Assembly (NCBI GenBank): GCA_004557905.1
Contig: SFFH01000001.1
Location: 83,623 to 147,622 of the forward strand
Reading direction: 5' to 3'
Length of the DNA stretch: 64,000 bases
DNA from: Clostridiales bacterium
Lineage (GTDB): Bacteria; Bacillota; Clostridia; Christensenellales; Aristaeellaceae
Positions within the stretch are counted from its first letter, which is position 1. Every line of letters begins with the position of its first letter. The translations under genes were made by a program, and so were the position numbers. Positions 1 through 64,000 of this stretch are shown here, piece after piece. A model generated the notes under the pieces. It did no database searches and was not told the DNA's origin. It worked only from the letters and a program-made list of their open reading frames with translations.

Positions 1-1
1 C

Positions 2-1678
2 GAGGAGGCCGGCATGGTGAATGTGCAGGCGACGCTCACGATGACGAGCGGCGCCGACGCGGGCCGCGTGCTGGAAACCGTCACTGACGCGACGGGCGCG
101 TACCGCTTTGACGGCGTGACGCCGGGTGACGCGGTGCTGACTTTTGCGCTCCCGGACGGCTATGCGTTTGCGAGGGAGACGGTTGGAACCCGGCGCGTGA
201 GCAGCGTGCCGATGGAGAACGCGCGCACCGCCTCGACGGCTTCCATGATGGTTGCCGCGGGCGACAGCCGCATGGACATCGATGTCGGCGTGGTCGGCGT
301 GGGCACGGTCAGCGGCGTGGTCTGGGAGGACAGCGCCTATGACGGAACCATGGATCAGGACGAGCGAGGCGTGGGCGGCGCGCTGGTGGAGCTGGTGAAT
401 GCCGCCACCGGCGAAACGGCGGGCAGCGCCGAGACGGACGAAAACGGCGGCTATGCGATTGACTTTGTGCGCAGGGGCGAATACGCGCTGCGCGTGACGC
501 TGCCGGGCGGACGGATCTTCACCCGCAGCGGCGAGAGCGCGATCGATCCTGTGGACGGCGATACGGCGCAGACCGGCGCGTTCACGCTGGCAATGGGCGA
601 AAGCAGGGAAGACCTCCGTGTCGGCGCCATCGTTCCGGCGTGCATCGCGGGCCGCATCGTGATTGATCAGAACGGCGACGGTGCGTGCGGCGAGGACGAG
701 CCGGGCCTGGAGGGCGCGGTGGTGACGGCCATGCAGGGCGGTACCGTCGTAGCGACGGCGCATGCGGATGAGACGGGCGCGTTCAGCTTTGACACGCTGC
801 GCCCGGGCACCTACCGCCTGCGCTATGTGCTGGGCGAGGAAGCGTTCTTTGCGGTCGGCGCGCAACTGAACATGACGGACGCGGACGCCCTGGAGGGCGA
901 GACGGGCGAGGTGACGCTGGCCATGGGCGAGTTTGCGCAGGCTGGCGCGGTGCCCGTGGTACTGGCGGGCCGGATGGCCGGACGTGCGTTCGAGGACGCG
1001 AACGTGAACGGCGCGATGGACGCGGGCGAAGCGGCGATGACCGGTGTGAAGGCCGAGCTGCTGAGCGCGGACGGCACGGTGCTGAAGGAAACCCGGGTGG
1101 ACAGCGATGGCCGCTACGCCTTTGAACGGCTGCGCGCGGGCACGTACAGCGTGCGCTTCACGCTGGATACCGGGATGCTCTTTACCGATTACACGGGCTG
1201 CGAGGGCGATTCCTGTGTGCCGGTGGTCGACGGCAGCGTGGGCGCGACGAACGCGATTGCGCTGGCCATGGGCGAGGAAAGGGACAGCCTGAACGTGGGC
1301 GGCATCCTGCCGGGCAGGATCGGCGACACGGTCTGGCATGACAAGAACGGCAACGGCCTGCAGGACTACAAGGAGCCGCTGCTTGCGGACGTGCCGCTGA
1401 CGCTGCTTTATGTGAATGCGGACGGCACGATGACGGAAACCGCGACGACGAGAAGCGACAAATTCGGTTACTACGCCTTTGACGCGCTGCGCCCGGGCAC
1501 CTATGTGCTGCGGCTTGACGCGCGCGAGGGCGACACGCTGACCTCCTGCTTCGGCGCGCCGCTGGGCGAAATCGACAGCGATCTTGACCCGGAGACGGGC
1601 ATGAGCGCGCCGATTGCGCTGAAGTCCGGTCAGACGCTGCTGAATGTCGACGTGGGCCTGACAGACTACGCCAGATAA
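2..1678 (+). CDS. Surface-protein fragment with at least 5 tandem SdrD-B-like/Cna-B-type (carboxypeptidase-regulatory-like) repeats; 5' end probably cut by the window edge
   Basis: About 110-aa units recur with the signature 'D.nG.Y.F..LrpGtY.lr'. The frame is open to the window start, and the Met at 14 lies inside a repeat. There is no LPXTG motif at the C-terminus. Confidence 0.7.
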   Translation, partial: EEAGMVNVQATLTMTSGADAGRVLETVTDATGAYRFDGVTPGDAVLTFALPDGYAFARETVGTRRVSSVPMENARTASTASMMVAAGDSRMDIDVGVVGVGTVSGVVWEDSAYDGTMDQDERGVGGALVELVNAATGETAGSAETDENGGYAIDFVRRGEYALRVTLPGGRIFTRSGESAIDPVDGDTAQTGAFTLAMGESREDLRVGAIVPACIAGRIVIDQNGDGACGEDEPGLEGAVVTAMQGGTVVATAHADETGAFSFDTLRPGTYRLRYVLGEEAFFAVGAQLNMTDADALEGETGEVTLAMGEFAQAGAVPVVLAGRMAGRAFEDANVNGAMDAGEAAMTGVKAELLSADGTVLKETRVDSDGRYAFERLRAGTYSVRFTLDTGMLFTDYTGCEGDSCVPVVDGSVGATNAIALAMGEERDSLNVGGILPGRIGDTVWHDKNGNGLQDYKEPLLADVPLTLLYVNADGTMTETATTRSDKFGYYAFDALRPGTYVLRLDAREGDTLTSCFGAPLGEIDSDLDPETGMSAPIALKSGQTLLNVDVGLTDYAR

Positions 1679-1695
1679 GATAAGCAAACCCAAAC

Positions 1696-1728
1696 AGCCC
1701 CATACAGACCGATGGTCTGTATGGGGCT
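1696..1728 (+). terminator. Stem-loop downstream of the surface-protein gene
   Basis: Perfect hairpin agccccatacagacc-gat-ggtctgtatggggct. The downstream T-run is weak. A near-identical copy lies at 5217-5252. Confidence 0.5.
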
Positions 1729-1761
1729 TACTGCAATCATCACTTATTTTTGCAAATCGTA

Positions 1762-1790
1762 TTGACAGAAACTGGAAAGCACGCTATACT
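1762..1790 (+). promoter_or_regulatory. Sigma-A type promoter of the GntR/ABC operon
   Basis: TTGACA (1762-1767), 17-nt spacer, TATACT (1785-1790). Confidence 0.6.
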
Positions 1791-1793
1791 TCA

Positions 1794-1817
1794 ACTGTAC
1801 TAGACGTACTAATACAG
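1794..1817 (+). promoter_or_regulatory. Candidate GntR (YtrA-type) operator
   Basis: actGTACTAgacGTACTAatacag: a GTACTA direct repeat inside a ctgta/tacag inverted pair. It sits just downstream of the -10 element. Confidence 0.3.
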
Positions 1818-1841
1818 ACAAAACAGAAAGGAGGCATTCAG

Positions 1842-2219
1842 GTGTTCCTTGTGAATCCAAAGAGCAAGCAGCCGATCTATGAACAGCTGGTGGAGCAGCT
1901 GCGCAGGCAGCTGTTTCTGGGCATTGTAAAGGCCGGACAGGCGCTGCCCTCTGTGCGGCAGCTGGCCACCGACCTGGGCATCAATCCCAACACCATTCAG
2001 AAGGCGTATCGCCGCATGGAAGCAGAAGGGATGATCATTTCAGTGCCGGGAAAGGGCAGCTTTATCAGCGATGATCTGGCTGACATGCTGAAGAAACAGC
2101 GCGACGAGCAGATGGAAAAAACCAGAATGCAAATCAGGACTTGCCGCGACATGGGTTTGGATAAACAACTGATTGAAAAGCTTACAGACGAAATTTACAG
2201 GGAGGGAGACCCATGCTGA
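1842..2219 (+). CDS. GntR-family (YtrA-like) transcriptional regulator
   Basis: Winged-HTH signature 'LPSVRQLATDLGINPNTIQKAYRRMEAEGMI'. GTG start 7 nt after AAAGGAGG. The short 125-aa size is typical of the YtrA subfamily. Confidence 0.85.
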   Translation: MFLVNPKSKQPIYEQLVEQLRRQLFLGIVKAGQALPSVRQLATDLGINPNTIQKAYRRMEAEGMIISVPGKGSFISDDLADMLKKQRDEQMEKTRMQIRTCRDMGLDKQLIEKLTDEIYREGDPC

Positions 2220-3100
2220 TGGTGAAGGAGCTCAGCAAGCGCTTCGGGATGAAGCAGGCGATTGCCGATCTTTCTTTGACGCTGGAGGAAGGGCATATCT
2301 TTGGGCTGCTGGGCACAAACGGAGCGGGAAAGAGCACGCTGCTGCGCGTGATGGGCGGTATTCTGCGCGCCGATACGGGAAGCGTATGCCTGGATGAGGC
2401 GTCCGTCTATGAAAATCCCGCGGCGAAGCGGAAAATCTGTTATCTGAGCGATGAACCGACCTTTCTTTCCGGCGCCAGCCTGGCCGAAATGGGGCGGATG
2501 CAGGCGGCGTATTATCCGGAATACAGCGAGAGCAAGCTCAGGGCGCTCTGCGAACGGTTTGCGCTGCCGATGAACGAACGGATCACCAGCTTCTCCAAGG
2601 GCACGCAGAAGCGCGCGCAGATCTGCCTGGGCCTTTCGCTCAATCCGCGGGTGCTGCTCTGCGACGAAACCTTTGACGGGCTCGACCCGGTGATGCGCGA
2701 CAGCTTCAAGCGCGTGCTCAGCGAGGAAACCGTGGACCGGGGCCTGATCACGGTGCTGGCCGGACACAACCAGCAGGAGATGGAGGACATCTGCGACAGC
2801 GTGGGCTTCCTGCACGAGGGCAGGCTGGTCTGCAGCGGCGATCTGGACGCGCTGCTGAGGGACGTTCACCGCGTGCAGCTGATTCCGACCGATGAAACCA
2901 CGGACGAAGCCCTCGCGGCCCTCAGCCCCCTGCGTATGCAGCGGCAGGGCAGGCTTTACATGATGACGTTCAGGGGCGACCGGGAGCAGCTGGAGCAGAA
3001 GCTCTCAGCGCTCCAGCCGCTGTTCATGGAATTCCTGCCGCTGTCGCTGGAGGAAGTCTTTATCCTGGAAATGGAGGATCGTGGATATGCGCAGCACTAA
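2213..3100 (+). CDS. ABC transporter ATP-binding protein
   Basis: Walker A 'GTNGAGKST', an 'FSKGTQKR' signature-like motif and Walker B 'LLCDETFDGLD'. It overlaps the GntR stop codon. Confidence 0.9.
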   Translation: MLMVKELSKRFGMKQAIADLSLTLEEGHIFGLLGTNGAGKSTLLRVMGGILRADTGSVCLDEASVYENPAAKRKICYLSDEPTFLSGASLAEMGRMQAAYYPEYSESKLRALCERFALPMNERITSFSKGTQKRAQICLGLSLNPRVLLCDETFDGLDPVMRDSFKRVLSEETVDRGLITVLAGHNQQEMEDICDSVGFLHEGRLVCSGDLDALLRDVHRVQLIPTDETTDEALAALSPLRMQRQGRLYMMTFRGDREQLEQKLSALQPLFMEFLPLSLEEVFILEMEDRGYAQH

Positions 3101-4190
3101 AGGCAATGCCACACGTTTTCTGCTCAGGCGCAATCTGTTTATCGGCGTGATCGTCTTTCTGATTGCGTTTTACATGATGCCGGTGTGGGGGCTTTCCCAT
3201 CTTCCCAATGCCGGAACGCTGGCGAAGGATTCCCTGACATCGGAGATGATGGCGGCGGAGATCGCGGCGACTGTGTCCACCCGGGTGATGACCGATCCGC
3301 TGAATCTGGAAATGATGGTGATCCTCTACGGCGGACTGGGCTTCATGACGGCCATGATGCTCATGAGGCATCTGTTCAGCCGCAGGCAGAGCATGCTGCA
3401 GGCCGCGCTGCCCGACAGGCGCGAGACGGATTTTCTGCGCCGGTGTGTCGGCTATGCGGTGCTGTGCCTTGCGCCGATTCTGATCAACTTCCTGCTGTAC
3501 CTGCTGGTGGTGGCGGCCAACGGCCTGATGGACGCTGTGATGTGGGACAGGCTGCTGCCGAAGTTCGGCAGGCTGCTGCTCATCAATTTCTACGGCTTTG
3601 CGATGGGCATGCTCTCCAGCGTGCTGACGGGCACCTGGTGGGCGGCGCTGCTGATGGGCGCCGTGCTGATCGTGGGCGCGGAGGGCCTGGCTGTGCTGTG
3701 GCATCACATCGCGGCGCAGTATCTGCACACCTGGGTTCGGACAACCCTGACCGACGCGCTGGCGAACCTGTCTCCTGCGTTTACGCTGTACAAGGGCTTC
3801 TACCGCCCGGCGGAGTATGGCTGCTGGCCCGGCACCGTCGCGGCGGTGCTGGCGCTGGCGCTCAGTCTCCTGCTGTATCGCGTCCGAAAGACGGAGCGGG
3901 CCGAGCGGACGCTGGCTTTTGACGGGCTGCAGCCGGTGCTGAGCGTGGTGCTTTCGCTGATGGGCGGCACCATTCTGGGCATCGTGCTCATGCTCTCCTT
4001 CACCACGGACATCAGCCTCATCGTCGGCATGGTGCTGGGCGCGGTGCTGACCTTCTGGGTCTGCCGGATCGTGTTTGCTCAGCGCCTGTGCGGCATCCTC
4101 CGGCATTGGGCCTTGCCCGCGGTGTCGGCTGCGGTGCTGGTGCTCGGCTGGGCGGTGCTGTACACCGACGCGCTGAGCGCGGGGCACTGA
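3087..4190 (+). CDS. Multi-pass membrane protein (putative permease partner of the ABC ATPase)
   Basis: Many hydrophobic helices. ATG at 3087 lies 8 nt after GGAGGA (the track gives a GTG at 3081). It overlaps the ATPase stop codon. Confidence 0.7.
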   Translation: MRSTKGNATRFLLRRNLFIGVIVFLIAFYMMPVWGLSHLPNAGTLAKDSLTSEMMAAEIAATVSTRVMTDPLNLEMMVILYGGLGFMTAMMLMRHLFSRRQSMLQAALPDRRETDFLRRCVGYAVLCLAPILINFLLYLLVVAANGLMDAVMWDRLLPKFGRLLLINFYGFAMGMLSSVLTGTWWAALLMGAVLIVGAEGLAVLWHHIAAQYLHTWVRTTLTDALANLSPAFTLYKGFYRPAEYGCWPGTVAAVLALALSLLLYRVRKTERAERTLAFDGLQPVLSVVLSLMGGTILGIVLMLSFTTDISLIVGMVLGAVLTFWVCRIVFAQRLCGILRHWALPAVSAAVLVLGWAVLYTDALSAGH

Positions 4191-4234
4191 CCGCCATTTC
4201 CTACGTCCCGAGGGTATATGATACAGGCGAGCGC

Positions 4235-5194
4235 GTGACGCTGACCGGTGAAGAGGCGCTGGACGCTGCGTACGACTGGTGCACGCTGATGCGGGACGAG
4301 GTAAACGACTACGACGACGGCACGCCCGCGAGCAGCATGTACAGCGGCAGCGATGTGATCGTGACCTACCAGATGGGCAGCCGCAGGGTGTACCGCCATT
4401 ATCCCAACAATGCCATGCGGACTGAGGCGCAGGACAGCCTGAAGCGCGTGATCGAGAGCGACGATTACAGGCAGAGCATGATCGATCAATACCAGCTCGA
4501 TTCCGGATATGTTTCGCAGCTGTTCATCAGTACCGTGAACGCTGTCCTGGATCAGGATGCCTTCTTTGAGAAGTTCAATATCCGCATGCTGTACAGAAGC
4601 TATGAACGACAGAAGGACGGCGTGGTGATCGATCTGCTGATGGAGGCGCTCAGGCAGGATATCCTCAATCGTACGCTCGAGGACAAACAGGAAATGCCCC
4701 TTCTGGAGGTTGATCTCCAAATTAATTTGCCGGATTCCAATGTATCCTTTGAGCAGGTGAGCATTTATCCCGGAGACGAGCATTTCCTGAATGCCCTCTT
4801 TGGCGAACAGGCGGAAGAGGTGGTGCGCTACGCGTCCGGCGGCTTTGCGGAAAATGACGACATTGTCGTGCTCAAGGTGGACTACACGCAGACCTATGCG
4901 GAAATCCGGCAGTCCGCAGCGGATCTGCGGGAGATTGTGGCGTCGGTCACGCCGGCCCACACGCCGGAGGAAGCCAGGCAGTGGATGGCCAAGGCGCAGG
5001 AAACCTCTGCGGATCAGCGCTACTACATGCCTTACCGCGAGGACAAGCCGCTCAGTCGCCTGGTTGTCTACCAGATGAGCATGGTGGAAAAGTATGCGCA
5101 CTTCTATGGCTACAAGGTGCCGCAGGACAAGGCGGCGCTCTACGCCAATCCCGAGATTTCGCCAATGATGATGCTGGATTATGTCGGGGACTGA
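4235..5194 (+). CDS. Soluble (probably extracytoplasmic) domain protein; likely the 3' part of the preceding permease gene, separated by a 1-nt frameshift
   Basis: This frame is open from 4088 and overlaps the end of the permease ORF. No RBS or convincing start lies near the junction; the first in-frame starts are GTG 4235 and ATG 4289. Confidence 0.5.
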   Translation: MTLTGEEALDAAYDWCTLMRDEVNDYDDGTPASSMYSGSDVIVTYQMGSRRVYRHYPNNAMRTEAQDSLKRVIESDDYRQSMIDQYQLDSGYVSQLFISTVNAVLDQDAFFEKFNIRMLYRSYERQKDGVVIDLLMEALRQDILNRTLEDKQEMPLLEVDLQINLPDSNVSFEQVSIYPGDEHFLNALFGEQAEEVVRYASGGFAENDDIVVLKVDYTQTYAEIRQSAADLREIVASVTPAHTPEEARQWMAKAQETSADQRYYMPYREDKPLSRLVVYQMSMVEKYAHFYGYKVPQDKAALYANPEISPMMMLDYVGD

Positions 5195-5216
5195 TCAAAA
5201 CCGACCGGCAGCACAA

Positions 5217-5252
5217 AAGCCCCATGCAGACCGGTGGTCTGCATGGGGCTTT
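5217..5252. terminator. Bidirectional stem-loop between convergent genes
   Basis: aagccccatgcagacc-ggt-ggtctgcatggggctt, flanked by aaaa on one side and tt..tt on the other. Confidence 0.6.
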
Positions 5253-5269
5253 GCTTCATTATGGGAGGA

Positions 5270-6127
5270 TCAGAGCTGCACCTGACCGGCGACGGCCGCG
5301 GCGGCGTCCGCCATCAGCGGATTGTCCACGGTCTCGATCAGGCCCGCGTCGCACAGGGCGGCGGCGGTGGGATCAAACGGCAGCTGCGCGAGCACCGGCA
5401 GGCCCAGCTGCGCGGCCTCCTCGGCGATGCGGGACTTGCCGAAGAGCTCGATCTTCTTGCCGCAGTCCGGGCAGAGGGCATAAGCCATGTTTTCCACCAG
5501 GCCCAGCACCGGGATGTTCATCATGCCGGCCATGTTGACGGCCTTGCGCACGATCATGCCGACCAGATCCTGTGGAGTGGAGACGACCACCACGCCGCTG
5601 AGCGGAATGCTCTGGAACACGGTCAGCGGCACGTCGCCGGTTCCCGGAGGCATGTCGATCACCATCACGTCCAGCTCGCCCCAGAAGACCTCCTCCCAGA
5701 ACTGCTTGACCGCGCCGGCGATGACCGGGCCGCGCCAGATGACGGGGGAATCGTCGTTTTCCAGCAGCAGGTTGATGCTCATGACCTTGACGCCGGTGTC
5801 CGTCTCGGCGGGGTAGATGTACTCGCCGTCGCCCATGGCCTTCTCCGTGATGCCGAACATCTTGGGGATGGACGGGCCGGTGATGTCGGCGTCCAGCACG
5901 CCGACGCGGTAGCCCATGCGCGAGAGCATGACGGCTAGCTCGCCGGCGACCAGCGACTTGCCCACGCCGCCCTTGCCGCTGACCACGCCGATGACCTTGC
6001 GCACCTTCGGCTGCGGCTTGGGCGCTTCCTCTTCGGGCGCTGCGTTCTTGTTATGGCTGCATCCGGCGCAGGCGGGCTTGGTGCCGCACTCGCTGGGCGC
6101 GCAGCCCTGGTTCAGTTCCTCAGACAC
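5270..6127 (-). CDS. Mrp/NBP35 (ApbC-type) Fe-S cluster carrier ATPase
   Basis: 'GKGGVGKS' deviant Walker A, a 'CPDCG' motif and an N-terminal Cys-rich stretch. GTG start follows AAAGGAG. The 724-aa track ORF is an upstream artefact. Confidence 0.9.
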   Translation of the reverse strand: MSEELNQGCAPSECGTKPACAGCSHNKNAAPEEEAPKPQPKVRKVIGVVSGKGGVGKSLVAGELAVMLSRMGYRVGVLDADITGPSIPKMFGITEKAMGDGEYIYPAETDTGVKVMSINLLLENDDSPVIWRGPVIAGAVKQFWEEVFWGELDVMVIDMPPGTGDVPLTVFQSIPLSGVVVVSTPQDLVGMIVRKAVNMAGMMNIPVLGLVENMAYALCPDCGKKIELFGKSRIAEEAAQLGLPVLAQLPFDPTAAALCDAGLIETVDNPLMADAAAAVAGQVQL

Positions 6128-6247
6128 GGAAATTACTCCTTTCGATCGGGCCCAAACTCTGCTATAATGATCAGGAGATGGGTTTTGCCCGAGAGATACG
6201 TCTAATATGATAACACGATTCAGAAAAAATGCAAGGGTGCGTGGAGA

Positions 6248-7408
6248 ATGAAGAGAAGAATGATTTTGCGGCGGTTCCGGCATATGTGTGCGCTGGCCGC
6301 ATTGCTTGTGTGCATGAGCGCGCGGGCGCTGGCCTACGACGGCGCGGCGGCATGGCGCTGGATGGAGCAGTTTGCGCAGGCGCTTGAAGCGTTTGTCCCG
6401 CTGAACGACGCGGAGCAGACGAGCGACCCCGCGCGGGCCGGGCAGTATCTGATCGAGTACGAATTCGGTACGGTGCTCGCCAGCGTGCCGGAGACGCCCG
6501 TTGCGCAGGAGATTCTGGAGATCGACGTGCGGACCGGGCAGGTGACGGACTGCCGCGGTGTGCGCGTGGGCATGGGGCTGGAGGCAGCGCTGGGCGATGC
6601 TGCGGTCGGCGCATCGGATTCGGCGCTGGTTGTGCTCTCCACGCAGGAGGCGGACTGCGGCTGGAGCTGGGCATACGTCGGCGAAGGCGGCGTGTACGGC
6701 GTGGAGTACATCGCCTATGCGGAAAGAGAACGCGGCTTGACGGAGTACACGCTGACGTATGTGCTTGAGGACGGCGTGATCACAGCCATCCGCTTGAAGA
6801 CGGCCGGCGCGACGCCCGCGCAGGCGCAGGACGGCCTGAAGACGGCACAGGAGATTCAGGAAAAACAGAACAGAGAACGGATTGCGCTGCGCAATGGAGA
6901 ACCGGTTTTCAGCCGGAGCGATCTGCAGGTGCAGGGCGGGGCGGCGCTCGGCGTGCCCGTTGCTAGCCTGATCGCCCGCATGGGCGAGCCGCAGGAGGTG
7001 CAGACGCTGCCGCAGGCGCAGGGACGCCTTCTGCTCTATGACGGCGCGGCGGTTCGCCTGGCGTTCAACGAGGCGACCGGCGAGGAGATCGTGCGGGGCG
7101 TGAGCGTGCGCAGCGCGGCGATTGCGGGCCCGCGCGGCCTGACGGTCGGTATGCCGGTGCAGACGGCGGCGGGCCTGTTCGCCTGCGAGGCGGACGTGAC
7201 CGCCCGCGGCGGCACGCTGTATCTGGCGGGCGAGGCCGAGGGCGAAGCGCCTTACGGCGAGGCGGTCGTCTCGGGGACGGAGCTGCTGCTGCGCTACGCC
7301 TGCGAGACGGACGGCGGAGAGGTCGCGCTGCTGGAGGCGGGCATTGCGGACGGCACGGTGGCTTACTGGTCGCTGTCCTATGAGGCGGACGCACAGGGAG
7401 GAATGTGA
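6248..7408 (+). CDS. Secreted hypothetical protein
   Basis: Signal-peptide-like N-terminus 'MKRRMILRRF..ALAALLVCMSARALA'. High GC3. Stop/start coupled to the next gene. Confidence 0.65.
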   Translation: MKRRMILRRFRHMCALAALLVCMSARALAYDGAAAWRWMEQFAQALEAFVPLNDAEQTSDPARAGQYLIEYEFGTVLASVPETPVAQEILEIDVRTGQVTDCRGVRVGMGLEAALGDAAVGASDSALVVLSTQEADCGWSWAYVGEGGVYGVEYIAYAERERGLTEYTLTYVLEDGVITAIRLKTAGATPAQAQDGLKTAQEIQEKQNRERIALRNGEPVFSRSDLQVQGGAALGVPVASLIARMGEPQEVQTLPQAQGRLLLYDGAAVRLAFNEATGEEIVRGVSVRSAAIAGPRGLTVGMPVQTAAGLFACEADVTARGGTLYLAGEAEGEAPYGEAVVSGTELLLRYACETDGGEVALLEAGIADGTVAYWSLSYEADAQGGM

Positions 7409-7409
7409 T

Positions 7410-7997
7410 ATGGAACAGCCTGACGAGCGCTTTGTGCTGCGCAATGCGCGCTGCCTGGCGGCGGACTACATGACGCGCGCCGTCCGGGCGGGCGACACCG
7501 TCGTGGACGCGACGATGGGCAACGGCAAGGACACGCTGTTTCTGTGCGGGTTGGTCGGCGAGAGCGGCTATGTGTACGCGTTTGACGTGCAGGCGGAGGC
7601 TGTGGCGCGCACGCGGGAACGGGTCGCGGAGGCGGGCTATGCCTCGCGCACGACGCTTCTGCTGGCGGGGCATGAGACAATGGCGGAGCACGTCGCCGGC
7701 CCGGTGCAGGCGGTCATGTTCAACCTCGGGTGGCTGCCGGGCGCGGAACACATCGTGACCACGAGGACGGACACCACATTGGCGGCGGTGCAGGCGGCGA
7801 CGGCGCTCATCGTGCCGGGCGGCATCGTGACGGTGTGCGTGTACCCCGGCCATGAGGAGGGCGCGCGCGAGCTGGAGGCGCTCCGGCAGTTCGCCGCCGG
7901 GCTGGATGTGCGCCGCTTCAACGTCCTGCATCACAGATTCGTGAATGCGTCTTCACAGACCCCGCAGCTGTTTCTCATCCAGAAAAACAAATCCTGA
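7410..7997 (+). CDS. mnmM: Class I SAM-dependent methyltransferase of the YtqB/MnmM family (tRNA mnm5s2U methyltransferase type)
   Basis: 'VVDATMGNGKDTLFL..GYVYAFDVQ..AVMFNLGWLPG' matches B. subtilis YtqB as I remember it. ATG at 7410 follows GGGAGG. Confidence 0.8.
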   Translation: MEQPDERFVLRNARCLAADYMTRAVRAGDTVVDATMGNGKDTLFLCGLVGESGYVYAFDVQAEAVARTRERVAEAGYASRTTLLLAGHETMAEHVAGPVQAVMFNLGWLPGAEHIVTTRTDTTLAAVQAATALIVPGGIVTVCVYPGHEEGARELEALRQFAAGLDVRRFNVLHHRFVNASSQTPQLFLIQKNKS

Positions 7998-8158
7998 CAA
8001 AAGTTTTTGTTAAGATTTTCACTTTTTTACGTTTTTTGAAAAAAGAGGCAGGAATAGGGAGAATTCTGTTGAATCAAGGAAACGGGAAAAATTGTATCTG
8101 ACTTCAACGGCTCCGGCCCGAGAAGCTGGACCCATATGATTACGGAGGCGATAGTTGA

Positions 8159-9619
8159 ATGAGCACCCTTCAGGATCTCAATCAGGTGCTCTCACGCAAG
8201 CAGGACATTCTTGAGAATGCTGTGGGCGTTGAGAAGATCAAGAAGAGCGGCAAGCTCACCGCGCGCGAGCGCGTGAATCTGCTGCTGGACGACGGCAGCT
8301 TCATGGAGCAGGCGATGCTTCAGAGCGACGCCGGCGTCGTGACGGGCTCCGGCACGGTGGATGGCCGCCCGGTGTACGTGGTCGCGCAGGATTTCGCCGT
8401 GATGGACGGCGCCGTCGGCGCGAAGCAGGCGAAGAAGATCGTCAAGGTTCTCAAGCTGGCCCGCAAGACCGGCACCCCGGTCGTGCTGATGGCCGACAGC
8501 AACGGCGCGCGCGTGGGCGAGGGCGCGGCTGCGCTTGAGGCGTATACCGATATCTTCGCACACATGGCCCGTCTCTCCGGCGTGGTGCCGATGATCGCGA
8601 TGGTTCTCGGTCCGTGCGTCGGCGCTGCGGCGATGATGGCGGAGCTGTCCGACCTGGTGATCGTGGCCAAGGAGGGCGCGCTGCTGTGCGCCGGCCCGCA
8701 GGTCCTCTCCGCGACCATGGGCAAGGACGTCATGAAGGCGACCGAGCTGGGCGGCGCGAAGATCGCCGTGGAGAACGGCGCCGCGCACTTTGCCTGCGAT
8801 ACCGAGGAAGAGGCCGTGGCCACCGCCAGGAAGCTGCTGGGCGTGCTGCCGGCCAACAACCTCGAGGATGCGCCCTTCTCCGCCGAGGAGGACATGAACC
8901 GCGCACTGACCGGTCTTGCCGCGGGCGCGGACGGCATGGACGTCATCAATGCGATGGCTGACGCCGGTTCCGTGATCGAAGCCGGCAAGGGCTACACCGG
9001 CGCCGCGACGGCCTTCGGCAAGCTGGCCGGCCGCACCGTGGCGTTCGTCTACACCGGCAAGGGCGACACCTGCGACAAGCGCATGCAGAAGATCGCCCGC
9101 TTCGTCCGCTTCGCGGATTGCTACAACATCCCGGTCGTGTCCCTGATCGACTCCACCGGCCTTGAGCTCTTCAAGACCGTCGACCGTCAGCTGAACGTCG
9201 TCAAGGCCGCCTCCAAGCTGGTCTACGCGTACAGCGAGGCCACCACCGTGAAGGTGTCCGTGGTGATCGGCAACGCCATTGGCGCGGCTTACGTCGCCAT
9301 GGGCGGCAGCGCCAACGCCGATGCGACCTACGCCTGGCCGGGCACCTGCATCAGCCCGCTGACCGGCGAAGCCGCGATTGCGATCTGGGGCAAGGACGAC
9401 ATCAAGAACAGCAAGGGCGATGCGGTTGCCGCGCGCAAGGAGCTGGCTGCCAGGTATGAGGCCGAGGTTGCCGACGGCGTGAATGCCGCGATCGAAGGCC
9501 TGGTCGACGACGTCATCGATCCGGCCGACACCCGCAAGATGGTGATCGCCGCGCTGGAGCTGATGAGCAGCAAGCGCGATTCCAACCCGCCCAAGAAGCA
9601 CGGCAACATGCCGCTGTAA
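8159..9619 (+). CDS. Acyl-CoA carboxyltransferase (12S-type; methylmalonyl-CoA / glutaconyl-CoA decarboxylase alpha-like)
   Basis: N-terminus 'KIKKSGKLTARERVNLLLDDGSF'. The overall layout is the duplicated crotonase-like carboxyltransferase fold. Confidence 0.85.
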   Translation: MSTLQDLNQVLSRKQDILENAVGVEKIKKSGKLTARERVNLLLDDGSFMEQAMLQSDAGVVTGSGTVDGRPVYVVAQDFAVMDGAVGAKQAKKIVKVLKLARKTGTPVVLMADSNGARVGEGAAALEAYTDIFAHMARLSGVVPMIAMVLGPCVGAAAMMAELSDLVIVAKEGALLCAGPQVLSATMGKDVMKATELGGAKIAVENGAAHFACDTEEEAVATARKLLGVLPANNLEDAPFSAEEDMNRALTGLAAGADGMDVINAMADAGSVIEAGKGYTGAATAFGKLAGRTVAFVYTGKGDTCDKRMQKIARFVRFADCYNIPVVSLIDSTGLELFKTVDRQLNVVKAASKLVYAYSEATTVKVSVVIGNAIGAAYVAMGGSANADATYAWPGTCISPLTGEAAIAIWGKDDIKNSKGDAVAARKELAARYEAEVADGVNAAIEGLVDDVIDPADTRKMVIAALELMSSKRDSNPPKKHGNMPL

Positions 9620-9637
9620 TCAGGGGAGGATAAAGAC

Positions 9638-10015
9638 ATGTTTTCGATTCTGACTTATGGTCTGTCCGTTGCCGTCGTCGGCATGGCGACCGTTTTCTGC
9701 GGCCTGATCATTCTCATCGGCTTCATCAAGGGCATGGAGAAGGTGCTGCCGAAGATCGCCGCCCGCGATTTCAGCTTCAAGAAGGCCGATGCGCCGAAAA
9801 GCGACGCGCCGACCATCGTGATTGAAACCGCCAACGTCGGCGACGACGCGATTGTGGCCGCGATCTCCGCGGCGATCACCACGGTCCTCGAGGAGGAAGT
9901 GAAGGCCGATCCGGCCAAGGCGAAGAGCACCTTCGTCGTTCGCTCCATCCGCCGCATGGGCACCCCGGCGTGGAACCGCGCCGGCCGCGAGGAGCAGGTT
10001 TACTCCCGTCTCTGA
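9638..10015 (+). CDS. OadG-like small membrane subunit of the Na+-translocating decarboxylase
   Basis: Single N-terminal TM helix 'LSVAVVGMATVFCGLIILIGFI' plus its position inside the decarboxylase operon. Confidence 0.7.
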   Translation: MFSILTYGLSVAVVGMATVFCGLIILIGFIKGMEKVLPKIAARDFSFKKADAPKSDAPTIVIETANVGDDAIVAAISAAITTVLEEEVKADPAKAKSTFVVRSIRRMGTPAWNRAGREEQVYSRL

Positions 10016-10101
10016 TCTGAATCCGATAGGATTCCGACAAGCTGTAGCTTCATTTCAAACCAACAAACCAAACGAGAAGATTATTGAGGAGGATATCCAT
10101 T

Positions 10102-10527
10102 ATGCGTAATTTTGTCATTACCGTGAACGGTGCTCAGTATCAGGTTGCTGTTGAAGAAGTTGCTCCGGGCGCTGCCCCGGTCGTCGCCGCTCCGGCGCCC
10201 GCCCCGGCCCCGGCTCCGGTTGCCGCTCCGGCGCCTGTCGCTGCTCCCGCTCCGGCCCCGGCTCCGGCTCCGGCCGCTGCTCCTGCCCCGAAGGCTGCCG
10301 CGCCCGTTGCCGGCGGTCAGAAGGTGAATGCGCCGATGCCGGGCAACATCCTCGACGTGAAGGTTGCCGCCGGCCAGACCGTGAAGCAGGGCGATTGCCT
10401 GGTCATCCTCGAGGCCATGAAGATGGAGAACGAGATCCCGGCGCCGTGCGCGGGCAAGGTCGCTCAGGTCGTCGTCGCCAAGGGCGCGACCGTCAACACC
10501 GGCGACGTGCTGGTCGTGATCGAGTAA
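10102..10527 (+). CDS. Biotin carboxyl carrier protein (1.3S-type)
   Basis: Biotinylation motif '[10 protein letters not shown]' and a long Ala-Pro linker. ATG at 10102 lies 9 nt after GAGGAGG (the track gives a TTG at 10084). Confidence 0.9.
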
Positions 10528-10558
10528 TCAACCGGCTGAAGCAAAGGGGTTATACGCT

Positions 10559-12010
10559 GTGAAAAAGATTCTGAGTGCCCTCGTGCTGGCCTTGTGCTGC
10601 ATGCTCGTCATGCTGCCGGCCTGCGCGGAGGAGAATGCGGTTGCCATCGTGCCGGCCGCTGAAGTCGCCGAGACCCGCGCGTATGCCACGCTGGTCTCCG
10701 ACGCGAATGAACTGATCCCGGTCTACGTTGACGAAGAGGCCGAGGGCGCCATCGGCTCCCTCAAGCAGGCGATGGATGATTTCACCATCGGCGGCACCGT
10801 CTCCGGCATCATCAAGGATTCCGGCATCTACGCGCTGTTCAACGGCTACTGGAAGAACGGCGTCATGATTCTGATTTCCTTTGTGCTACTGTATCTGGCC
10901 ATCGTCAAGCAGTTTGAGCCGCTGCTGCTCATGCCCATCGCGTTCGGCATGCTGATGACCAACCTGCCGCTGGCGGGCATCATGGATGAGCCGATCTACG
11001 AGATCATCTCCAACCCGACCTACCATGGCAAGGCCGGCGTGCCGATCTACAACGGCGAGATGCTGGTGGGCTACCAGTATGTCAAGCAGAACGGCGGCCT
11101 GCTGTACTACCTGTACCAGGGCGTCAAGCTGGGCATCTTCCCGCCGCTCATCTTCATGGGCGTCGGCGCGATGACCGACTTCGCTCCGCTGATCGCCAAC
11201 CCGATCTCCCTGCTGCTGGGCGCTGCCGCGCAGCTGGGCATCTTCGCTGCGTTCCTGGTCGCCCTGCTGCTGGGCTTCTCCCCGGCTGAGGCGGGCGCCA
11301 TCGGCATCATCGGCGGCGCGGACGGCCCGACCGCCATCTACGTCACCACCAAGCTCGCTCCGGGCCTGCTGGGACCGATTGCCATCGCCGCGTATTCCTA
11401 CATGGCCCTCGTTCCGGTCATTCAGCCGCCGATCATGAAGGCGCTGACCAAGCCGGAGGATCGCAAGATCATGATGGGTCAGCTGCGCCCGGTTTCCAAG
11501 ACCGAGAAGATCATCTTCCCGATCGCCGTGGCCACGATCGTCTCCCTGATGCTCCCGAGCGCCGCGCCGCTGGTCGGCTCCCTGATGCTGGGCAACCTGT
11601 TCAAGGAGTCCGGTGTAGCGGATCGTCTGGCGAAGACCGCGCAGAATGAGCTGATGAACATCGTCACCATCTTCCTGGGCTTCACCGTCGGCGCGACCGC
11701 GAAGGCGGATACCTTCCTGCAGGTGGAGACCATCAAGATCATCGTGCTGGGCGTCGCGGCCTTTGGCGGCGGCACTGCGGGCGGCGTGCTGCTGGGCAAC
11801 CTGCTGTGCAGGATGACCCACGGCAAGATCAACCCGCTGATCGGCTCTGCCGGCGTCTCCGCCGTCCCGATGGCGGCCCGCGTCTCCCAGAAGGTCGGCC
11901 AGCAGGAGAACCCGGCCAACTTCCTGCTCATGCACGCCATGGGCCCGAACGTCGCCGGCGTCATCGGTTCCGCTGTTGCGGCCGGCGTGTTCATCTCCAT
12001 GTTCGGCTAA
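10559..12010 (+). CDS. Na+-translocating decarboxylase beta subunit (OadB/MmdB/GcdB family) with an N-terminal extension
   Basis: 'AIVKQFEPLLLMPIAFGML' and the polytopic core match OadB. An extra signal-like stretch of about 90 aa precedes the core. Confidence 0.9.
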   Translation: MKKILSALVLALCCMLVMLPACAEENAVAIVPAAEVAETRAYATLVSDANELIPVYVDEEAEGAIGSLKQAMDDFTIGGTVSGIIKDSGIYALFNGYWKNGVMILISFVLLYLAIVKQFEPLLLMPIAFGMLMTNLPLAGIMDEPIYEIISNPTYHGKAGVPIYNGEMLVGYQYVKQNGGLLYYLYQGVKLGIFPPLIFMGVGAMTDFAPLIANPISLLLGAAAQLGIFAAFLVALLLGFSPAEAGAIGIIGGADGPTAIYVTTKLAPGLLGPIAIAAYSYMALVPVIQPPIMKALTKPEDRKIMMGQLRPVSKTEKIIFPIAVATIVSLMLPSAAPLVGSLMLGNLFKESGVADRLAKTAQNELMNIVTIFLGFTVGATAKADTFLQVETIKIIVLGVAAFGGGTAGGVLLGNLLCRMTHGKINPLIGSAGVSAVPMAARVSQKVGQQENPANFLLMHAMGPNVAGVIGSAVAAGVFISMFG

Positions 12011-12097
12011 GATCATGCTTTGCGCTTTCCCTGCCGGTCAGGCCGGCAGGGGAGCGATCCCGCCGGAGCGGCGGAGTAAAAAAGGAGGAAATGAGAC

Positions 12098-13495
12098 ATG
12101 GGCAAGGTGCTTATCACCGATACCATTTTGCGCGACGCGCATCAGTCTCAGGCTGCGACCCGCATGCGCCTGGACGAGATGCTGCCGGTCGCTGAAAAGC
12201 TCGACAAGATCGGCTACTACTCTCTGGAGTGCTGGGGCGGCGCGACGTTTGACAGCTGCCTGCGCTTCCTGAACGAAGATCCGTGGGAGCGTCTGCGTGC
12301 GCTCCGCAAAGCGATGCCCAACACGAAGCTGCAGATGCTCTTCCGCGGCCAGAACATCCTGGGCTACAAGCACTACGCGGACGACGTGGTGGATGCGTTC
12401 GTCAAGAAGGCGATCGAGAACGGCATTGACATTATCCGTATCTTTGACGCACTGAACGACATGCGCAACCTCGAGCAGGCGGTCAAGTCCACCAAGAAGT
12501 ACGGCGGCATTTGCGAGATCGCCATCAGCTACACCATCAGCCCGGTGCACACCGAGGAGTATTTCGTGAAGCTGGCCAAGGAGATCGAGCAGATGGGCGC
12601 GGACTCCATCTGCATCAAGGACATGGCGAACCTGCTGCTTCCGTACGACGCGTACAGCCTCGTCAAGAAGCTGAAGGCCAACACCAAGCTCCCGATCCAC
12701 CTGCACACCCACAACACCGCCGGCACCGGCGCGATGACCATCCTCAAGGCCATCGAGGCGGGCTGCGACATCGTGGATACCGCGCTCTCCCCGCTGGCCG
12801 AGGGCACCTCTCAGCCGGCGACCGAGTCCCTGTGCGCGACCCTGAAGGGCACCGAGTACGATCCGGGCCTGGATATGGACCTGATGAGCGATTGTGCCGT
12901 GCACTTCCGTAAGGTCGCCGACCGTCTGAGCAAGGACGGCTGGCGCGACACCGCGAAGGTGCTGAGCGTCGACGCCAACACCCTGAAGTATCAGGTGCCG
13001 GGCGGCATGCTCTCCAACATGATCGGCCAGCTCAAGCAGTTCAACGCCATGGATAAGTACTACGACGTTCTGGCGGAGATTCCGCGCGTCCGCAAGGACT
13101 TCGGCTATCCGCCGCTGGTCACGCCGACCTCCCAGATCGTCGGCACCCAGGCGGTCATGAACGTGCTGTTCGGCCGCTACAAGACCTTCCCGAACGAGTC
13201 CAAGGGTCTGCTGCGCGGCGAATACGGCCGTCTGCCGGCTGAGGTGAACGAGGAGGTCCGCAGGATGGCCATCGGCAACGACGAGGTCATCACCTGCCGT
13301 CCGGCCGACCGTCTTAAGCCGGAGATGGATAAGTACCGCGAGGAGATCCGCGAGTACTACACCCAGGAGGAGGACGTCCTGTCCTATGCGCTCTTCCCGA
13401 AGGTAGCGCCGAAGTTCTTCCAGTACCGTCAGGCGCAGCAGCTGAAGATCGACAATACCATGCTCAACGCCGAGAACAAGACCATGCCGGTGTAA
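12098..13495 (+). CDS. Oxaloacetate decarboxylase alpha / pyruvate carboxyltransferase (5S-type) without its own biotin domain
   Basis: 'ITDTILRDAHQSQAATRMR..' TIM-barrel carboxyltransferase signature, plus 'HLHTHNTAGTG'. There is no AMKM motif at the C-terminus. Confidence 0.9.
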   Translation: MGKVLITDTILRDAHQSQAATRMRLDEMLPVAEKLDKIGYYSLECWGGATFDSCLRFLNEDPWERLRALRKAMPNTKLQMLFRGQNILGYKHYADDVVDAFVKKAIENGIDIIRIFDALNDMRNLEQAVKSTKKYGGICEIAISYTISPVHTEEYFVKLAKEIEQMGADSICIKDMANLLLPYDAYSLVKKLKANTKLPIHLHTHNTAGTGAMTILKAIEAGCDIVDTALSPLAEGTSQPATESLCATLKGTEYDPGLDMDLMSDCAVHFRKVADRLSKDGWRDTAKVLSVDANTLKYQVPGGMLSNMIGQLKQFNAMDKYYDVLAEIPRVRKDFGYPPLVTPTSQIVGTQAVMNVLFGRYKTFPNESKGLLRGEYGRLPAEVNEEVRRMAIGNDEVITCRPADRLKPEMDKYREEIREYYTQEEDVLSYALFPKVAPKFFQYRQAQQLKIDNTMLNAENKTMPV

Positions 13496-13505
13496 TCCGG
13501 AATCA

Positions 13506-13533
13506 GGGAGCTGCCTTCGGGCAGCCCCTTTTT
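13506..13533 (+). terminator. Rho-independent terminator of the decarboxylase operon
   Basis: gggagctgcc-ttcg-ggcagcccc followed by ttttt. Confidence 0.8.
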
Positions 13534-13535
13534 GA

Positions 13536-13584
13536 TAGAAAAAGACCGATCGTCGGAGTATTTCGGTTCCGATGATCGGTCTTT
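13536..13584 (-). terminator. Stem-loop with a T-run on the minus strand
   Basis: 11-bp stem aaagaccgatc/gatcggtcttt. On the minus strand it is followed by ttttt. Confidence 0.5.
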
Positions 13585-13619
13585 GTGTTGATGCAGATAC
13601 TCAATTCATAGCGTTGACG

Positions 13620-13777
13620 GAATCGCAATAGTCGCCTTCGGCTCCGCTGCGATTCTTGCTGAATGCGCTTCGCGTATGAGGATACGTTGGGGCCGCGGGC
13701 CCCAAGCCCCGCCTGGGGACGCAGTCCCCAGACCCCTTCTTCGCTTCGCGCGGTGATAAGCATCTGATGCGGAAGAA
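13620..13777. repeat. GC-rich structured intergenic element (string of short perfect hairpins)
   Basis: Hairpins gaatcgca..tgcgattc, ttggggcc-gc-gggccccaa and ctgggga-cgcag-tccccag. It is flanked by the direct repeat gcttcgcg. Confidence 0.4.
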
Positions 13778-14422
13778 TTATTCCTCATCCGGCCACGGGT
13801 AGTACAGCTCATCGTCGGGCAGAATCTCGGCGGTGCCGTCGGTGATGCGCGTGATCTCGGCGAGCAGGTGTTCCGCGTCCCGCACGCGCACCATCAGCGT
13901 GCATACGACGCTTGCGCCGAACTCGTTGTGCTCGACGATCACGGGCGCCGAGCGCAGAAAGTATTCCAGCCGCTGCCAGGTGGAGTAATCGACCTCCACC
14001 AGGTAGCGCACGCTTTTCTCCATCACGACCACGCCGGCTGCGTCCAGCGCCGTCTTGCTGCCCTGCGCGTAGGCGCGCACCAGACCGCCCGCGCCCAGCA
14101 GAATGCCGCCGAAGTAGCGCGTGACGACCACGGCGCAGTTGACCACGCCGCGCGCCTTCATCACCTCGATGATCGGCATGCCGGCGGTGCCGCCGGGCTC
14201 GCCGTCGTCGCTGTAGCGCATGATGCCCGAATTCAGGCCAATGATGTAGGCGTAGCAGTTGTGGGTCGCGTCCTTGTGCTTCTGACGGATGCGCGCAAGG
14301 AAGGCGAGCGCATCCTGCTCGGTCTGGCAGGGGCAGCCATAGCCGATGAAGCGGGACTTATTGATGATAAACTCCGCGGAATTCTCCGCCCGCAGGGTTT
14401 TATACGAGAGCTGATCGGCCAT
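13778..14422 (-). CDS. yigZ: YigZ/IMPACT-family protein
   Basis: 'NKSRFIGYG..ATHNCYAY..DDGEPGGTAGMPI' motifs. Confidence 0.85.
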   Translation of the reverse strand: MADQLSYKTLRAENSAEFIINKSRFIGYGCPCQTEQDALAFLARIRQKHKDATHNCYAYIIGLNSGIMRYSDDGEPGGTAGMPIIEVMKARGVVNCAVVVTRYFGGILLGAGGLVRAYAQGSKTALDAAGVVVMEKSVRYLVEVDYSTWQRLEYFLRSAPVIVEHNEFGASVVCTLMVRVRDAEHLLAEITRITDGTAEILPDDELYYPWPDEE

Positions 14423-14515
14423 GGCTGCTTGATTCCTTTGACAGATGATCGTGCCCGGTCAACCGGGCCGAGGGAAGCACAATCCTGCGTCGGAAAGGCC
14501 CCGGCGGCACGCCGG

Positions 14516-15748
14516 TTACTTGAGCGTGAAGCGGTGGAACTTCTTCTTGCCGGAGCGCAGCATCAGGCCGTCGCCCGTGAACATATCCTCGGTCACGACC
14601 GCGTTCACGTCGGCGACCTTCTCGTCGTTCACAGCCACGCCGCCGCCCTGGATCAGACGGCGTGCAGCGGAATTGGACGGAGCGATCTTGCTCATGGCCA
14701 GCAGCGTGGTCACGCGCGCGTCCTTGGCGAGATCCTCACGGGTGAGCTCGGTCGTCGGGATGGAGCCGCCCATGCCCGCGCCGCCGAACAGCGCCGCAGC
14801 GGCTTCCTGCGCCTTGGCGGCCTCCTCCTCGCCGTGCACCAGCTTGGTGACCTCGTAGGCGAGCACCTTCTTGGCCTCGTTGATCTCGCTGCCCTCGAGC
14901 GCGCCCAGACGGCGAACCTCGTCCATCGGCAGGAAGGTCAAAAGGCCCAGGCACTTCTCGACGTCCTTGTCGTCGATGTTGCGCCAGTACTGGTAGAAGT
15001 CGTACGGGGAGGTCTTTTCGGCGTCCAGCCACAGCGCGCCCTTCTCGGTCTTGCCCATCTTGCGGCCGTCGTGGGTGAGCAGCAGCTGGAAGGTGCAGGC
15101 GTAGGCGCTGGTCTGCTCCTTGCGGCGGATGAGGTCCGCGCCGCCGAGCATGTTGCTCCACTGGTCGTTGCCACCCATCTGCAGGCGGCAGCCGTAGCGA
15201 TGATAGAGCTCCAGAAAGTCGTAGCTCTGCATGAGCATGTAGGTGAACTCCAGGAAGGACAGACCGTTCTCCGTCGCCATGCGGGCCTTGTAGCACTCGG
15301 CGGTCAGCATCTTGTTGACGGAGAAGGTGGAGCCGATGTCGCGCATGAAGTCGATGAAGTTGAGGTGACGGAGCCAGTCGCCGTTGTTGGCGATGATGGC
15401 CTTGCCCTCACTGAAGTCGAGGAAGCGGCTCATCTGCTGCTTGATGTGGGCGACGTTGTTGTCGATGGTCTCGACGGTCATCATCTTGCGCATGTCGGTC
15501 TTGCCGGACGGATCGCCGATCATCGCGGTGCCGCCGCCCATCAGGGCAATCGGCTTGTGGCCGGCGCGCTGCATGTGTGCCATCGCCATGATCGGGATGT
15601 AGTGGCCGATGTGCAGGGAATCGGCGGTCGGGTCGAAGCCAACATAGAAGGTAGTCGGCTGCTCGAGCTGCTTGTAGAGGTCCTCCTCGTAGGTGACCTG
15701 CGCGATGAAGCCGCGCTCCTTGAGGACGTCGAGAATGTGCTGTGCCAT
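14516..15748 (-). CDS. tyrS: Tyrosine--tRNA ligase
   Basis: HIGH motif 'LHIGHY', KMSKS-type 'KMGKTEKG' and a C-terminal S4-like domain. A Tyr T-box lies upstream. Confidence 0.95.
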
Positions 15749-15782
15749 GGGGATTCCTCCTGTCTGGTTTGTTGGCGGGAAG

Positions 15783-16058
15783 ACAGAAAAAAGCCTTCCC
15801 TAAATAAAGTAGGGAAGGCGTGAAATACGCGGTACCACTTCCGTTTAAGGCCGCCTTGCGGCAGACCTCCTCACCGCCCGCTGACACGGGCTCTGCGCTG
15901 TATCCGGCGCGCCGGCGGCTGCCTACTGAAAGCGGAGCGCTTGGTTCGGGGCCGAGCTCCGGGATGTATTCCGCGTGCCCGCTGATGCCGCCTCGCACCG
16001 GCCGACGGCTCTCTTTCATCAGGGGAGGGCAGCGTACTTGTTCCCATCAACGCTACTG
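15783..16058 (-). promoter_or_regulatory. T-box riboswitch leader, Tyr specifier
   Basis: On the minus strand: a specifier-loop-like GAA-UAC-A (UAC at 15968-15966), T-box sequence AGTGGTACCGCG (15839-15828), and a terminator gccttccct/agggaaggc followed by a U-run (15819-15787). Confidence 0.85.
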
Positions 16059-16063
16059 GCGAT

Positions 16064-16092
16064 ATTATATGATGGGATTGCGCGAAAGTCAA
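16064..16092 (-). promoter_or_regulatory. Sigma-A promoter of the tyrS leader
   Basis: On the minus strand: TTGACT (16092-16087), 17 nt, TATAAT (16069-16064). Confidence 0.7.
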
Positions 16093-16982
16093 GGCTTTTT
16101 CGCGTCGCGGGTGGCGAAGGTATCCACGACCATCGACAGCACGATGAGGATGCCGCCCGCAAGCTGCATGCCCGTGAGCTGCTCGCCCAGCAGCAGTGCG
16201 CCCGCCACACAGGCGGTGATGGGGTTGAGGTTGATGGACAGGGACACGGTGAGGGAATCGACCACGCGCATGGCGAGGTTGTAGAGCACATAGCACAGCG
16301 CGGAGCAGACGGCCGCCAGCAGAACAATGCACAGCCAGGCGACAGGCGAGACGCAAACCCACTGGCCGCGCTCCGCCAGCGCGAACGGCGCGAGCGTGAC
16401 GACGGCGGCGAGCGCCTGCCAGGTGGACACGCGCAGGGAGCTGCACGATTCAAGGAGCTTCGGCGTCGTCAGGATGTAGCCCGTCCAGCACAGGCTTGCG
16501 CCGACCATGAGCAGATTGCCGGTCAGTGAGCTGCCGCCCACCTCGCTTCCGGTGACGATGACCAGGTACGCGCCCACGAGCGACAGCACGACGGCCATCC
16601 AGCGCGTGAGCGATATGCGCTCCCGGCAGAAGCAGACGCGGAAGAGCAGCGTCATCATCGGCACGAGCGAGACGATCAGCGAGGCGGCGGAGGCCGTGGT
16701 GCGCTGCAGACCGGAATGCTCAAAGAAGAAGTACACCGTGATGCCCAGCAGCGTGGTGGCAAACGCGCGCGGCACCCACTCATACAGGCGCACGCCGTGC
16801 TCGAGCTTCAGGCACAGGGGCAGCATCAGGCCGGCAGTGATCAGGTAGCGCAGGAAGGCGAGCGTCATCGGCGGCATGCCCTCGGAGAGCGCGGTCTTGG
16901 AGAAGATAAAGGACAGGCCCCACATCACGTTGACGAACACGAGCATGGCCATGCCCCGCGCTTTTTGTGTGCTTTTGTGCAA
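16089..16982 (-). CDS. DMT-superfamily (EamA-like) transporter
   Basis: Ten-helix hydrophobic profile with two EamA-like halves. TTG start 7 nt after AAAGGAGG. Confidence 0.8.
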   Translation of the reverse strand: MHKSTQKARGMAMLVFVNVMWGLSFIFSKTALSEGMPPMTLAFLRYLITAGLMLPLCLKLEHGVRLYEWVPRAFATTLLGITVYFFFEHSGLQRTTASAASLIVSLVPMMTLLFRVCFCRERISLTRWMAVVLSLVGAYLVIVTGSEVGGSSLTGNLLMVGASLCWTGYILTTPKLLESCSSLRVSTWQALAAVVTLAPFALAERGQWVCVSPVAWLCIVLLAAVCSALCYVLYNLAMRVVDSLTVSLSINLNPITACVAGALLLGEQLTGMQLAGGILIVLSMVVDTFATRDAKKP

Positions 16983-17105
16983 GAGAATTCCTCCTTTGCA
17001 GAATACTGCTATGATAAATCAGCGGGCGGGCAATGTCAAGCGCCTTGCAGGCGGATGCGTTTTGCGGTACAATGGGGATGAACATCACAAGAAGGAAGAA
17101 CGCCT

Positions 17106-17624
17106 ATGATTCATATCGTATTGGTTGAGCCGGAGATTCCGCAGAACACGGGCAACATCGCCCGCACCTGCGCGGCTACGGGGAGCGAGCTGCACCTGGT
17201 GGAGCCGCTGGGCTTTAAGCTCGAGGACAAGTATTTGAAGCGCGCGGGACTGGATTACTGGCCGATGGTGAAGGTGCACGTGCACAGGGACTTTGCCGAC
17301 GTGCTCGCGCGCTATCCGGACGCGGCATTTTATTACGCCAGCACGAAGGCGCCGCGCAGCTATGCGCAGGTGCAGTATCCCAAGGATGTGTTCCTGGTCT
17401 TTGGCAGGGAATCGCGCGGCTTGCCGGAGAACCTGCTGGAGCGCGTGTACGACCGCTGCATCCGCATCCCGATGGTGGAAAGCGCGCGCAGCCTGAACCT
17501 GTCCAACTCCGTGGCGATCGTCACCTACGAGGCGCTCAGACAGCACGGCTTTGAGCACCTGCTCGATCACGGCGCGCTTACCGGCCGCGAGGAAGCGCCC
17601 GGCGCGTGGATGGATTATCTGTAA
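17106..17624 (+). CDS. trmL: tRNA (cytidine/uridine34-2'-O)-methyltransferase TrmL (SpoU family)
   Basis: 'IHIVLVEPEIPQNTGNIARTCAATG..LHLVEPLGF' and 'SLNLSNSVAIV'. Confidence 0.9.
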   Translation: MIHIVLVEPEIPQNTGNIARTCAATGSELHLVEPLGFKLEDKYLKRAGLDYWPMVKVHVHRDFADVLARYPDAAFYYASTKAPRSYAQVQYPKDVFLVFGRESRGLPENLLERVYDRCIRIPMVESARSLNLSNSVAIVTYEALRQHGFEHLLDHGALTGREEAPGAWMDYL

Positions 17625-17686
17625 GGGTTGACACCGCGTCGCCTCATGGGGTACAATGAAGCAAAACCGGGAAAGGACGTGGCCGC

Positions 17687-17902
17687 GTGAAAAAGAAGAA
17701 AAAGAGCCAGATTGGCTATCGCGTGGCCGCGGGCGTCATGGATGTGTTCGGCGTGGCGGCGGCGTCGCTGGCCATCGTCGTGCTGATGCTGATGCTGGGC
17801 AGCCTGTTTGGCTGGCTGCGGCAGGATCTGGCCATGACCTTCGCTGATCTCACCGACAATATCACGGATGCTGTGATCATCACAGACGGCACGAAAAAAT
17901 GA
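17687..17902 (+). CDS. Small membrane protein (hypothetical)
   Basis: Lys-rich N-terminus followed by one TM helix. GTG start. No homology recognised. Confidence 0.4.
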   Translation: MKKKKKSQIGYRVAAGVMDVFGVAAASLAIVVLMLMLGSLFGWLRQDLAMTFADLTDNITDAVIITDGTKK

Positions 17903-17962
17903 TGCAGCTTCGCTTGATCCGGGCGAAGCTCTTGTTCTCATATGGAGAAGGGGGATGGCTGC

Positions 17963-18538
17963 ATGAACACATCCTGGCCGACGCTGTCGCAGGAGGTCTT
18001 CTCCTGCGAAAAATGCAGGCTCTGCCAGACGCGGCAGAACGTCGTGCTGGGCGAGGGCGATCTGCATGCGGCGCTCATGTTCATTGGCGAGGGCCCGGGC
18101 GCGCAGGAGGATGCGACGGGCCGTCCGTTTGTGGGTGCGGCCGGACAGCTGCTGGACAGGATGCTAGCCGCCATCGGCATGACGCGCGAGCAGGTGTACA
18201 TCTGCAACATCGTCAAGTGCCGTCCGCCGCAGAACCGCGTGCCGGAGCCGGACGAGCGCAGCGCCTGCATGCCCTATCTTCGTCAGCAGGTGGCGCTGGT
18301 GCGCCCGAAGATCATCGTGTGCCTGGGCTCCACGCCCACGCGCGCGCTGCTGGGCGATCAGATGCGCATCACGCGGGACCGGGGCGTGTGGCAGCTGAAG
18401 AAGGGCGTGTGGTTCATGCCGACGTATCACCCGGCGGCGCTGCTGCGCGATCTGGACAAAAAGCGCCCGGCCTGGGAGGATTTCAAGGCGATTCGGGATA
18501 AACTGATCGAGCTGGGCGTATACGAGCGCACGGTATAA
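17963..18538 (+). CDS. Uracil-DNA glycosylase, family 4 (Fe-S type)
   Basis: 'CEKCRLC', 'GEGPGAQEDATGRPFVGAAGQLL', 'VKCRPPQNR', 'HPAALLR'. ATG at 17963 follows GAAGGGGGA (the track start is 17942). Confidence 0.85.
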   Translation: MNTSWPTLSQEVFSCEKCRLCQTRQNVVLGEGDLHAALMFIGEGPGAQEDATGRPFVGAAGQLLDRMLAAIGMTREQVYICNIVKCRPPQNRVPEPDERSACMPYLRQQVALVRPKIIVCLGSTPTRALLGDQMRITRDRGVWQLKKGVWFMPTYHPAALLRDLDKKRPAWEDFKAIRDKLIELGVYERTV

Positions 18539-18564
18539 GAAGAAGTCGGAGAGGAAAAGGCGGC

Positions 18565-19185
18565 TTGATCATGGAGAAGTATAAGCAGGCGCTGCGGGAT
18601 TTTCTGGCCGGCGTGATGCCGGGGCGGGAAAACGCGCTGGTCTTCGGCGAAGGGCCGCTGCATCCGAAGCTGATGCTCATCGGTGAGGCGCCGGGCGAGC
18701 AGGAGACGCTGATGGGCCGCCCGTTCGTGGGCAAGGCGGGCAAGAATCTCGACCGCTTTCTGGAGCTGGCCGGCATGCGCCGCGAGGAGATCTACATCTC
18801 CAACGCCGTCAAGATCCGTCCGACGAAGACCGGAAAAACGGGCCGCATTTCCAACCGCCCGCCGACGAAGGAGGAAATCGCGCTGTTTCGCCCTTGGCTG
18901 CTGCGGGAGATCGACCTCGTTGCGCCTCAGGTGATCGCGACGCTGGGCAACGTGCCGCTGTTTGCGGTCACGGGCGATAAAAGGCTGACCATCGGCGAGG
19001 CACACGGCAGAGCGATGGAGGCGGGCGAGACGGGACGCCGGCTCTTTGCGCTGTACCACCCGGCAAGCCTGATTTACAACCGCGCGCTTGAGCCGGTGTA
19101 TGAGCAGGATGTGCGCGCGCTGGCGGCGTGGATTGCCCGGGATGCGTGCGGCGCCGCGATTTCGGACGCGAAAACGGACATTTGA
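18565..19185 (+). CDS. Family-4-like uracil-DNA glycosylase paralog lacking the Fe-S cysteines
   Basis: 'GEAPGEQETLMGRPFVGKAGKNL' and 'HPASLIY' are present. The CxxC and KCRPP cysteines are absent. There is an insertion 'TKTGKTGRIS'. Confidence 0.75.
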   Translation: MIMEKYKQALRDFLAGVMPGRENALVFGEGPLHPKLMLIGEAPGEQETLMGRPFVGKAGKNLDRFLELAGMRREEIYISNAVKIRPTKTGKTGRISNRPPTKEEIALFRPWLLREIDLVAPQVIATLGNVPLFAVTGDKRLTIGEAHGRAMEAGETGRRLFALYHPASLIYNRALEPVYEQDVRALAAWIARDACGAAISDAKTDI

Positions 19186-19250
19186 GACAGAATGTCTTTC
19201 CTTCATCCCAGAGACGTGATATGCTGGACGCACAGAAGAATGGGGGGAAA

Positions 19251-19748
19251 ATGAGAATGCTTACAAACCTGATGGCAAATTTGCCCATCCTGCTGTGCCT
19301 GATGCTGGGCGCGGCGCTGATGATCGTGGAGGTGTTCCTGCCGGGCTTTGGCCTGCCGGGCGTGTCGGGCATCGTGCTCATCGGCGCGGGCACGGTTATC
19401 ATCTGGCTCAAGGCCGGCGCGCTGACCGCGCTGGCGACGCTGCTGGTGGTGATCGCCGTGCTGGCGGTGCTGATTTCCTATATGATGCGCCGCGCGACGG
19501 AGGGCGGCGCGCACGCGAGAATCTTCCTGCGCGAGAAGGAGGAGCTGCGCAGCGGCGAGGATATGCAGGTGCTGCTGGGGAAACAGGGCCGCACGACCAG
19601 CGTGCTGCGGCCGGCGGGCATCGGCGACTTTGACGGCGTGAGGCTGAATGTGGTCACCGAGGGCAGCTTCATCGAGCGGGACAGGCCGATTGAAATCGTG
19701 AATGTGGATGGGGCGCGCATCGTCGTGCGCGAACGGCAGAGCGCCTGA
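19251..19748 (+). CDS. NfeD-family membrane protein
   Basis: N-terminal TM helices and a C-terminal OB-like 'GRTTSVLRPAGIGDFDGVRLNVVTEG'. Located upstream of floA. ATG at 19251 follows GGGGGG. Confidence 0.8.
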   Translation: MRMLTNLMANLPILLCLMLGAALMIVEVFLPGFGLPGVSGIVLIGAGTVIIWLKAGALTALATLLVVIAVLAVLISYMMRRATEGGAHARIFLREKEELRSGEDMQVLLGKQGRTTSVLRPAGIGDFDGVRLNVVTEGSFIERDRPIEIVNVDGARIVVRERQSA

Positions 19749-19784
19749 CGCATATGAACTGAGGAAGAGGAGAGGGGAATTGTC

Positions 19785-20762
19785 ATGGCTGAAAGCATTG
19801 TTCTGATCTTTGCAATCGTCGTCATCATCATCGTGTTTCTGAGCTTTGTGCCGCTGAACCTGTGGATTTCCGCGCTGGCCTCCGGCGTGCACGTCTCGAT
19901 CTTCACGCTGATCGGCATGAAGATCCGCCGTGTGTCCCCGTCCAAGATCGTCAGCCCGCTGATCAAGGCGGAAAAGGCGGGTCTGGCGATGGAGATCAGC
20001 AAGATGGAGGCGCATTACCTGGCGGGCGGCAACCTCGACCGCGTGATCACCGCGCTCATCACGGCGCGCGGCGCGAACATTAAGCTGGATTTCCCGGAGG
20101 CATGCGCCATCGATCTGGCGGGACGCGACGTCCTGCAGGCCGTGCAGATGAGCGTCAACCCCCGCGTCATCGAGACGCCGGTCATCGCCGCGATCGCCAA
20201 GGACGGCATTGAGCTGCGCGCCAGGGCGCGCGTCACCGTCCGCGCGAACATCGAGCGGCTGGTCGGCGGCGCGGGCGAGGAGACGATCGTCGCGCGCGTG
20301 GGCGAGGGCATCGTCACCACGGTCGGCTCCGCGCAGACGCACAAGGAGGTTCTGGAGAATCCGGATCTCATTTCCCGCACGGTGCTGGACAAGGGCCTGG
20401 ATGCGGGCACGGCGTTTGAGATCCTGTCCATCGATATCGCGGATGTGGACGTGGGCCGCAACGTCGGCGCGCAGCTGCAGATGGACCAGGCGGAGGCGGA
20501 TCGCCGCATCGCCCAGGCGAAGGCGGAGGAGCGCCGCGCCATGGCCGTCGCGCGCGAGCAGGAGATGAAGGCCGCCGCGCAGGAGCAGCGCGCCAAGGTC
20601 ATCGAGGCCGAGGCGGAGGTGCCCAAGGCGATGGCTGCCGCGCTGCGCGAGGGCAAGCTGGGCGTGATGGACTACTACCAGATGCAGAACACCATCGCCG
20701 ATACCTCCATGCGCGACGCGATCGCGGGCATGGGCGGCGCGCAGAACGCGCCCAAGAAGTAA
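19785..20762 (+). CDS. floA: Flotillin-like protein FloA (YqfA/UPF0365)
   Basis: Near-colinear match with B. subtilis YqfA as remembered ('[38 protein letters not shown]..'). Confidence 0.95.
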
Positions 20763-20789
20763 GACGCAGAGGCGGAAGGAGGAACGCGC

Positions 20790-21203
20790 GTGAGAGACTT
20801 TCCGATTCTGCCCATCCTGCTGATCCTGTATGTCATCGCCGTTGCCGGCGGCAGGAAGAAGAAAACGACCAAGCAGAACAGGCAGCGGCAAAGACCTGCG
20901 CGCGCAGCCTCCCGGACCCAAACGCGGGAGGAGCGCCCCCGCACGCGCACGGAGCAGACGGCGCAGGGGTTTTCCACGGCGTTTGCACGGAAGCAGAGCG
21001 CGCCGGTTCCCGAGGGAGAGGATCCCTGCCACCCCGCGCCAAAGTGCGAACAGGTGCAGGCAGACAGACAGGCACGGGAGCCTGAGCAGGAGACGGAGCC
21101 GGATGCGCTGGCGCAGGACGTGCTGCGCGGCATCGTCATGAGCGAGATTCTGACCAGGCCGTGCGAGCGGAGAGCGAGAAACAGGCAGGGGTATCATGGA
21201 TAA
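20790..21203 (+). CDS. Small membrane-anchored protein with a highly charged tail (in the YqfB position)
   Basis: One N-terminal TM helix then an R/Q/E-rich tail. GTG start after GGAAGGAGG. Synteny with the B. subtilis yqeZ-yqfA-yqfB arrangement. Confidence 0.5.
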   Translation: MRDFPILPILLILYVIAVAGGRKKKTTKQNRQRQRPARAASRTQTREERPRTRTEQTAQGFSTAFARKQSAPVPEGEDPCHPAPKCEQVQADRQAREPEQETEPDALAQDVLRGIVMSEILTRPCERRARNRQGYHG

Positions 21204-21966
21204 CGAGATTCGCGTGGTGATTGCGGACGATCAGGAGGGCATGCGCCTGATCCTGCGCAAGATGATCGACAAGGCGCAGGGCTTTACGATCTGCGCAGAA
21301 GCCGACAGCGGCGACAAGGTGCCCGCGCTGGTGGAGCAATATAAGCCGCACGTCTGCTTCCTGGACGTGGAAATGCCGGGCATGACGGGCATCGAGTGCG
21401 CGAAGGCCATCCAGGACATGGATCCGCACACGATCATCGTCTTCGCCACGGCGCACGAGGGCTACATGGCGCAGGCGTTTGAGATGTACGCGTTTGACTA
21501 CATGGTGAAGCCCTTCAAGATGGAGCGCGTGATGAAGACGCTCGAGCGCATCCGCGAGGTCGTGCTGGGCCGGCAGGCCGCGCAGCAGCCTGTGGGCGGG
21601 ACGGTGACGGCCGTTGCCAAGGCGCGCACCGCGCCCAGCGGCCGCATCATGCTCCATCACAAGGAAGGCGTGAACTTTGTCAGCCAGTCGGACATCCTGC
21701 TGGTGCAGCGCGAGAACCGCTCCACCGTGCTCTACGCCACCGGCGGACGGCGCTTTGAGACCAGCGAGGCGCTGGGCGACGTGGAGGAGAGGCTGGATCC
21801 CCGAATCTTCTTCCGGTGCCACAAGTCCTACATCATCAACCTCAACGTGATTGACAGCATCACGCCGTACGGCCGCTGGACCTATGTCGTTCATCTGGTC
21901 GGAACGGATCAGGACGCGCTGATCACGCATGAAAAATACGAGGAGCTGGAGCGGATGTTCTCCTGA
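21196..21966 (+). CDS. LytTR-family response regulator
   Basis: Receiver 'VVIADDQ..LDVEMPGMTG' plus a C-terminal LytTR domain ('FFRCHKSYIINL'). Confidence 0.9.
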   Translation: MDNEIRVVIADDQEGMRLILRKMIDKAQGFTICAEADSGDKVPALVEQYKPHVCFLDVEMPGMTGIECAKAIQDMDPHTIIVFATAHEGYMAQAFEMYAFDYMVKPFKMERVMKTLERIREVVLGRQAAQQPVGGTVTAVAKARTAPSGRIMLHHKEGVNFVSQSDILLVQRENRSTVLYATGGRRFETSEALGDVEERLDPRIFFRCHKSYIINLNVIDSITPYGRWTYVVHLVGTDQDALITHEKYEELERMFS

Positions 21967-22023
21967 GCGGCGCGCGCTGCATGCAGCCGCCCCTAAAAAG
22001 TTGCAAAAAGTTGAGAATTCTGC

Positions 22024-22052
22024 TTGCAATTCAAGGATAAACGTGATACAAT
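22024..22052 (+). promoter_or_regulatory. Sigma-A promoter of rpsT
   Basis: TTGCAA, 17 nt, TACAAT, with an upstream TG. Confidence 0.65.
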
Positions 22053-22096
22053 AGTCCATGCTGATTATCTGAATACACCCGAGGAGGTGAATTCCC

Positions 22097-22339
22097 ATGC
22101 CGAACATCAAGTCTGCTATCAAGCGCGTCAGCGTGACCGAGCACAAGACCATTCGCAACAAGATGGTCAAGTCTGCGACCAAGACCGCGCTCAAGAAGTT
22201 CAATACCAATGCGACTGCTGAAATGCTGAGCTCCGCCTCCGCCGCCGTTGACAAGGCTGCTGCGAAGGGCGTTATCTCTAAGAATGCCGCGAACCGTCAG
22301 AAGGCGCGTATGGCGCGTGTGCTGGCCAAGGCTGAGTAA
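22097..22339 (+). CDS. rpsT: 30S ribosomal protein S20
   Basis: 'MPNIKSAIKRV..' followed by a basic helical protein of 80 aa. Confidence 0.95.
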   Translation: MPNIKSAIKRVSVTEHKTIRNKMVKSATKTALKKFNTNATAEMLSSASAAVDKAAAKGVISKNAANRQKARMARVLAKAE

Positions 22340-22354
22340 TTCTCACGCTTGATC

Positions 22355-22378
22355 CCCTCCCTTTGGGAGGGTTTTTTT
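22355..22378 (+). terminator. rpsT terminator
   Basis: ccctccc-ttt-gggaggg followed by ttttttt. Confidence 0.85.
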
Positions 22379-22403
22379 GTTGCCCGGAATCGGTTGAGCG
22401 CAT

Positions 22404-22429
22404 GAAAAAACTCCCGCAAATTGCGGGAG
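22404..22429 (-). terminator. Terminator of the LacI-family gene
   Basis: On the minus strand: ctcccgcaatttgcgggag followed by tttttt. Confidence 0.75.
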
Positions 22430-22442
22430 AAAGGCAAAAGAT

Positions 22443-23495
22443 TCAGCTGCGTTTCCGGTATCCCAGCTTCGCGCCGCAGCTTTCGCGCACGATGAGCGTC
22501 GCCTCGCGCATCATGGAAAAGGACTGTGTCCGGTTGCCCTCGCGGGCGACGAGCAGCTCGCGCACGGCGCTCTGCGTCATCTCCTCGGGGTGCAGATCGA
22601 TCGAGGTCAGCGGGGGATCGGTGTAGGGGCAGAAGAACTGGTTGTCGCAGCCGATGATCGCCATATCCTCCGGCAGGCGAAGGCCCATCTGCTTGAGCTG
22701 CTTGATCGCGCCCAGCGCCATCTGATCGTTGAAGGCGATGATCGCCGTCGGCCAGCGCTTGCGCTCGAGCCCGGAGAGCATGCGCAGGATGGCGCGCTCG
22801 CCGCTCTCTGCGTCGAAGCCTGCATCCACGTGATACGCGGGATCGTCCGGCAGATCGAGCGCGCGCAGCTCCTCAAGGAAGTTTTCGCCGCGCTTGCTGT
22901 TGTCCTTGAACTGCATGGAGCCGCCGATGAACGCGATGCGCCGGTGGCCGAGCGCGTGCAGATGGCGCACGGGCAGGCGGGAACAGCTGGCCAGGTCGCT
23001 GTGAATGCAGATGCAGTCCATCTTCACCGAGGGCGGGCAGATCGTAGCGACGGGCATGTAATTCTTGAGACGGACGAGCGCGTCGGCCAGGCCGGAGCGC
23101 TCTGTGGACCAGATGCCGCCGGCGAAGATGACGCCGTCGATGCGCCGGCGAATCAGCTCGTCCACCAGCGTGCGGGGGATGGGCTTGTTTTCCTGAATCT
23201 GGAAGAGCCAGGCGTAGTATCCGTGCGCCTCCGCTTCCTTATAGGCTTCGTTATAGATGCGGGTAAAGTAGGGATTGATGACCGCCGGCATGACGATGGC
23301 GATGGTCCTGCTCTGTCCGTCCTCCAGGTGCTGTGCGGAGGCGCTTGGCGCATAGGCATGGGCGTCGATGACGCGCTGTACCTTTTCCCGCGTGGCGTCG
23401 CGCACGTTGCTGTCGCCGCGCACAACGCGGGTGACGGTCGCGGTGGATACGCCGGCTTCGCGGGCGATATCGTAGATGGTCGCTTTTTTCTGCAT
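22443..23495 (-). CDS. LacI-family transcriptional regulator
   Basis: 'ATIYDIAREAGVSTATVTRVV' HTH and a periplasmic-binding-protein-like core. Confidence 0.9.
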   Translation of the reverse strand: MQKKATIYDIAREAGVSTATVTRVVRGDSNVRDATREKVQRVIDAHAYAPSASAQHLEDGQSRTIAIVMPAVINPYFTRIYNEAYKEAEAHGYYAWLFQIQENKPIPRTLVDELIRRRIDGVIFAGGIWSTERSGLADALVRLKNYMPVATICPPSVKMDCICIHSDLASCSRLPVRHLHALGHRRIAFIGGSMQFKDNSKRGENFLEELRALDLPDDPAYHVDAGFDAESGERAILRMLSGLERKRWPTAIIAFNDQMALGAIKQLKQMGLRLPEDMAIIGCDNQFFCPYTDPPLTSIDLHPEEMTQSAVRELLVAREGNRTQSFSMMREATLIVRESCGAKLGYRKRS

Positions 23496-23579
23496 ACGGA
23501 CCTCTTTCTGCCGCGCGCAGAAAGCGCCTGCGGCTTCATGCGATCATTATACAGCAAGGCGCGCAAGTGGGCAAGCACA

Positions 23580-23601
23580 AAAATGTTACCGGTAACATTT
23601 T
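23580..23601. promoter_or_regulatory. LacI-type operator O1 (perfect palindrome)
   Basis: aaaatgttacc|ggtaacatttt, a 22-bp perfect inverted repeat. Confidence 0.75.
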
Positions 23602-23663
23602 TGACGAGATAACTTCTGTCTGAAAGAGGGTATGAATTTCAAAAAGAAAACATGCACAAAACC

Positions 23664-23692
23664 TTGACCATGCACTTGTGAAGGTGTATAAT
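23664..23692 (+). promoter_or_regulatory. Sigma-A promoter of the ABC/glycan operon
   Basis: TTGACC, 17 nt, TATAAT. Confidence 0.65.
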
Positions 23693-23749
23693 GAGTTCAA
23701 CGAAAGGGCGGAAATCATGCACCAGATAACGGCTGAGAATTGTACAGTC

Positions 23750-23771
23750 AAAATGTTATCGGTAACATTTT
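23750..23771. promoter_or_regulatory. LacI-type operator O2
   Basis: aaaatgttatc|ggtaacatttt, one mismatch to O1. It lies 170 bp centre-to-centre from O1 and downstream of the -10 element. Confidence 0.75.
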
Positions 23772-23803
23772 TGAAGCCTGAAAATGAAAGGGAGGAACAC
23801 TTC

Positions 23804-25045
23804 ATGAAGAAACTGTTTGCTGTGCTGCTGGCCGTGCTGATGGTGGCCGTGATGGCGACCGCGATGGCCGAGACGACCCTCAAGGTCGCCGGCTGGGACA
23901 TCACCACCACGCCGTACTACACCGCGATCAAGGAAGGCTTTGAGGCAGCGAACCCGGACATCAAGATCGAGTGGGTTGACCTCGCTTCCCAGGACTACAA
24001 CATCAAGGCGAGCACCATGCTCTCCGGCGGCGACACCACCGACCTGTACTGCGTCAAGGAGCTCTCCGACCTGCAGAACTGGTCCAAGGAAGGCCTCGTC
24101 GTGCCGATGAACGACATGATCGCGGCCGACGGCTACGACATGAGCAAGTACGCCGGCATGGACGCCTGCTACGTCAGCATGGCCGACGGCCAGCAGTATG
24201 CGCTGCCGTTCCGCGCGGACTTCTGGGTCATGTTCTACAACAAGGATCTGTTTGACAAGGCGGGCGTGGCGTATCCGACCAACGACTGGACCTGGGACGA
24301 GTACGCCGCCATCGCCCGCGAGGTGGCCGAGAAGACCGGCGCGTACGGCACCCACTATCACACCTGGCTGTCCTGCGTGGCCAACTGGGCGGTCTGCGAC
24401 GGCGTGAACACGCTGGCCGACGGCAAGTATGACGATCTCGTGTACTTCTACGAGCTCTACCAGGGCCTCGAGGACGACGGCATCTGCATGAGCTACGACG
24501 AGCTGAAGGCCTCCGGCATGCACTACTCCGGCGCGTTCGCGCAGGGCAATGTGGCCATGATGCCGATGGGCTACTGGTATGCCTCCACCCTGATCGGCTA
24601 CATCAAGGACGGCACCGCCTCCATGAACTGGGGCATCGCCGCCGTGCCGCATCTGGAGGGCGTCGCCGCGGGTTCCTCCTTCGGTTCTCCGACCGGCATC
24701 GCCATCAGCGCCGCCAGCGCGAATAAGGACGCTGCCTGGAAGTTCGCTTCCTGGATGTGCTCTGAGGACGGCGCGAAGGCCATCGCGACGACCGGCACCC
24801 GTCCGGCGTATGTGAGCGAGGGCGTCGCCGAGGTTATGGCTTCTGCGGAAGGCTTCCCGACCGACGAGACCAGCAAGGGCGCGCTGCTGCCGGCTGCCAT
24901 CGCCCTGGAGTGGCCGATTGGCGAGGGCGTCAACGAGATCAAGACCATCGTGAACGAGGAGCACACCCTCATCATGACCCGTGAGGTCGAGATCAATGAA
25001 GGCATCGCGGCCATGGAAGAGCGCGCTGCCGAGTACATCAAGTAA
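23804..25045 (+). CDS. ABC transporter extracellular sugar-binding protein
   Basis: Signal peptide 'MKKLFAVLLAVLMVAVMATAMA' and family-1 SBP features. ATG at 23804 follows AAGGGAGG. Confidence 0.85.
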   Translation: MKKLFAVLLAVLMVAVMATAMAETTLKVAGWDITTTPYYTAIKEGFEAANPDIKIEWVDLASQDYNIKASTMLSGGDTTDLYCVKELSDLQNWSKEGLVVPMNDMIAADGYDMSKYAGMDACYVSMADGQQYALPFRADFWVMFYNKDLFDKAGVAYPTNDWTWDEYAAIAREVAEKTGAYGTHYHTWLSCVANWAVCDGVNTLADGKYDDLVYFYELYQGLEDDGICMSYDELKASGMHYSGAFAQGNVAMMPMGYWYASTLIGYIKDGTASMNWGIAAVPHLEGVAAGSSFGSPTGIAISAASANKDAAWKFASWMCSEDGAKAIATTGTRPAYVSEGVAEVMASAEGFPTDETSKGALLPAAIALEWPIGEGVNEIKTIVNEEHTLIMTREVEINEGIAAMEERAAEYIK

Positions 25046-25060
25046 GCAATCGCCTGAAGA

Positions 25061-25089
25061 GGGGAGGGCGCCGGGCGCCTTCCCCTTTT
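25061..25089 (+). terminator. Intra-operon stem-loop / partial terminator after the SBP gene
   Basis: ggggagggcgcc-g-ggcgccttcccc followed by tttt. Confidence 0.6.
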
Positions 25090-25222
25090 GTTCAGGATCA
25101 TGTCGTCAAGAGGCGCTGCGGATGAAGCACCGCCCCTGCAGAAATGCGTTTGCCGCATGTGCAGGGTCGATTCTTGACCGCAGGAACAACCGGTTACCAA
25201 CGCAGGAAAGGAAGTGGATCTG

Positions 25223-26167
25223 ATGACTGCCAGCCAGGCCAACAGCCGCCGGAAGATGAGCGCGCTTGAAAAGCGCAATACGCTCATTGCGTATTCGTTC
25301 CTTGCGCCGAACTTCATCGGCTTTGTGATCTTCACGCTGATTCCCGTCATCTTCTCGTTCGCGCTCGCTTTCATGGATTGGGGCGGCGGCGCGAACATCA
25401 CGTTCGTGGGCCTTGACAATTTCCGCTATATCTTCAAGGACTTCTCCTTCACCAAGAGCAACCTGGGCATTGCGCTCAAAAACACGGTGTTCTACACGCT
25501 GGTCACTGTGCCGCTGACGCTGCTGTGTGCGCTGGGCTTTGCGCTGATCCTGAACAAGGCCGTGAAGGGCGCCAAGTTCTTCCGCGCCGTGTTCTTCTTC
25601 CCGTATGTCGCGTCCCTGGTGGCCATCTGCGTCTGCTGGAACTTCCTGCTGATGAAGAACGGCCCGGTCAACCAGATTCTCAACGCGATGGGCTTTCACA
25701 TGACCAAGAGCTGGACGTCCAGCCGCGATCTGGCGATCTGGGCGATCATCATCGTCTCCGTCTGGCGCAACGCCGGCTACTACATGGTCATGTATCTGGC
25801 CGGCCTGCAGGGCGTGCCGGGCGAGCTGTATGAGGCGGCGACCATCGACGGCGCAAACGCCTGGCAGAGGTTCACCAACGTCACCCTGCCGATGCTGACG
25901 CCGACCACGTTCTTCAACTCCATCATGATGGTCATCTCCTGCTTCAAGATCTACGACGTCGTCGCCATCATGACGCAGGGCGGCCCGGGTCGTTCCACCA
26001 AAATGCTGGTCACCTACATCTTCGAGCTGAGCTTCGGCGGCGAGAATATCGCGACCTCCGCGCAGTACGGCGTGGCGAGCGCGGTATCCATGGTGCTGCT
26101 GGCGATCGTGCTGCTGGTCACGTTCGTGCAGTTCCGCGGCGAGAAGAAGTGGGTCAACTACATGTAA
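25223..26167 (+). CDS. Carbohydrate ABC transporter permease (MalF-like)
   Basis: EAA-type loop 'AATIDGANAWQRFTNVTLP' and six TM helices. Confidence 0.9.
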   Translation: MTASQANSRRKMSALEKRNTLIAYSFLAPNFIGFVIFTLIPVIFSFALAFMDWGGGANITFVGLDNFRYIFKDFSFTKSNLGIALKNTVFYTLVTVPLTLLCALGFALILNKAVKGAKFFRAVFFFPYVASLVAICVCWNFLLMKNGPVNQILNAMGFHMTKSWTSSRDLAIWAIIIVSVWRNAGYYMVMYLAGLQGVPGELYEAATIDGANAWQRFTNVTLPMLTPTTFFNSIMMVISCFKIYDVVAIMTQGGPGRSTKMLVTYIFELSFGGENIATSAQYGVASAVSMVLLAIVLLVTFVQFRGEKKWVNYM

Positions 26168-26182
26168 GGGAGGTGCGATGTC

Positions 26183-27037
26183 ATGACCGCCAAGAAGAGC
26201 TATGTCAACCTGAGCGCGGGCAGGATCGCGCTTTCCATCCTCAAGTACGGCCTGCTGCTTGCCCTGACCGTGGTGGCGCTGGTGCCGTTTGTCTGGATGA
26301 TCTCCTCGTCGCTCAAGACGAGCATCGATGTGTTCTCCGTGCCGATGAAGTGGATTCCCACGGAGTTCCACTGGGACAACTATCTCAAGATCTGGGAGCG
26401 CGTGCCGCTGCTGGTCTATTTCAAGAACACCGCCGTGGTAGCGATCATCGTCACCTTCATGCAGATCCTCACGTCCTCCTTCGCGGCGTACGCGTTTGCG
26501 AAGATGCAGTTCCGGGGACGTGACCTGCTGTTCATGTGCTACATCGGCACCATCGCGGTGCCGTGGCAGGTGTACATGGTGCCGCAGTTCATCATGATGC
26601 GCTCCATCGGCCTGTATGACACGATCTGGGCGCTGGTGGTGCTGCAGAGCTTCACGGCGTTCGGCGTGTTCCTGATGCGCCAGTTCTATCTGGGCATCCC
26701 GAACGACCTGAGCGAGGCTGCCCGCATCGACGGCCTGTCCGAGTACGGCATCTGGGCGCGCATCATCCTGCCGCTGGCCAAGCCGGCCATCGCGACGCTG
26801 TGCATCTTCACCTTCGTCAACACCTGGAACGACTACATGGGCCCGATGATCTACCTGACCACGGACCTCAACAAGACGATTCAGGTCGGCCTGCGCCGCT
26901 TCATCCAGGCGTATTCCGCCGATTACAACCTGATCATGGCGGCCTCCCTGTGTTCGCTGATTCCGGTTGCCGTCGTGTTCCTGTTCCTGCAGCGTTACTT
27001 TATCGAGGGCATTGCCACCACCGGCATGAAGGGCTGA
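26183..27037 (+). CDS. Carbohydrate ABC transporter permease (MalG-like)
   Basis: 'EAARIDGLSEYGIWARIILPLAKP'. Confidence 0.9.
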   Translation: MTAKKSYVNLSAGRIALSILKYGLLLALTVVALVPFVWMISSSLKTSIDVFSVPMKWIPTEFHWDNYLKIWERVPLLVYFKNTAVVAIIVTFMQILTSSFAAYAFAKMQFRGRDLLFMCYIGTIAVPWQVYMVPQFIMMRSIGLYDTIWALVVLQSFTAFGVFLMRQFYLGIPNDLSEAARIDGLSEYGIWARIILPLAKPAIATLCIFTFVNTWNDYMGPMIYLTTDLNKTIQVGLRRFIQAYSADYNLIMAASLCSLIPVAVVFLFLQRYFIEGIATTGMKG

Positions 27038-27038
27038 T

Positions 27039-28865
27039 ATGTTTGCCGAGTATCTGAATCAGCACGATCTGACTGAGCTGCTTGTTCCGCGGGAAGGGTA
27101 TCGGCCCTTCCCGCGCAGGCAGGCGCGTGAACAATGGGAATCACTCAGCAAAGAGAGGCGCGAGGCGCTGCTTGCCTGGGGCGAGGAGGCCAAAGCGGGC
27201 TATCCGATGCTGACGGCGACGCAGTTCCTCGCGTTTTCCCGCTGCGGCAGCCGCGCCGCGTATGAGGCGCCGTACTTTGAGCGCAGGCACAAGCTCATCG
27301 GCGCGGCGCTGGCGGAGTGCGTCGCGGACGACGGAACGTACCTGGATGCGGTCATCGACGGCCTCTGGTGCATCTGCGAGGAGACGACGTGGGTGATCTC
27401 CGCACACAACGGCAGCGACCATCCCGGTGCAAAGCCCATGAACAAGCGGCCGCTGCCGGATGTGACCAATCCGTATATCGATCTCTTCGCCGCGCAGACG
27501 GCGGCGGCGCTGGCGGATATCCTTTATCTGCTTGCTGACAAGCTGGACGCCATCAGTCCGCTGATTGTGCGGCGCGTGCGCGGGGAGATTGAGCGGCGGA
27601 TTCTGCATCCGTTTGTCACGCACGACGACTTCTGGTGGATGGGCATGACCCGGCACGACGTGTGCAACTGGACGCCGTGGATTCTCTCCAACGTGATTGA
27701 CACGACGCTGCTGCTGGAGGACGACCGCATCCGGCGCGGGGAGATCGTCGACCGCGCGCTGCGGATGCTGGACCGCTATCTGGCGGTGATGCCGCAGGAC
27801 GGCGGCTGCGACGAGGGCGCTGGATATTTCAACATGGCCGGCGCGTCGCTGCTCGATTGCCTGGAGAGTGTTTATCTGGCGACCTGCGGGAAGGTCAGCT
27901 TCTATCACGAGCCGCATATCCGCGCCATCGGCGCGTTTCCGCTCAAGGCGCATGTGAACGGCGCGTACTTCCTCAACTTCGCGGACTGTGACGTGAAGCC
28001 CATGCTGGATGGCGAGCGCATCCATCGCTTCGGCTTGCGCACGGGCAACGATGCGCTGGCCGCGCTGGGCGCGTGGCTGCACCATCGGGAGATGGCGGTA
28101 AACCCGTCGGCAAGGCCGCTGGACACGCCACAGATGCACCGCACGCTGCACAAGCTCTTCGCCGCAATCCCGGCGGAGGCGGAGGCGCCAAAGCACGAGG
28201 CGTTTGAAGCCCTGCCGGATTTGCAGGTGTTTGCCTGGCGCAGAAACGGCCTGTTTCTGGCTATCAAGGGCGGCCACAACGGGGAAAACCACAATCACAA
28301 CGACGTGGGCAGCTTCGTCGTCTATGCGGACGGTGAGCCGCAGATCGTCGACATGGGCAACCGGACATATACGGCGGTCACCTTCGGTCCGGACCGGTAT
28401 ACGCTTGACAACACGCGCGCAAGGAACCATAATCTTCCGTTGATCGGCGAAACGGAACAGTGCGCCGGCCGCGCCTTCTGCACGCGGAATGTGTGCGCGG
28501 ATGAAAACGGCGCGCGCATGGAGATCGCCGGCGCGTATCCGCCGGAGGCCGGCGTAAGGTCGCTTGTGCGGTCTGCCGCCGTGCCGGAGCAGGGCGTACG
28601 GCTCACGGATGAGGCTGCGCTTGAAACGGCGCAGGAGATGATCTGGGTGTTCATGCTGCGCAGCCGCCCGGACATTGCCGATGGACAGGCGCGATTTGGC
28701 CGCCTGGCGCTTGCGTTCGATCCGGCGCTTGAGGCCAAGGTCGAGGAGATGCCGGTGACGGACGCGCGCATGGCCCGCAATTTCCCGGGGAGCCTTTGGC
28801 GGCTGACGCTGCGCGCGCCTGCAGCCATCACACATAAGCAGACATTTTTGATCACGAGGAGCTGA
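27039..28865 (+). CDS. Heparinase II/III-like protein (polysaccharide-lyase fold), no signal peptide
   Basis: 'GGHNGENHNHNDVGSFVVY' is the characteristic heparinase II/III C-terminal-domain motif. Confidence 0.75.
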   Translation: MFAEYLNQHDLTELLVPREGYRPFPRRQAREQWESLSKERREALLAWGEEAKAGYPMLTATQFLAFSRCGSRAAYEAPYFERRHKLIGAALAECVADDGTYLDAVIDGLWCICEETTWVISAHNGSDHPGAKPMNKRPLPDVTNPYIDLFAAQTAAALADILYLLADKLDAISPLIVRRVRGEIERRILHPFVTHDDFWWMGMTRHDVCNWTPWILSNVIDTTLLLEDDRIRRGEIVDRALRMLDRYLAVMPQDGGCDEGAGYFNMAGASLLDCLESVYLATCGKVSFYHEPHIRAIGAFPLKAHVNGAYFLNFADCDVKPMLDGERIHRFGLRTGNDALAALGAWLHHREMAVNPSARPLDTPQMHRTLHKLFAAIPAEAEAPKHEAFEALPDLQVFAWRRNGLFLAIKGGHNGENHNHNDVGSFVVYADGEPQIVDMGNRTYTAVTFGPDRYTLDNTRARNHNLPLIGETEQCAGRAFCTRNVCADENGARMEIAGAYPPEAGVRSLVRSAAVPEQGVRLTDEAALETAQEMIWVFMLRSRPDIADGQARFGRLALAFDPALEAKVEEMPVTDARMARNFPGSLWRLTLRAPAAITHKQTFLITRS

Positions 28866-28869
28866 TATC

Positions 28870-30642
28870 ATGGGCAACTGTGTGAAGAACAATCCCTTGC
28901 GCACGCGCGCGGATGTGGAGCGCGCGGCGATCCAGCTGATTGAGCCGCTCATCCCGCTGCTGAGCGAGGGCAAGGCGCGGCTGAACCTGGGCGACACCGG
29001 CGCGGTCTATCCGCCGGACATCGCGGAGATGGAGGCGTTTGCCCGCCCACTGTGGGCGATTGTGCCGATGCTCGCGGGAAACTGCGAGGGCGTGGAGCCG
29101 ATCTGGGCGGTCTGGAAGCAGGGCATCATCAACGGCGTCGATCCGAAGCATCCCGAGTACTGGGGCGAGGTGGAGGACTATGACCAGCGGCTGGTGGAGA
29201 TGGCGGTCTTCGGCATGGGCATGGCCCTGGCGCCGGAGAAGTTCTTCTTCTCGCTGCCGGAGGAGGCGCAGAGGAACCTGCACGCCTGGCTTGACCAGAT
29301 CAACCGTCACGACATACCCAAGAACAACTGGACATTCTTCCGCGTGCTGGTGAACATGGGCTTCATGGTCTGCGGCCTGCCGTATGACAAGGCGCGCATG
29401 GACAAGGACTTCGCCATGATCGAGGAGCATTACGAGGGCGACGGCTGGTACTTTGACTACTTCAACCAGCGCGAGTATTACACCCTGTGGGCGTTCCACT
29501 ACTACGGCCTGGTGTACGCGAAGGTCATGGGTGCGCGCGATCCGGAGCGCAGCGCGGAGTATGTGAAGCGCGGCAAGCTCATCGCGCCGGACTTCGCCTG
29601 CTGGTTCGATTCCTCCTGCGAGGCGCTGCCGTACGGCCGCAGCCTCACCTACCGCTTCGCGCAGGGCGCGTTCTACGCGGCACAGGCGCTGGCGGAGGCG
29701 GAGTGCGAGAGCATGCCCTACGGCGTGATGAAGCACCTGCTGCTGGGCAACATGCGCCAGTGGTTCAGCAAGCCCATCTTCACGCGCGACGGCGTGCTGA
29801 CCATCGGCTATCACTATCCGAACCTGCTCATGGCCGAGGGCTACAACGCGCCCGGTTCGCCGTACTGGGCGATGAAGGCGTTCGCCGTGCTGGCGCTGCC
29901 TGATGATCACCCGTTCTGGCAGGCGGAGGAGACGCCGCACAGAACGCCGGAGCTCAGCTGCCAGAAGCACATGCGCATGCTGGTCGCGCGCAGCGCGGAC
30001 GGCAGCCACGTCATGGCCTATCCGGCGGGCAACCGCGCGCACGAGCACAGCCACGACGAGGCGAAATACGAAAAGCTGGTCTATTCCACGCGGTTCGGCT
30101 TCTCCGTCTGCAAGGCGCAGAAGCTGCTCAAGGACGGCGCGTATGACAACATGCTCGCGCTCTCCGAGGACGGCGACACCTATCATCCGCGCTATGGCTG
30201 TGAGGAATACGAAATCACGGAAAGCAGCGTCATTTCGGTCTGGAAGCCGTTTGCCGGCGTGACGGTGAAGACCACGGTCACGCCCATGGGCGAGTGGCAC
30301 ATCCGCGAGCACGAGATCGTCACCGACCGCACGCTCTATGCGGCGGAGGGCGGCTTTGCCATCGCGCGCGGCAGAAACGGCGAGGTGGAGACGATGGAAG
30401 CGGCGGACTGCACCGCCGTCGTCGCGCCGTGGGGCGTGAGCGGCGTGAGGAACCTCTCCGGCTACACCGGCGGTACAGTCGTCATGCCGGAGCCGAACAC
30501 CAACCTGATGGAGCCGCGCACGCTGATTCCGACGCTGACGGCAAAGCTTGAGCCGGGCAGGCATGTGCTCAGGAGCGCCGTGCTGGGCACGGTGACCGGC
30601 GGGCGCGGGCTGCTTGAACATCCCCCGACGGAGGTGAAGTAA
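28870..30642 (+). CDS. DUF2264-like protein, no signal peptide
   Basis: Size, N-terminal region and the typical neighbourhood (GH88 plus heparinase-like). Recognised from memory only. Confidence 0.6.
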   Translation: MGNCVKNNPLRTRADVERAAIQLIEPLIPLLSEGKARLNLGDTGAVYPPDIAEMEAFARPLWAIVPMLAGNCEGVEPIWAVWKQGIINGVDPKHPEYWGEVEDYDQRLVEMAVFGMGMALAPEKFFFSLPEEAQRNLHAWLDQINRHDIPKNNWTFFRVLVNMGFMVCGLPYDKARMDKDFAMIEEHYEGDGWYFDYFNQREYYTLWAFHYYGLVYAKVMGARDPERSAEYVKRGKLIAPDFACWFDSSCEALPYGRSLTYRFAQGAFYAAQALAEAECESMPYGVMKHLLLGNMRQWFSKPIFTRDGVLTIGYHYPNLLMAEGYNAPGSPYWAMKAFAVLALPDDHPFWQAEETPHRTPELSCQKHMRMLVARSADGSHVMAYPAGNRAHEHSHDEAKYEKLVYSTRFGFSVCKAQKLLKDGAYDNMLALSEDGDTYHPRYGCEEYEITESSVISVWKPFAGVTVKTTVTPMGEWHIREHEIVTDRTLYAAEGGFAIARGRNGEVETMEAADCTAVVAPWGVSGVRNLSGYTGGTVVMPEPNTNLMEPRTLIPTLTAKLEPGRHVLRSAVLGTVTGGRGLLEHPPTEVK

Positions 30643-30644
30643 TC

Positions 30645-31772
30645 ATGGAAGCATGGGTTGAATCCGCGTTTGAACGGGCGCGTGCAAAGTTTGCCCGCGG
30701 TGCGAAGCTGGCGGCGAGCCAGGGGATCATTCCCTACAAGAGCGAGGGCGGCAAATACGTCGCTTCCCCGTTTGACGGCAACAGCTGGTGGACCGGCGGC
30801 TTCTGGCCGGCTATCATGTGGCAGCTGTACAAGGCGACGGGCGAGGCGGTCTACATGACCGAGGCGCTGCGCGTGGAGAAGCTGCTGACGGACGAGTTCC
30901 GGCGCTTCGATCTGCTCAATCACGACGTGGGCTTCATGTATCTGCTCTCCTGCGGCGCGCACCACCGGCTGACGGGTGATGCGCAGGCGCTGACGGACAC
31001 GCTGCATGCGGCGACGATTCTTGCCGGACGCTTCAATCCGGAGGGCTTCATCCGCGCGTGGCCGAATCCGGACCGTGCGGGCTACGCGATCATCGACTGC
31101 ATGATGAATCTGTCGCTGCTGTACTGGGCGACGGAGCAGACCGGCGATCCGCGCTTTGCCAAAATCGCGCGCATCCACGCCGATACGACCATCCGCGAGT
31201 TCCTGCGCGAGGACGGCAGCAGCTGCCATATCTGCATCTTCGATCCGGAGAATGGCAAGGTGCTCAGCCGCCCGGCGGGCCAGGGTTACTGCGAGGGCTC
31301 CAGCTGGAGCCGCGGCCAGGCCTGGGCGCTGTACGGCTTCACGCTCAGCGCGATCAACACGGGCGAGGAGAGGTACCTGAACGTGGCGCGCAAATGCGCG
31401 AAGTACTTCATCAGCCACATCCGCGAGGACGGCCTGACGGACAGCGATTTCTGCCAGCCCGCAGGCGAGGAGCGCATCGACAACATCGCGGGCGCTTGCG
31501 CGGCTTGCGGCCTGCTGGAGCTGGCCGGCCTCACCGGGGGCGAGGAGGGCGACACCTACCGCGCCGCGGCGATGAAACTCCTGCGTGCGCTGAACGACCT
31601 GTGCGCGGACTGGAGCGAGGACGCGCCGGGCATCCTGCAAAAGTGCACGGCGTCCTATCATGACGACGGCGCGGGCCGGCATGTGAACATCCTCTACGGC
31701 GATTACTTCTTTGTGGAAGCGCTGTGCAAGCTGCGCGGCACGGATGCAAAGCTCTGGTGGGCGAAGGAGTGA
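30645..31772 (+). CDS. Glycoside hydrolase family 88 (unsaturated glucuronyl hydrolase-like)
   Basis: 'WWTGGFWPAIMWQLY', 'NHDVGFMY', 'SWSRGQAWALYG'. Confidence 0.8.
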   Translation: MEAWVESAFERARAKFARGAKLAASQGIIPYKSEGGKYVASPFDGNSWWTGGFWPAIMWQLYKATGEAVYMTEALRVEKLLTDEFRRFDLLNHDVGFMYLLSCGAHHRLTGDAQALTDTLHAATILAGRFNPEGFIRAWPNPDRAGYAIIDCMMNLSLLYWATEQTGDPRFAKIARIHADTTIREFLREDGSSCHICIFDPENGKVLSRPAGQGYCEGSSWSRGQAWALYGFTLSAINTGEERYLNVARKCAKYFISHIREDGLTDSDFCQPAGEERIDNIAGACAACGLLELAGLTGGEEGDTYRAAAMKLLRALNDLCADWSEDAPGILQKCTASYHDDGAGRHVNILYGDYFFVEALCKLRGTDAKLWWAKE

Positions 31773-31779
31773 GACAGCG

Positions 31780-32568
31780 ATGTACAGCATCAGCATCATG
31801 AGAGATGGTCAGGTCCTGGCCAGCGCCCGGGGCGAGCGCGAGGCGTCCCTGCTCTACCGCGGAGAATACCTGGAGGGCGACAGCATCGCGTTTGCTGCGG
31901 ACGATTGCCGCACAATCGTGCAGGTGGACCAGCAGGTCGCCCCGGCGCGGGTGTATCTGCCCTCCGGCGCGTTTTGCTACCGCCTGCCGCTTTCGGGCGA
32001 CAATCTGGCGGTCTATCCGCCCAGGGCGTTTTCGGGCGAGCTGCACCTGATTTCCATCCGCCCGGACGTGAGCAACGAGTACCGAAACCTGGCGCGAAAT
32101 CCCGCCGACCAGCGCGGCGACGTCACGGCGTATCCGCATGCCACGGCCAACGTGGAGACGCGCAATGAGAGCGTCTTCGCGGCGCGCAACACGATCGACG
32201 GCGTGCACATCGCGGCCGGCCACGGTGAATGGCCGTATGGCAGCTGGGGCATCGGCGCGCGCACGGATGCAGAGCTGACGCTGGACTTTGGCCGCACGGT
32301 GGAGATCGACCGGCTCGTGCTCTATCTGCGCGCGGATTTCCCGCACGACGCCTGGTGGATTTCCGCGTCGGCAGCGCTTGACGACGGCTTTGGCATCACC
32401 TTCCCGCTGGAGGGGAAGGACGGCCCGCAGGTCATTGACCTGGGCGGCACGCACCGCGTGAAAACCCTGAAGCTGCACCATCTGGTCAAGTGCGACATGC
32501 CCTCCGCGTTCCCCGCGCTTCGCCAGATCGAGGTGTACGGCCGGGACTGTGAAATGGAAAATGAATGA
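31780..32568 (+). CDS. Hypothetical protein with a C-terminal discoidin/F5-8-type-C-like carbohydrate-binding region
   Basis: ATG follows AAGGAG. The C-terminus 'VKTLKLHHLV...ALRQIEVYG' resembles discoidin domain ends. Confidence 0.55.
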   Translation: MYSISIMRDGQVLASARGEREASLLYRGEYLEGDSIAFAADDCRTIVQVDQQVAPARVYLPSGAFCYRLPLSGDNLAVYPPRAFSGELHLISIRPDVSNEYRNLARNPADQRGDVTAYPHATANVETRNESVFAARNTIDGVHIAAGHGEWPYGSWGIGARTDAELTLDFGRTVEIDRLVLYLRADFPHDAWWISASAALDDGFGITFPLEGKDGPQVIDLGGTHRVKTLKLHHLVKCDMPSAFPALRQIEVYGRDCEMENE

Positions 32569-32592
32569 AAACTTCATAAAAAGCCAGCATGC

Positions 32593-32621
32593 TTGACATA
32601 ATGGGCAAAATCTGTTAAGAT
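32593..32621 (+). promoter_or_regulatory. Sigma-A promoter of glmS
   Basis: TTGACA, 17 nt, TAAGAT. Confidence 0.6.
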
Positions 32622-32627
32622 GTGCAG

Positions 32628-32751
32628 GTTGATAGCGATGGAGCTGCGAATTTATCGCTTCATCGCTTTTTGCATGTCCGCGTATCCATCCGGCGCGCGG
32701 CGCGTATACTGGATACACATCGATTGGATGAATCGGAACGGAGGATGCATT
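32628..32751 (+). promoter_or_regulatory. Structured glmS 5' leader (not a recognisable glmS ribozyme)
   Basis: A terminator-like hairpin agcgatg..catcgct plus tttt (32634-32672), then a second hairpin gtatcca..tggatac. Confidence 0.4.
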
Positions 32752-34635
32752 TTGTGTGGAATTGTCGGGTATACCGGCTGCTGTCAGGCCGCACCCATCT
32801 TGCTTGAGGGACTTACTCGTCTGGAATACCGCGGCTACGACAGCGCGGGTATTGCGGTGCGCGATGAGGGCGCGCCGCGCATTGAGGTGGTCAAGGCCAA
32901 GGGAAGACTCAAAAATCTGATGGAGATGACGGATTCCGGCCGCGCGGTGCGGGGCTGCTGCGGCGTGGGCCATACGCGCTGGGCGACGCACGGCGAGCCG
33001 AGCACGGTCAACGCGCATCCGCACGATTCCAAGGACAAGCGTGTCGTGCTGGTGCACAACGGCATCATCGAAAACCATCAGGAGATTCGTGAGGCGCTGC
33101 AGCGCAAGGGCTACGTCTTCAAGTCGCAGACCGACACGGAGGCCGCCTGCCTGCTGCTGGACAGCTATTATGCGGAGAGCATGGGCGGCGACCTGTCGCC
33201 GCGGGAGCGCGCGCTGGACGCGATCCATCGCCTGATGATCCGCGTGCGCGGCAGTTATGCGCTGGGCATTCTCTTCGGCGATCAGCCGGGCGTGCTGTAT
33301 GCCGCCCGCAAGGACAGCCCGCTGATCGTGGGCTGCTGCTCGGAGGAGATGCACGGCCACATGATCGCCTCCGACGTACCCGCAGTGCTGGGCTTCACGC
33401 GCAATGTGGTCTACATCGGAAACGATGAAATCGCCTGCCTCACCCGGGACGAGCGCCATATCTACAACATCGACTGCGAGGAGATCGAAAAGCCGGTCAC
33501 GGAGATCCAGTGGGACGCCGCTGCCGCCGAAAAGGACGGCTATGAGCACTTCATGATGAAGGAGATTCACGAGCAGCCGCGCGCCGTCCGCGACACGCTC
33601 TCCCCGCGCATCAAAGAAGAGGAGGAGAAGCGCTTCATCGACCTGAGCGAAACCGGGCTGACCGACGAGGACCTGGCCGGCATTTCACGCGTCTACATGG
33701 TCGGCTGCGGCTCGGCGTATCACGCGGCCTGCGTGGGCCGGGTCGTCCTGGAGCAGCTGGCGCATGTGCCCTGTGAGGTCGATCTGGCGAGCGAGTTCCG
33801 CTACCGCGATCCGATTCTGGAGGAGCGCGGCCTGGTCATCTTCATCAGCCAGAGCGGCGAGACGGCGGACACCCTGGCGGCGCTGCGCCTGTGCAGGGAG
33901 TGCGGCGTGCGCACGCTGGCGGTGGTGAACGTCGTGGGCTCCTCGATTGCACGCGAGGCCGATGCGGTCATGTACACCTGGGCCGGGCCGGAGATTTCCG
34001 TGGCGACGACCAAGGCCTATTCCACGCAGCTGTGCGCGCTGTATCTCATCGCGGTCAAGCTCGCCTCTGCGCGCGGGCAGATCGACGAGGCGCGTCAGGC
34101 GCAGCTCATCGAGGACATGCTGGCCCTGCCGGACAAGATCGAGCGCGTGCTCTCCGACAAGGAGCGCGTGCAGTGGTTTGCCAACAAGATGGCGGCCTGC
34201 AAGGACGTGTTCTTCATCGGCAGAGGGCTGGACTACGCCATCAGCCTGGAGGGAAGCCTCAAGCTCAAGGAGATCAGCTACATCCATTCGGAGGCGTATG
34301 CGGCGGGCGAGCTCAAGCACGGCACCATCAGCCTGATCGAGGACGGCGTGCTGGTCGTCGGTGTGGCAACCCAGCCGGCGCTCTTTGAAAAGGTGGTTTC
34401 CAACATGACCGAGGCGCGCAGCCGCGGCGCGTATCTCTTCGGCCTGACGACCTACGGGCAGTACGCCATCGAGGACACGGTCAATTTCACCGTCTATGTG
34501 CCCAGGACGGACCCGCTCTTTGCCACGTCTCTGGCCGTCGTACCGCTGCAGCTGCTGGCGTATTACATCAGCTGCGCCAAGGGCCTGGACGTGGATAAGC
34601 CGCGCAATCTGGCCAAGAGCGTCACGGTGGAGTAA
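32752..34635 (+). CDS. glmS: Glutamine--fructose-6-phosphate aminotransferase
   Basis: The N-terminus reads (M)CGIVGY after a TTG start at 32752, preceded by GGAACGGAGGA. SIS domains are present and the protein ends '..KSVTVE'. Confidence 0.95.
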   Translation: MCGIVGYTGCCQAAPILLEGLTRLEYRGYDSAGIAVRDEGAPRIEVVKAKGRLKNLMEMTDSGRAVRGCCGVGHTRWATHGEPSTVNAHPHDSKDKRVVLVHNGIIENHQEIREALQRKGYVFKSQTDTEAACLLLDSYYAESMGGDLSPRERALDAIHRLMIRVRGSYALGILFGDQPGVLYAARKDSPLIVGCCSEEMHGHMIASDVPAVLGFTRNVVYIGNDEIACLTRDERHIYNIDCEEIEKPVTEIQWDAAAAEKDGYEHFMMKEIHEQPRAVRDTLSPRIKEEEEKRFIDLSETGLTDEDLAGISRVYMVGCGSAYHAACVGRVVLEQLAHVPCEVDLASEFRYRDPILEERGLVIFISQSGETADTLAALRLCRECGVRTLAVVNVVGSSIAREADAVMYTWAGPEISVATTKAYSTQLCALYLIAVKLASARGQIDEARQAQLIEDMLALPDKIERVLSDKERVQWFANKMAACKDVFFIGRGLDYAISLEGSLKLKEISYIHSEAYAAGELKHGTISLIEDGVLVVGVATQPALFEKVVSNMTEARSRGAYLFGLTTYGQYAIEDTVNFTVYVPRTDPLFATSLAVVPLQLLAYYISCAKGLDVDKPRNLAKSVTVE

Positions 34636-34653
34636 GCGCGAAGTGAAAAAGAG

Positions 34654-34687
34654 CAGGCAGCCGGAGAATTCCACCGGCTGCCTGTTT
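34654..34687 (+). terminator. glmS terminator
   Basis: 11-bp stem caggcagccgg/ccggctgcctg followed by ttt. Confidence 0.7.
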
Positions 34688-34696
34688 GCGCGCGGC

Positions 34697-34725
34697 GCAT
34701 AGTTTCCGCGAAATCCGCCATCCTA
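34697..34725 (+). promoter_or_regulatory. Forespore sigma-G (or sigma-F) type promoter of spoVAD
   Basis: GCATA, 17 nt, CATCCTA, which fits the remembered GHATR-N17/18-CATnnTA consensus. Confidence 0.55.
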
Positions 34726-34754
34726 CGATCAAAACGCGGATGGGTGGGAGGACT

Positions 34755-35783
34755 GTGAGCAAGCGAATGGGCACGCGCACCGTGTGCCTGACCAACAGAC
34801 CCGGCGTGATTGCCTGGGCAAGCGTCGTCGGACAGAAGGAGAAGGACGGCCCGTATGGCGGGCAGTTCGACGTGGTGATTCCCAATGAGCTCAATGGCAA
34901 GCAGTCGTTTGAGGCGGCGGAACGGAGCATCCTGGAGACGGCGGTGAAGCTTTGCGCGCAGCATGCGGGCTGCACGCTCGGCGACGTCCAGATGCTTCTG
35001 GCGGGCGACCTGCTCAACCAGATTATCTCGGCGGGCTTTGCCGCGAGAAATCTCGAAATCCCGTTCTACGGGCTCTACGGCGCATGCTCGACGATGTCCG
35101 AGTCGCTCTCCATCGGCAGCATGATCGCGGACGGCGGCTTTGCAGACCGGCTCATCTGCTCGACGTGCAGCCACTTCTGCACGGCGGAGCGCCAGTACCG
35201 CGCGCCGCTGGAGCTGGGCAATCAGCGCACGCCGACGGCGCAGTGGACGGTGACCGGTTCTGGCGCGGTGATGCTCTCCGGCGGGCCTGCGGCGCAGCAG
35301 GCGAAGATTGTGGCGACGCACGCGACCTGCGGCAAGGTGCTCGATCTGGGCATTGCCGACCAGAACAACATGGGCGCGGCGATGGCGCCGGCGGCAGCGG
35401 ATACGATTGAAGCGCACTTCAGGGACACGCAGCGCGGTTTTGACGACTTTGATCTGGTCGTCACGGGCGATCTTGGGCATCTGGGCCGCGATCTGCTCAT
35501 CGAGCTGCTGGAGCAGAAGGGCATCGCCGTGCAGGAAGACAAGCTCTTTGACTGCGGCTGCCAGATCTTTTCGCCGTCGCAGGACACGCACTGCGGCGGA
35601 AGCGGCTGCGGCTGCGCGGCCAGCATGCTCTGCGCGCACATCCTGCCGCGGCTGGCCAGCGGGGAGCTGCGCAGGGTGTACTTCATGGCGACGGGCGCGC
35701 TGCTCAGCCCGACCTCGACCATGCAGGGAGAGAGTATTCCGGGCGTGGCGCACGCGATTGTGCTGGAACACAGGGAGGCGTGA
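34755..35783 (+). CDS. spoVAD: Stage V sporulation protein AD
   Basis: Thiolase-like 'GLYGACSTMSESL', 'QWTVTGSGAVML'. GTG start after GGGAGGA. Confidence 0.9.
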   Translation: MSKRMGTRTVCLTNRPGVIAWASVVGQKEKDGPYGGQFDVVIPNELNGKQSFEAAERSILETAVKLCAQHAGCTLGDVQMLLAGDLLNQIISAGFAARNLEIPFYGLYGACSTMSESLSIGSMIADGGFADRLICSTCSHFCTAERQYRAPLELGNQRTPTAQWTVTGSGAVMLSGGPAAQQAKIVATHATCGKVLDLGIADQNNMGAAMAPAAADTIEAHFRDTQRGFDDFDLVVTGDLGHLGRDLLIELLEQKGIAVQEDKLFDCGCQIFSPSQDTHCGGSGCGCAASMLCAHILPRLASGELRRVYFMATGALLSPTSTMQGESIPGVAHAIVLEHREA

Positions 35784-35787
35784 CAAC

Positions 35788-36165
35788 GTGGAAATTTCTG
35801 AAATTCTGCTGATGTACGTCAAGGCGTTCTTTGTCGGCGGGCTCATCTGTGCGTTCGGCCAGATTCTGATCATGAAGACGCAGCTGACCAGCGCGCGGAT
35901 TCTCGTGGGCTATGTGACGGCGGGCGTCATTCTGGGCGCGTTGGGGCTGTACAAGCCGGTGATCGACTTCGCCGGGGCCGGAGCCACCGTGCCGCTGACG
36001 GGCTTTGGCTACGTCCTGGCCAACGGCGCGATAGAGGGCGCGAAGAGCAACGGCCTGCTCGGCGCGTTCACCGGCGGCGTGATCGCGGGCGCGGGCGGCA
36101 TCGCTGCGGCGGTGTTCTTCGGCTATTTCGCCGCGCTGATCTTCAAGCCGAAGATGAAGACCTAA
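35788..36165 (+). CDS. spoVAEB: Stage V sporulation protein AEb
   Basis: 'YVKAFFVGGLICAFGQIL..GAGATVPLTGFG' membrane protein of about 125 aa. GTG start 9 nt after AGGGAGG. Confidence 0.85.
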   Translation: MEISEILLMYVKAFFVGGLICAFGQILIMKTQLTSARILVGYVTAGVILGALGLYKPVIDFAGAGATVPLTGFGYVLANGAIEGAKSNGLLGAFTGGVIAGAGGIAAAVFFGYFAALIFKPKMKT

Positions 36166-36330
36166 TACTAATTCTTATTAAAATGGCTTAATCCGCGCAT
36201 CGTCTTTTCCGCCCTGACTTTGCCTCGTTCCGTTCAACGTACCTTAAGTAACGCCTCACTTCACTCGGCTTCATCAGAGCGAAAAATCTGATGCGCTCTG
36301 TTAAGCATTTTAATTGCGAATTAGTATAAG
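36162..36330. mobile_element. MITE-like / REP-like element with about 30-bp imperfect terminal inverted repeats
   Basis: Left arm ctaatactaattcttattaaaatggcttaa versus the reverse complement of the right arm cttatactaattcgcaattaaaatgcttaa (about 25/30 identical). The arms are AT-rich in a GC-rich genome. There is no ORF inside. Confidence 0.5.
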
Positions 36331-36355
36331 CGCCTGGAAACGCGACTGCACAGGC

Positions 36356-36399
36356 AAACGCCGCTGAAAGGATCGAAGGATCACTCCGGCGGCGTTTTT
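36356..36399 (+). terminator. Terminator downstream of the spoVA genes
   Basis: aaacgccgc..gcggcgttt followed by tt. Confidence 0.55.
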
Positions 36400-36438
36400 C
36401 ATTCACAGGGTTATTTGACCGATTTTGAATTTTTATGG

Positions 36439-36467
36439 TTGACAAAACGGCATTCCTCGTGTATAAT
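36439..36467 (+). promoter_or_regulatory. Sigma-A promoter of tRNA-Tyr
   Basis: TTGACA, 17 nt, TATAAT (consensus). Confidence 0.75.
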
Positions 36468-36501
36468 ACTCCATGTTCCGCACGGAACGACAAATTCATA
36501 T

Positions 36502-36586
<85 letters not shown>

Positions 36587-36611
36587 TCTTCGCTAGTGAA
36601 AGCAATTTCAT

Positions 36612-36639
36612 GCAGGTTCAAGTCCTGTTTCCCGCACCA
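36612..36639 (+). other. Orphan tRNA 3' fragment (T-arm, acceptor 3' strand, CCA)
   Basis: gcagg-ttcaagt-cctgt ttcccgc a cca. No matching 5' acceptor strand (gcgggaa) lies upstream. Confidence 0.55.
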
Positions 36640-36643
36640 AATT

Positions 36644-36680
36644 AGCACGATAGTTTTGATACGAAACCATCGTGCTTTTT
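36644..36680 (+). terminator. Terminator after the tRNA region
   Basis: agcacgat..atcgtgct followed by ttttt. Confidence 0.75.
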
Positions 36681-36689
36681 CTATATTGG

Positions 36690-36718
36690 TTGATATTTAC
36701 ACAGCAATTTGATACAAT
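36690..36718 (+). promoter_or_regulatory. Sigma-A promoter (extended -10) of the islet ORF
   Basis: TTGATA, 17 nt, TACAAT, with TG at -15/-14. Confidence 0.6.
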
Positions 36719-36764
36719 CTATTCGACAAACTTGAATTTACAAACATTGAAAGGAGTTATTATC

Positions 36765-36995
36765 ATGTTGAAATTGTTTAAAAAATCTATTTGGATTCCT
36801 TATGAAGATAGTACTGTTTATCCTACTGTTGCAAAAGCACAGCAGGCAATTATCAAATATTGTGAAGATAACGGATTTTTATATGAATTTACTGCAGATG
36901 ATGAAGTTGTTATAGATGGAATTAAACATGGAATATATCGTGGATATGAATCTGGAAGTCGAGGAAACTATGGCATTAAATGTAGAGAGAAGTAA
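36765..36995 (+). CDS. Small hypothetical protein (76 aa) in the low-GC islet
   Basis: ATG follows AAAGGAG and the ORF has its own promoter. AT-rich codon usage is unlike the rest of the window. Confidence 0.55.
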   Translation: MLKLFKKSIWIPYEDSTVYPTVAKAQQAIIKYCEDNGFLYEFTADDEVVIDGIKHGIYRGYESGSRGNYGIKCREK

Positions 36996-37049
36996 CTCTA
37001 CAAATCATAATTTGACAAACTGATTAGCATAGCTTCAGTCCTAAAAGAG

Positions 37050-37112
37050 AGTTTCATTTCCCGCTTAATAGTTTCATTTTTTGAGTGAAACCAAATGAAA
37101 CCTTTTGAAACC
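37050..37112. repeat. Helically phased array of GTTTCA/TGAAAC hexamers
   Basis: AGTTTCATTT at 37050 and 37070. TGAAACC at 37086, 37096 and 37106 (exactly 10-bp spacing, opposite orientation). Confidence 0.7.
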
Positions 37113-37138
37113 ATATCATTATTATCAAACTAATTCAT

Positions 37139-37168
37139 AAAAACGCCTTGAGGATACAGGGCGTTTTT
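37139..37168. terminator. Bidirectional terminator
   Basis: aaaaacgcc-ttgaggatacag-ggcgttttt. Confidence 0.7.
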
Positions 37169-37273
37169 ATTATGAAGACATCAATGAAGCAGGAGCTTGA
37201 AACTGAGCAGCTCAACGAAGCGCTGAGGCGCAGCCGGAGCGAATGACGCAATCCATATCCTGCAGAATACAAG

Positions 37274-37315
37274 AGGAACCGCGGAGAGCAGAGGATTGGC
37301 TCTTTCGCGGTTCCT
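37274..37315 (-). terminator. Stem-loop downstream of the TPP-enzyme gene
   Basis: 10-bp stem aggaaccgcg/cgcggttcct. Confidence 0.5.
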
Positions 37316-37325
37316 TGATATCCGG

Positions 37326-38972
37326 TCAGTTGTGCTCCTGCGTCAGCGCCTTCAGCCTGGCGGTGAGCAGCACGTTCTCCCGGTAATCGATCGGGCAGTC
37401 GATGACGGCGGGCACGTCCTGAGAAAACGCGTCCTCCAGAATGGGCATCAGGTCGTCCGCGCGCTCGACGCGATAGCCCTTACAGCCCATGCTTTCGGCC
37501 AGCATCACGAAATCCGGGTTCGTGAAGCTGGTCATGTTCGTGTGGCCGAAGCGGTCGTTCTGCTTCCACTGGATCAGTCCGTAAGCGCTGTCGTTGAAGA
37601 TCAGGGTGACAAAGGGAAGACCCTCCCGGCGCGCGGTTTCCAGCTCCTGGCAGTTCATCATGAAGCCGCCGTCGCCGGTGACGGCCAGAATGCGCTTGTC
37701 GGGGTGCACCAGCTTGGCAGCCAGCGCGCCGGGCACGGCGATACCCATCGTCGCAAAGCCGTTGGAGATGAGGCAGGACCGCGGCTCGTCGCAGGGATAA
37801 TGCCGGGCAATCCACATCTTGTGCGCGCCGACGTCGCTGAGCAGGATGTCGCCGGGGCCCATGATCCGGCGAATGTCGCTGAGCACGCGCTGGGGCTTGA
37901 GGGGATAGCCGTCGTCACCTGCAAATCCGGCAAACTCGTCGAGCATGCGCGCGCGCAGCGCGAAGGCCATCTCCGGCTCCTGGATGCGGACGGTCAGCTG
38001 GGCGAGGTGTCGCAGCGTTTCGGCCATGTCGCCGATCACCTCGATGGCCGGCGGATAGCACCGGTTGACGTGCGCCGCTGTGCTGCTGACGTGGATGATC
38101 GTCTTGTCCTGCCGGGGGTCCAGGCGGGCGGGGGAAAGCTCCACGATGTCATAGCCGACGCACAGAAGGAGGTCGGCCTGCTCCAGCAGCAGGTCCTGAT
38201 AATCCCGCTGCGGAATGCCGATGGTGCCCATGGCGTAGGGATCGTCGCTGCGGATGACGCCCTTGGCCATCATGGTGTTGACCACCGGCAGATGCGCGGC
38301 GTGCGCCAGCTCCGTGATCTCGGCGGCGATGTCGCCCCTGGCGGCGTCCGCGCCGACCAGCATGACAGGGCATTTGGCGCGCGCCAGCAGCTTGGCCGCC
38401 TGGGCGATGGTCTCCAGATCGGCGTATTCCGGGCGGCTGTTCTGGGGAATCATGGGCTTCATGTTCTCCGGCACATCCATGCGCGCCACGTCCACGGGCA
38501 GGTCGATGAGCGTCGCGCCCATCTTGCCGTCCCGCTGGGCGTATTTGAAGGCGAGCCGAACGATTTCCGTGATGCTGTCCGGCCGCATGACCAGCTTGGT
38601 CCGCTTGGTGATTGGCTCAAAGAGCTTGTTCAGATCCAGATACTGATGGCCGGTGATGTGCATTCTCTCCGTGGAGACCTGCCCCGTGATGGCCACCAGC
38701 GGTGCGCCGTCCGAATTGGCGTCCGCCACGCCGGTGATCAGGTTCGTCGCACCGGGGCCGAGCGTGGCCAGGCAGACGCCGGCCTTTCCCGTCAGCCGGC
38801 CGTATACATCCGCCATAAACGCGGCGCCCTGCTCGTGACGGGTGGTGATGAAGCGGATGGGCGAGGCGGCCAGCGCCTCGATGATCTCCAGATTCTCCTC
38901 GCCGGGAATGCCGAATACGACCTCCACACCCTCTGCGGCGAGGCACTCAACCAGTTTCTGGGCAACGTTCAT
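37326..38972 (-). CDS. Thiamine-pyrophosphate enzyme, acetolactate synthase (AlsS/IlvB)-like
   Basis: 'VFGIPGEENL', 'TRHEQGAAFMADVYGRLTGK', 'GDGGFMMN' TPP motif. ATG follows GGGAGGA. The 975-aa track ORF is an upstream artefact. Confidence 0.85.
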   Translation of the reverse strand: MNVAQKLVECLAAEGVEVVFGIPGEENLEIIEALAASPIRFITTRHEQGAAFMADVYGRLTGKAGVCLATLGPGATNLITGVADANSDGAPLVAITGQVSTERMHITGHQYLDLNKLFEPITKRTKLVMRPDSITEIVRLAFKYAQRDGKMGATLIDLPVDVARMDVPENMKPMIPQNSRPEYADLETIAQAAKLLARAKCPVMLVGADAARGDIAAEITELAHAAHLPVVNTMMAKGVIRSDDPYAMGTIGIPQRDYQDLLLEQADLLLCVGYDIVELSPARLDPRQDKTIIHVSSTAAHVNRCYPPAIEVIGDMAETLRHLAQLTVRIQEPEMAFALRARMLDEFAGFAGDDGYPLKPQRVLSDIRRIMGPGDILLSDVGAHKMWIARHYPCDEPRSCLISNGFATMGIAVPGALAAKLVHPDKRILAVTGDGGFMMNCQELETARREGLPFVTLIFNDSAYGLIQWKQNDRFGHTNMTSFTNPDFVMLAESMGCKGYRVERADDLMPILEDAFSQDVPAVIDCPIDYRENVLLTARLKALTQEHN

Positions 38973-39182
38973 GCCGATTCCTCCCATATGAAAGAAGGCG
39001 GGCAGAACCCGTACGTGGGTACCGCTCGCCATTGAACAGAAACAGTATACTCCGGTATTGGAAAATGTCAAGGGTGTCGTTTCATTCTGACAAATTATTC
39101 GGCATAATTCCGCTGTGAATATGCAGAAAATAAGGAAAAAGTACAAAAATAGAAAATATTCCGGCATAATAGGAAAACAAAC

Positions 39183-39211
39183 TTGCAAATAAACAGGCGC
39201 TATGCTATTAT
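39183..39211 (+). promoter_or_regulatory. Sigma-A promoter of the ATP-grasp operon
   Basis: TTGCAA, 17 nt, TATTAT. A 5'-UTR hairpin (39221-39257, gatgcgccg/cggcgcatc) follows and abuts the RBS. Confidence 0.55.
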
Positions 39212-39266
39212 GTCTTTTATGCAGTGATCCGATGCGCCGCTTCGGCGCATCACTTGCCAAGGAGGA

Positions 39267-40595
39267 ATGACCGTGCCGGATACCAGAGAGCTCACCAAGC
39301 ACACAGAGGAGATCAACGAGCTGCTTGCCCGATATGGGGTCAAGTTCGGCCTGTACAAGCAAGGCGTTTTCAAGGAGCAGCTGTTCCCGTTTGACGCCAT
39401 TCCCCGGATCATCAGCGCGGAGGACTTTGCCGGGCTGGAGAGGGGACTCAAGCAGCGCGTGATGGCGCTCAACTGCTTCATCGCCGATATCTATGGCGAA
39501 AAGAAGATCATCCGCGACAAGGTGGTGCCGGAGGAGTTTGTGTTTGACAGCCCGGGCTATCTGGCCCAGTGCGAGGGCACGAAGCTGCCCAAGGGTGTCT
39601 GGTCGCACATCTCCGGCATCGATCTGGTGCAGGCGAAGGATGGCGGCTGGTTCATCCTGGAGGACAACCTGCGCGTGCCCTCCGGCGCGTCCTATCCGAT
39701 GATCGCCCGGGAGCTGTGCCGCCGGGCCAGCCCGCGCACGTTCCAGGCCTGCGGCGTGGCGGACAACCGGGACTATGCGGCCCTGCTGCGCTCCGCCATG
39801 GACCATGTGAACACCGGCGGCTGCACGGTGATCCTCACGCCGGGCCGGTACAATGCCGCGTATTTTGAGCACTCCTATCTGGCGGAAAAGACGGGCGCGC
39901 ACCTGGTGACCGGCAGCGAGCTGACCGTGGAGGACGGCTTCCTGTGGTTCAACGGCTACGACGGACGCAAGGAGCGCGTCGGCACCGTGTACCGCCGCAT
40001 CTCCGACGACTACCTGGACCCGATGAGCTTCCGCGCCGATTCGCTGATCGGCATTCCGCACCTGTACGAGGTGTTCCGCCGGGGCAACGTAGCGCTGATG
40101 AACGCGCCCGGCAACGGCGTGGCGGACGACAAGGGCATCTACTACTTTGTGCCCCGCATGATCCGCTACTATCTGGGCGAGGAGCCTGTGCTGCACAACG
40201 CTCCGACCTATCTGCCCTATTACGAGCAGGACATGCGGTATGTGCTCGAGCACTTTGACACGCTCGTGCTCAAGGACGTGGCGGAGGCCGGCGGCTACGG
40301 CGTGGTGTTCGGCAGCAAGATGACGAAGCAGCAGAAGGCGGACTTCATCGCGCTGCTGAAGAAGGAGCCGCGCCGCTTCATCGCGCAGGAGGTCATCGAC
40401 TTCCGCGACCTTAACATCATGGAGGGCGGCGAGGCGGTGCCGCGCAAGGCGGATCTTCGCGCCTTTGTGCTGATGGGCGAGGAGCCCATGGTCTGGAAGA
40501 GCGGCCTGACCCGCTTCTCGCGCAACCCGGATTCCTTTATCGTCAACAGCTCACAGGGAGGAGGCTTCAAGGACACATGGGTATTGTCTCATTGA
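39267..40595 (+). CDS. Circularly permuted type-2 ATP-grasp protein (DUF404/DUF407-like amidoligase)
   Basis: Overall similarity to the CP-ATP-grasp family as remembered ('GIDLV...DG.W.ILEDNLRVPSG', 'NAPGNGVADDK'). The start may be GTG 39273, 7 nt after GGAGG. Confidence 0.7.
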   Translation: MTVPDTRELTKHTEEINELLARYGVKFGLYKQGVFKEQLFPFDAIPRIISAEDFAGLERGLKQRVMALNCFIADIYGEKKIIRDKVVPEEFVFDSPGYLAQCEGTKLPKGVWSHISGIDLVQAKDGGWFILEDNLRVPSGASYPMIARELCRRASPRTFQACGVADNRDYAALLRSAMDHVNTGGCTVILTPGRYNAAYFEHSYLAEKTGAHLVTGSELTVEDGFLWFNGYDGRKERVGTVYRRISDDYLDPMSFRADSLIGIPHLYEVFRRGNVALMNAPGNGVADDKGIYYFVPRMIRYYLGEEPVLHNAPTYLPYYEQDMRYVLEHFDTLVLKDVAEAGGYGVVFGSKMTKQQKADFIALLKKEPRRFIAQEVIDFRDLNIMEGGEAVPRKADLRAFVLMGEEPMVWKSGLTRFSRNPDSFIVNSSQGGGFKDTWVLSH

Positions 40596-41245
40596 CCAAC
40601 ACGGACAAGCTCTACTGGCTGGGCCGGTACAGCGAGCGCGTCTACACCACCATCCGCCTGTTCGGCGAGAGCTTTGATCATCTGATCGAGGGCGAGGTGC
40701 AGAGCATCGGCGCGTTTTGCGCCTCGCTGAACATCCCCAATCTCTACACGTCGGGCGACGACTTCGTGGAGCGGTATCTGTTTGACGCGGAGAACCCGGA
40801 CTCTGTCTTCGCCAATCTGACCCGCGCGTATGACAACGCGATGACGCTGCGCGAGGAGATCGGCAGCGAATGCGTCAGCTACATTCAGCTGGCTATCTAC
40901 GCGATGAACAGCCTGCGCGGCAGTGAGAACCCAATGTTCGGCCTGCAGAAGGTGGTTGACGACATTCTGGCGTTCTGGGGGCTGTCGGATGACATCATCC
41001 CGGACGAGAACGTGCGCAACATCATCAAGGTCGGCAAGCGCGTGGAGCGTCTGGATCTGTATGCCCGGCTGAAGCTGCCAAAGAAGGACATCCTGCGCGA
41101 GGTCAGAAGGCTGGCGGTGCGCATCAGCCGGACCAACCTTCAGTACGCGCAGGCGGACATTGACCGGCTGATGGCCCTGGCCACGGCCGGGGAGACGGCG
41201 TATGACGAGATCGTCACGCTGGTGGATGGTCTGGTGAAAATCTGA
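40577..41245 (+). CDS. Alpha-E domain protein (short form)
   Basis: 'YWLGRYSERV' N-terminal signature and an all-helical composition. It overlaps the ATP-grasp gene by 19 nt. Confidence 0.65.
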   Translation: MGIVSLTNTDKLYWLGRYSERVYTTIRLFGESFDHLIEGEVQSIGAFCASLNIPNLYTSGDDFVERYLFDAENPDSVFANLTRAYDNAMTLREEIGSECVSYIQLAIYAMNSLRGSENPMFGLQKVVDDILAFWGLSDDIIPDENVRNIIKVGKRVERLDLYARLKLPKKDILREVRRLAVRISRTNLQYAQADIDRLMALATAGETAYDEIVTLVDGLVKI

Positions 41246-41261
41246 CGAGACGAGGTGCTCA

Positions 41262-42080
41262 ATGAGGAGACTGGCGTTTTCGTTCCGGCTGCGGCTTGAT
41301 TTCTCCGCGCCTGTTCAGAAGCATCATTATACGCTGCGCTGCCTGCCGGCCGATGCGCCGCATCAGCGCGTGCTGTCCGCTGCCCTGCGCGTGGAGCCTG
41401 AAAGCCGGGCTGTCACGTCCGCAGACGCATGCGGACGGTTCGACTTTGGCTGTATTGCCCCGGCGCATACCGGCTTTGAGGCGCTGGCGGAGGGCTGTGT
41501 GCTCTCCGCGCTGGAGGAAGGCGAGACGGCTGCGCCGGACTGGCAGCTTGGCCCGTATCGCATGTTCACGCCGCTGACGGCGCCCGGGCCGTCCATCCGC
41601 CGACTGAACGAAGAGCTTGCCGCCGGCACCCAGGTCGACACGCTGGCGGCCGGCATCATGGAGCTGCTGCGCGACCGCTTTGTCTACCTGCCGGGCAGCA
41701 CGCATGCGCTGACCACAGCCGAGGAGGCGGCTGTGGCCCTGCGCGGGGTCTGTCAGGACGAGAGCCACATCATGCTCTCGCTGCTGCGCCTGCGCGGCGT
41801 GCCCTGCCGCTACGCCGTGGGCTACATGCTGGGTGAGGGCTCGACCCATGCGTGGGTCGAGCTGTTGCATGAGGGCAGGTGGATCGGGCTGGACCCGACC
41901 AACCATCGCGCGGTCGGCGACGAATACATCCGGGTGTCCGTCGGCCGGGACGCCGGCGACTGCCCCGTCAACCGCGGCGTATTCTTTGGCGGCGCATCGC
42001 AGGTCAGCGAAAGCACCGTGCGCGTCTGGGAAGCACAGTCGCCGGACGGAAGCACGGAAATGAGGAGAGAGCGGAAATGA
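41262..42080 (+). CDS. Transglutaminase-like cysteine peptidase family protein
   Basis: Cys-His-Asp triad context 'GVCQDESH..', 'STHAWVE', 'GLDPTN'. An N-terminal Bact_transglu_N-like region is present. Confidence 0.8.
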   Translation: MRRLAFSFRLRLDFSAPVQKHHYTLRCLPADAPHQRVLSAALRVEPESRAVTSADACGRFDFGCIAPAHTGFEALAEGCVLSALEEGETAAPDWQLGPYRMFTPLTAPGPSIRRLNEELAAGTQVDTLAAGIMELLRDRFVYLPGSTHALTTAEEAAVALRGVCQDESHIMLSLLRLRGVPCRYAVGYMLGEGSTHAWVELLHEGRWIGLDPTNHRAVGDEYIRVSVGRDAGDCPVNRGVFFGGASQVSESTVRVWEAQSPDGSTEMRRERK

Positions 42081-43045
42081 TCGAGATTGTCACGCAGGTC
42101 GGCTTGCCCGTGGACGAGCGGCTCTGCATCAAAAAGAACCGCCTGCAGCCGGCGGACGACGGCAACGGACGGCGCATCAGCGTCATCACCGGCATCCACG
42201 GCGACGAGCTGGAGGGGCAGTATGTCTGCTGGCGGGTGCAGCAGCGCATCGGCGAGCACCCGGAATGCCTGCGGGGCACGGTGGACATCTATCCCGCCAT
42301 GAATCCGTTTGGCATCGACTCGGTCACGCGGGGCATTCCGGCCTTTGATCTGGATATGAACCGCATCTTTCCCGGCAGCGTGGACGGCGACATGAACGAG
42401 TACATCGCCGCGCAGATCATCGAGGACATTTCGGGAAGCGATCTGGCGCTGGACATTCACGCCTCCAACATCTATCTGACCGAGATCCCGCAGATCCGCA
42501 TCAACGAAATCAGCGCGCAGCGGCTTGTGCCCCTGGCGCAGAAGGCCAATGTGGACTTTGTGTGGGTGCACGGCGCGTCCACCGTGCTGGAATCGACCCT
42601 GGCCTACAGCCTCAACAGCTGGGGCGTGGACACGCTTGTGGTCGAGATGGGCGTGGGCATGCGCATCACCCGCAGCTACGGCGAGCAGCTGACGGACGGC
42701 ATCTTTAACCTGATGCGCGAGCTGGGCATCTGGACGGGCGAGGTGCAGACGACGCATACGCCCATCGTGTCCGGCATCCCGGACGAGGTGGAGTTTCTGA
42801 ACGCGCCGGTTTCCGGCGTGTTTGTCAAGTCGGTTTCCCACGGCGCGCTGCTGAAGCCCGGCGATGAGATCGGGCTGATCGTGGACCCGCTGCAGGGCAA
42901 GGTGCTTGACCGGGTGGTCTCGCCCTGCGAGGGCTGGCTGTTCACCGTGCGGGAATATCCCATGGTGGATCAGGGCTCGCTGATGGCCCGCATTCTGAAG
43001 GGACATATGGAAGAGGCGGCCCGGAAGGGAGGCGCGGCGCAATGA
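42077..43045 (+). CDS. AstE/AspA-family (succinylglutamate desuccinylase/aspartoacylase, M14-like) Zn deacylase
   Basis: 'GIHGDELEG', 'DMNRIFPG', 'LDIHAS'. ATGA start/stop overlap with the transglutaminase gene. Confidence 0.8.
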   Translation: MIEIVTQVGLPVDERLCIKKNRLQPADDGNGRRISVITGIHGDELEGQYVCWRVQQRIGEHPECLRGTVDIYPAMNPFGIDSVTRGIPAFDLDMNRIFPGSVDGDMNEYIAAQIIEDISGSDLALDIHASNIYLTEIPQIRINEISAQRLVPLAQKANVDFVWVHGASTVLESTLAYSLNSWGVDTLVVEMGVGMRITRSYGEQLTDGIFNLMRELGIWTGEVQTTHTPIVSGIPDEVEFLNAPVSGVFVKSVSHGALLKPGDEIGLIVDPLQGKVLDRVVSPCEGWLFTVREYPMVDQGSLMARILKGHMEEAARKGGAAQ

Positions 43046-43974
43046 AAAAGGAAGTGCTCTATGAGATCAAGGCGATCTACCGCGACGACTTCCGCGTGAC
43101 CGGCTATACCTTCGGCGAGGGCGAAAAGGCCCTGTGCATCGTCGGCAGCATGCGCGGCAACGAGAATCAGCAGCTGTACTGCTGCTCCCGGCTGGTGGCC
43201 AGGCTCAGGCAGCTGGAGGAGGAGGGCAGGCTGATCCCGGGCAAGCAGATTCTGGTGATTCCCTGCGCCAATCCCTATTCCATCAACACGAAGAAGCGCT
43301 TCTGGTGTACGGACAACACCGACATCAACCGCATGTTTCCGGGCTATGCGCTGGGCGAGACGACGCAGCGCATCGCGGCGGGCGTGTTTGAGGCCATCAA
43401 GGGCTGGCAGTACGGCATACAGTTTGCATCCTTTTATATGCCGGGCACCTTCGTTCCGCACATCCGCATGATGGACACGGGCTATCAGGACACGGAGCTG
43501 GCGTGCGAGTTTGGCCTGCCCTACGTCGTGGTGCAGAAGCCCCGGCCCTTTGACACCGCGACGCTCAACTACAACTGGCAGATCTGGGGCACGCACGCCT
43601 TCTCGCTCTACACGACCAACACGGCGCGGGTGGACGAGGAGAGCGCGCAGCAGGCGGAGAACGCGGTGCTGAGCTTCATGGCCAGGCGGCGTCTGATCAA
43701 TCATCATCCCCACGGCGGCTATCGCTCCGAGGTGATCCGCTCCGCGGACTTTGTCAGCGTCCGCGCGACTTGCTCCGGCTTTTTGCAGTGCCTGGTCCGG
43801 CCGGGACAGCGCGTTAGGCAGGATACGCTGCTGGCGCGCATCTTGGACCCCTATGAGGGCTGCGTCCGCGCGGAGCTGAGGGCGCCCATCCCGGGCGTGA
43901 TCGCTTTTGCCGGCGACGAGCCCATGGTCTATGAGAACACCGCCGTGCTCAAGCTGATCCGCGAAGAGGCGTAA
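43042..43974 (+). CDS. AstE/AspA-family paralog lacking the Zn-binding histidines (probable pseudoenzyme)
   Basis: 'GSMRGNENQ' and 'IQFASF' replace the HxxE and H motifs. 'DINRMFPG' is retained. ATGA overlap with the previous gene. Confidence 0.7.
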   Translation: MKKEVLYEIKAIYRDDFRVTGYTFGEGEKALCIVGSMRGNENQQLYCCSRLVARLRQLEEEGRLIPGKQILVIPCANPYSINTKKRFWCTDNTDINRMFPGYALGETTQRIAAGVFEAIKGWQYGIQFASFYMPGTFVPHIRMMDTGYQDTELACEFGLPYVVVQKPRPFDTATLNYNWQIWGTHAFSLYTTNTARVDEESAQQAENAVLSFMARRRLINHHPHGGYRSEVIRSADFVSVRATCSGFLQCLVRPGQRVRQDTLLARILDPYEGCVRAELRAPIPGVIAFAGDEPMVYENTAVLKLIREEA

Positions 43975-44000
43975 GCGCCTGCAAAAACTGCAAACAAATC

Positions 44001-44041
44001 AGAGGCTTTCCCGCAGCACTGCGAGGGACGGCCTCTTTTTT
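44001..44041 (+). terminator. Terminator of the ATP-grasp operon
   Basis: agaggc..(inner ccgcag/ctgcga)..gcctct followed by tttttt. Confidence 0.65.
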
Positions 44042-44127
44042 GTTGCTTTTCTTCTGCATTTGCTGTCAGGAAGTGCGCCTTTCCCGGCATAACAGGGTGA
44101 AAAGCAAACCGGAAAGGAACGACAGCC

Positions 44128-44583
44128 ATGAAAAGATTGCTGCTGATGTCCGCACTGATCCTGCTGGCGCTGTGCCTGATTGCCGGACGATGCGGGCCGC
44201 ATGAGGCGCGCGCGGAGACGACCGTGCACCTGACATGCGCCGGCGACGTGACGCTGGGCAGCGAGGAGGCGGTGCGGACAAAGGGCTATTCGCTGGAGAA
44301 TTTCTGCTTCGGCGGGAACAGGAACGTGCGCGCGATGGAATCGCTCGTCGCCGTGGCGGAGCTAAAATTTGCGGACGACGGGACGTACCTGAGCCAGCAG
44401 ATCACGCTCTATCCGGCGCACATCTCCGGTACGCAGCCGCGCAGCAATTATCAGCCGCACCTGGTCACGGGAAAGGACGCCGCGCGCGTCATGCGGCGCG
44501 TTCAGGCGGACACGCGGTTTGCGCTCAATCCCGTCGACGAGGCGACGGGCGCGGCGGTGCAGGAAACGCAGAGGGCGAACTAA
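44128..44583 (+). CDS. Secreted CapA/PGA_cap-family remnant (internally deleted)
   Basis: A signal peptide is followed by 'LTCAGDVTLG' (a CapA N-terminal motif). This is followed almost directly by 'GYSLENFCFGG' and a CapA-like C-terminus. The metallophosphatase core of about 200 aa is missing. Confidence 0.5.
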   Translation: MKRLLLMSALILLALCLIAGRCGPHEARAETTVHLTCAGDVTLGSEEAVRTKGYSLENFCFGGNRNVRAMESLVAVAELKFADDGTYLSQQITLYPAHISGTQPRSNYQPHLVTGKDAARVMRRVQADTRFALNPVDEATGAAVQETQRAN

Positions 44584-44624
44584 TCAGGGTTCCGCCAAGA
44601 CGGCTGAATGGAAGGGGTGAGAGA

Positions 44625-45863
44625 TTGAAAAGCGGCAAGAACAAAAGGGCACGGCATGCCAGGCTTGATATGGAGTACGTGGTCTATCCGACGACGGTAT
44701 GCGTGGTTTTGCTGGTGGTCGCCACGTTTACGGGGATGTGGATCACAGGAGAGAACCCCTATCGCTCGTATGCACTGCAAGCCTGCGCCTGGCTGGAGGG
44801 GCGCCTGGATTTGGGCATGGATTATCCCTGGCTGGAGCTTGCTATCTTTGAGGGCAAGTATTACGTCAGCTTTCCGCCGTTCCCTTCGTTCGTGCTCCTT
44901 CCATTTGCGGTGGTTTGCGGCGCCGATACGCCGGATCACGCCCTTTCTGTCCTGTTTACGGTTGTCGGCGTCGTCTATGCGCTCAGGTTGTACAAGATGA
45001 AAACGGGTGGCTTTGACCATGCCGGGCAATATGTCCTTTTCCTGTTTCTGGGCAACGGGTATTTGTTCATCGCTATGCAGGGCTGGGTATGGTTTTTGGC
45101 GCAATGTATGTGTTTTACGATGTCACTCATGGCGCTGTATTACGCCGAACGCGGGCGGGGCGGAGGTTCGCTGGCCTGCTGGGCGTGTGCGGTCGGGTGC
45201 CGGCCGATGGTTGTCGTGTATTTCCCGCTGCTGCTGCTGATCCTGCTTCGGCATGGACGCGAGCAGACAGGCATGCGCGCCATCACGCTGATTCGCTCGA
45301 AATGGTATTGGGCGGTTCCGGCGTTTTGCATAGTCAGTGTGTACATGATTCTCAATGCTGCGCGGTTTGGGAATCCGCTTGAATTCGGGCACAGCTATTT
45401 GCCGGAATTTATGCGGGTAGAGGAGGGACAGTTCAGCCTCAGCTATTTGCGAAAGAATCTAAGCCAGCTTCTCCGCCTTCCCCAAATGGGCGGCGAGCAT
45501 GGGGCCCTCGTGTATGACACCTATGACTGCATGGCGTTTTGGCTGATCGCCCCCATCTTTATCCTGTTCTTCTATGCGTGGGCATGCAGCCTTTGCTTTA
45601 AGCATAGGCCATATGGCGCGGAGATCGCGGTAATACCGCTTACGCTGCTTGCGCATCTTCTCATCGTCTGCTGTCACAGGACGCTGGGGGGATATCAGTT
45701 TGGAAATCGATATTTGGTCGATATGTTGCCCTACGTATTCTATGGGGTGCTGCTGCTGAAGCCGGGGAGTGAGCGGTTTTCTCTGTGGAGCATGCCCTTA
45801 TGCGCGATGGGATTTTCGATCAATCTGATAGGCACTGTCGCCACCTACAATCATTGGATTTAG
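44625..45863 (+). CDS. GT-C fold (ArnT/PMT-like) membrane glycosyltransferase
   Basis: Polytopic, with 'EGKYYVSFPPFPSFVLLP'. TTG start at 44625 after GAAGGGG; an alternative ATG lies at 44670. Confidence 0.6.
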   Translation: MKSGKNKRARHARLDMEYVVYPTTVCVVLLVVATFTGMWITGENPYRSYALQACAWLEGRLDLGMDYPWLELAIFEGKYYVSFPPFPSFVLLPFAVVCGADTPDHALSVLFTVVGVVYALRLYKMKTGGFDHAGQYVLFLFLGNGYLFIAMQGWVWFLAQCMCFTMSLMALYYAERGRGGGSLACWACAVGCRPMVVVYFPLLLLILLRHGREQTGMRAITLIRSKWYWAVPAFCIVSVYMILNAARFGNPLEFGHSYLPEFMRVEEGQFSLSYLRKNLSQLLRLPQMGGEHGALVYDTYDCMAFWLIAPIFILFFYAWACSLCFKHRPYGAEIAVIPLTLLAHLLIVCCHRTLGGYQFGNRYLVDMLPYVFYGVLLLKPGSERFSLWSMPLCAMGFSINLIGTVATYNHWI

Positions 45864-45940
45864 GAAACCGAACGCATGAAGGATAGATGGATATGCGGCA
45901 AAATCCCCGGAAAAAACAATTCGGATGGAATAGGGAGGAC

Positions 45941-46843
45941 ATGAAGATGCAAAAGAACAAACAGATGATGCGGCGCCTGGCCATGCTGGTCCTGCTGCTG
46001 TGCAGCTTTGCGCCGTGCGCGCTGGCGCGCAGCTACAGCCTGGGTGACGAGGCGGCGGAGGTCGCGTCGATTCAGGAGGCGCTGGAGGCACTGGATCTCT
46101 ATTACACGGATATCACCGGCCACTACGGCAAGCGGACGCAGTCCGCCGTGCGCAAATTTCAGAAGCGGTATGGACTGGCGCAGACCGGCGTGGCGGACGA
46201 GGAGACGATCGCGCTGCTCTACCGGCTCTCGGATACAAAAGCGCCCGCGGAAAACGCGGCGCTCCCGCAGGCGGGCTACGGCGCATCGACGCTGCGCGAG
46301 GGCAGCCGGAGCGACGCGGTGCGCCTCCTGCAGGAGAATCTGGCGCTGCTTGACTATTACGAGGGCAACGTGACGGGCAGCTATGGCCGGCTGACAAAGG
46401 AGGCGGTGCGGCGCTTCCAGCGGGACAACGATCTCTCCGCGGACGGCGTGGCAGGGCCGCGGACGTTTGAAAGGCTGAACGCGCTGCTCACGGACGGCAG
46501 CGGGCAGGAGACGCCGGTGTTCACGCTGCCGGCTGGCCAGACGCCTGCCGGAACGGACGCAAAGACGCCGCTGGAGAACGTGCCTAAGCTCAATACCGAG
46601 TGGACGCTCAGACGCTCCAGCCGCTCCGGCTATGTGACCCGGCTGCAGAAGGCGCTGATTGCGCTGGGCTATTACACCGGCAGCGCGGACGGGTACTTTG
46701 GCAGCGGCACGGAGGACGCGGTCAGGGCATATCAGCAGGCGAGGGGGCTTCAGGTGGATGGCGTGGCGGGCCGCGCGACGCTGCGAAAGATCAACAGCGA
46801 CGTGCAAAGCGGTGTCACCGCGGCAAGCACCGTCATCGACTGA
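45941..46843 (+). CDS. Secreted protein with four peptidoglycan-binding (PG_binding_1) repeats
   Basis: Repeated 'G.YG..T..AV..FQ...GL..DG.AG..T' units and a signal peptide. ATG follows GGGAGGA. Confidence 0.8.
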   Translation: MKMQKNKQMMRRLAMLVLLLCSFAPCALARSYSLGDEAAEVASIQEALEALDLYYTDITGHYGKRTQSAVRKFQKRYGLAQTGVADEETIALLYRLSDTKAPAENAALPQAGYGASTLREGSRSDAVRLLQENLALLDYYEGNVTGSYGRLTKEAVRRFQRDNDLSADGVAGPRTFERLNALLTDGSGQETPVFTLPAGQTPAGTDAKTPLENVPKLNTEWTLRRSSRSGYVTRLQKALIALGYYTGSADGYFGSGTEDAVRAYQQARGLQVDGVAGRATLRKINSDVQSGVTAASTVID

Positions 46844-46908
46844 CCGGCGCTTGCCAGGAGAGAGCCGATGCTGTATGATAGGAAACGAAAAACGAGGGGG
46901 AGACAGGG

Positions 46909-47463
46909 ATGAACGAACAGACCGAACGGGAATGGTTTGAACGGATCTATCAGGACCATGCGGACATGCTCTTTCGCCTGGGCCGCCATCTGCTCGGCGG
47001 GCAGGACGACAGCGCACTGTATGATCTGATGCAGGATGCGTTTCTGGATGCGTGGAGCAAGCGCGAGAAGCTGATGGCGCATCCCAACATCGGCGGCTGG
47101 CTGGCGCTGTCGCTCAAGAACCGCGCGATGTCCGCCCGGCAGAAGGCTCAGCGCAGGGGCCTGCGCAACGCGTATTCGCTGGACGACGAGGAGAGTGCGC
47201 CCGTGGCGGACACGGCGATGACGCCGGAGCAGGAGGCGCTGCTTGGCGACCGCGTGGCGGCGCTGCGCGAGCTGCTGGGCGAGGAGAATGCGGCGCTGTT
47301 CCTCGCCTATGCGGTGGACGGCTGCACGGCGAAGGAGATCGGCAGGCGCTGGGGGCTGAGCGAGGACTGCGTGTGGATGCGCATCTCGCGCATGAAGCGC
47401 AAGCTGGTCGCGCATCCGGAAATCTTCTACGCGATGCTGCTCGTCGCCATCGGCGTAGGCTGA
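46909..47463 (+). CDS. ECF-type sigma-70 family RNA polymerase sigma factor
   Basis: Region 2 'DLMQDAFLDAW' and region 4 'YAVDGCTAKEIGRRWGLSEDCVWMRISRMKRKL'. Confidence 0.85.
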   Translation: MNEQTEREWFERIYQDHADMLFRLGRHLLGGQDDSALYDLMQDAFLDAWSKREKLMAHPNIGGWLALSLKNRAMSARQKAQRRGLRNAYSLDDEESAPVADTAMTPEQEALLGDRVAALRELLGEENAALFLAYAVDGCTAKEIGRRWGLSEDCVWMRISRMKRKLVAHPEIFYAMLLVAIGVG

Positions 47464-47481
47464 GAAGGGAGGCGGCAAAAC

Positions 47482-48882
47482 ATGGATAACCGAATGAAGG
47501 AAAAGATCAGAGACGGCCGTCTGACGAGGGATGACGTGAGGCGGATGATCGACTGGCAGCTGACGCTTGAGAGTGAGAAGATCGACAGCAATCTGCTGGG
47601 CGAATGCCTGCTGTTCCTCTATCCGCAGGAGCCGGCGCTTCGGCCGGAGGACAAGAAGATGCTTTGGAACCGGATCAAAGCCGCAGCCTTCGGCACGTCC
47701 CGCGTGCACAGGCGGCAGCGGCACCACCGCCGCGCGTCCGTGCGGACGATCCTGATCGCAGCGTTGCTGCTGCTTCTGCTGGCGGGCGCGGCCATCGCCG
47801 CGGTGCTGGGCACCTTCGGGCGCTTCACCACCGATCCGATGATCGAGATGAGCCACACGAGGCTGGAGCATCTGGAAGAAGTTGCAGAGACTGTGGGCAA
47901 GACGATTGTGGTGAACGCGCCCTCGGGCGAGCTTGACCGGATCGACCTGACAACGGACTACGGCAAGATTCAGGCGCAGCAGTACGGGCGGCAGTTTGAA
48001 TTGACGGTCGATCAGGTCTACTGCGACGGCAACAAGCTGTACTACTCCTATCAGCTCAGCGAAAAGAACCGCACCTTTGAGCTGCTGGAGGGCACGCCGA
48101 CGGGCTTTGAGGCCTGGGACTGGGAGGAGCCCGGCAAAAAGCTGACGGACACCTACTGGACGCCGGGCGCGACCGAGGAGGAGGAAGCCGCCGCGAAGGC
48201 GTGGTTTGCCACGCATGAACAGGCGTATGCGATCGAATCCTATTTCGGTCTGGGCGACGGCGCGGATCTCAACGACGGAAGTGAATGCGGCATTTCGCTG
48301 AACATCTGGGACAGCGGCATGGAGCAGATCAATCCGTATACCAAGGTCGGCTTCCAGCAGGTCGATCTGCCGGAGGACTATGTGCCGGGCGAGACGATCG
48401 ACTTCCTGCTCACGGTCATGTACAGCACGGAGGTCGTCTGTCAGGACGAGACCGGCGTATACCGCACCGGCGTGCGCCAGAAGGAGAATCGAGGCTTCAT
48501 GCGCGTGCCGGTCACGGCGAAGATCACCGGCAAGCCGGAGGAATTCGTGAAGACCGTTCAATTTGACGATTACACCGCCGAGGTGCACCTGGCGATCTCA
48601 GACGTGGACATCTCCGGCATGGTGTATATCGACGCGCCGCAGGAATGGATCGATGCCTATCAGGAGATGGACGGCTGGGCGGATTGGGTAACGGACTACA
48701 AGCTGATCGCGGACGGTCAGGAGATGCCCAATGTGAGCGGCGGCTACGGTATAGGAGGAGATGAGGAACGCTGGAGGGTGTACATCCGCTACGACCTGCC
48801 GCAGAGCACGGAGCACCTGACGCTTGTGCCGTATGGCGGAGGCCGGAAGCGCAGCGAAGCGGAAAACATTGTCATTCGCTGA
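47482..48882 (+). CDS. Putative anti-sigma factor / single-pass membrane protein with a large extracytoplasmic domain
   Basis: Immediately downstream of the sigma gene. One TM helix 'ILIAALLLLLLAGAAIAAVLG'. Confidence 0.6.
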   Translation: MDNRMKEKIRDGRLTRDDVRRMIDWQLTLESEKIDSNLLGECLLFLYPQEPALRPEDKKMLWNRIKAAAFGTSRVHRRQRHHRRASVRTILIAALLLLLLAGAAIAAVLGTFGRFTTDPMIEMSHTRLEHLEEVAETVGKTIVVNAPSGELDRIDLTTDYGKIQAQQYGRQFELTVDQVYCDGNKLYYSYQLSEKNRTFELLEGTPTGFEAWDWEEPGKKLTDTYWTPGATEEEEAAAKAWFATHEQAYAIESYFGLGDGADLNDGSECGISLNIWDSGMEQINPYTKVGFQQVDLPEDYVPGETIDFLLTVMYSTEVVCQDETGVYRTGVRQKENRGFMRVPVTAKITGKPEEFVKTVQFDDYTAEVHLAISDVDISGMVYIDAPQEWIDAYQEMDGWADWVTDYKLIADGQEMPNVSGGYGIGGDEERWRVYIRYDLPQSTEHLTLVPYGGGRKRSEAENIVIR

Positions 48883-49107
48883 GCGGAAAATCCTGCCATA
48901 CGCAGCTTTTCCGCGCCAATGTATCGCGCGCATGCCTTTCGCGCACAATAGGGCCACAAGAATCCTTGGAGGCGATGTGCGTGGAACATGAGCGGCACAA
49001 TCTGATTCCCTATGCGCTGGAGCCGGTACCGCGCCCCGGCGACCGGGAGACGCGCGTGCGCAGGCCGCCGGACGGCATGCGCATCCGCAACGAAAGGGGC
49101 GCGGTGC

Positions 49108-49572
49108 ATGGAAGGTAATCCGCAGCCCAAAAAGCGGCAGCAGCGCTACGCCCAGCTGGTCGAGCGCCTCTCCCCGAAGAGCGACTTCGCGCAGGGCCTG
49201 TTCCGGGCCTTCTGGGTCGGCGGCGTGATCTGTATGATCGGCCAGGGCATCAACGACATCTTCTGCCTGGGGCTCAAGTGGGGCGCGCAGGCGTGCGCCA
49301 CGGGGACGAGCATCTGCCTGATTTTCCTCTCCGCGCTGCTCACCGGCATCGGCGTGTATGACAAAATCGGCAAATACGCCGGCGCGGGAAGCATCGTGCC
49401 AATAACAGGATTTTCCAATTCTGTTATCTCGCCGGCGATGGAGTTTAGGCGCGAGGGCCTGGTCATGGGCGTGGGCGCGAAGCTGTTCACCCTGGCGGGG
49501 CCGGTGCTGGTGTACGGCATCTGTTCGTCGATCATTGTGGGCCTGATTGCGTTTGTCATGGAAGTGATCTGA
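49108..49572 (+). CDS. spoVAC: Stage V sporulation protein AC
   Basis: 'FWVGGVICMIGQ..GAGSIVPITGFSNS..' The real ATG is at 49108; the track ORF starts upstream. Confidence 0.9.
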   Translation: MEGNPQPKKRQQRYAQLVERLSPKSDFAQGLFRAFWVGGVICMIGQGINDIFCLGLKWGAQACATGTSICLIFLSALLTGIGVYDKIGKYAGAGSIVPITGFSNSVISPAMEFRREGLVMGVGAKLFTLAGPVLVYGICSSIIVGLIAFVMEVI

Positions 49573-49577
49573 AGAGG

Positions 49578-49604
49578 CCGCCGCAGAGCGTTTTTCTGCG
49601 GCGG
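49578..49604 (+). terminator. spoVAC terminator
   Basis: ccgccgcag-agcgttttt-ctgcggcgg, followed by a T-rich tail. Confidence 0.6.
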
Positions 49605-49625
49605 TATATTGTTTTCCGGGAACGC

Positions 49626-49654
49626 TTGCGATGAAGAAGTGAATGCGGTATACT
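49626..49654 (+). promoter_or_regulatory. Sigma-A promoter of the GH2 gene
   Basis: TTGCGA, 17 nt, TATACT. Confidence 0.55.
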
Positions 49655-49731
49655 CTTGGCAGAAAGCTCTGCATGCGGGCCGAAAATGCCGCATGGGAGC
49701 ACAAAACAAGCAGAAAAACGGAGGAAGAACC

Positions 49732-51453
49732 ATGAGTCAGCAGATTCCGCGTCCGGAATACCCGCGCCCGCAGTTTGTACGCGCGGGATGGATGAACCTG
49801 AACGGCACCTGGCAGTTTGAGATCGATCACGGCGATTCGGGCCGCAAGCGCGGTCTGGTGAAAAAGGAGCCGCTTGACGGCAGCATCCTCGTGCCGTTCT
49901 GCCCGGAGAGCGCGCTGTCCGACGTGGGTAACAAGGACTTTATGCGCGCCGTCTGGTACAGACGCACGGTGACGCTGCCCGAGGAGGCGAAGGGCAAGCG
50001 CGTGCTGCTGCACTTTGGCGCGGTGGATTACGCCGCGGAGGTGTGGGTGAACGGAACGAGCGTCGGCACGCACAAGGGCGGCTACACGCCCTTTGTCTTC
50101 GACGTGACGGACGCGCTCATCGAGGGCGAAAACGCCATTGTGGTCTGCGCGCAGGACGACACGCGCAGCGGCCATCAGCCCAGCGGCAAGCAGAGCCAGA
50201 GCTATGAGTCCCATGGCTGCTTTTACACCCGCACGACGGGCATCTGGCAGACGGTCTGGCTGGAGTGGGTCGATCCCTGCCATATGCAGGAGGTGTACCT
50301 CACGCCGCATGCCGAGGCCGGCACGGTGACGGTCCGCGCCCTCGTCTCCGGCGCGTGCACGCTGCGCGCCAGCGCGTCCTACGAGGGCAGGCCCATGGGC
50401 GAAATGCAGGCCAGGACCTCGGGCGGCGTGGCGGAGCTGGTGCTCCCGCTTACAGAGAAGCACCTGTGGAACGTCGGCGAGCCGAGACTCTACGACCTGA
50501 CGCTGGAGCTGGTTCGGGACGGCGCGGTCTGCGACCGGCTGGACAGCTACTTCGGCCTGCGCAGCGTCCGCTTTGACGGCATGCGCTTTCTCCTCAATGA
50601 CAGGCCGGTTTTCCAGCGCCTGGTGCTCGACCAGGGCTTCTATCCGGACGGCATCTACACCGCGCCCACGGATGAGGCGCTGCGCCATGACATTGAGCTT
50701 TCCATGGCGATGGGCTTCAACGGCGCGCGCCTGCACGAGAAGGTCTTTGAGCCCCGCTTCCTGTACCATGCGGATCATCTGGGCTATCTGTGCTGGGGCG
50801 AGATGGCCAACTGGGGTCTTGATCACAGCGAGGACGCCGCGCTGGCGGACTTCCTGAACGACTGGATTCCGGAGGTCAAGCGCGATTACAGCGCGCCGAG
50901 CATCATCGGCTGGTGCCCGTTCAACGAGACCTGGGATCAAAGCGGCCGCGCGCAGTGCGACGACGTGCTGCGCATGGTGCATCGCATCACCAAGGCGCTC
51001 GATCCGACGCGCCCGTGCATCGATACCTCCGGCAACTACCATGTGGAGACCGACATCTTTGATGTGCACGAGTACGAGCAGAACCCGGAGATCTTCCGCG
51101 GCTATTACGGTGCGGGCGCGCCGCTGCTGTATGACCGCCTGGGAAAGCGGCAGACGTACACGCCGGGCCTGCCGGTGTTTGTCAGCGAGTACGGCGGCAT
51201 CTGGTGGAGCGACACGGACAAGAACGGCTGGGGATACGGCGAGCGCGTCAAGAGCCGCGAGGAGTTCCTTGCGCGCTATCGCGGGCTGACCGAGACGCTG
51301 CTGCATAACCCGGATCACTTCGGTTTCTGCTATACGCAGCTGACCGATGTGGAGCAGGAGCAGAACGGCCTGTACACCTATGACCGAAGAGCGAAGTTCC
51401 CGCCGGAGGTCATCCGCGCGATCAACAGCCAGAAGGCCGCTTGCGAGGAATAA
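49732..51453 (+). CDS. Glycoside hydrolase family 2 protein (beta-galactosidase/glucuronidase-like)
   Basis: 'EYPRPQFVR..WMNLNGTWQF' and 'NGARLHEK'. ATG follows GGAGGAAG. Confidence 0.8.
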   Translation: MSQQIPRPEYPRPQFVRAGWMNLNGTWQFEIDHGDSGRKRGLVKKEPLDGSILVPFCPESALSDVGNKDFMRAVWYRRTVTLPEEAKGKRVLLHFGAVDYAAEVWVNGTSVGTHKGGYTPFVFDVTDALIEGENAIVVCAQDDTRSGHQPSGKQSQSYESHGCFYTRTTGIWQTVWLEWVDPCHMQEVYLTPHAEAGTVTVRALVSGACTLRASASYEGRPMGEMQARTSGGVAELVLPLTEKHLWNVGEPRLYDLTLELVRDGAVCDRLDSYFGLRSVRFDGMRFLLNDRPVFQRLVLDQGFYPDGIYTAPTDEALRHDIELSMAMGFNGARLHEKVFEPRFLYHADHLGYLCWGEMANWGLDHSEDAALADFLNDWIPEVKRDYSAPSIIGWCPFNETWDQSGRAQCDDVLRMVHRITKALDPTRPCIDTSGNYHVETDIFDVHEYEQNPEIFRGYYGAGAPLLYDRLGKRQTYTPGLPVFVSEYGGIWWSDTDKNGWGYGERVKSREEFLARYRGLTETLLHNPDHFGFCYTQLTDVEQEQNGLYTYDRRAKFPPEVIRAINSQKAACEE

Positions 51454-51523
51454 CCTTGTTTTGCGATCAAACTGCATAGCAAAACGCCCGAAGCCAAGCT
51501 GCTTCGGGCGTTCTCTTCGCCGC

Positions 51524-52594
51524 TTACAGCGTGCCCTTGCGCACGCAGATGCAGATTGCGCCGTTCAAGACGGTGCAGTCGAGGTAGATCGGGAAATCGT
51601 AGTCGTTCTGGAACCGGAGATTGAGGTTCTCCGCGCCGACGGCCGCGTCCACGCCGTGAGGCGCATACTTCGCGCCGCCGGGGCCGTGCGGACGGCGCCA
51701 GAGGATTGTGATGCCGTCGGAGAGCTGCAGGAGCGCGTTGTACAGCGTCGTGGAAACCTGGCAGGTGCCGCCGCCGTAGCCTGCGACCGTGCCGCCGTCG
51801 ATCAGGACGGGCGAGGGCATGTAGCCGCGGCTCTTGCGGTACGGTCCGGCGATCTCGTTGAAGTCAAACACCTCGCCGGGCTGATAGGTTCTGGCGATGT
51901 ACTGGCAGCCCACGCGCAGGTTTTCCATGCGGCCGATGTTCAGCTCGGTCGTCTTGGTGGAATAGAACGTGGTGAACGCGGCCAGAATGTCGCCCTCGGC
52001 GGCCTCCGCAACGTCGGGCGCGACGGGCGTGAGCGACTCGAGATCGCCCACATACACATAGCCGATCAGACGGTTGTACGGCACGACGGCCCAGCCGTCG
52101 CGGATCATCCACATGCTCAGGCGCGTGCCGGCGGGCAGGGGAACGATCTGCTCGGCCTCCTCGCTTGCCTCGGCGCGCAGGCTGGTGTCGTTTGAGACGG
52201 TGGCGATGAAGCGGTGCCTGATCACGCCGTAGGGTGTGACGTCCGCGGAGACAGGCTCGATGGTATCGACGTTGCGGCGGCGGATGTAGTAGATGCCCAC
52301 CTCGTCGTCCCAACAGAAGAGCCAATCCTGATCGTAGCCCCAGATCTGAACGGTCTTGCGCTCCGTCAGCTGGCCGAGGGATGCGCTCTCCAGATCGGGC
52401 TCGCTGCGCATGTTCAGGCTCAGAGTTGTCTTGGCGGTGTAAAGCACCCGGGGCTTGCCGTTTTCATCGGCGGATTCCATAAAATCCTCAAAGCAGATAT
52501 CATAGCCGGTGTCCGTCGCGGCGGCGAGTCCAAGGGCGGGCGTCAGCAGAAGAGCCAGCAGGCAAAGCAAAGAGACAAAGTGATGATTTCGCAC
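51524..52594 (-). CDS. VanW-family protein with N-terminal SH3-like repeats
   Basis: 'GGGTCQVSTTLYNA', 'RFQNDYDFPIYL'. GTG start after GGAGG gives a signal anchor 'FVSLLCLLALLLTPALG'. Confidence 0.8.
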   Translation of the reverse strand: MRNHHFVSLLCLLALLLTPALGLAAATDTGYDICFEDFMESADENGKPRVLYTAKTTLSLNMRSEPDLESASLGQLTERKTVQIWGYDQDWLFCWDDEVGIYYIRRRNVDTIEPVSADVTPYGVIRHRFIATVSNDTSLRAEASEEAEQIVPLPAGTRLSMWMIRDGWAVVPYNRLIGYVYVGDLESLTPVAPDVAEAAEGDILAAFTTFYSTKTTELNIGRMENLRVGCQYIARTYQPGEVFDFNEIAGPYRKSRGYMPSPVLIDGGTVAGYGGGTCQVSTTLYNALLQLSDGITILWRRPHGPGGAKYAPHGVDAAVGAENLNLRFQNDYDFPIYLDCTVLNGAICICVRKGTL

Positions 52595-52706
52595 GAAAGA
52601 GCCTCCATCAAGAGAATCGATTATCTTATTATACAGCCAAACGGCGGGCAAGGCAAGCGCGAATCCGGCATAGATTGGGACAAGTGGAAGCCAGGGGAGG
52701 GAGCGC

Positions 52707-53174
52707 ATGGGAAAAAGCTTTGTGCTCAAGGACGCGGCGGGCCGTCCCGGCGGGTATCTGACGCAGGGCATGCGGGAAATCTGCTGCCGGGCGGACGCGC
52801 AGGCGCAGCAGGCTGTTTTGCTCTTTGAAGACGGAACGGCGGAGGAAAGGCCGCTGTGCGGCGGTCAGGAGGCCCGATGGCCGGACGATGGGCGGATGCT
52901 GCGCGGCGGCTTTGTCTGCGCGGACGGCAGGCTGCTGCTGGCGAGCGGGGACGAAGCGCGCGGCGCGTTTGAGCGGATGATCATCCAAAAGCATGCGGCG
53001 CGGGAGAAAACACAGCCCCGGACGGAAAACGTGCCAGAGCCAGTGCGGGAACAGACGCAGGAGCCGGATGTCCCCGCGGAAGCGGCGCGCGCATGGCCGG
53101 AGCGCCGGTGGCCGCCGCCGCCCTGCTGGCCGCAGGCGGAATACGCACAGGGCTGCTGGCAGGAGCAGGCATAA
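52707..53174 (+). CDS. Hypothetical protein
   Basis: Strong RBS GGGGAGGGAG plus ATG, high GC3, and a bidirectional terminator downstream. Confidence 0.45.
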   Translation: MGKSFVLKDAAGRPGGYLTQGMREICCRADAQAQQAVLLFEDGTAEERPLCGGQEARWPDDGRMLRGGFVCADGRLLLASGDEARGAFERMIIQKHAAREKTQPRTENVPEPVREQTQEPDVPAEAARAWPERRWPPPPCWPQAEYAQGCWQEQA

Positions 53175-53176
53175 AA

Positions 53177-53202
53177 CAAGCCGCCTGACACCGGGCGGCC
53201 TG
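53177..53202. terminator. Bidirectional terminator between convergent small ORFs
   Basis: caagccgcctg-acac-cgggcggcctg, flanked by aaaa on one side and ttttc on the other. Confidence 0.55.
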
Positions 53203-53207
53203 CTTTT

Positions 53208-53504
53208 CTATGTCAACGGATGATTCTGCATCGGCGCGCGCCGGAGGGCTGCGCTGTGACGGGACTGGATGTCGGCGATGTAGTGCGTGCGCCGGGCGGG
53301 CACGGAGGTCAGCGGACGCGGCGGGGGCGGCTCGGCGGGCGTATCAGCTTGAACAGCGGCGGGCGCAGGCGTTTGTGGACTTTGCTCCCGGCGCTGCTGG
53401 GCCTGGCTGTACAGATCATAGGCGGTGACGATGGTGGGCGCCGGCTTTGGCCTGCTGGCGCAGAGCAGCGCATAGGGAGAGACGCTTTCAAGCATGCGGA
53501 TCAC
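53208..53504 (-). CDS. Hypothetical proline-rich small protein
   Basis: High GC3 in this frame and convergent with the terminator. The start is ambiguous (GTG 53504 or ATG 53495). Confidence 0.35.
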   Translation of the reverse strand: MIRMLESVSPYALLCASRPKPAPTIVTAYDLYSQAQQRREQSPQTPAPAAVQADTPAEPPPPRPLTSVPARRTHYIADIQSRHSAALRRAPMQNHPLT

Positions 53505-53620
53505 TCGTCCTTTCGCTTCGGCAGACGCTCAAGCGCGCCGTTTTGCTTTCAATATATGATTCCGCTCGGGAAGTGCGACAAAATAAAGCGCCTCCGTACC
53601 AGCTTTTCTCGAAAATGGGA

Positions 53621-53649
53621 TTGAGAAAAATGAAATAATCCTGTATAAT
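53621..53649 (+). promoter_or_regulatory. Sigma-A promoter of the beta-propeller gene
   Basis: TTGAGA, 17 nt, TATAAT. Confidence 0.6.
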
Positions 53650-53677
53650 GGGAAAAGACGAGACTGTCTGAAATGAG

Positions 53678-55903
53678 GTGCTAGATTTGGACGAACAGCA
53701 GATGAATGAAACGCCCGCTCCGCGCAGACGCAGGCGTGCCGCCGCGCAGGAGCAGGCTTTTGAAGAATTCGAAAGGGAGCAGAAAGCCGCTGCCGCGAGC
53801 GAGGAGCTAGCAGCCGGAAGGCCCGGCAGAAGGCCTTCTCCCACGCCTCAGTTTGAGGCGCCCAAGCCGGCTGGTGAGCCGGTTTGGGGCGATGAGGATG
53901 ACGACGAGCCGCAGGAGCCTGTGCGCAAGCCCAGGAAAACCGGCAAGACCAAGAAGAAAAAGAAGAAGGGCGGCTGCCTGATCGCGGCTATTGTCGTACT
54001 TCTGCTTCTCGTGGTGATTGCCGTGGGCGGCATGATGCTCTTCCGCCAGAAGCTGAGCGTGATGCTCCAGCCGACGCCGGCCCCGACGGCCACGCTTGTG
54101 CCGACGGCTGTGCCGACGCCGACGCCGACCCCGACGGCCACGCCGACGCCTACCCCGACGGCCACGCCGACGCCTACCCCGACGGCCACGCCGACGCCTA
54201 CCCCGACGCCGACGCCCACCCCGACGCCGACGCCGACGCCTACTCCGACGCCGACGCCCACGCCGTCTCCGACGCCTACTCCGACGCCGACGCCCACCCC
54301 GACGCCGACGCCCACCCCGACACCGACGCCTACGCCTACTCCGACGCCGACGCCCACCCCGACGCCGTATATCCCCAGCAGCGTGAGCGCTGCGGAAACG
54401 GCTGATCCCGCGAAGGTGATCAAGGAGAGCTATGTCATCGTCGGCGATGAGCAGTCCGAAAGCTATGCGCGCAGCGAGACGGTGAGCATGGGCGATCCGC
54501 TTGCGTACAGCGCGCAGGGCGGCCTTTTGACCTATCGCGGCGGCCCGCTCCGGCAGAACGGCGCGTATGGCACCGTGAACGTGGAAAGCGAGCAGCTCTC
54601 CGTGCTTCGCGGCCTGCGCACGACTTCGCTGGACGGCAAGTACATGGGCTTCGGCTTTGGCACGCAGCCGCTGATCGTCAAGTGGTACAAGAACATCCGC
54701 GAGATGATGAACATCAACGACGAGGCCAAGGCAACCACGGCGATGAAGGAAGTCATCTATCCGTCCAACGACGGCCGCATTTACTTCGTGGATCTGGATA
54801 CCCAGACCTACAGCCGCGAGCCGCTGAACGTCGGCTTCCCGATGCAGACGACGGCCAGCGTCAACCCGTACGGCTATCCGCTGCTGTACGTCGGCCAGAC
54901 GGAGGACAGCCTGACCAATTACAAGGGCATCATCGGCATGCGCGTGTACAGCCTGATCGACCAGAGCCTGGCTGCGTTTGTACCGGGCAAGAACGCGCAG
55001 GCGTATTCCGAAAACGGCTCCATTTCCACCTCTGCGCTGGTGGAAACCGAGAGCGATTCGCTGATCTATGCCTCGGACAACGGCACGATCAACGTTCTGT
55101 CGATGAACACGGAGTTTGACTTGGAGAACAGCGAGATCACCGTCTCTCCGGAGCTGACTGCCTATGCCTACAAGACCAAGCTCAAGAATGCCAAGCAGTA
55201 CGATATCTCTTCCAGCGTGGCTGCGTACGGCGATTACGTCTTCTTTGGCGACAAGGCCGGCTCCATCCAGTGCGTGGACATGAACACCATGCAGGCGGTT
55301 TGGGCGGTCGACATGGGCGACAGCGTTGTGGCGCCGGTCGCGCTTGAAACCGGCGACGACGGCGAGGTGTACCTCTACGCGGGCAACGTCGTCAACCAGC
55401 GTGCCAAATCGAGCCAGATCAGCCTGGTGAAGATCGACGCGCTGACCGGCGAAACCCTCTGGACGTGCCAGAGCGAGATCAAGGGCAAGTATGCCAGCGC
55501 ATCCGCCAAGGCGGGCATTTACGCCGGTCTGATGGGCGCGCCGATCGTCGGCCAGGGCGACATCAACGACCTGGTGATCTTCAACGTCAACAACGTGGTC
55601 GACGGCAAGGAAAGCTACGCGATCGTCTATGCGCTGGACAAGATCACCGGCGAGGAGGTCTGGAGCCAGCCGGTCGACACGCAGTCCATCTCCTCTCCGA
55701 TCGCGATGTATCAGCCGGACGGCAAGAGCTACATCGTGATGGGTGATGACAACGGCACGTTGCGCCTGATGGACGGCTACTCCGGCACCACGATCAGCAC
55801 CGTGAACCTGGGCAGCGCGATTCAGGCCTCTCCGGCGGCTTACGGCAACAAAATTGTCGTCGGCACGACGGGCGGCATGCTCTACTTCGTCGAGCTCAAG
55901 TAA
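53678..55903 (+). CDS. Type-II membrane protein: basic/acidic cytoplasmic N-terminus, TM helix, about 95-aa Thr-Pro linker, PQQ-like (BamB-like) beta-propeller
   Basis: 'KKKKKKGG' followed by a TM helix and a (TP)n tract. Propeller-blade motifs recur ('IYFVDL', 'VYLYAGN', 'LYFVELK'). The start is ambiguous (GTG 53678, TTG 53687 or ATG 53702). Confidence 0.75.
54071..54367 (+). repeat. In-frame tandem repeat encoding the (Thr-Pro)n linker
   Basis: 6-bp ACN-CCN periodicity over about 300 bp, with a higher-order 24-bp unit acggccacgccgacgcctaccccg repeated 3 times. Confidence 0.9.
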
Positions 55904-55920
55904 GATCTCTTTGAACAGCG

Positions 55921-55960
55921 GATGCCGCTGCGGGATATCCGCAGCGGCGTCTTTGCTTTG
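55921..55960 (+). terminator. Terminator upstream of glpK
   Basis: gatgccgctgcgg-gatat-ccgcagcggcgtc followed by tttgctttg. Confidence 0.7.
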
Positions 55961-55993
55961 TGTACGTCATTTTTACCGATAAGGAGGAGAAAG

Positions 55994-57493
55994 ATGCATC
56001 AGTATGTCATCGCCCTGGATCAGGGCACGACAAGCTCGCGCGCCGTCATCTTCGATGAGCAGGCGCATGTCGTGGCCATGAAGAGCTACGAGTTTGAGCA
56101 GATCTATCCGCAGCCCGGTTGGGTCGAGCACGATCCGGCGGCCATCCTGAACACCCAGACGGACGCGCTGCGCGAGGCGGTTCGCATCAGCGGTATCCCG
56201 GTGGAGGAGATCGCTGCCATCGGCATCACCAATCAGCGTGAAACAACGATGATCTGGGACCGCGCGACCGGCCGGCCGCTGTACAATGCCATTGTCTGGC
56301 AGTGCCGCCGCACCGCGCCGATCGTCAAGCAGCTGTGCGACGAGGGCTTGGAGGAGCACATCCGCAATGCGACGGGTTTGGTGCCGGATGCGTATTTCTC
56401 CGGCACGAAGCTCAAGTGGCTGCTGGACAAGCTGGATCTGCACGAGCGCGCCGAAAAGGGAGAAATCTGCTTCGGCACGGTGGACAGCTTCCTGGCGTGG
56501 AATCTCGTCTCCGGGCACCCGCATGTGACGGACGCGACGAACGCCAGCCGCACCATGCTCTACAACATCCACAAGAATGACTGGGACGACACGCTGCTGG
56601 AGGCGCTGGACATTCCTCGCGCGGTGCTGCCCAAGGTGGTGGATACCTCCGGCGTGATCGGCATGCTCGATACCGAGATCCTCGGCCGCGCGATTCCGGT
56701 GGCCGCGCTGGCGGGCGACCAGCACGCGGCGCTGTTCGGCCAGGGCTGCTTCAAGCCCGGCATGATGAAGAACACCTACGGCACGGGCTGCTTCCTGCTC
56801 ATGAACACGGGCGAGCTGCCGGTGACCAGCAAGACCGGCCTGGTGTCCACCATCGCCTGGCGCATCGGCGGCGAGACGACGTACGCGCTGGAGGGCAGCG
56901 TGTTTGTCGGCGGCGCGGTGATCCAGTGGCTGCGCGATGAGATGAAGCTCATCGAGCGCGCGTCGGAGACGGAGATGATCGCCAATTCTGTCAAAGATAC
57001 GGGCGGCGTGTACCTGGTGCCGTCGTTTACGGGCCTGGGCGCGCCGTACTGGGACATGTACAGCCGCGGCACAATCGTGGGCCTGACCCGCGGCACGGGC
57101 CGTGCGCATATCGTGCGCGCAGCGCTGGAAGCGATCGCATATCAGTCTGCTGACCTGGTCACGGCGATGGCCACGGATTGCGGCCGCAAGCCGACACAGC
57201 TGCGCGTCGATGGCGGCGCGAGCGCCAACAAGTTCCTGATGCAGTTCCAGTCCGACATCCTGGGCTGCGACGTCATCCGCCCGGCGGTCATCGAGACGAC
57301 AGCACTGGGCGCCGCACTGCTGGCAGGCCTGGCTGTGGGCGTATGGAAGGATATGGACGAGATCCGCAGCATCTGGAAGATGGACCTGAGCCTCACGCCG
57401 CAGATGAATGAGGAGGAACGCAGGACGGCGCTGTCCGGCTGGCACAAGGCCGTGAGCCGCAGCCTGCGCTGGATTGAGGAAGACAAGGCATAA
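55994..57493 (+). CDS. glpK: Glycerol kinase
   Basis: '[18 protein letters not shown]', 'GITNQRETT', 'DQHAALFGQ'. ATG follows AAGGAGGAG. Confidence 0.95.
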
Positions 57494-57511
57494 TACAGTC
57501 ATTTGGAGCAG

Positions 57512-57545
57512 AACCGCGCGAGAAATCGCGTGGTTTTGCTTTTTG
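57512..57545 (+). terminator. glpK terminator
   Basis: aaccgcgcga-gaaa-tcgcgtggtt followed by ttgcttttt. Confidence 0.7.
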
Positions 57546-57645
57546 GAAAGATTGGTGAAATTTTGGCATGCTTCTCCCGTCTTTAAAAGTGAAGTTACAA
57601 AAGCGTTCATTTTAGAGCATCAACGGATGAAGGAGGAGAAGCATA

Positions 57646-59889
57646 TTGAAACAGCGATTGAAGGCATATGTGCTGCTGACGCTGTGCGCAGCGCTGCTGT
57701 GCGGCGTCGCGGCGGCCACGGCCGAGACGGCGCTGCGCGCGTGGGTGGGATACGACACGGTGATCCTGTCCGGACGGTGGTTCCCGCTGTTTGTGGAGAT
57801 CGCAGCGGACGATGCGCCCGTCGAGGGCATGGTGGAGGTGGACGTCGGCGTGGATGCCGGCGTGGTGGACCGGTTCAGACAGCCGGTGTCTGTCCCGGCC
57901 GGGGAAACCCGGACGTACAGGATGCCCATCTGCCCGGTGGTGAATCAACGCACGTTTGAGGTGCGGCTGACCTGCGGTGAAGCGGTCTTCAGCGCGACGG
58001 CTCGGGCATCGCGCGCCGTATCCGAGGACGCTCTGGTTGTCGGCGTGCTGGGGAAGGAGACAGAGCAGCTCGCTCATGCGCTGTGCGCGATTGAGCAGCG
58101 GGACGTGCACGGCACGCGGCAGATCATCGAGGCCATCCCGCTGGATGCGAAGCGCTTTGCGCAGGATTCGCGCGAGATGAGCGCCTTCGACGCGATGGTC
58201 GTGCTGGATCAGGAAGACCACACGCTGGAGAGCGAAAGCGCCGGCTTGCTGGAAAGCTGGCGGCAGGCGGGCGGCATCCTCGTGCGCAGGAGCAGCATGG
58301 ATTCGGCCATGCTCAAGCCCGTCTTCGCGGCGCAGGAGGTCATGAGCGAGATCAAGACGGCGCAGACGAACGGACAGGGATTCAAGAGAGAAAACAGCAA
58401 TTCCCCATTCTCCGACAACTTGAACGCGGCGATGACGGCGGATCGGCCGGCCAGCCTTTGGCCTGCTGTGGCGGTGCTGGCGGTCTATGTGCTGGCGGCC
58501 GGCGTGGGCGCGTATGGACTGATGAAGCGGCTGGACAGGAGCAAGATGCTGTGGGCGGTCATTCCGGTGATGGCGCTTGCCGCCTGCGGCGTGATGGCGC
58601 TGCTGGGCGCAGGGCTGGGGCTCAATCAGCCGATGAGCAGCTCCGTGCATCTGGTGCACTATGAGGCGGACGGACAGACCGACGTCAGCGAGCTGGCCAC
58701 GCTGACCTATGCAGGGCAGCAGCGCCGCGTGGTATCCACACAGGGGAACGCACCGCTTGAGAAGAGGGTATACAGCTATTATAACGAGTACGTCGGGTTG
58801 AGCGATGAGACGGCGCTGCGCGATGTCATCACTCTGGGTGAGCGGCCGTCCATCGAGCTGGAGGGCAAGGCGGATTGGCTTGTGCGCAGCCTGGTCGTCC
58901 GCAATGAGGCCGCGCCAGAGGGCGGCGTGACGGCCTTTGCGCACATGGAGAAGGACGGCCTGCACGTCGAGGTGAAGAACGGCACCGATACGCTGATTGA
59001 AGACACTGTGGTGCTCACGAAGATCGGCTATGCCCATCTGGGCGATCTGGCTCCGGGCGACGCCGCGCAGACGGTGCTGCTGCGCACCGACGCATTGCTG
59101 TGGAAAGCGGATGGCCAGCTCGTCCTGCGTGAGCAGCAGATGCTGCCGTTCGGCACGACGATGTACAGGGCGGCGCATGCCGCGGTTGATCCGGAGGCTG
59201 AGCAGGATCCAACCTGGAAGCGCTCGTCTCTGCCGGAGAAGGAGCAGCGCAGCCGGGAGATCGAGGAGAGCATCCTGATGCTGGGCGCGGGCACGGCATG
59301 GCAGGAGGGCTTTGCCTGCGCGGTGATCGGCCAGACGCCGCAGATCGCCTGCGAAACGCTGCTGCTTGACGGCAAGCCGGTGACGCGCCGCGCGGAAACG
59401 AGCGTTCTGGTCTGCACCGCAGCGTTTGAGCCGGTATCGCCCAGCGGATATTTCTACTATCCGGAAGGCACGTTCAAGCGCCTGGAGGCGACGCTCGATG
59501 AAAACGGCGTGCCGCTGCTTGGAAAGGCACGCGAATCCAGCTATGTCTATGAGCAGGACGAGGTGCTGGTAGGCTTCTCGCTCAGCGGCGTGGACGTGGC
59601 TGGGATTGAGGAAATCCGGCTATATGCGGACGGCGGCGTGAACGGCGGAAATAAGCATCATGCCGTCATCATCGAGGCTTACGACTACACGGACGGAAAA
59701 TGGGTGCGCCTTGAGGAGGACGGCGATATCCGCATCAGCAGCGAGCTGGCCGGGCGCGTCGTGAGCCGTTCCGAGGCGCTTTGCCTGCGCTTTACAGGAG
59801 ATGCGCTGGCGGAATGGGGCGTGCGGCTGCCGGAGATCATCGTCGAGGGCTGCATGAGCACGCAGCAGGAAGGAGGCGAAGCGGCATGA
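57646..59889 (+). CDS. Large hypothetical membrane protein (signal peptide, N-terminal extracytoplasmic domain, central TM pair, large C-terminal domain)
   Basis: TTG start 9 nt after AAGGAGG. Signal 'LLTLCAALLCGVAAATA' and TM helices near residues 265-320. ATGA-coupled to the ABC ATPase gene. Confidence 0.7.
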   Translation: MKQRLKAYVLLTLCAALLCGVAAATAETALRAWVGYDTVILSGRWFPLFVEIAADDAPVEGMVEVDVGVDAGVVDRFRQPVSVPAGETRTYRMPICPVVNQRTFEVRLTCGEAVFSATARASRAVSEDALVVGVLGKETEQLAHALCAIEQRDVHGTRQIIEAIPLDAKRFAQDSREMSAFDAMVVLDQEDHTLESESAGLLESWRQAGGILVRRSSMDSAMLKPVFAAQEVMSEIKTAQTNGQGFKRENSNSPFSDNLNAAMTADRPASLWPAVAVLAVYVLAAGVGAYGLMKRLDRSKMLWAVIPVMALAACGVMALLGAGLGLNQPMSSSVHLVHYEADGQTDVSELATLTYAGQQRRVVSTQGNAPLEKRVYSYYNEYVGLSDETALRDVITLGERPSIELEGKADWLVRSLVVRNEAAPEGGVTAFAHMEKDGLHVEVKNGTDTLIEDTVVLTKIGYAHLGDLAPGDAAQTVLLRTDALLWKADGQLVLREQQMLPFGTTMYRAAHAAVDPEAEQDPTWKRSSLPEKEQRSREIEESILMLGAGTAWQEGFACAVIGQTPQIACETLLLDGKPVTRRAETSVLVCTAAFEPVSPSGYFYYPEGTFKRLEATLDENGVPLLGKARESSYVYEQDEVLVGFSLSGVDVAGIEEIRLYADGGVNGGNKHHAVIIEAYDYTDGKWVRLEEDGDIRISSELAGRVVSRSEALCLRFTGDALAEWGVRLPEIIVEGCMSTQQEGGEAA

Positions 59890-60833
59890 TGGAATGCAGA
59901 GAGCTGGTGAAGCGCTACGGAAGGACGCTGGCTGTCGACCGCCTGAGCCTTCGGGTGGAGGCGGGCGAGGTGCACGGGTTCGTCGGCCCGAACGGCGCGG
60001 GCAAGACGACGACCATGAAGATCCTCGCCACGCTGATGCAGCCGACGGCGGGCGACGCGCTCGTGGACGGCGTGAGCGCGGTGCACGAGCCGCAGAAGGT
60101 ACGCGCTTTGGTGGGCTATATGCCGGATTTCTTCGGCGTGTACGACAACCTCAAGGTGTGGGAGTACCTCGATTTCTACGCAGGCTGTGTGGGTATGGAT
60201 GCCAAAACGCGCAGACGGCGGATTGACGAGCTGCTGGAGCTGACGGCGCTCACCGCCAAGCGGGAGGCCTATGTGGACCAGCTGTCCCGCGGCATGAAGC
60301 AGCGGCTCTGCCTCGCGCGGGCGCTGATGCACGACCCGAAGCTGCTGATTCTCGACGAACCGGCCTCCGGCATGGACCCGCGTGCCCGGGCACAGATGCG
60401 CGAAATTCTTCGAGAGATCGGGCAGATGGGCAAGACGGTGCTGATATCCTCGCACATCCTGCCGGAGCTGTCCGAGCTGTGCACGTCGGTGACGGTGCTG
60501 CAAAAGGGCAGGGCCGTGTTCAGCGGCTCCGTTGATGAGATGGAGCGGCGCATGCACGGCGCGCCGCTGGTGATCCGCCTGGCGGAGACGCCGGAGGAAT
60601 CCGTCCTCAAGCAGGCGGCCAAGGCGCTCGAGACGCTGTTTGGCCAGCTGCCTGCGATGACGCCGGGGGAATGGCGCGTGGAGGCGCAGGCTGGCGAGCA
60701 GACGGACGCGCAGGCGCTGCGCACACTCGTCGATCTGGGCATGCCGGTGTGCGGCTTTGGCCGCGAGCACGCGACGCTTGAGAAGGCATTTATGGAGGTG
60801 ACTGGCGCTTATGAAGCTGAATCCGATCTTTGA
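59886..60833 (+). CDS. ABC transporter ATP-binding protein (ABC-2 subfamily)
   Basis: 'GPNGAGKTTT', 'LSRGMKQRL', 'LILDEPASGMD'. Confidence 0.9.
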   Translation: MMECRELVKRYGRTLAVDRLSLRVEAGEVHGFVGPNGAGKTTTMKILATLMQPTAGDALVDGVSAVHEPQKVRALVGYMPDFFGVYDNLKVWEYLDFYAGCVGMDAKTRRRRIDELLELTALTAKREAYVDQLSRGMKQRLCLARALMHDPKLLILDEPASGMDPRARAQMREILREIGQMGKTVLISSHILPELSELCTSVTVLQKGRAVFSGSVDEMERRMHGAPLVIRLAETPEESVLKQAAKALETLFGQLPAMTPGEWRVEAQAGEQTDAQALRTLVDLGMPVCGFGREHATLEKAFMEVTGAYEAESDL

Positions 60834-61719
60834 ATCCTCTGCGCGCAGGCGCATGCGCACGGGAAAAACGGCGCTGATTCTGACAGCGTACATGGCGGCG
60901 CTGCTCGTGTTCTCGCTCAGCCGGCTGAGCGTGTTCTTCGGCCAGGGCGTGACGGTCGGCCGGATGCGCCTGGGTACAGAGGCGTACATCTGGCAGACGG
61001 CGCTGCAGCTGGCGCTGATCGTGGTGGTCGCGCCGGCGCTCGGCGCGGTGAGCATTGCGGGCGAACGGGAACGCCAGACGTTTGACCTGCTGCTGGTGAC
61101 GGGCGTGGGCGCGCGGAAGATCGTGCTGGGCAAGCTCATGGAGAGCTTCGCGTTCATCGCGCTGCTGATTCTTGCCGGCGCGCCGGTGATGATGCTTGCG
61201 CATGTGACTGCGGGCATTCCGGTGCTGCGGGTGCTGGAAACGCTCATATACCTGATGGCGATTGCGCTGGAGGCGCTCGCGGTGGGCATGGTCTGCTCTG
61301 CATTGTGCAGGCGGACGCTCAGCGCAATGGTGATGACGTATCTGGCGATCGGCCTGCTGGGCGGCGGCGCATGGGCGCTGGCCAAGCACGGCCCGCTTGC
61401 CGCGCACTATACCTATGAATCGCTGCGCGTGCTCGGCGGCATGAGCACGGCTCAGATCCTGATGGGCATGCCGCTGCCGGTGTTCTTCTGCCCGGCGGTG
61501 GGGCTGGTGTCGCTGCTGGCGCATCAGACGGGCATTCTGCACACGACGATGCAGAGCACGCTGCGTCTGTTTGACATCTATTCGGCGATGAAGGCGGCAG
61601 GCTTTGGCGCGGCGGCGGCAGCGTGCTTCGGCGCGACGTGCCTGAGTACGGTACTGCTCATCACGCTGGCCACGGGCATCGTGCATCTGCAAACCGGTCT
61701 TTCCTATCAGAAGGGATAA
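60811..61719 (+). CDS. ABC-2 type transporter permease
   Basis: Six hydrophobic helices and 'ERERQTFDLLLVT', typical of ABC-2 permeases. It overlaps the ATPase gene. Confidence 0.8.
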   Translation: MKLNPIFESSARRRMRTGKTALILTAYMAALLVFSLSRLSVFFGQGVTVGRMRLGTEAYIWQTALQLALIVVVAPALGAVSIAGERERQTFDLLLVTGVGARKIVLGKLMESFAFIALLILAGAPVMMLAHVTAGIPVLRVLETLIYLMAIALEALAVGMVCSALCRRTLSAMVMTYLAIGLLGGGAWALAKHGPLAAHYTYESLRVLGGMSTAQILMGMPLPVFFCPAVGLVSLLAHQTGILHTTMQSTLRLFDIYSAMKAAGFGAAAAACFGATCLSTVLLITLATGIVHLQTGLSYQKG

Positions 61720-61897
61720 GGAGATTACATGATGGAAACGGGCGGTCCTCCCTGGGAATCGCCCGTTTCTCCTGCATCTGGAAGCAGCTTTCTCCGAAAC
61801 ATGGCGATTTTGCACGGATATAGCAGAAAAGGTGAAAATTATTTGAAGCGATCCTGCATTTTCTTCAACTTTCCGACACACTCAGGACGCTTTCCCC

Positions 61898-61926
61898 TTG
61901 ACAGCGTGTAGGGTTGAGGATAAAAT
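61898..61926 (+). promoter_or_regulatory. Sigma-A promoter of ilvE
   Basis: TTGACA, 17 nt, TAAAAT. Confidence 0.6.
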
Positions 61927-61998
61927 AATACTACTACGATTTGAGGCGAATGCCCCGAAGTTCGCGAAAAAATTCGAACTTTGATGGAGGTCATGAAG

Positions 61999-63069
61999 AT
62001 GTACGATATCCCTGTGACGCTGACCAAGAATCCGAAGCAGAAGCCGGCGGACGAGTCCAAGCTCGGCTTCGGCAAGATTTTTACCGATCATATGTTTATC
62101 ATGGACTACCAGGTCGGCCGCGGCTGGTATGACGCGCGTGTCGTCCCGTACGGCCCGTTTGTGATGGATCCGGCGACGACCGTGTTCCACTACGCGCAGG
62201 AGATTTTTGAGGGCATGAAGTGCTATCGCCGCAAGGACGGCGGCCTGCAGCTCTTCCGCCCGCGCGACAACTTTGAGCGCATGAACCGCTCCGCCGCCCG
62301 CATGGGCATGCCGGCCCTTGATGTGGAGCAGGCGCTTGCCGGTCTGCTTGCGCTGATCAAGGCGGATGCGGACTGGGTTCCGTCCGCGCCGGGCACCTCG
62401 CTGTACATCCGTCCGACGATGATTGCAACCGACGTCATGCTGGGCGTGCACGCGTCTCACAACTATCGATTCTACATCATCTGCTCGCCGTCCGGCGCGT
62501 ACTATCCGAAGGGCCTTGCGCCGGTGGGAATCTATGTCGAGCCGGAGCTCGTGCGTGCGGTCAAGGGCGGCGTCGGCTTCACCAAGACCGGCGGCAACTA
62601 TGCGGCCTCCATCCTCGCGGGTGATATCGCCGAGAAGAAGGGCTATGAGCAGGTGCTCTGGCTGGACGGCAAGGAGAACAAGTACATCGAGGAAGTCGGC
62701 TCCATGAACATGTTCTTCAAGTTCAAGGACGCGCTGGTGACCCCGCCGCTGCTGGGCTCCATTCTCGGCGGCATCACGCGCGATTCCATCATCAAGCTGG
62801 CTAGGCACATGGGCATCCCGGTCGAGGAGCGCCGCCTGACAGTGCAGGATGTGTTTGACGCAGCGGAGAAGGGCGAGCTGGAGGAGGCGTTCGGCTCCGG
62901 TACGGCGGCCGTCGTATCTCCGGTGGGCCGTCTCGCCTGGAACGACAAGGAGATCATCATCTCCGGCGGCAAGATCGGCGCATGCACCCAGAAGTTCTAC
63001 GACACGCTGACCGGTATTCAGTTCGGCACGGTCGAGGATCCGTTCGGCTGGGTGCTCAAGATCGACTGA
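61999..63069 (+). CDS. ilvE: Branched-chain-amino-acid aminotransferase
   Basis: 'FGKIFTDHMF', 'HYAQEIFEGMKCYR', 'TKTGGNYAAS'. ATG at 61999 lies 8 nt after GGAGG (the track start is 61981). Confidence 0.9.
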   Translation: MYDIPVTLTKNPKQKPADESKLGFGKIFTDHMFIMDYQVGRGWYDARVVPYGPFVMDPATTVFHYAQEIFEGMKCYRRKDGGLQLFRPRDNFERMNRSAARMGMPALDVEQALAGLLALIKADADWVPSAPGTSLYIRPTMIATDVMLGVHASHNYRFYIICSPSGAYYPKGLAPVGIYVEPELVRAVKGGVGFTKTGGNYAASILAGDIAEKKGYEQVLWLDGKENKYIEEVGSMNMFFKFKDALVTPPLLGSILGGITRDSIIKLARHMGIPVEERRLTVQDVFDAAEKGELEEAFGSGTAAVVSPVGRLAWNDKEIIISGGKIGACTQKFYDTLTGIQFGTVEDPFGWVLKID

Positions 63070-63207
63070 GCCGGATATACGATGTGAATCACTGATCTTC
63101 CAAAGATAAGCGCATGCAAATGGCACCCATGATGATCACGGGTGCCATTGCTATGCGATAAAGGTTTTCAGAAAAGCGCGATTTCATCACGTGGGAGGAT
63201 CATATTC

Positions 63208-64000
63208 ATGTTCAGGCAGGAAGAAGTGTTCGTCGGTGGCTGGCAGGAAAAGACGATCGAGGCCATGCAGCGCCGCAGATTCGAGCAGATGGTGACACAG
63301 CTCCCGCCGCTGGGCGCGGGCAGGCTGGCAGAGCTCTCGCCGACGGCGTTTGAGCGCAAGCTCGAGCAGTGCTGGCAGGATATCGAGCGCAAGCCCATGC
63401 GCGCCCAGCAGCTGGGCGAGGTCTGGAAGAGCGTGCTGGGCAGCATCGATGCGCAGGCGGACTGCCTCTCGCATGAGGAGCATGCGCTGGTGGAGCGGGC
63501 GCTGATTCTGGGCGGCTGCGCACAGATTGAGGACGCGCAGGAGCTGGAGGCGGCGCGCGCGCTGTCTCTGCGCCTCTGGGCGAGCGTGGGCATCGTCTCC
63601 GGCAGGCCGTATATCGAGCTGGAGACGCCGGTGCTCGAGCCGGTGGCCAAAGCGTTTGCCCGTGAGGAGCACGAAAGCATTCGCCAGCGGCTGGAAGCCT
63701 TCAGCGCCTACCTGACGGGTATGCTCTACCGTGTTGGCGCGATCGATGACCGCCAGCCGCAGCAGCTTCTCCTTCGCGAGGTGTTCGGCTGTCAGGCGGG
63801 CAGTGAGCTCCACATGCAGCTCGCGCGGCGGTACCTCTGGTCGAGCTATGACTGTGTGGATTACAGCGGGGGCGTGATGCTGGTGCACGCTGCGCTTGCC
63901 GACCCTCGGCATCTGATGCCCAGCCTGCGGCGAAGACAGGGGATTCTGCTGCCGCCGCAGACGGAGCTGACCACGCAGATGGACATTCTGCCGGAGGAAA
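63208..64000 (+). CDS. Hypothetical protein, 3' end cut by the window edge
   Basis: ATG lies 8 nt after GTGGGAGGA. The frame is open to the window end with high GC3. It is not in the ORF track because no stop codon is reached. Confidence 0.55.
   Translation, partial: MFRQEEVFVGGWQEKTIEAMQRRRFEQMVTQLPPLGAGRLAELSPTAFERKLEQCWQDIERKPMRAQQLGEVWKSVLGSIDAQADCLSHEEHALVERALILGGCAQIEDAQELEAARALSLRLWASVGIVSGRPYIELETPVLEPVAKAFAREEHESIRQRLEAFSAYLTGMLYRVGAIDDRQPQQLLLREVFGCQAGSELHMQLARRYLWSSYDCVDYSGGVMLVHAALADPRHLMPSLRRRQGILLPPQTELTTQMDILPEE

Follow-up and report, generated by a model that had tools for sequence, protein, structure and literature searches.

In glutathionylspermidine synthetase/amidase, the reaction of an ATP-grasp-type ligase is undone by its partner, a papain-like Cys amidase. 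The substrates of DoeB, CphZ, AstE and ASPA are small N-acyl amino acids or iso-dipeptides, and in aspartoacylase the C-terminal domain blocks access of polypeptides. Cyanophycin metabolism involves CphA1, which contains an ATP-grasp domain, the cyanophycinase CphB and the dipeptide hydrolase CphZ (PMC9974463). The ATP-grasp/Alpha-E/transglutaminase(/Anbu) operon was the subject of a prediction by Iyer, Abhiman, Burroughs and Aravind (2009), while Anbu has been addressed in Yersinia and Pseudomonas (PMC6376114, PMC5666114). The ATP-grasp protein of the proteobacterial operon releases phosphate from ATP, and the operon responds to nitrogen limitation (PMC6376114, PMC5666114, PMC5491218). The activity reported in the Anbu-operon literature is limited to ATP hydrolysis, and stable complexes among Anbu-operon proteins were not found. 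Rv2411c and Rv2567 were tested only for GABA-trehalose synthesis, with a negative result. A fused form of the system is represented by the Rv2566-Rv2569c region of Mycobacterium tuberculosis. In agreement with the original prediction, which named no biochemically defined product for the triad, a search of the available literature revealed no function, product or substrate for any member of the system.

Organization of the five-gene operon

ORF reading and Pfam searches of the window, namely, the entire 64,000-nucleotide stretch of Clostridiales bacterium DNA analyzed, revealed a five-gene operon on the + strand, with genes spanning positions 39267-43974 (Table 1). The operon joins a predicted ATP-dependent amide-bond ligase system to a putative zinc deacylase presenting a complete catalytic set and to a copy of that enzyme predicted to be catalytically dead. 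Direct reading of the junctions revealed that genes 1 and 2 overlap by 19 nt (40577-40595), that genes 3 and 4 and genes 4 and 5 overlap at ATGA sequences (42077-42080 and 43042-43045, respectively) and that genes 2 and 3 lie 16 nt apart, with a GGAGG-like Shine-Dalgarno sequence found upstream of every one of the five starts. The -19 overlap between the first two genes is conserved in 65 of 66 loci, and an overlap of genes 4 and 5 was found in 63 of 81. The five genes are translationally coupled and are co-inherited as a unit. The overlaps, promoter-like site, leader hairpin and terminator that had been predicted were all found in the window, and Pfam profile searches bore out each of the five family assignments. 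Sequence inspection detected no secretion signal in any of the five proteins.

Table 1. Features of the operon, with positions given relative to the first nucleotide of the window.
Feature	Position	Strand	Support
Sigma-70-type promoter-like site, TTGCAA-17-TATTAT, TG upstream	39183-39211	+	9/12 matches
5' leader hairpin, ending just 5' of the Shine-Dalgarno AGGAGG (39260-39265)	39221-39257	+	fold -21.3 kcal/mol, z = -2.2
Gene 1, circularly permuted ATP-grasp amidoligase, 442 aa	39267-40595	+	CP_ATPgrasp_2
Gene 2, short Alpha-E protein, 222 aa	40577-41245	+	Alpha-E
Gene 3, transglutaminase-like Cys-His-Asp protein, 272 aa	41262-42080	+	Bact_transglu_N + Transglut_core
Gene 4, deacylase A, AstE/AspA-type M14 zinc hydrolase, 322 aa	42077-43045	+	AstE_AspA_cat
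Gene 5, deacylase B, paralog of A, 310 aa	43042-43974	+	AstE_AspA_cat
Intrinsic terminator, GC-rich hairpin 44001-44036, then TTTTTT	44001-44041	+	-29.8 kcal/mol for the stretch, z = -3.4

The ligase and transglutaminase-like proteins

The product of gene 1 matched the Pfam families CP_ATPgrasp_2 (7e-138) and CP_ATPgrasp_1 (4e-124), as well as PDB entry 3n6x (1e-109), which was deposited as a 'putative glutathionylspermidine synthase'; no match to GSP_synth was listed by Pfam at E <= 0.01. Across 69 orthologs, 245 of the 442 residues are invariant, and the predicted ATP-grasp catalytic residues are retained. Gene 2 matched Alpha-E (1.4e-21), but just over positions 7-165 of the 294-position profile. 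The shortness of this protein, already noted in the original prediction, holds across the whole gut clade (220-231 aa), and its WLGRY.ER and GKR.ER motifs are invariant among orthologs. The AF2 model (pLDDT 90.8) is all-alpha and finds no fold match in the PDB. In two loci (L107 and L155), ATP-grasp and Alpha-E are fused as one protein, which supports the idea that the two would act as a complex.

Gene 3 matched Transglut_core (2.3e-14) and Bact_transglu_N (5e-8) in Pfam and 3isr (1e-11) in the PDB. Its product evolves the fastest of the five (33-78% identity); the GVCQD, HAW.E and DPT motifs are each conserved at a level of at least 97%, and the predicted catalytic residues are retained.

A deacylase predicted to be active and an inactive paralog

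The match to AstE_AspA_cat was 1e-21 for deacylase A and 2.6e-10 for deacylase B, and hhalign related the two with a probability of 100% at 22% identity. The catalytic set of deacylase A is complete (H41, E44, H128 and E190), and the carboxylate-binding residues R85, N95 and R96 are present. In deacylase B, R38 and A129 stand in place of two of the zinc ligands and Y190 in place of the catalytic Glu, while E41 and R86/N96/R97 are retained. The proposal of an active-plus-degenerate pair was upheld, in that these substitutions (His to Arg, His to Ala and catalytic Glu to Tyr) are kept across the family. The catalytic Glu is missing from deacylase B in every locus except one anomalous environmental locus, and both zinc-binding His are also missing in the gut clade. 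At the same time, 77 of the 310 residues are invariant among orthologs. Judged by these residues, deacylase B has been conserved as a pseudoenzyme. In the AF2 model of deacylase A (pLDDT 80), the C-terminal domain of the two-domain AstE/AspA branch is included, and the best full-length structural match is to DoeB (6twm; TM 0.79).

Conservation and distribution

At least 537 species genomes, mostly of gut bacteria, contain the operon as a conserved unit. When gene order was considered in the 64 gut-clade loci offering enough sequence, all five genes were found in the order seen in the window in every case, such that the gene-neighborhood check called for by the original prediction supported co-occurrence of the deacylase pair and the triad. 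The flanks of these loci are unrelated, with the cassette moving between unrelated genomic contexts. From locus to locus, identities to the window are correlated (r = 0.81-0.93), and the GC content of the cassette is that of its host.

Identical five-gene order was also found in a distant environmental clade, where the deacylase is ~43% identical and Alpha-E is full-length. In L107, a TGase-DUF2126 protein, a CP_ATPgrasp_2-Alpha-E fusion and a transglutaminase are followed by an A-like and a B-like protein. As the environmental clade and other forms of the system carry the pair, the five-gene architecture is not specific to Clostridia. In one clade lacking the transglutaminase, the pair follows ATP-grasp and Alpha-E alone, showing that the parts list is not fixed. 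The pair also appears with no triad within 7 kb (L144, L153 and L157-L160) and can, therefore, work or be kept independently. The predicted unity of the operon stands in that co-conservation is complete where the sequence allows, and does not extend to the few loci in which the pair has no adjacent triad. In ~5 loci, genes encoding citrate synthase and isocitrate dehydrogenase lie within or beside the cassette, a contextual hint in favor of the function proposed below.

Comparison with described systems

The first three genes and their order are those of the Anbu operon. Unlike that operon, the present one contains no Anbu Ntn-hydrolase, with the predicted active and inactive AstE/AspA M14 pair found in that position, Alpha-E is truncated to ~222 aa, and the hosts are anaerobic Clostridia rather than Proteobacteria or Cyanobacteria. 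Moreover, no nitrogen-regulator boxes, NtrC/sigma-54 signals or riboswitch were detected upstream of the operon in gut-clade loci, so that any link to nitrogen limitation is borrowed from Proteobacteria. The fused form seen in L107 presents the same pair after the ligase genes, whereas the window proteins are separate and smaller and the DUF2126 amidoligase is absent.

Glutathionylspermidine synthetase/amidase likewise pairs an ATP-grasp-type ligase with a cysteine enzyme, although in the present operon that enzyme is transglutaminase-like and not CHAP, and two M14 proteins and an Alpha-E partner are added. Deacylase A belongs to the same Pfam family and shares the two-domain fold of DoeB/EutE (N-acetyl-diaminobutyrate deacetylase), AstE (succinylglutamate desuccinylase) and aspartoacylase, yet the genomic context is wholly different. 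Deacylase A scores 52.7 bits against the DoeB equivalog cut-off of 402.7 bits and does not match the AstE equivalog profile.

The nearest analogue is best read as cyanophycin metabolism with CphZ. In each, an ATP-dependent ligase would generate an amide product that a first peptidase would reduce to small units, with an AstE/AspA-type zinc enzyme acting on an iso-dipeptide. Deacylase A shares the H-E-H zinc site, catalytic Glu and R/N/R carboxylate clamp of CphZ, and the structures match at E 1e-17 (8ein). The corresponding Glu of CphZ is indispensable, with substrate binding preserved in the E251A mutant, and the C-terminal carboxylate is held by the R/N/R triad (PMC9974463). By contrast, deacylase A and CphZ are only 13-15% identical, below the 30% cut-off of the CphZ authors, CphA and CphB homologs are absent here, and CphZ forms a homodimer, lacking any pseudoenzyme partner.

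Proposed function

With moderate confidence, we propose that the operon is a co-transcribed, self-contained cytoplasmic module, representing a variant of the ATP-grasp/Alpha-E/transglutaminase amidoligase system in which the ligase product is dismantled by hydrolases. ATP-grasp, complexed with Alpha-E, would join a carboxylate and an amine, spending ATP, with the product most plausibly being an amino-acid or gamma-glutamyl/beta-aspartyl-type amide or a short oligomer. The transglutaminase-like Cys-His-Asp enzyme would cleave or transfer this product. In the last step, an A/B heterodimer would free the C-terminal amino acid from a small N-acyl-amino-acid/iso-dipeptide fragment, with deacylase B presumably binding ligand but not cleaving it. 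As such, the M14 pair may take the hydrolase slot held by the Anbu Ntn-hydrolase in proteobacterial operons. Support for the make-and-trim cycle on a gamma-glutamyl/aspartyl amide offered in the original prediction is circumstantial, coming from the resemblance of the deacylase A fold to that of the beta-Asp-Arg hydrolase CphZ and from the sixth gene of some relatives, a Peptidase_C26/GATase gene found directly 3' of the pair in 7 of 26 environmental loci.

Were the targets instead proteins, ATP-grasp/Alpha-E would attach an amino acid or short peptide to them, as in the case of RimK, TTLL and pupylation, the transglutaminase-like peptidase would detach such tags, and the M14 pair would trim them, like cytosolic carboxypeptidases acting on polyglutamate. 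Proteins are common substrates of transglutaminase-fold enzymes, M14 carboxypeptidases such as CCP5 are among the weaker fold matches of deacylase A (rank 46), and citing papers credit Iyer et al. (2009) with a peptide-tagging or peptide-synthesis prediction. We nonetheless consider protein tagging unlikely, given that CCP-type enzymes fit deacylase A far worse than do DoeB or CphZ, that characterized members of the two-domain AstE/AspA branch to which deacylase A belongs, C-terminal domain included, are small-molecule enzymes, and that a survey of locus neighborhoods revealed no target or tag gene conserved beside the cassette. The same survey bears on a catabolic or salvage role, whereby the transglutaminase-like enzyme and A/B would supply nitrogen or carbon by degrading an N-acyl amino acid, iso-dipeptide or peptide, either imported or made by the cell, with ATP-grasp/Alpha-E using a different molecule of the same pathway. 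Such a role would fit the catabolic nature of known relatives of deacylase A (AstE, DoeB and, in species not synthesizing cyanophycin, CphZ), the pair-only loci and the presence of the triad within nitrogen-limitation regulons of Proteobacteria. It is, however, quite improbable, as the survey found no transporter consistently linked to the cassette and as the pair is inherited along with an ATP-consuming ligase in almost all loci and in three architectures, for which action of the pair on the ligase product is the simpler explanation.

Many peptide natural products are made by ATP-grasp ligases and the cassette does move among unrelated contexts, as might be expected of genes for a specialized secreted metabolite, be it an antibiotic, siderophore or signal peptide, with the hydrolases serving maturation or self-protection. 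Still, no conserved precursor peptide, exporter or immunity gene was found in the surveyed neighborhoods, a FUSC/ArAE-type membrane protein adjoins the cassette in 10 loci only, and the five proteins lack secretion signals. Together with the number of species genomes involved, the host-like GC content and the strong correlation of divergence indicate vertical inheritance and a housekeeping-type function, making this explanation very unlikely. Finally, that the deacylase genes are functionally unrelated neighbors of the triad, as the pair-only loci might suggest, is effectively refuted by complete co-occurrence and order in the informative gut-clade loci, by the conserved start/stop overlaps and by recurrence of the linkage in distant clades and with fused forms. 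The deacylase pair is no chance neighbor of the triad.

Sequences flanking the operon

By score alone, the promoter-like site is at chance level, with scanning having returned 2 sites against the 2.2 expected from shuffles. What favors the site is where it lies, 56 nt before the start codon, along with the presence of a similar -35 region ('aaacttgca') in the close relatives L007 and L008. The leader hairpin has no T-run; although present in the window, as predicted, it is lineage-specific, being absent from these same closest relatives, and most orthologous operons contain another, terminator-like leader hairpin in its place. The AGGAGG sequence at 39260-39265 lies 1 nt from the ATG at 39267 and 7 nt from the GTG at 39273. 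Given this spacing, the GTG may be the true start of gene 1. Downstream of the operon, the presence of an internally deleted CapA-like gene, also part of the original prediction, was supported.

Organization of the operon

The five genes are arrayed in tandem on the + strand, each start being preceded by a GGAGG-like ribosome-binding site. Direct reading of the sequence bore out the 19-nt overlap and the two ATGA overlaps originally described for the gene junctions, and showed a 16-nt gap between genes 2 and 3; the initial observation as a whole was confirmed, as were those parts of its interpretation that could be tested. As the AGGAGG at 39260-39265 is spaced 1 nt from ATG 39267 and 7 nt from GTG 39273, translation of gene 1 may start two codons later, at the GTG. 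The promoter-like site preceding the operon is correctly placed and its -35 region is common to the closest relatives, with the count of such sites not being significant (2 in the scan vs. 2.2 in shuffled sequences). Because the near-consensus promoter-like site on the opposite strand (11 of 12 matches) faces the divergent upstream gene rather than the operon, the spacer at 39.0-39.27 kb would hold two divergent promoters. Horizontal acquisition of the cassette in this genome was rejected, given that its GC content (0.635) matches that of the window (0.624).

Positions of features in the window and in related loci (L-numbers denote loci in other genomes)
Feature	Position	Strand	Remarks
Thiamine-pyrophosphate enzyme gene	37326-38972	-	upstream neighbor, divergent
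Promoter-like site TTGACA-16-TATACT	39044-39071	-	toward thiamine-pyrophosphate enzyme gene
Promoter-like site TTGCAA-17-TATTAT	39183-39211	+	
Leader hairpin	39221-39257	+	fold z = -2.2
Gene 1, CP ATP-grasp	39267-40595	+	442 aa; CP_ATPgrasp_2 7e-138, CP_ATPgrasp_1 4e-124 (Pfam)
Gene 2, Alpha-E	40577-41245	+	222 aa; Alpha-E 1.4e-21, profile positions 7-165 of 294 only (Pfam)
Gene 3, transglutaminase-like	41262-42080	+	272 aa; Bact_transglu_N + Transglut_core (Pfam)
Gene 4, deacylase A	42077-43045	+	322 aa; AstE_AspA_cat 1e-21 (Pfam)
Gene 5, deacylase B	43042-43974	+	310 aa; AstE_AspA_cat 2.6e-10 (Pfam)
Terminator	44001-44041	+	fold z = -3.4
151-aa ORF	44128-44583	+	signal peptide, CapA-like N-terminus TCAGDVTLGS
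397-aa multi-pass membrane protein	44670-45863	+	no Pfam match
tRNA gene	36502-36583	+	sole Rfam match in the 64-kb window
Peptidase_C26-like gene	L116 8900-9604; L123 8893-9582		also in L102, L110, L112, L119, L131
Citrate synthase and NADP-isocitrate dehydrogenase genes	L046 3514-6141		Lachnospiraceae MAG
Isocitrate dehydrogenase gene	L049 8907-10115		37 nt downstream of B
Alpha-E ORF	L011 5911-6204		Butyricicoccus pullicaecorum ET57; 97 aa
FUSC_2/ArAE_1-HAD Hydrolase_3 fusion gene	L034 8879-10171		15 nt downstream of B

Conservation of the five-gene unit

Relatives of deacylase A sharing ~65-90% identity were found in Aristaeellaceae, Oscillospirales and many Lachnospiraceae, and in the three instances looked up, the same five genes were present amid neighbors that were completely different each time. 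When each species was represented by a single genome, a relative was detected in at least 537 genomes, with the closest among the matches listed being from Candidatus Ventricola sp. (91%). When the five window proteins were used to search the best 80 loci, all five genes were seen in the same order in every sufficiently long locus, incomplete loci ending at contig ends; the full-length set was present in 64 loci. As such, the deacylases hold their place as cassette members, as had been proposed, rather than being poorly co-conserved neighbors. Genes 1 and 2 overlap by the same 19 nt in 65 of 66 loci, and genes 4 and 5 overlap in 63 of 81. Identity to the window proteins was correlated across loci (r = 0.81-0.93) and averaged, in gene order, 77, 55, 39, 68, and 60%. 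Clustering of the ORFs flanking loci of this gut clade revealed no further gene that is generally conserved, be it for a precursor peptide, a substrate, a transporter or a regulator.

The carriers include many abundant human and animal gut commensals, among them Roseburia, Blautia, Fusicatenibacter, and Butyricicoccus, so that the identity of the product would close a gap in the physiology of gut microbes as well. Butyricicoccus pullicaecorum ET57 has an unusually short Alpha-E ORF along with a shortened ATP-grasp match, which may reflect either decay of the cassette in this strain or an assembly error.

The ATP-grasp, Alpha-E and transglutaminase-like proteins

The ATP-grasp protein is the most conserved of the five (245 of 442 residues invariant) and matches structure 3n6x, itself uncharacterized, at 1e-109. 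Release of phosphate from ATP, by a Yersinia homolog, is the sole activity reported so far (PMC6376114). The transglutaminase-like protein is the fastest evolving, with its Cys, His and Asp being retained in no fewer than 97% of the 76 sequences. The Alpha-E gene adjoins that of the ATP-grasp protein, and its product contains invariant E20-R21 and E157-R158 pairs. The Alpha-E model is all-helical (pLDDT 90.8) and yielded no significant match in a Foldseek search of the PDB (best E 0.57), and so no lead on function. The fusion of the ATP-grasp and Alpha-E proteins in other lineages, together with the conserved gene overlap, argues that the two probably work as a complex. A paper on Klebsiella CfmP was set aside as irrelevant here, its subject being a TupA-like ATP-grasp. 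PADLOC anti-phage defense models matched none of the five proteins.

An intact and a degenerate deacylase

Across the gut clade, A is intact, containing the zinc-binding residues H41, E44 and H128, the general base E190 and a C-terminal carboxylate clamp composed of R85, N95 and R96. Among 77 distant A-type relatives, 72 likewise have the complete set, with the remaining 5 differing only at R96 (M for R). Profile-profile alignment relates B to A with a probability of 100% at 22% identity. In B, R38, A129 and Y190 stand for the two His and the Glu, but the protein has preserved the fold and the R/N/R clamp, and 77 of its 310 residues are invariant. B is a member of the AstE/AspA fold family but, judged by these residues, not an active enzyme.

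At the key positions, the second paralog of the gut clade reads R-E-R-N-R-[A/T/P]-Y. Its counterpart in a clade of environmental loci reads H-E-R-N-R-H-[Q/R], the zinc ligands being retained and the catalytic Glu lost, and that of a clade lacking the transglutaminase reads S-H-K-N-M-E-V. The general base is absent in nearly all loci, the sole exception being L166 (TAADVEL), an anomalous locus with changes at most of the other key positions as well.

A model of A (AF2, pLDDT 80) most closely resembles DoeB (6twm; TM 0.79), several structural-genomics entries annotated as 'succinylglutamate desuccinylase/aspartoacylase', and CphZ. Under the criteria set for each, A does not qualify as an ortholog of DoeB, AstE or CphZ, and the NCBIfam search returned no equivalog at its cut-off. 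Specifically, A scored 52.7 bits against the DoeB/EutE equivalog TIGR02994, as compared to a cut-off of 402.7, and did not match AstE (TIGR03242 / PRK05324), while B scored 16.6-20.1 bits against the same AstE models (cut-offs of 305 and 170). Identification as CphZ calls for >30% identity over >70% coverage, together with Asp/Arg-binding residues (PMC9974463), and was likewise rejected for A, which shares 13-15% identity in Foldseek alignments.

CphZ is a dimer in which E251, the equivalent of the catalytic Glu, is essential; its E251A mutant retains substrate binding, at 7.6 uM (PMC9974463). By analogy, these properties support, albeit without proving, an A/B heterodimer in which B would hold ligand without cleaving it.

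Wider distribution and other architectures

Full-length relatives of A sharing 27-46% identity, including Heliobacterium and Gloeobacter proteins, were found among representatives of 50%-identity clusters. Metagenomes were scanned with an alignment of distant A relatives, and the loci obtained were scored using HMMs of the five gut-clade families. In the environmental clade, encoded on contigs of 55-69% GC, genes for ATP-grasp, Alpha-E, transglutaminase, A-like and B-like proteins are ordered as in the window, with Alpha-E being full length (319 aa, profile positions 1-294). In a fused form (L107), a TGase-DUF2126 protein and a CP_ATPgrasp_2-Alpha-E fusion are followed by the transglutaminase and then the deacylase pair. 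In a low-GC clade lacking the transglutaminase, ATP-grasp and a short Alpha-E accompany the pair (L137, L140, L145, L147, L148, L150, L155, and L165). Finally, in L144 and L153/L157-L160, the pair is found with no ATP-grasp/Alpha-E/transglutaminase triad within 7 kb. Given these four patterns, the pair is a recurrent accessory of the whole system class, separable from triad systems as well as recurrent with them, and its link to the triad is older and wider than Clostridia. As read from the sequences, the neighbors of the pair-only loci are a putative ABC-transporter pair in one species group and a putative LysR-type regulator in another.

Relation to the known system

The 2009 founding paper of Iyer et al. 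reportedly predicted the ATP-grasp/Alpha-E/transglutaminase system. With all three proteins being present, the cassette may, by sequence, be counted as a member of this system. Operons of this type frequently, although not universally, contain a fourth gene, encoding the Ntn-hydrolase Anbu, whereas the cassette contains no Anbu gene and instead includes two AstE_AspA_cat genes. The cassette is thus a variant of a known, uncharacterized system, in which an active/pseudoenzyme M14 pair takes the place of Anbu and Alpha-E is truncated in this clade. Such an architecture is unsurprising to a specialist in these systems, yet is very widespread in gut bacteria.

The literature search, with the 2009 paper lying outside its scope, found no product assigned to the triad system, nor any paper joining the deacylase family with the triad; the founding paper may already depict the M14 pair. 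A search for the NCBI product names of these proteins returned only passing mentions in three unrelated papers. In a 2026 Mycobacterium tuberculosis preprint, Rv2411c and Rv2567 serve solely as negative candidates or controls. The 2017 Anbu papers present hypotheses on system function as unconfirmed (PMC6376114; PMC5666114), and another study lists the gene cluster in the Burkholderia NtrC regulon (PMC5491218). The triad system is found in Proteobacteria, Cyanobacteria, mycobacteria, and Clostridia.

Leader elements

At the gathering threshold, Rfam detected only tRNAs in the window and in nine orthologous loci, and neither a riboswitch nor any known leader was found. Upstream of gene 1 in 64 loci, consensus boxes for TnrA/GlnR, sigma-54, CodY and NtcA were no commoner than in shuffled sequence. 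A terminator-like hairpin, rrCAAAGGCG...CGCCTTTTTT, was noted upstream of gene 1 in L064, L027, L016, L004, L067, L068, L072 and some 25 further gut-clade loci; the window (39212-39266) and L007-L009 lack it. Lying 14-60 nt before the start codon, this element comprises a 14-bp consensus stem, with 8 pairs showing compensatory changes, followed by a T-run; it is duplicated in tandem in four loci and matches no Rfam family. As it lies downstream of a TTGACA-17-TATAAT-like promoter, the hairpin would be found inside the 5' leader, beginning only a few nt past the likely transcription start, and may serve as an attenuator or 5' stabilizer.

Proposed function

In the mechanism considered here, ATP-grasp and Alpha-E would ligate a carboxylate to an amine, and the transglutaminase-like enzyme and the A/B pair would take the ligated product apart, with the last step presumably falling to A, whose substrate would be a small N-acyl-amino-acid or iso-dipeptide unit. 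The chemistry is narrowed in this manner because small N-acyl amino acids or iso-dipeptides are what the characterized members of the added family cleave. Cyanophycin offers the closest worked example, being made by an ATP-grasp-containing synthetase, cut by cyanophycinase and hydrolyzed as the final dipeptide by CphZ.

Gene context offers weak hints of glutamate or gamma-glutamyl chemistry. In 7 of 26 environmental loci, all from a sub-clade in which B reads H-E-R-N-R-H-R, a Peptidase_C26/GATase (class-I glutamine amidotransferase-like) gene follows B at a gap of -3 to +13 nt. In the Lachnospiraceae MAG locus L046, genes encoding citrate synthase and NADP-isocitrate dehydrogenase are found between the Alpha-E and transglutaminase genes on the same strand, and the isocitrate dehydrogenase family appears in the cassette flanks of about 4 further loci, mostly downstream, possibly linking the module to the supply of 2-oxoglutarate and glutamate. 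Protein tagging, a catabolic role and specialized-metabolite synthesis are less likely alternatives. The build-and-dismantle mechanism, in its full form, holds that the module is used, in several hundred species genomes of gut Clostridia as well as in unrelated environmental bacteria, to make and degrade a cytoplasmic amide-linked compound, be it a cyanophycin-like reserve oligomer or a gamma-glutamyl or beta-aspartyl conjugate, with the dead deacylase serving a heteromeric M14 enzyme as a subunit that holds ligand without catalysis; stated so specifically, we consider it rather unlikely to be correct. Were it true, knowing what the active deacylase acts on would give the product of the entire ATP-grasp/Alpha-E/transglutaminase class, unsolved since 2009. 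Two practical handles provide a concrete experimental route to this question, in that inactivation of A should cause the intermediate to accumulate, and B, as a natural pseudoenzyme, may trap the ligand.

Downstream neighbors

The internally deleted CapA-like relic reported to lie downstream was recovered as the 151-aa ORF, which passes from its CapA-like N-terminus directly to the C-terminal part of PGA_cap (NFCFGGN...), and homologs of which (70-78% identity) carry PF09587. Beyond this, in the region of the multi-pass membrane protein, a longer ORF from 44235 gave a weak NCBIfam match to the LA_3751/LA_3752 putative glycosyltransferase family (18 bits vs. a cut-off of 200). In L034 and nine other gut-clade loci, B is followed by a gene encoding a membrane protein in which FUSC_2/ArAE_1 is fused to a HAD Hydrolase_3 domain.
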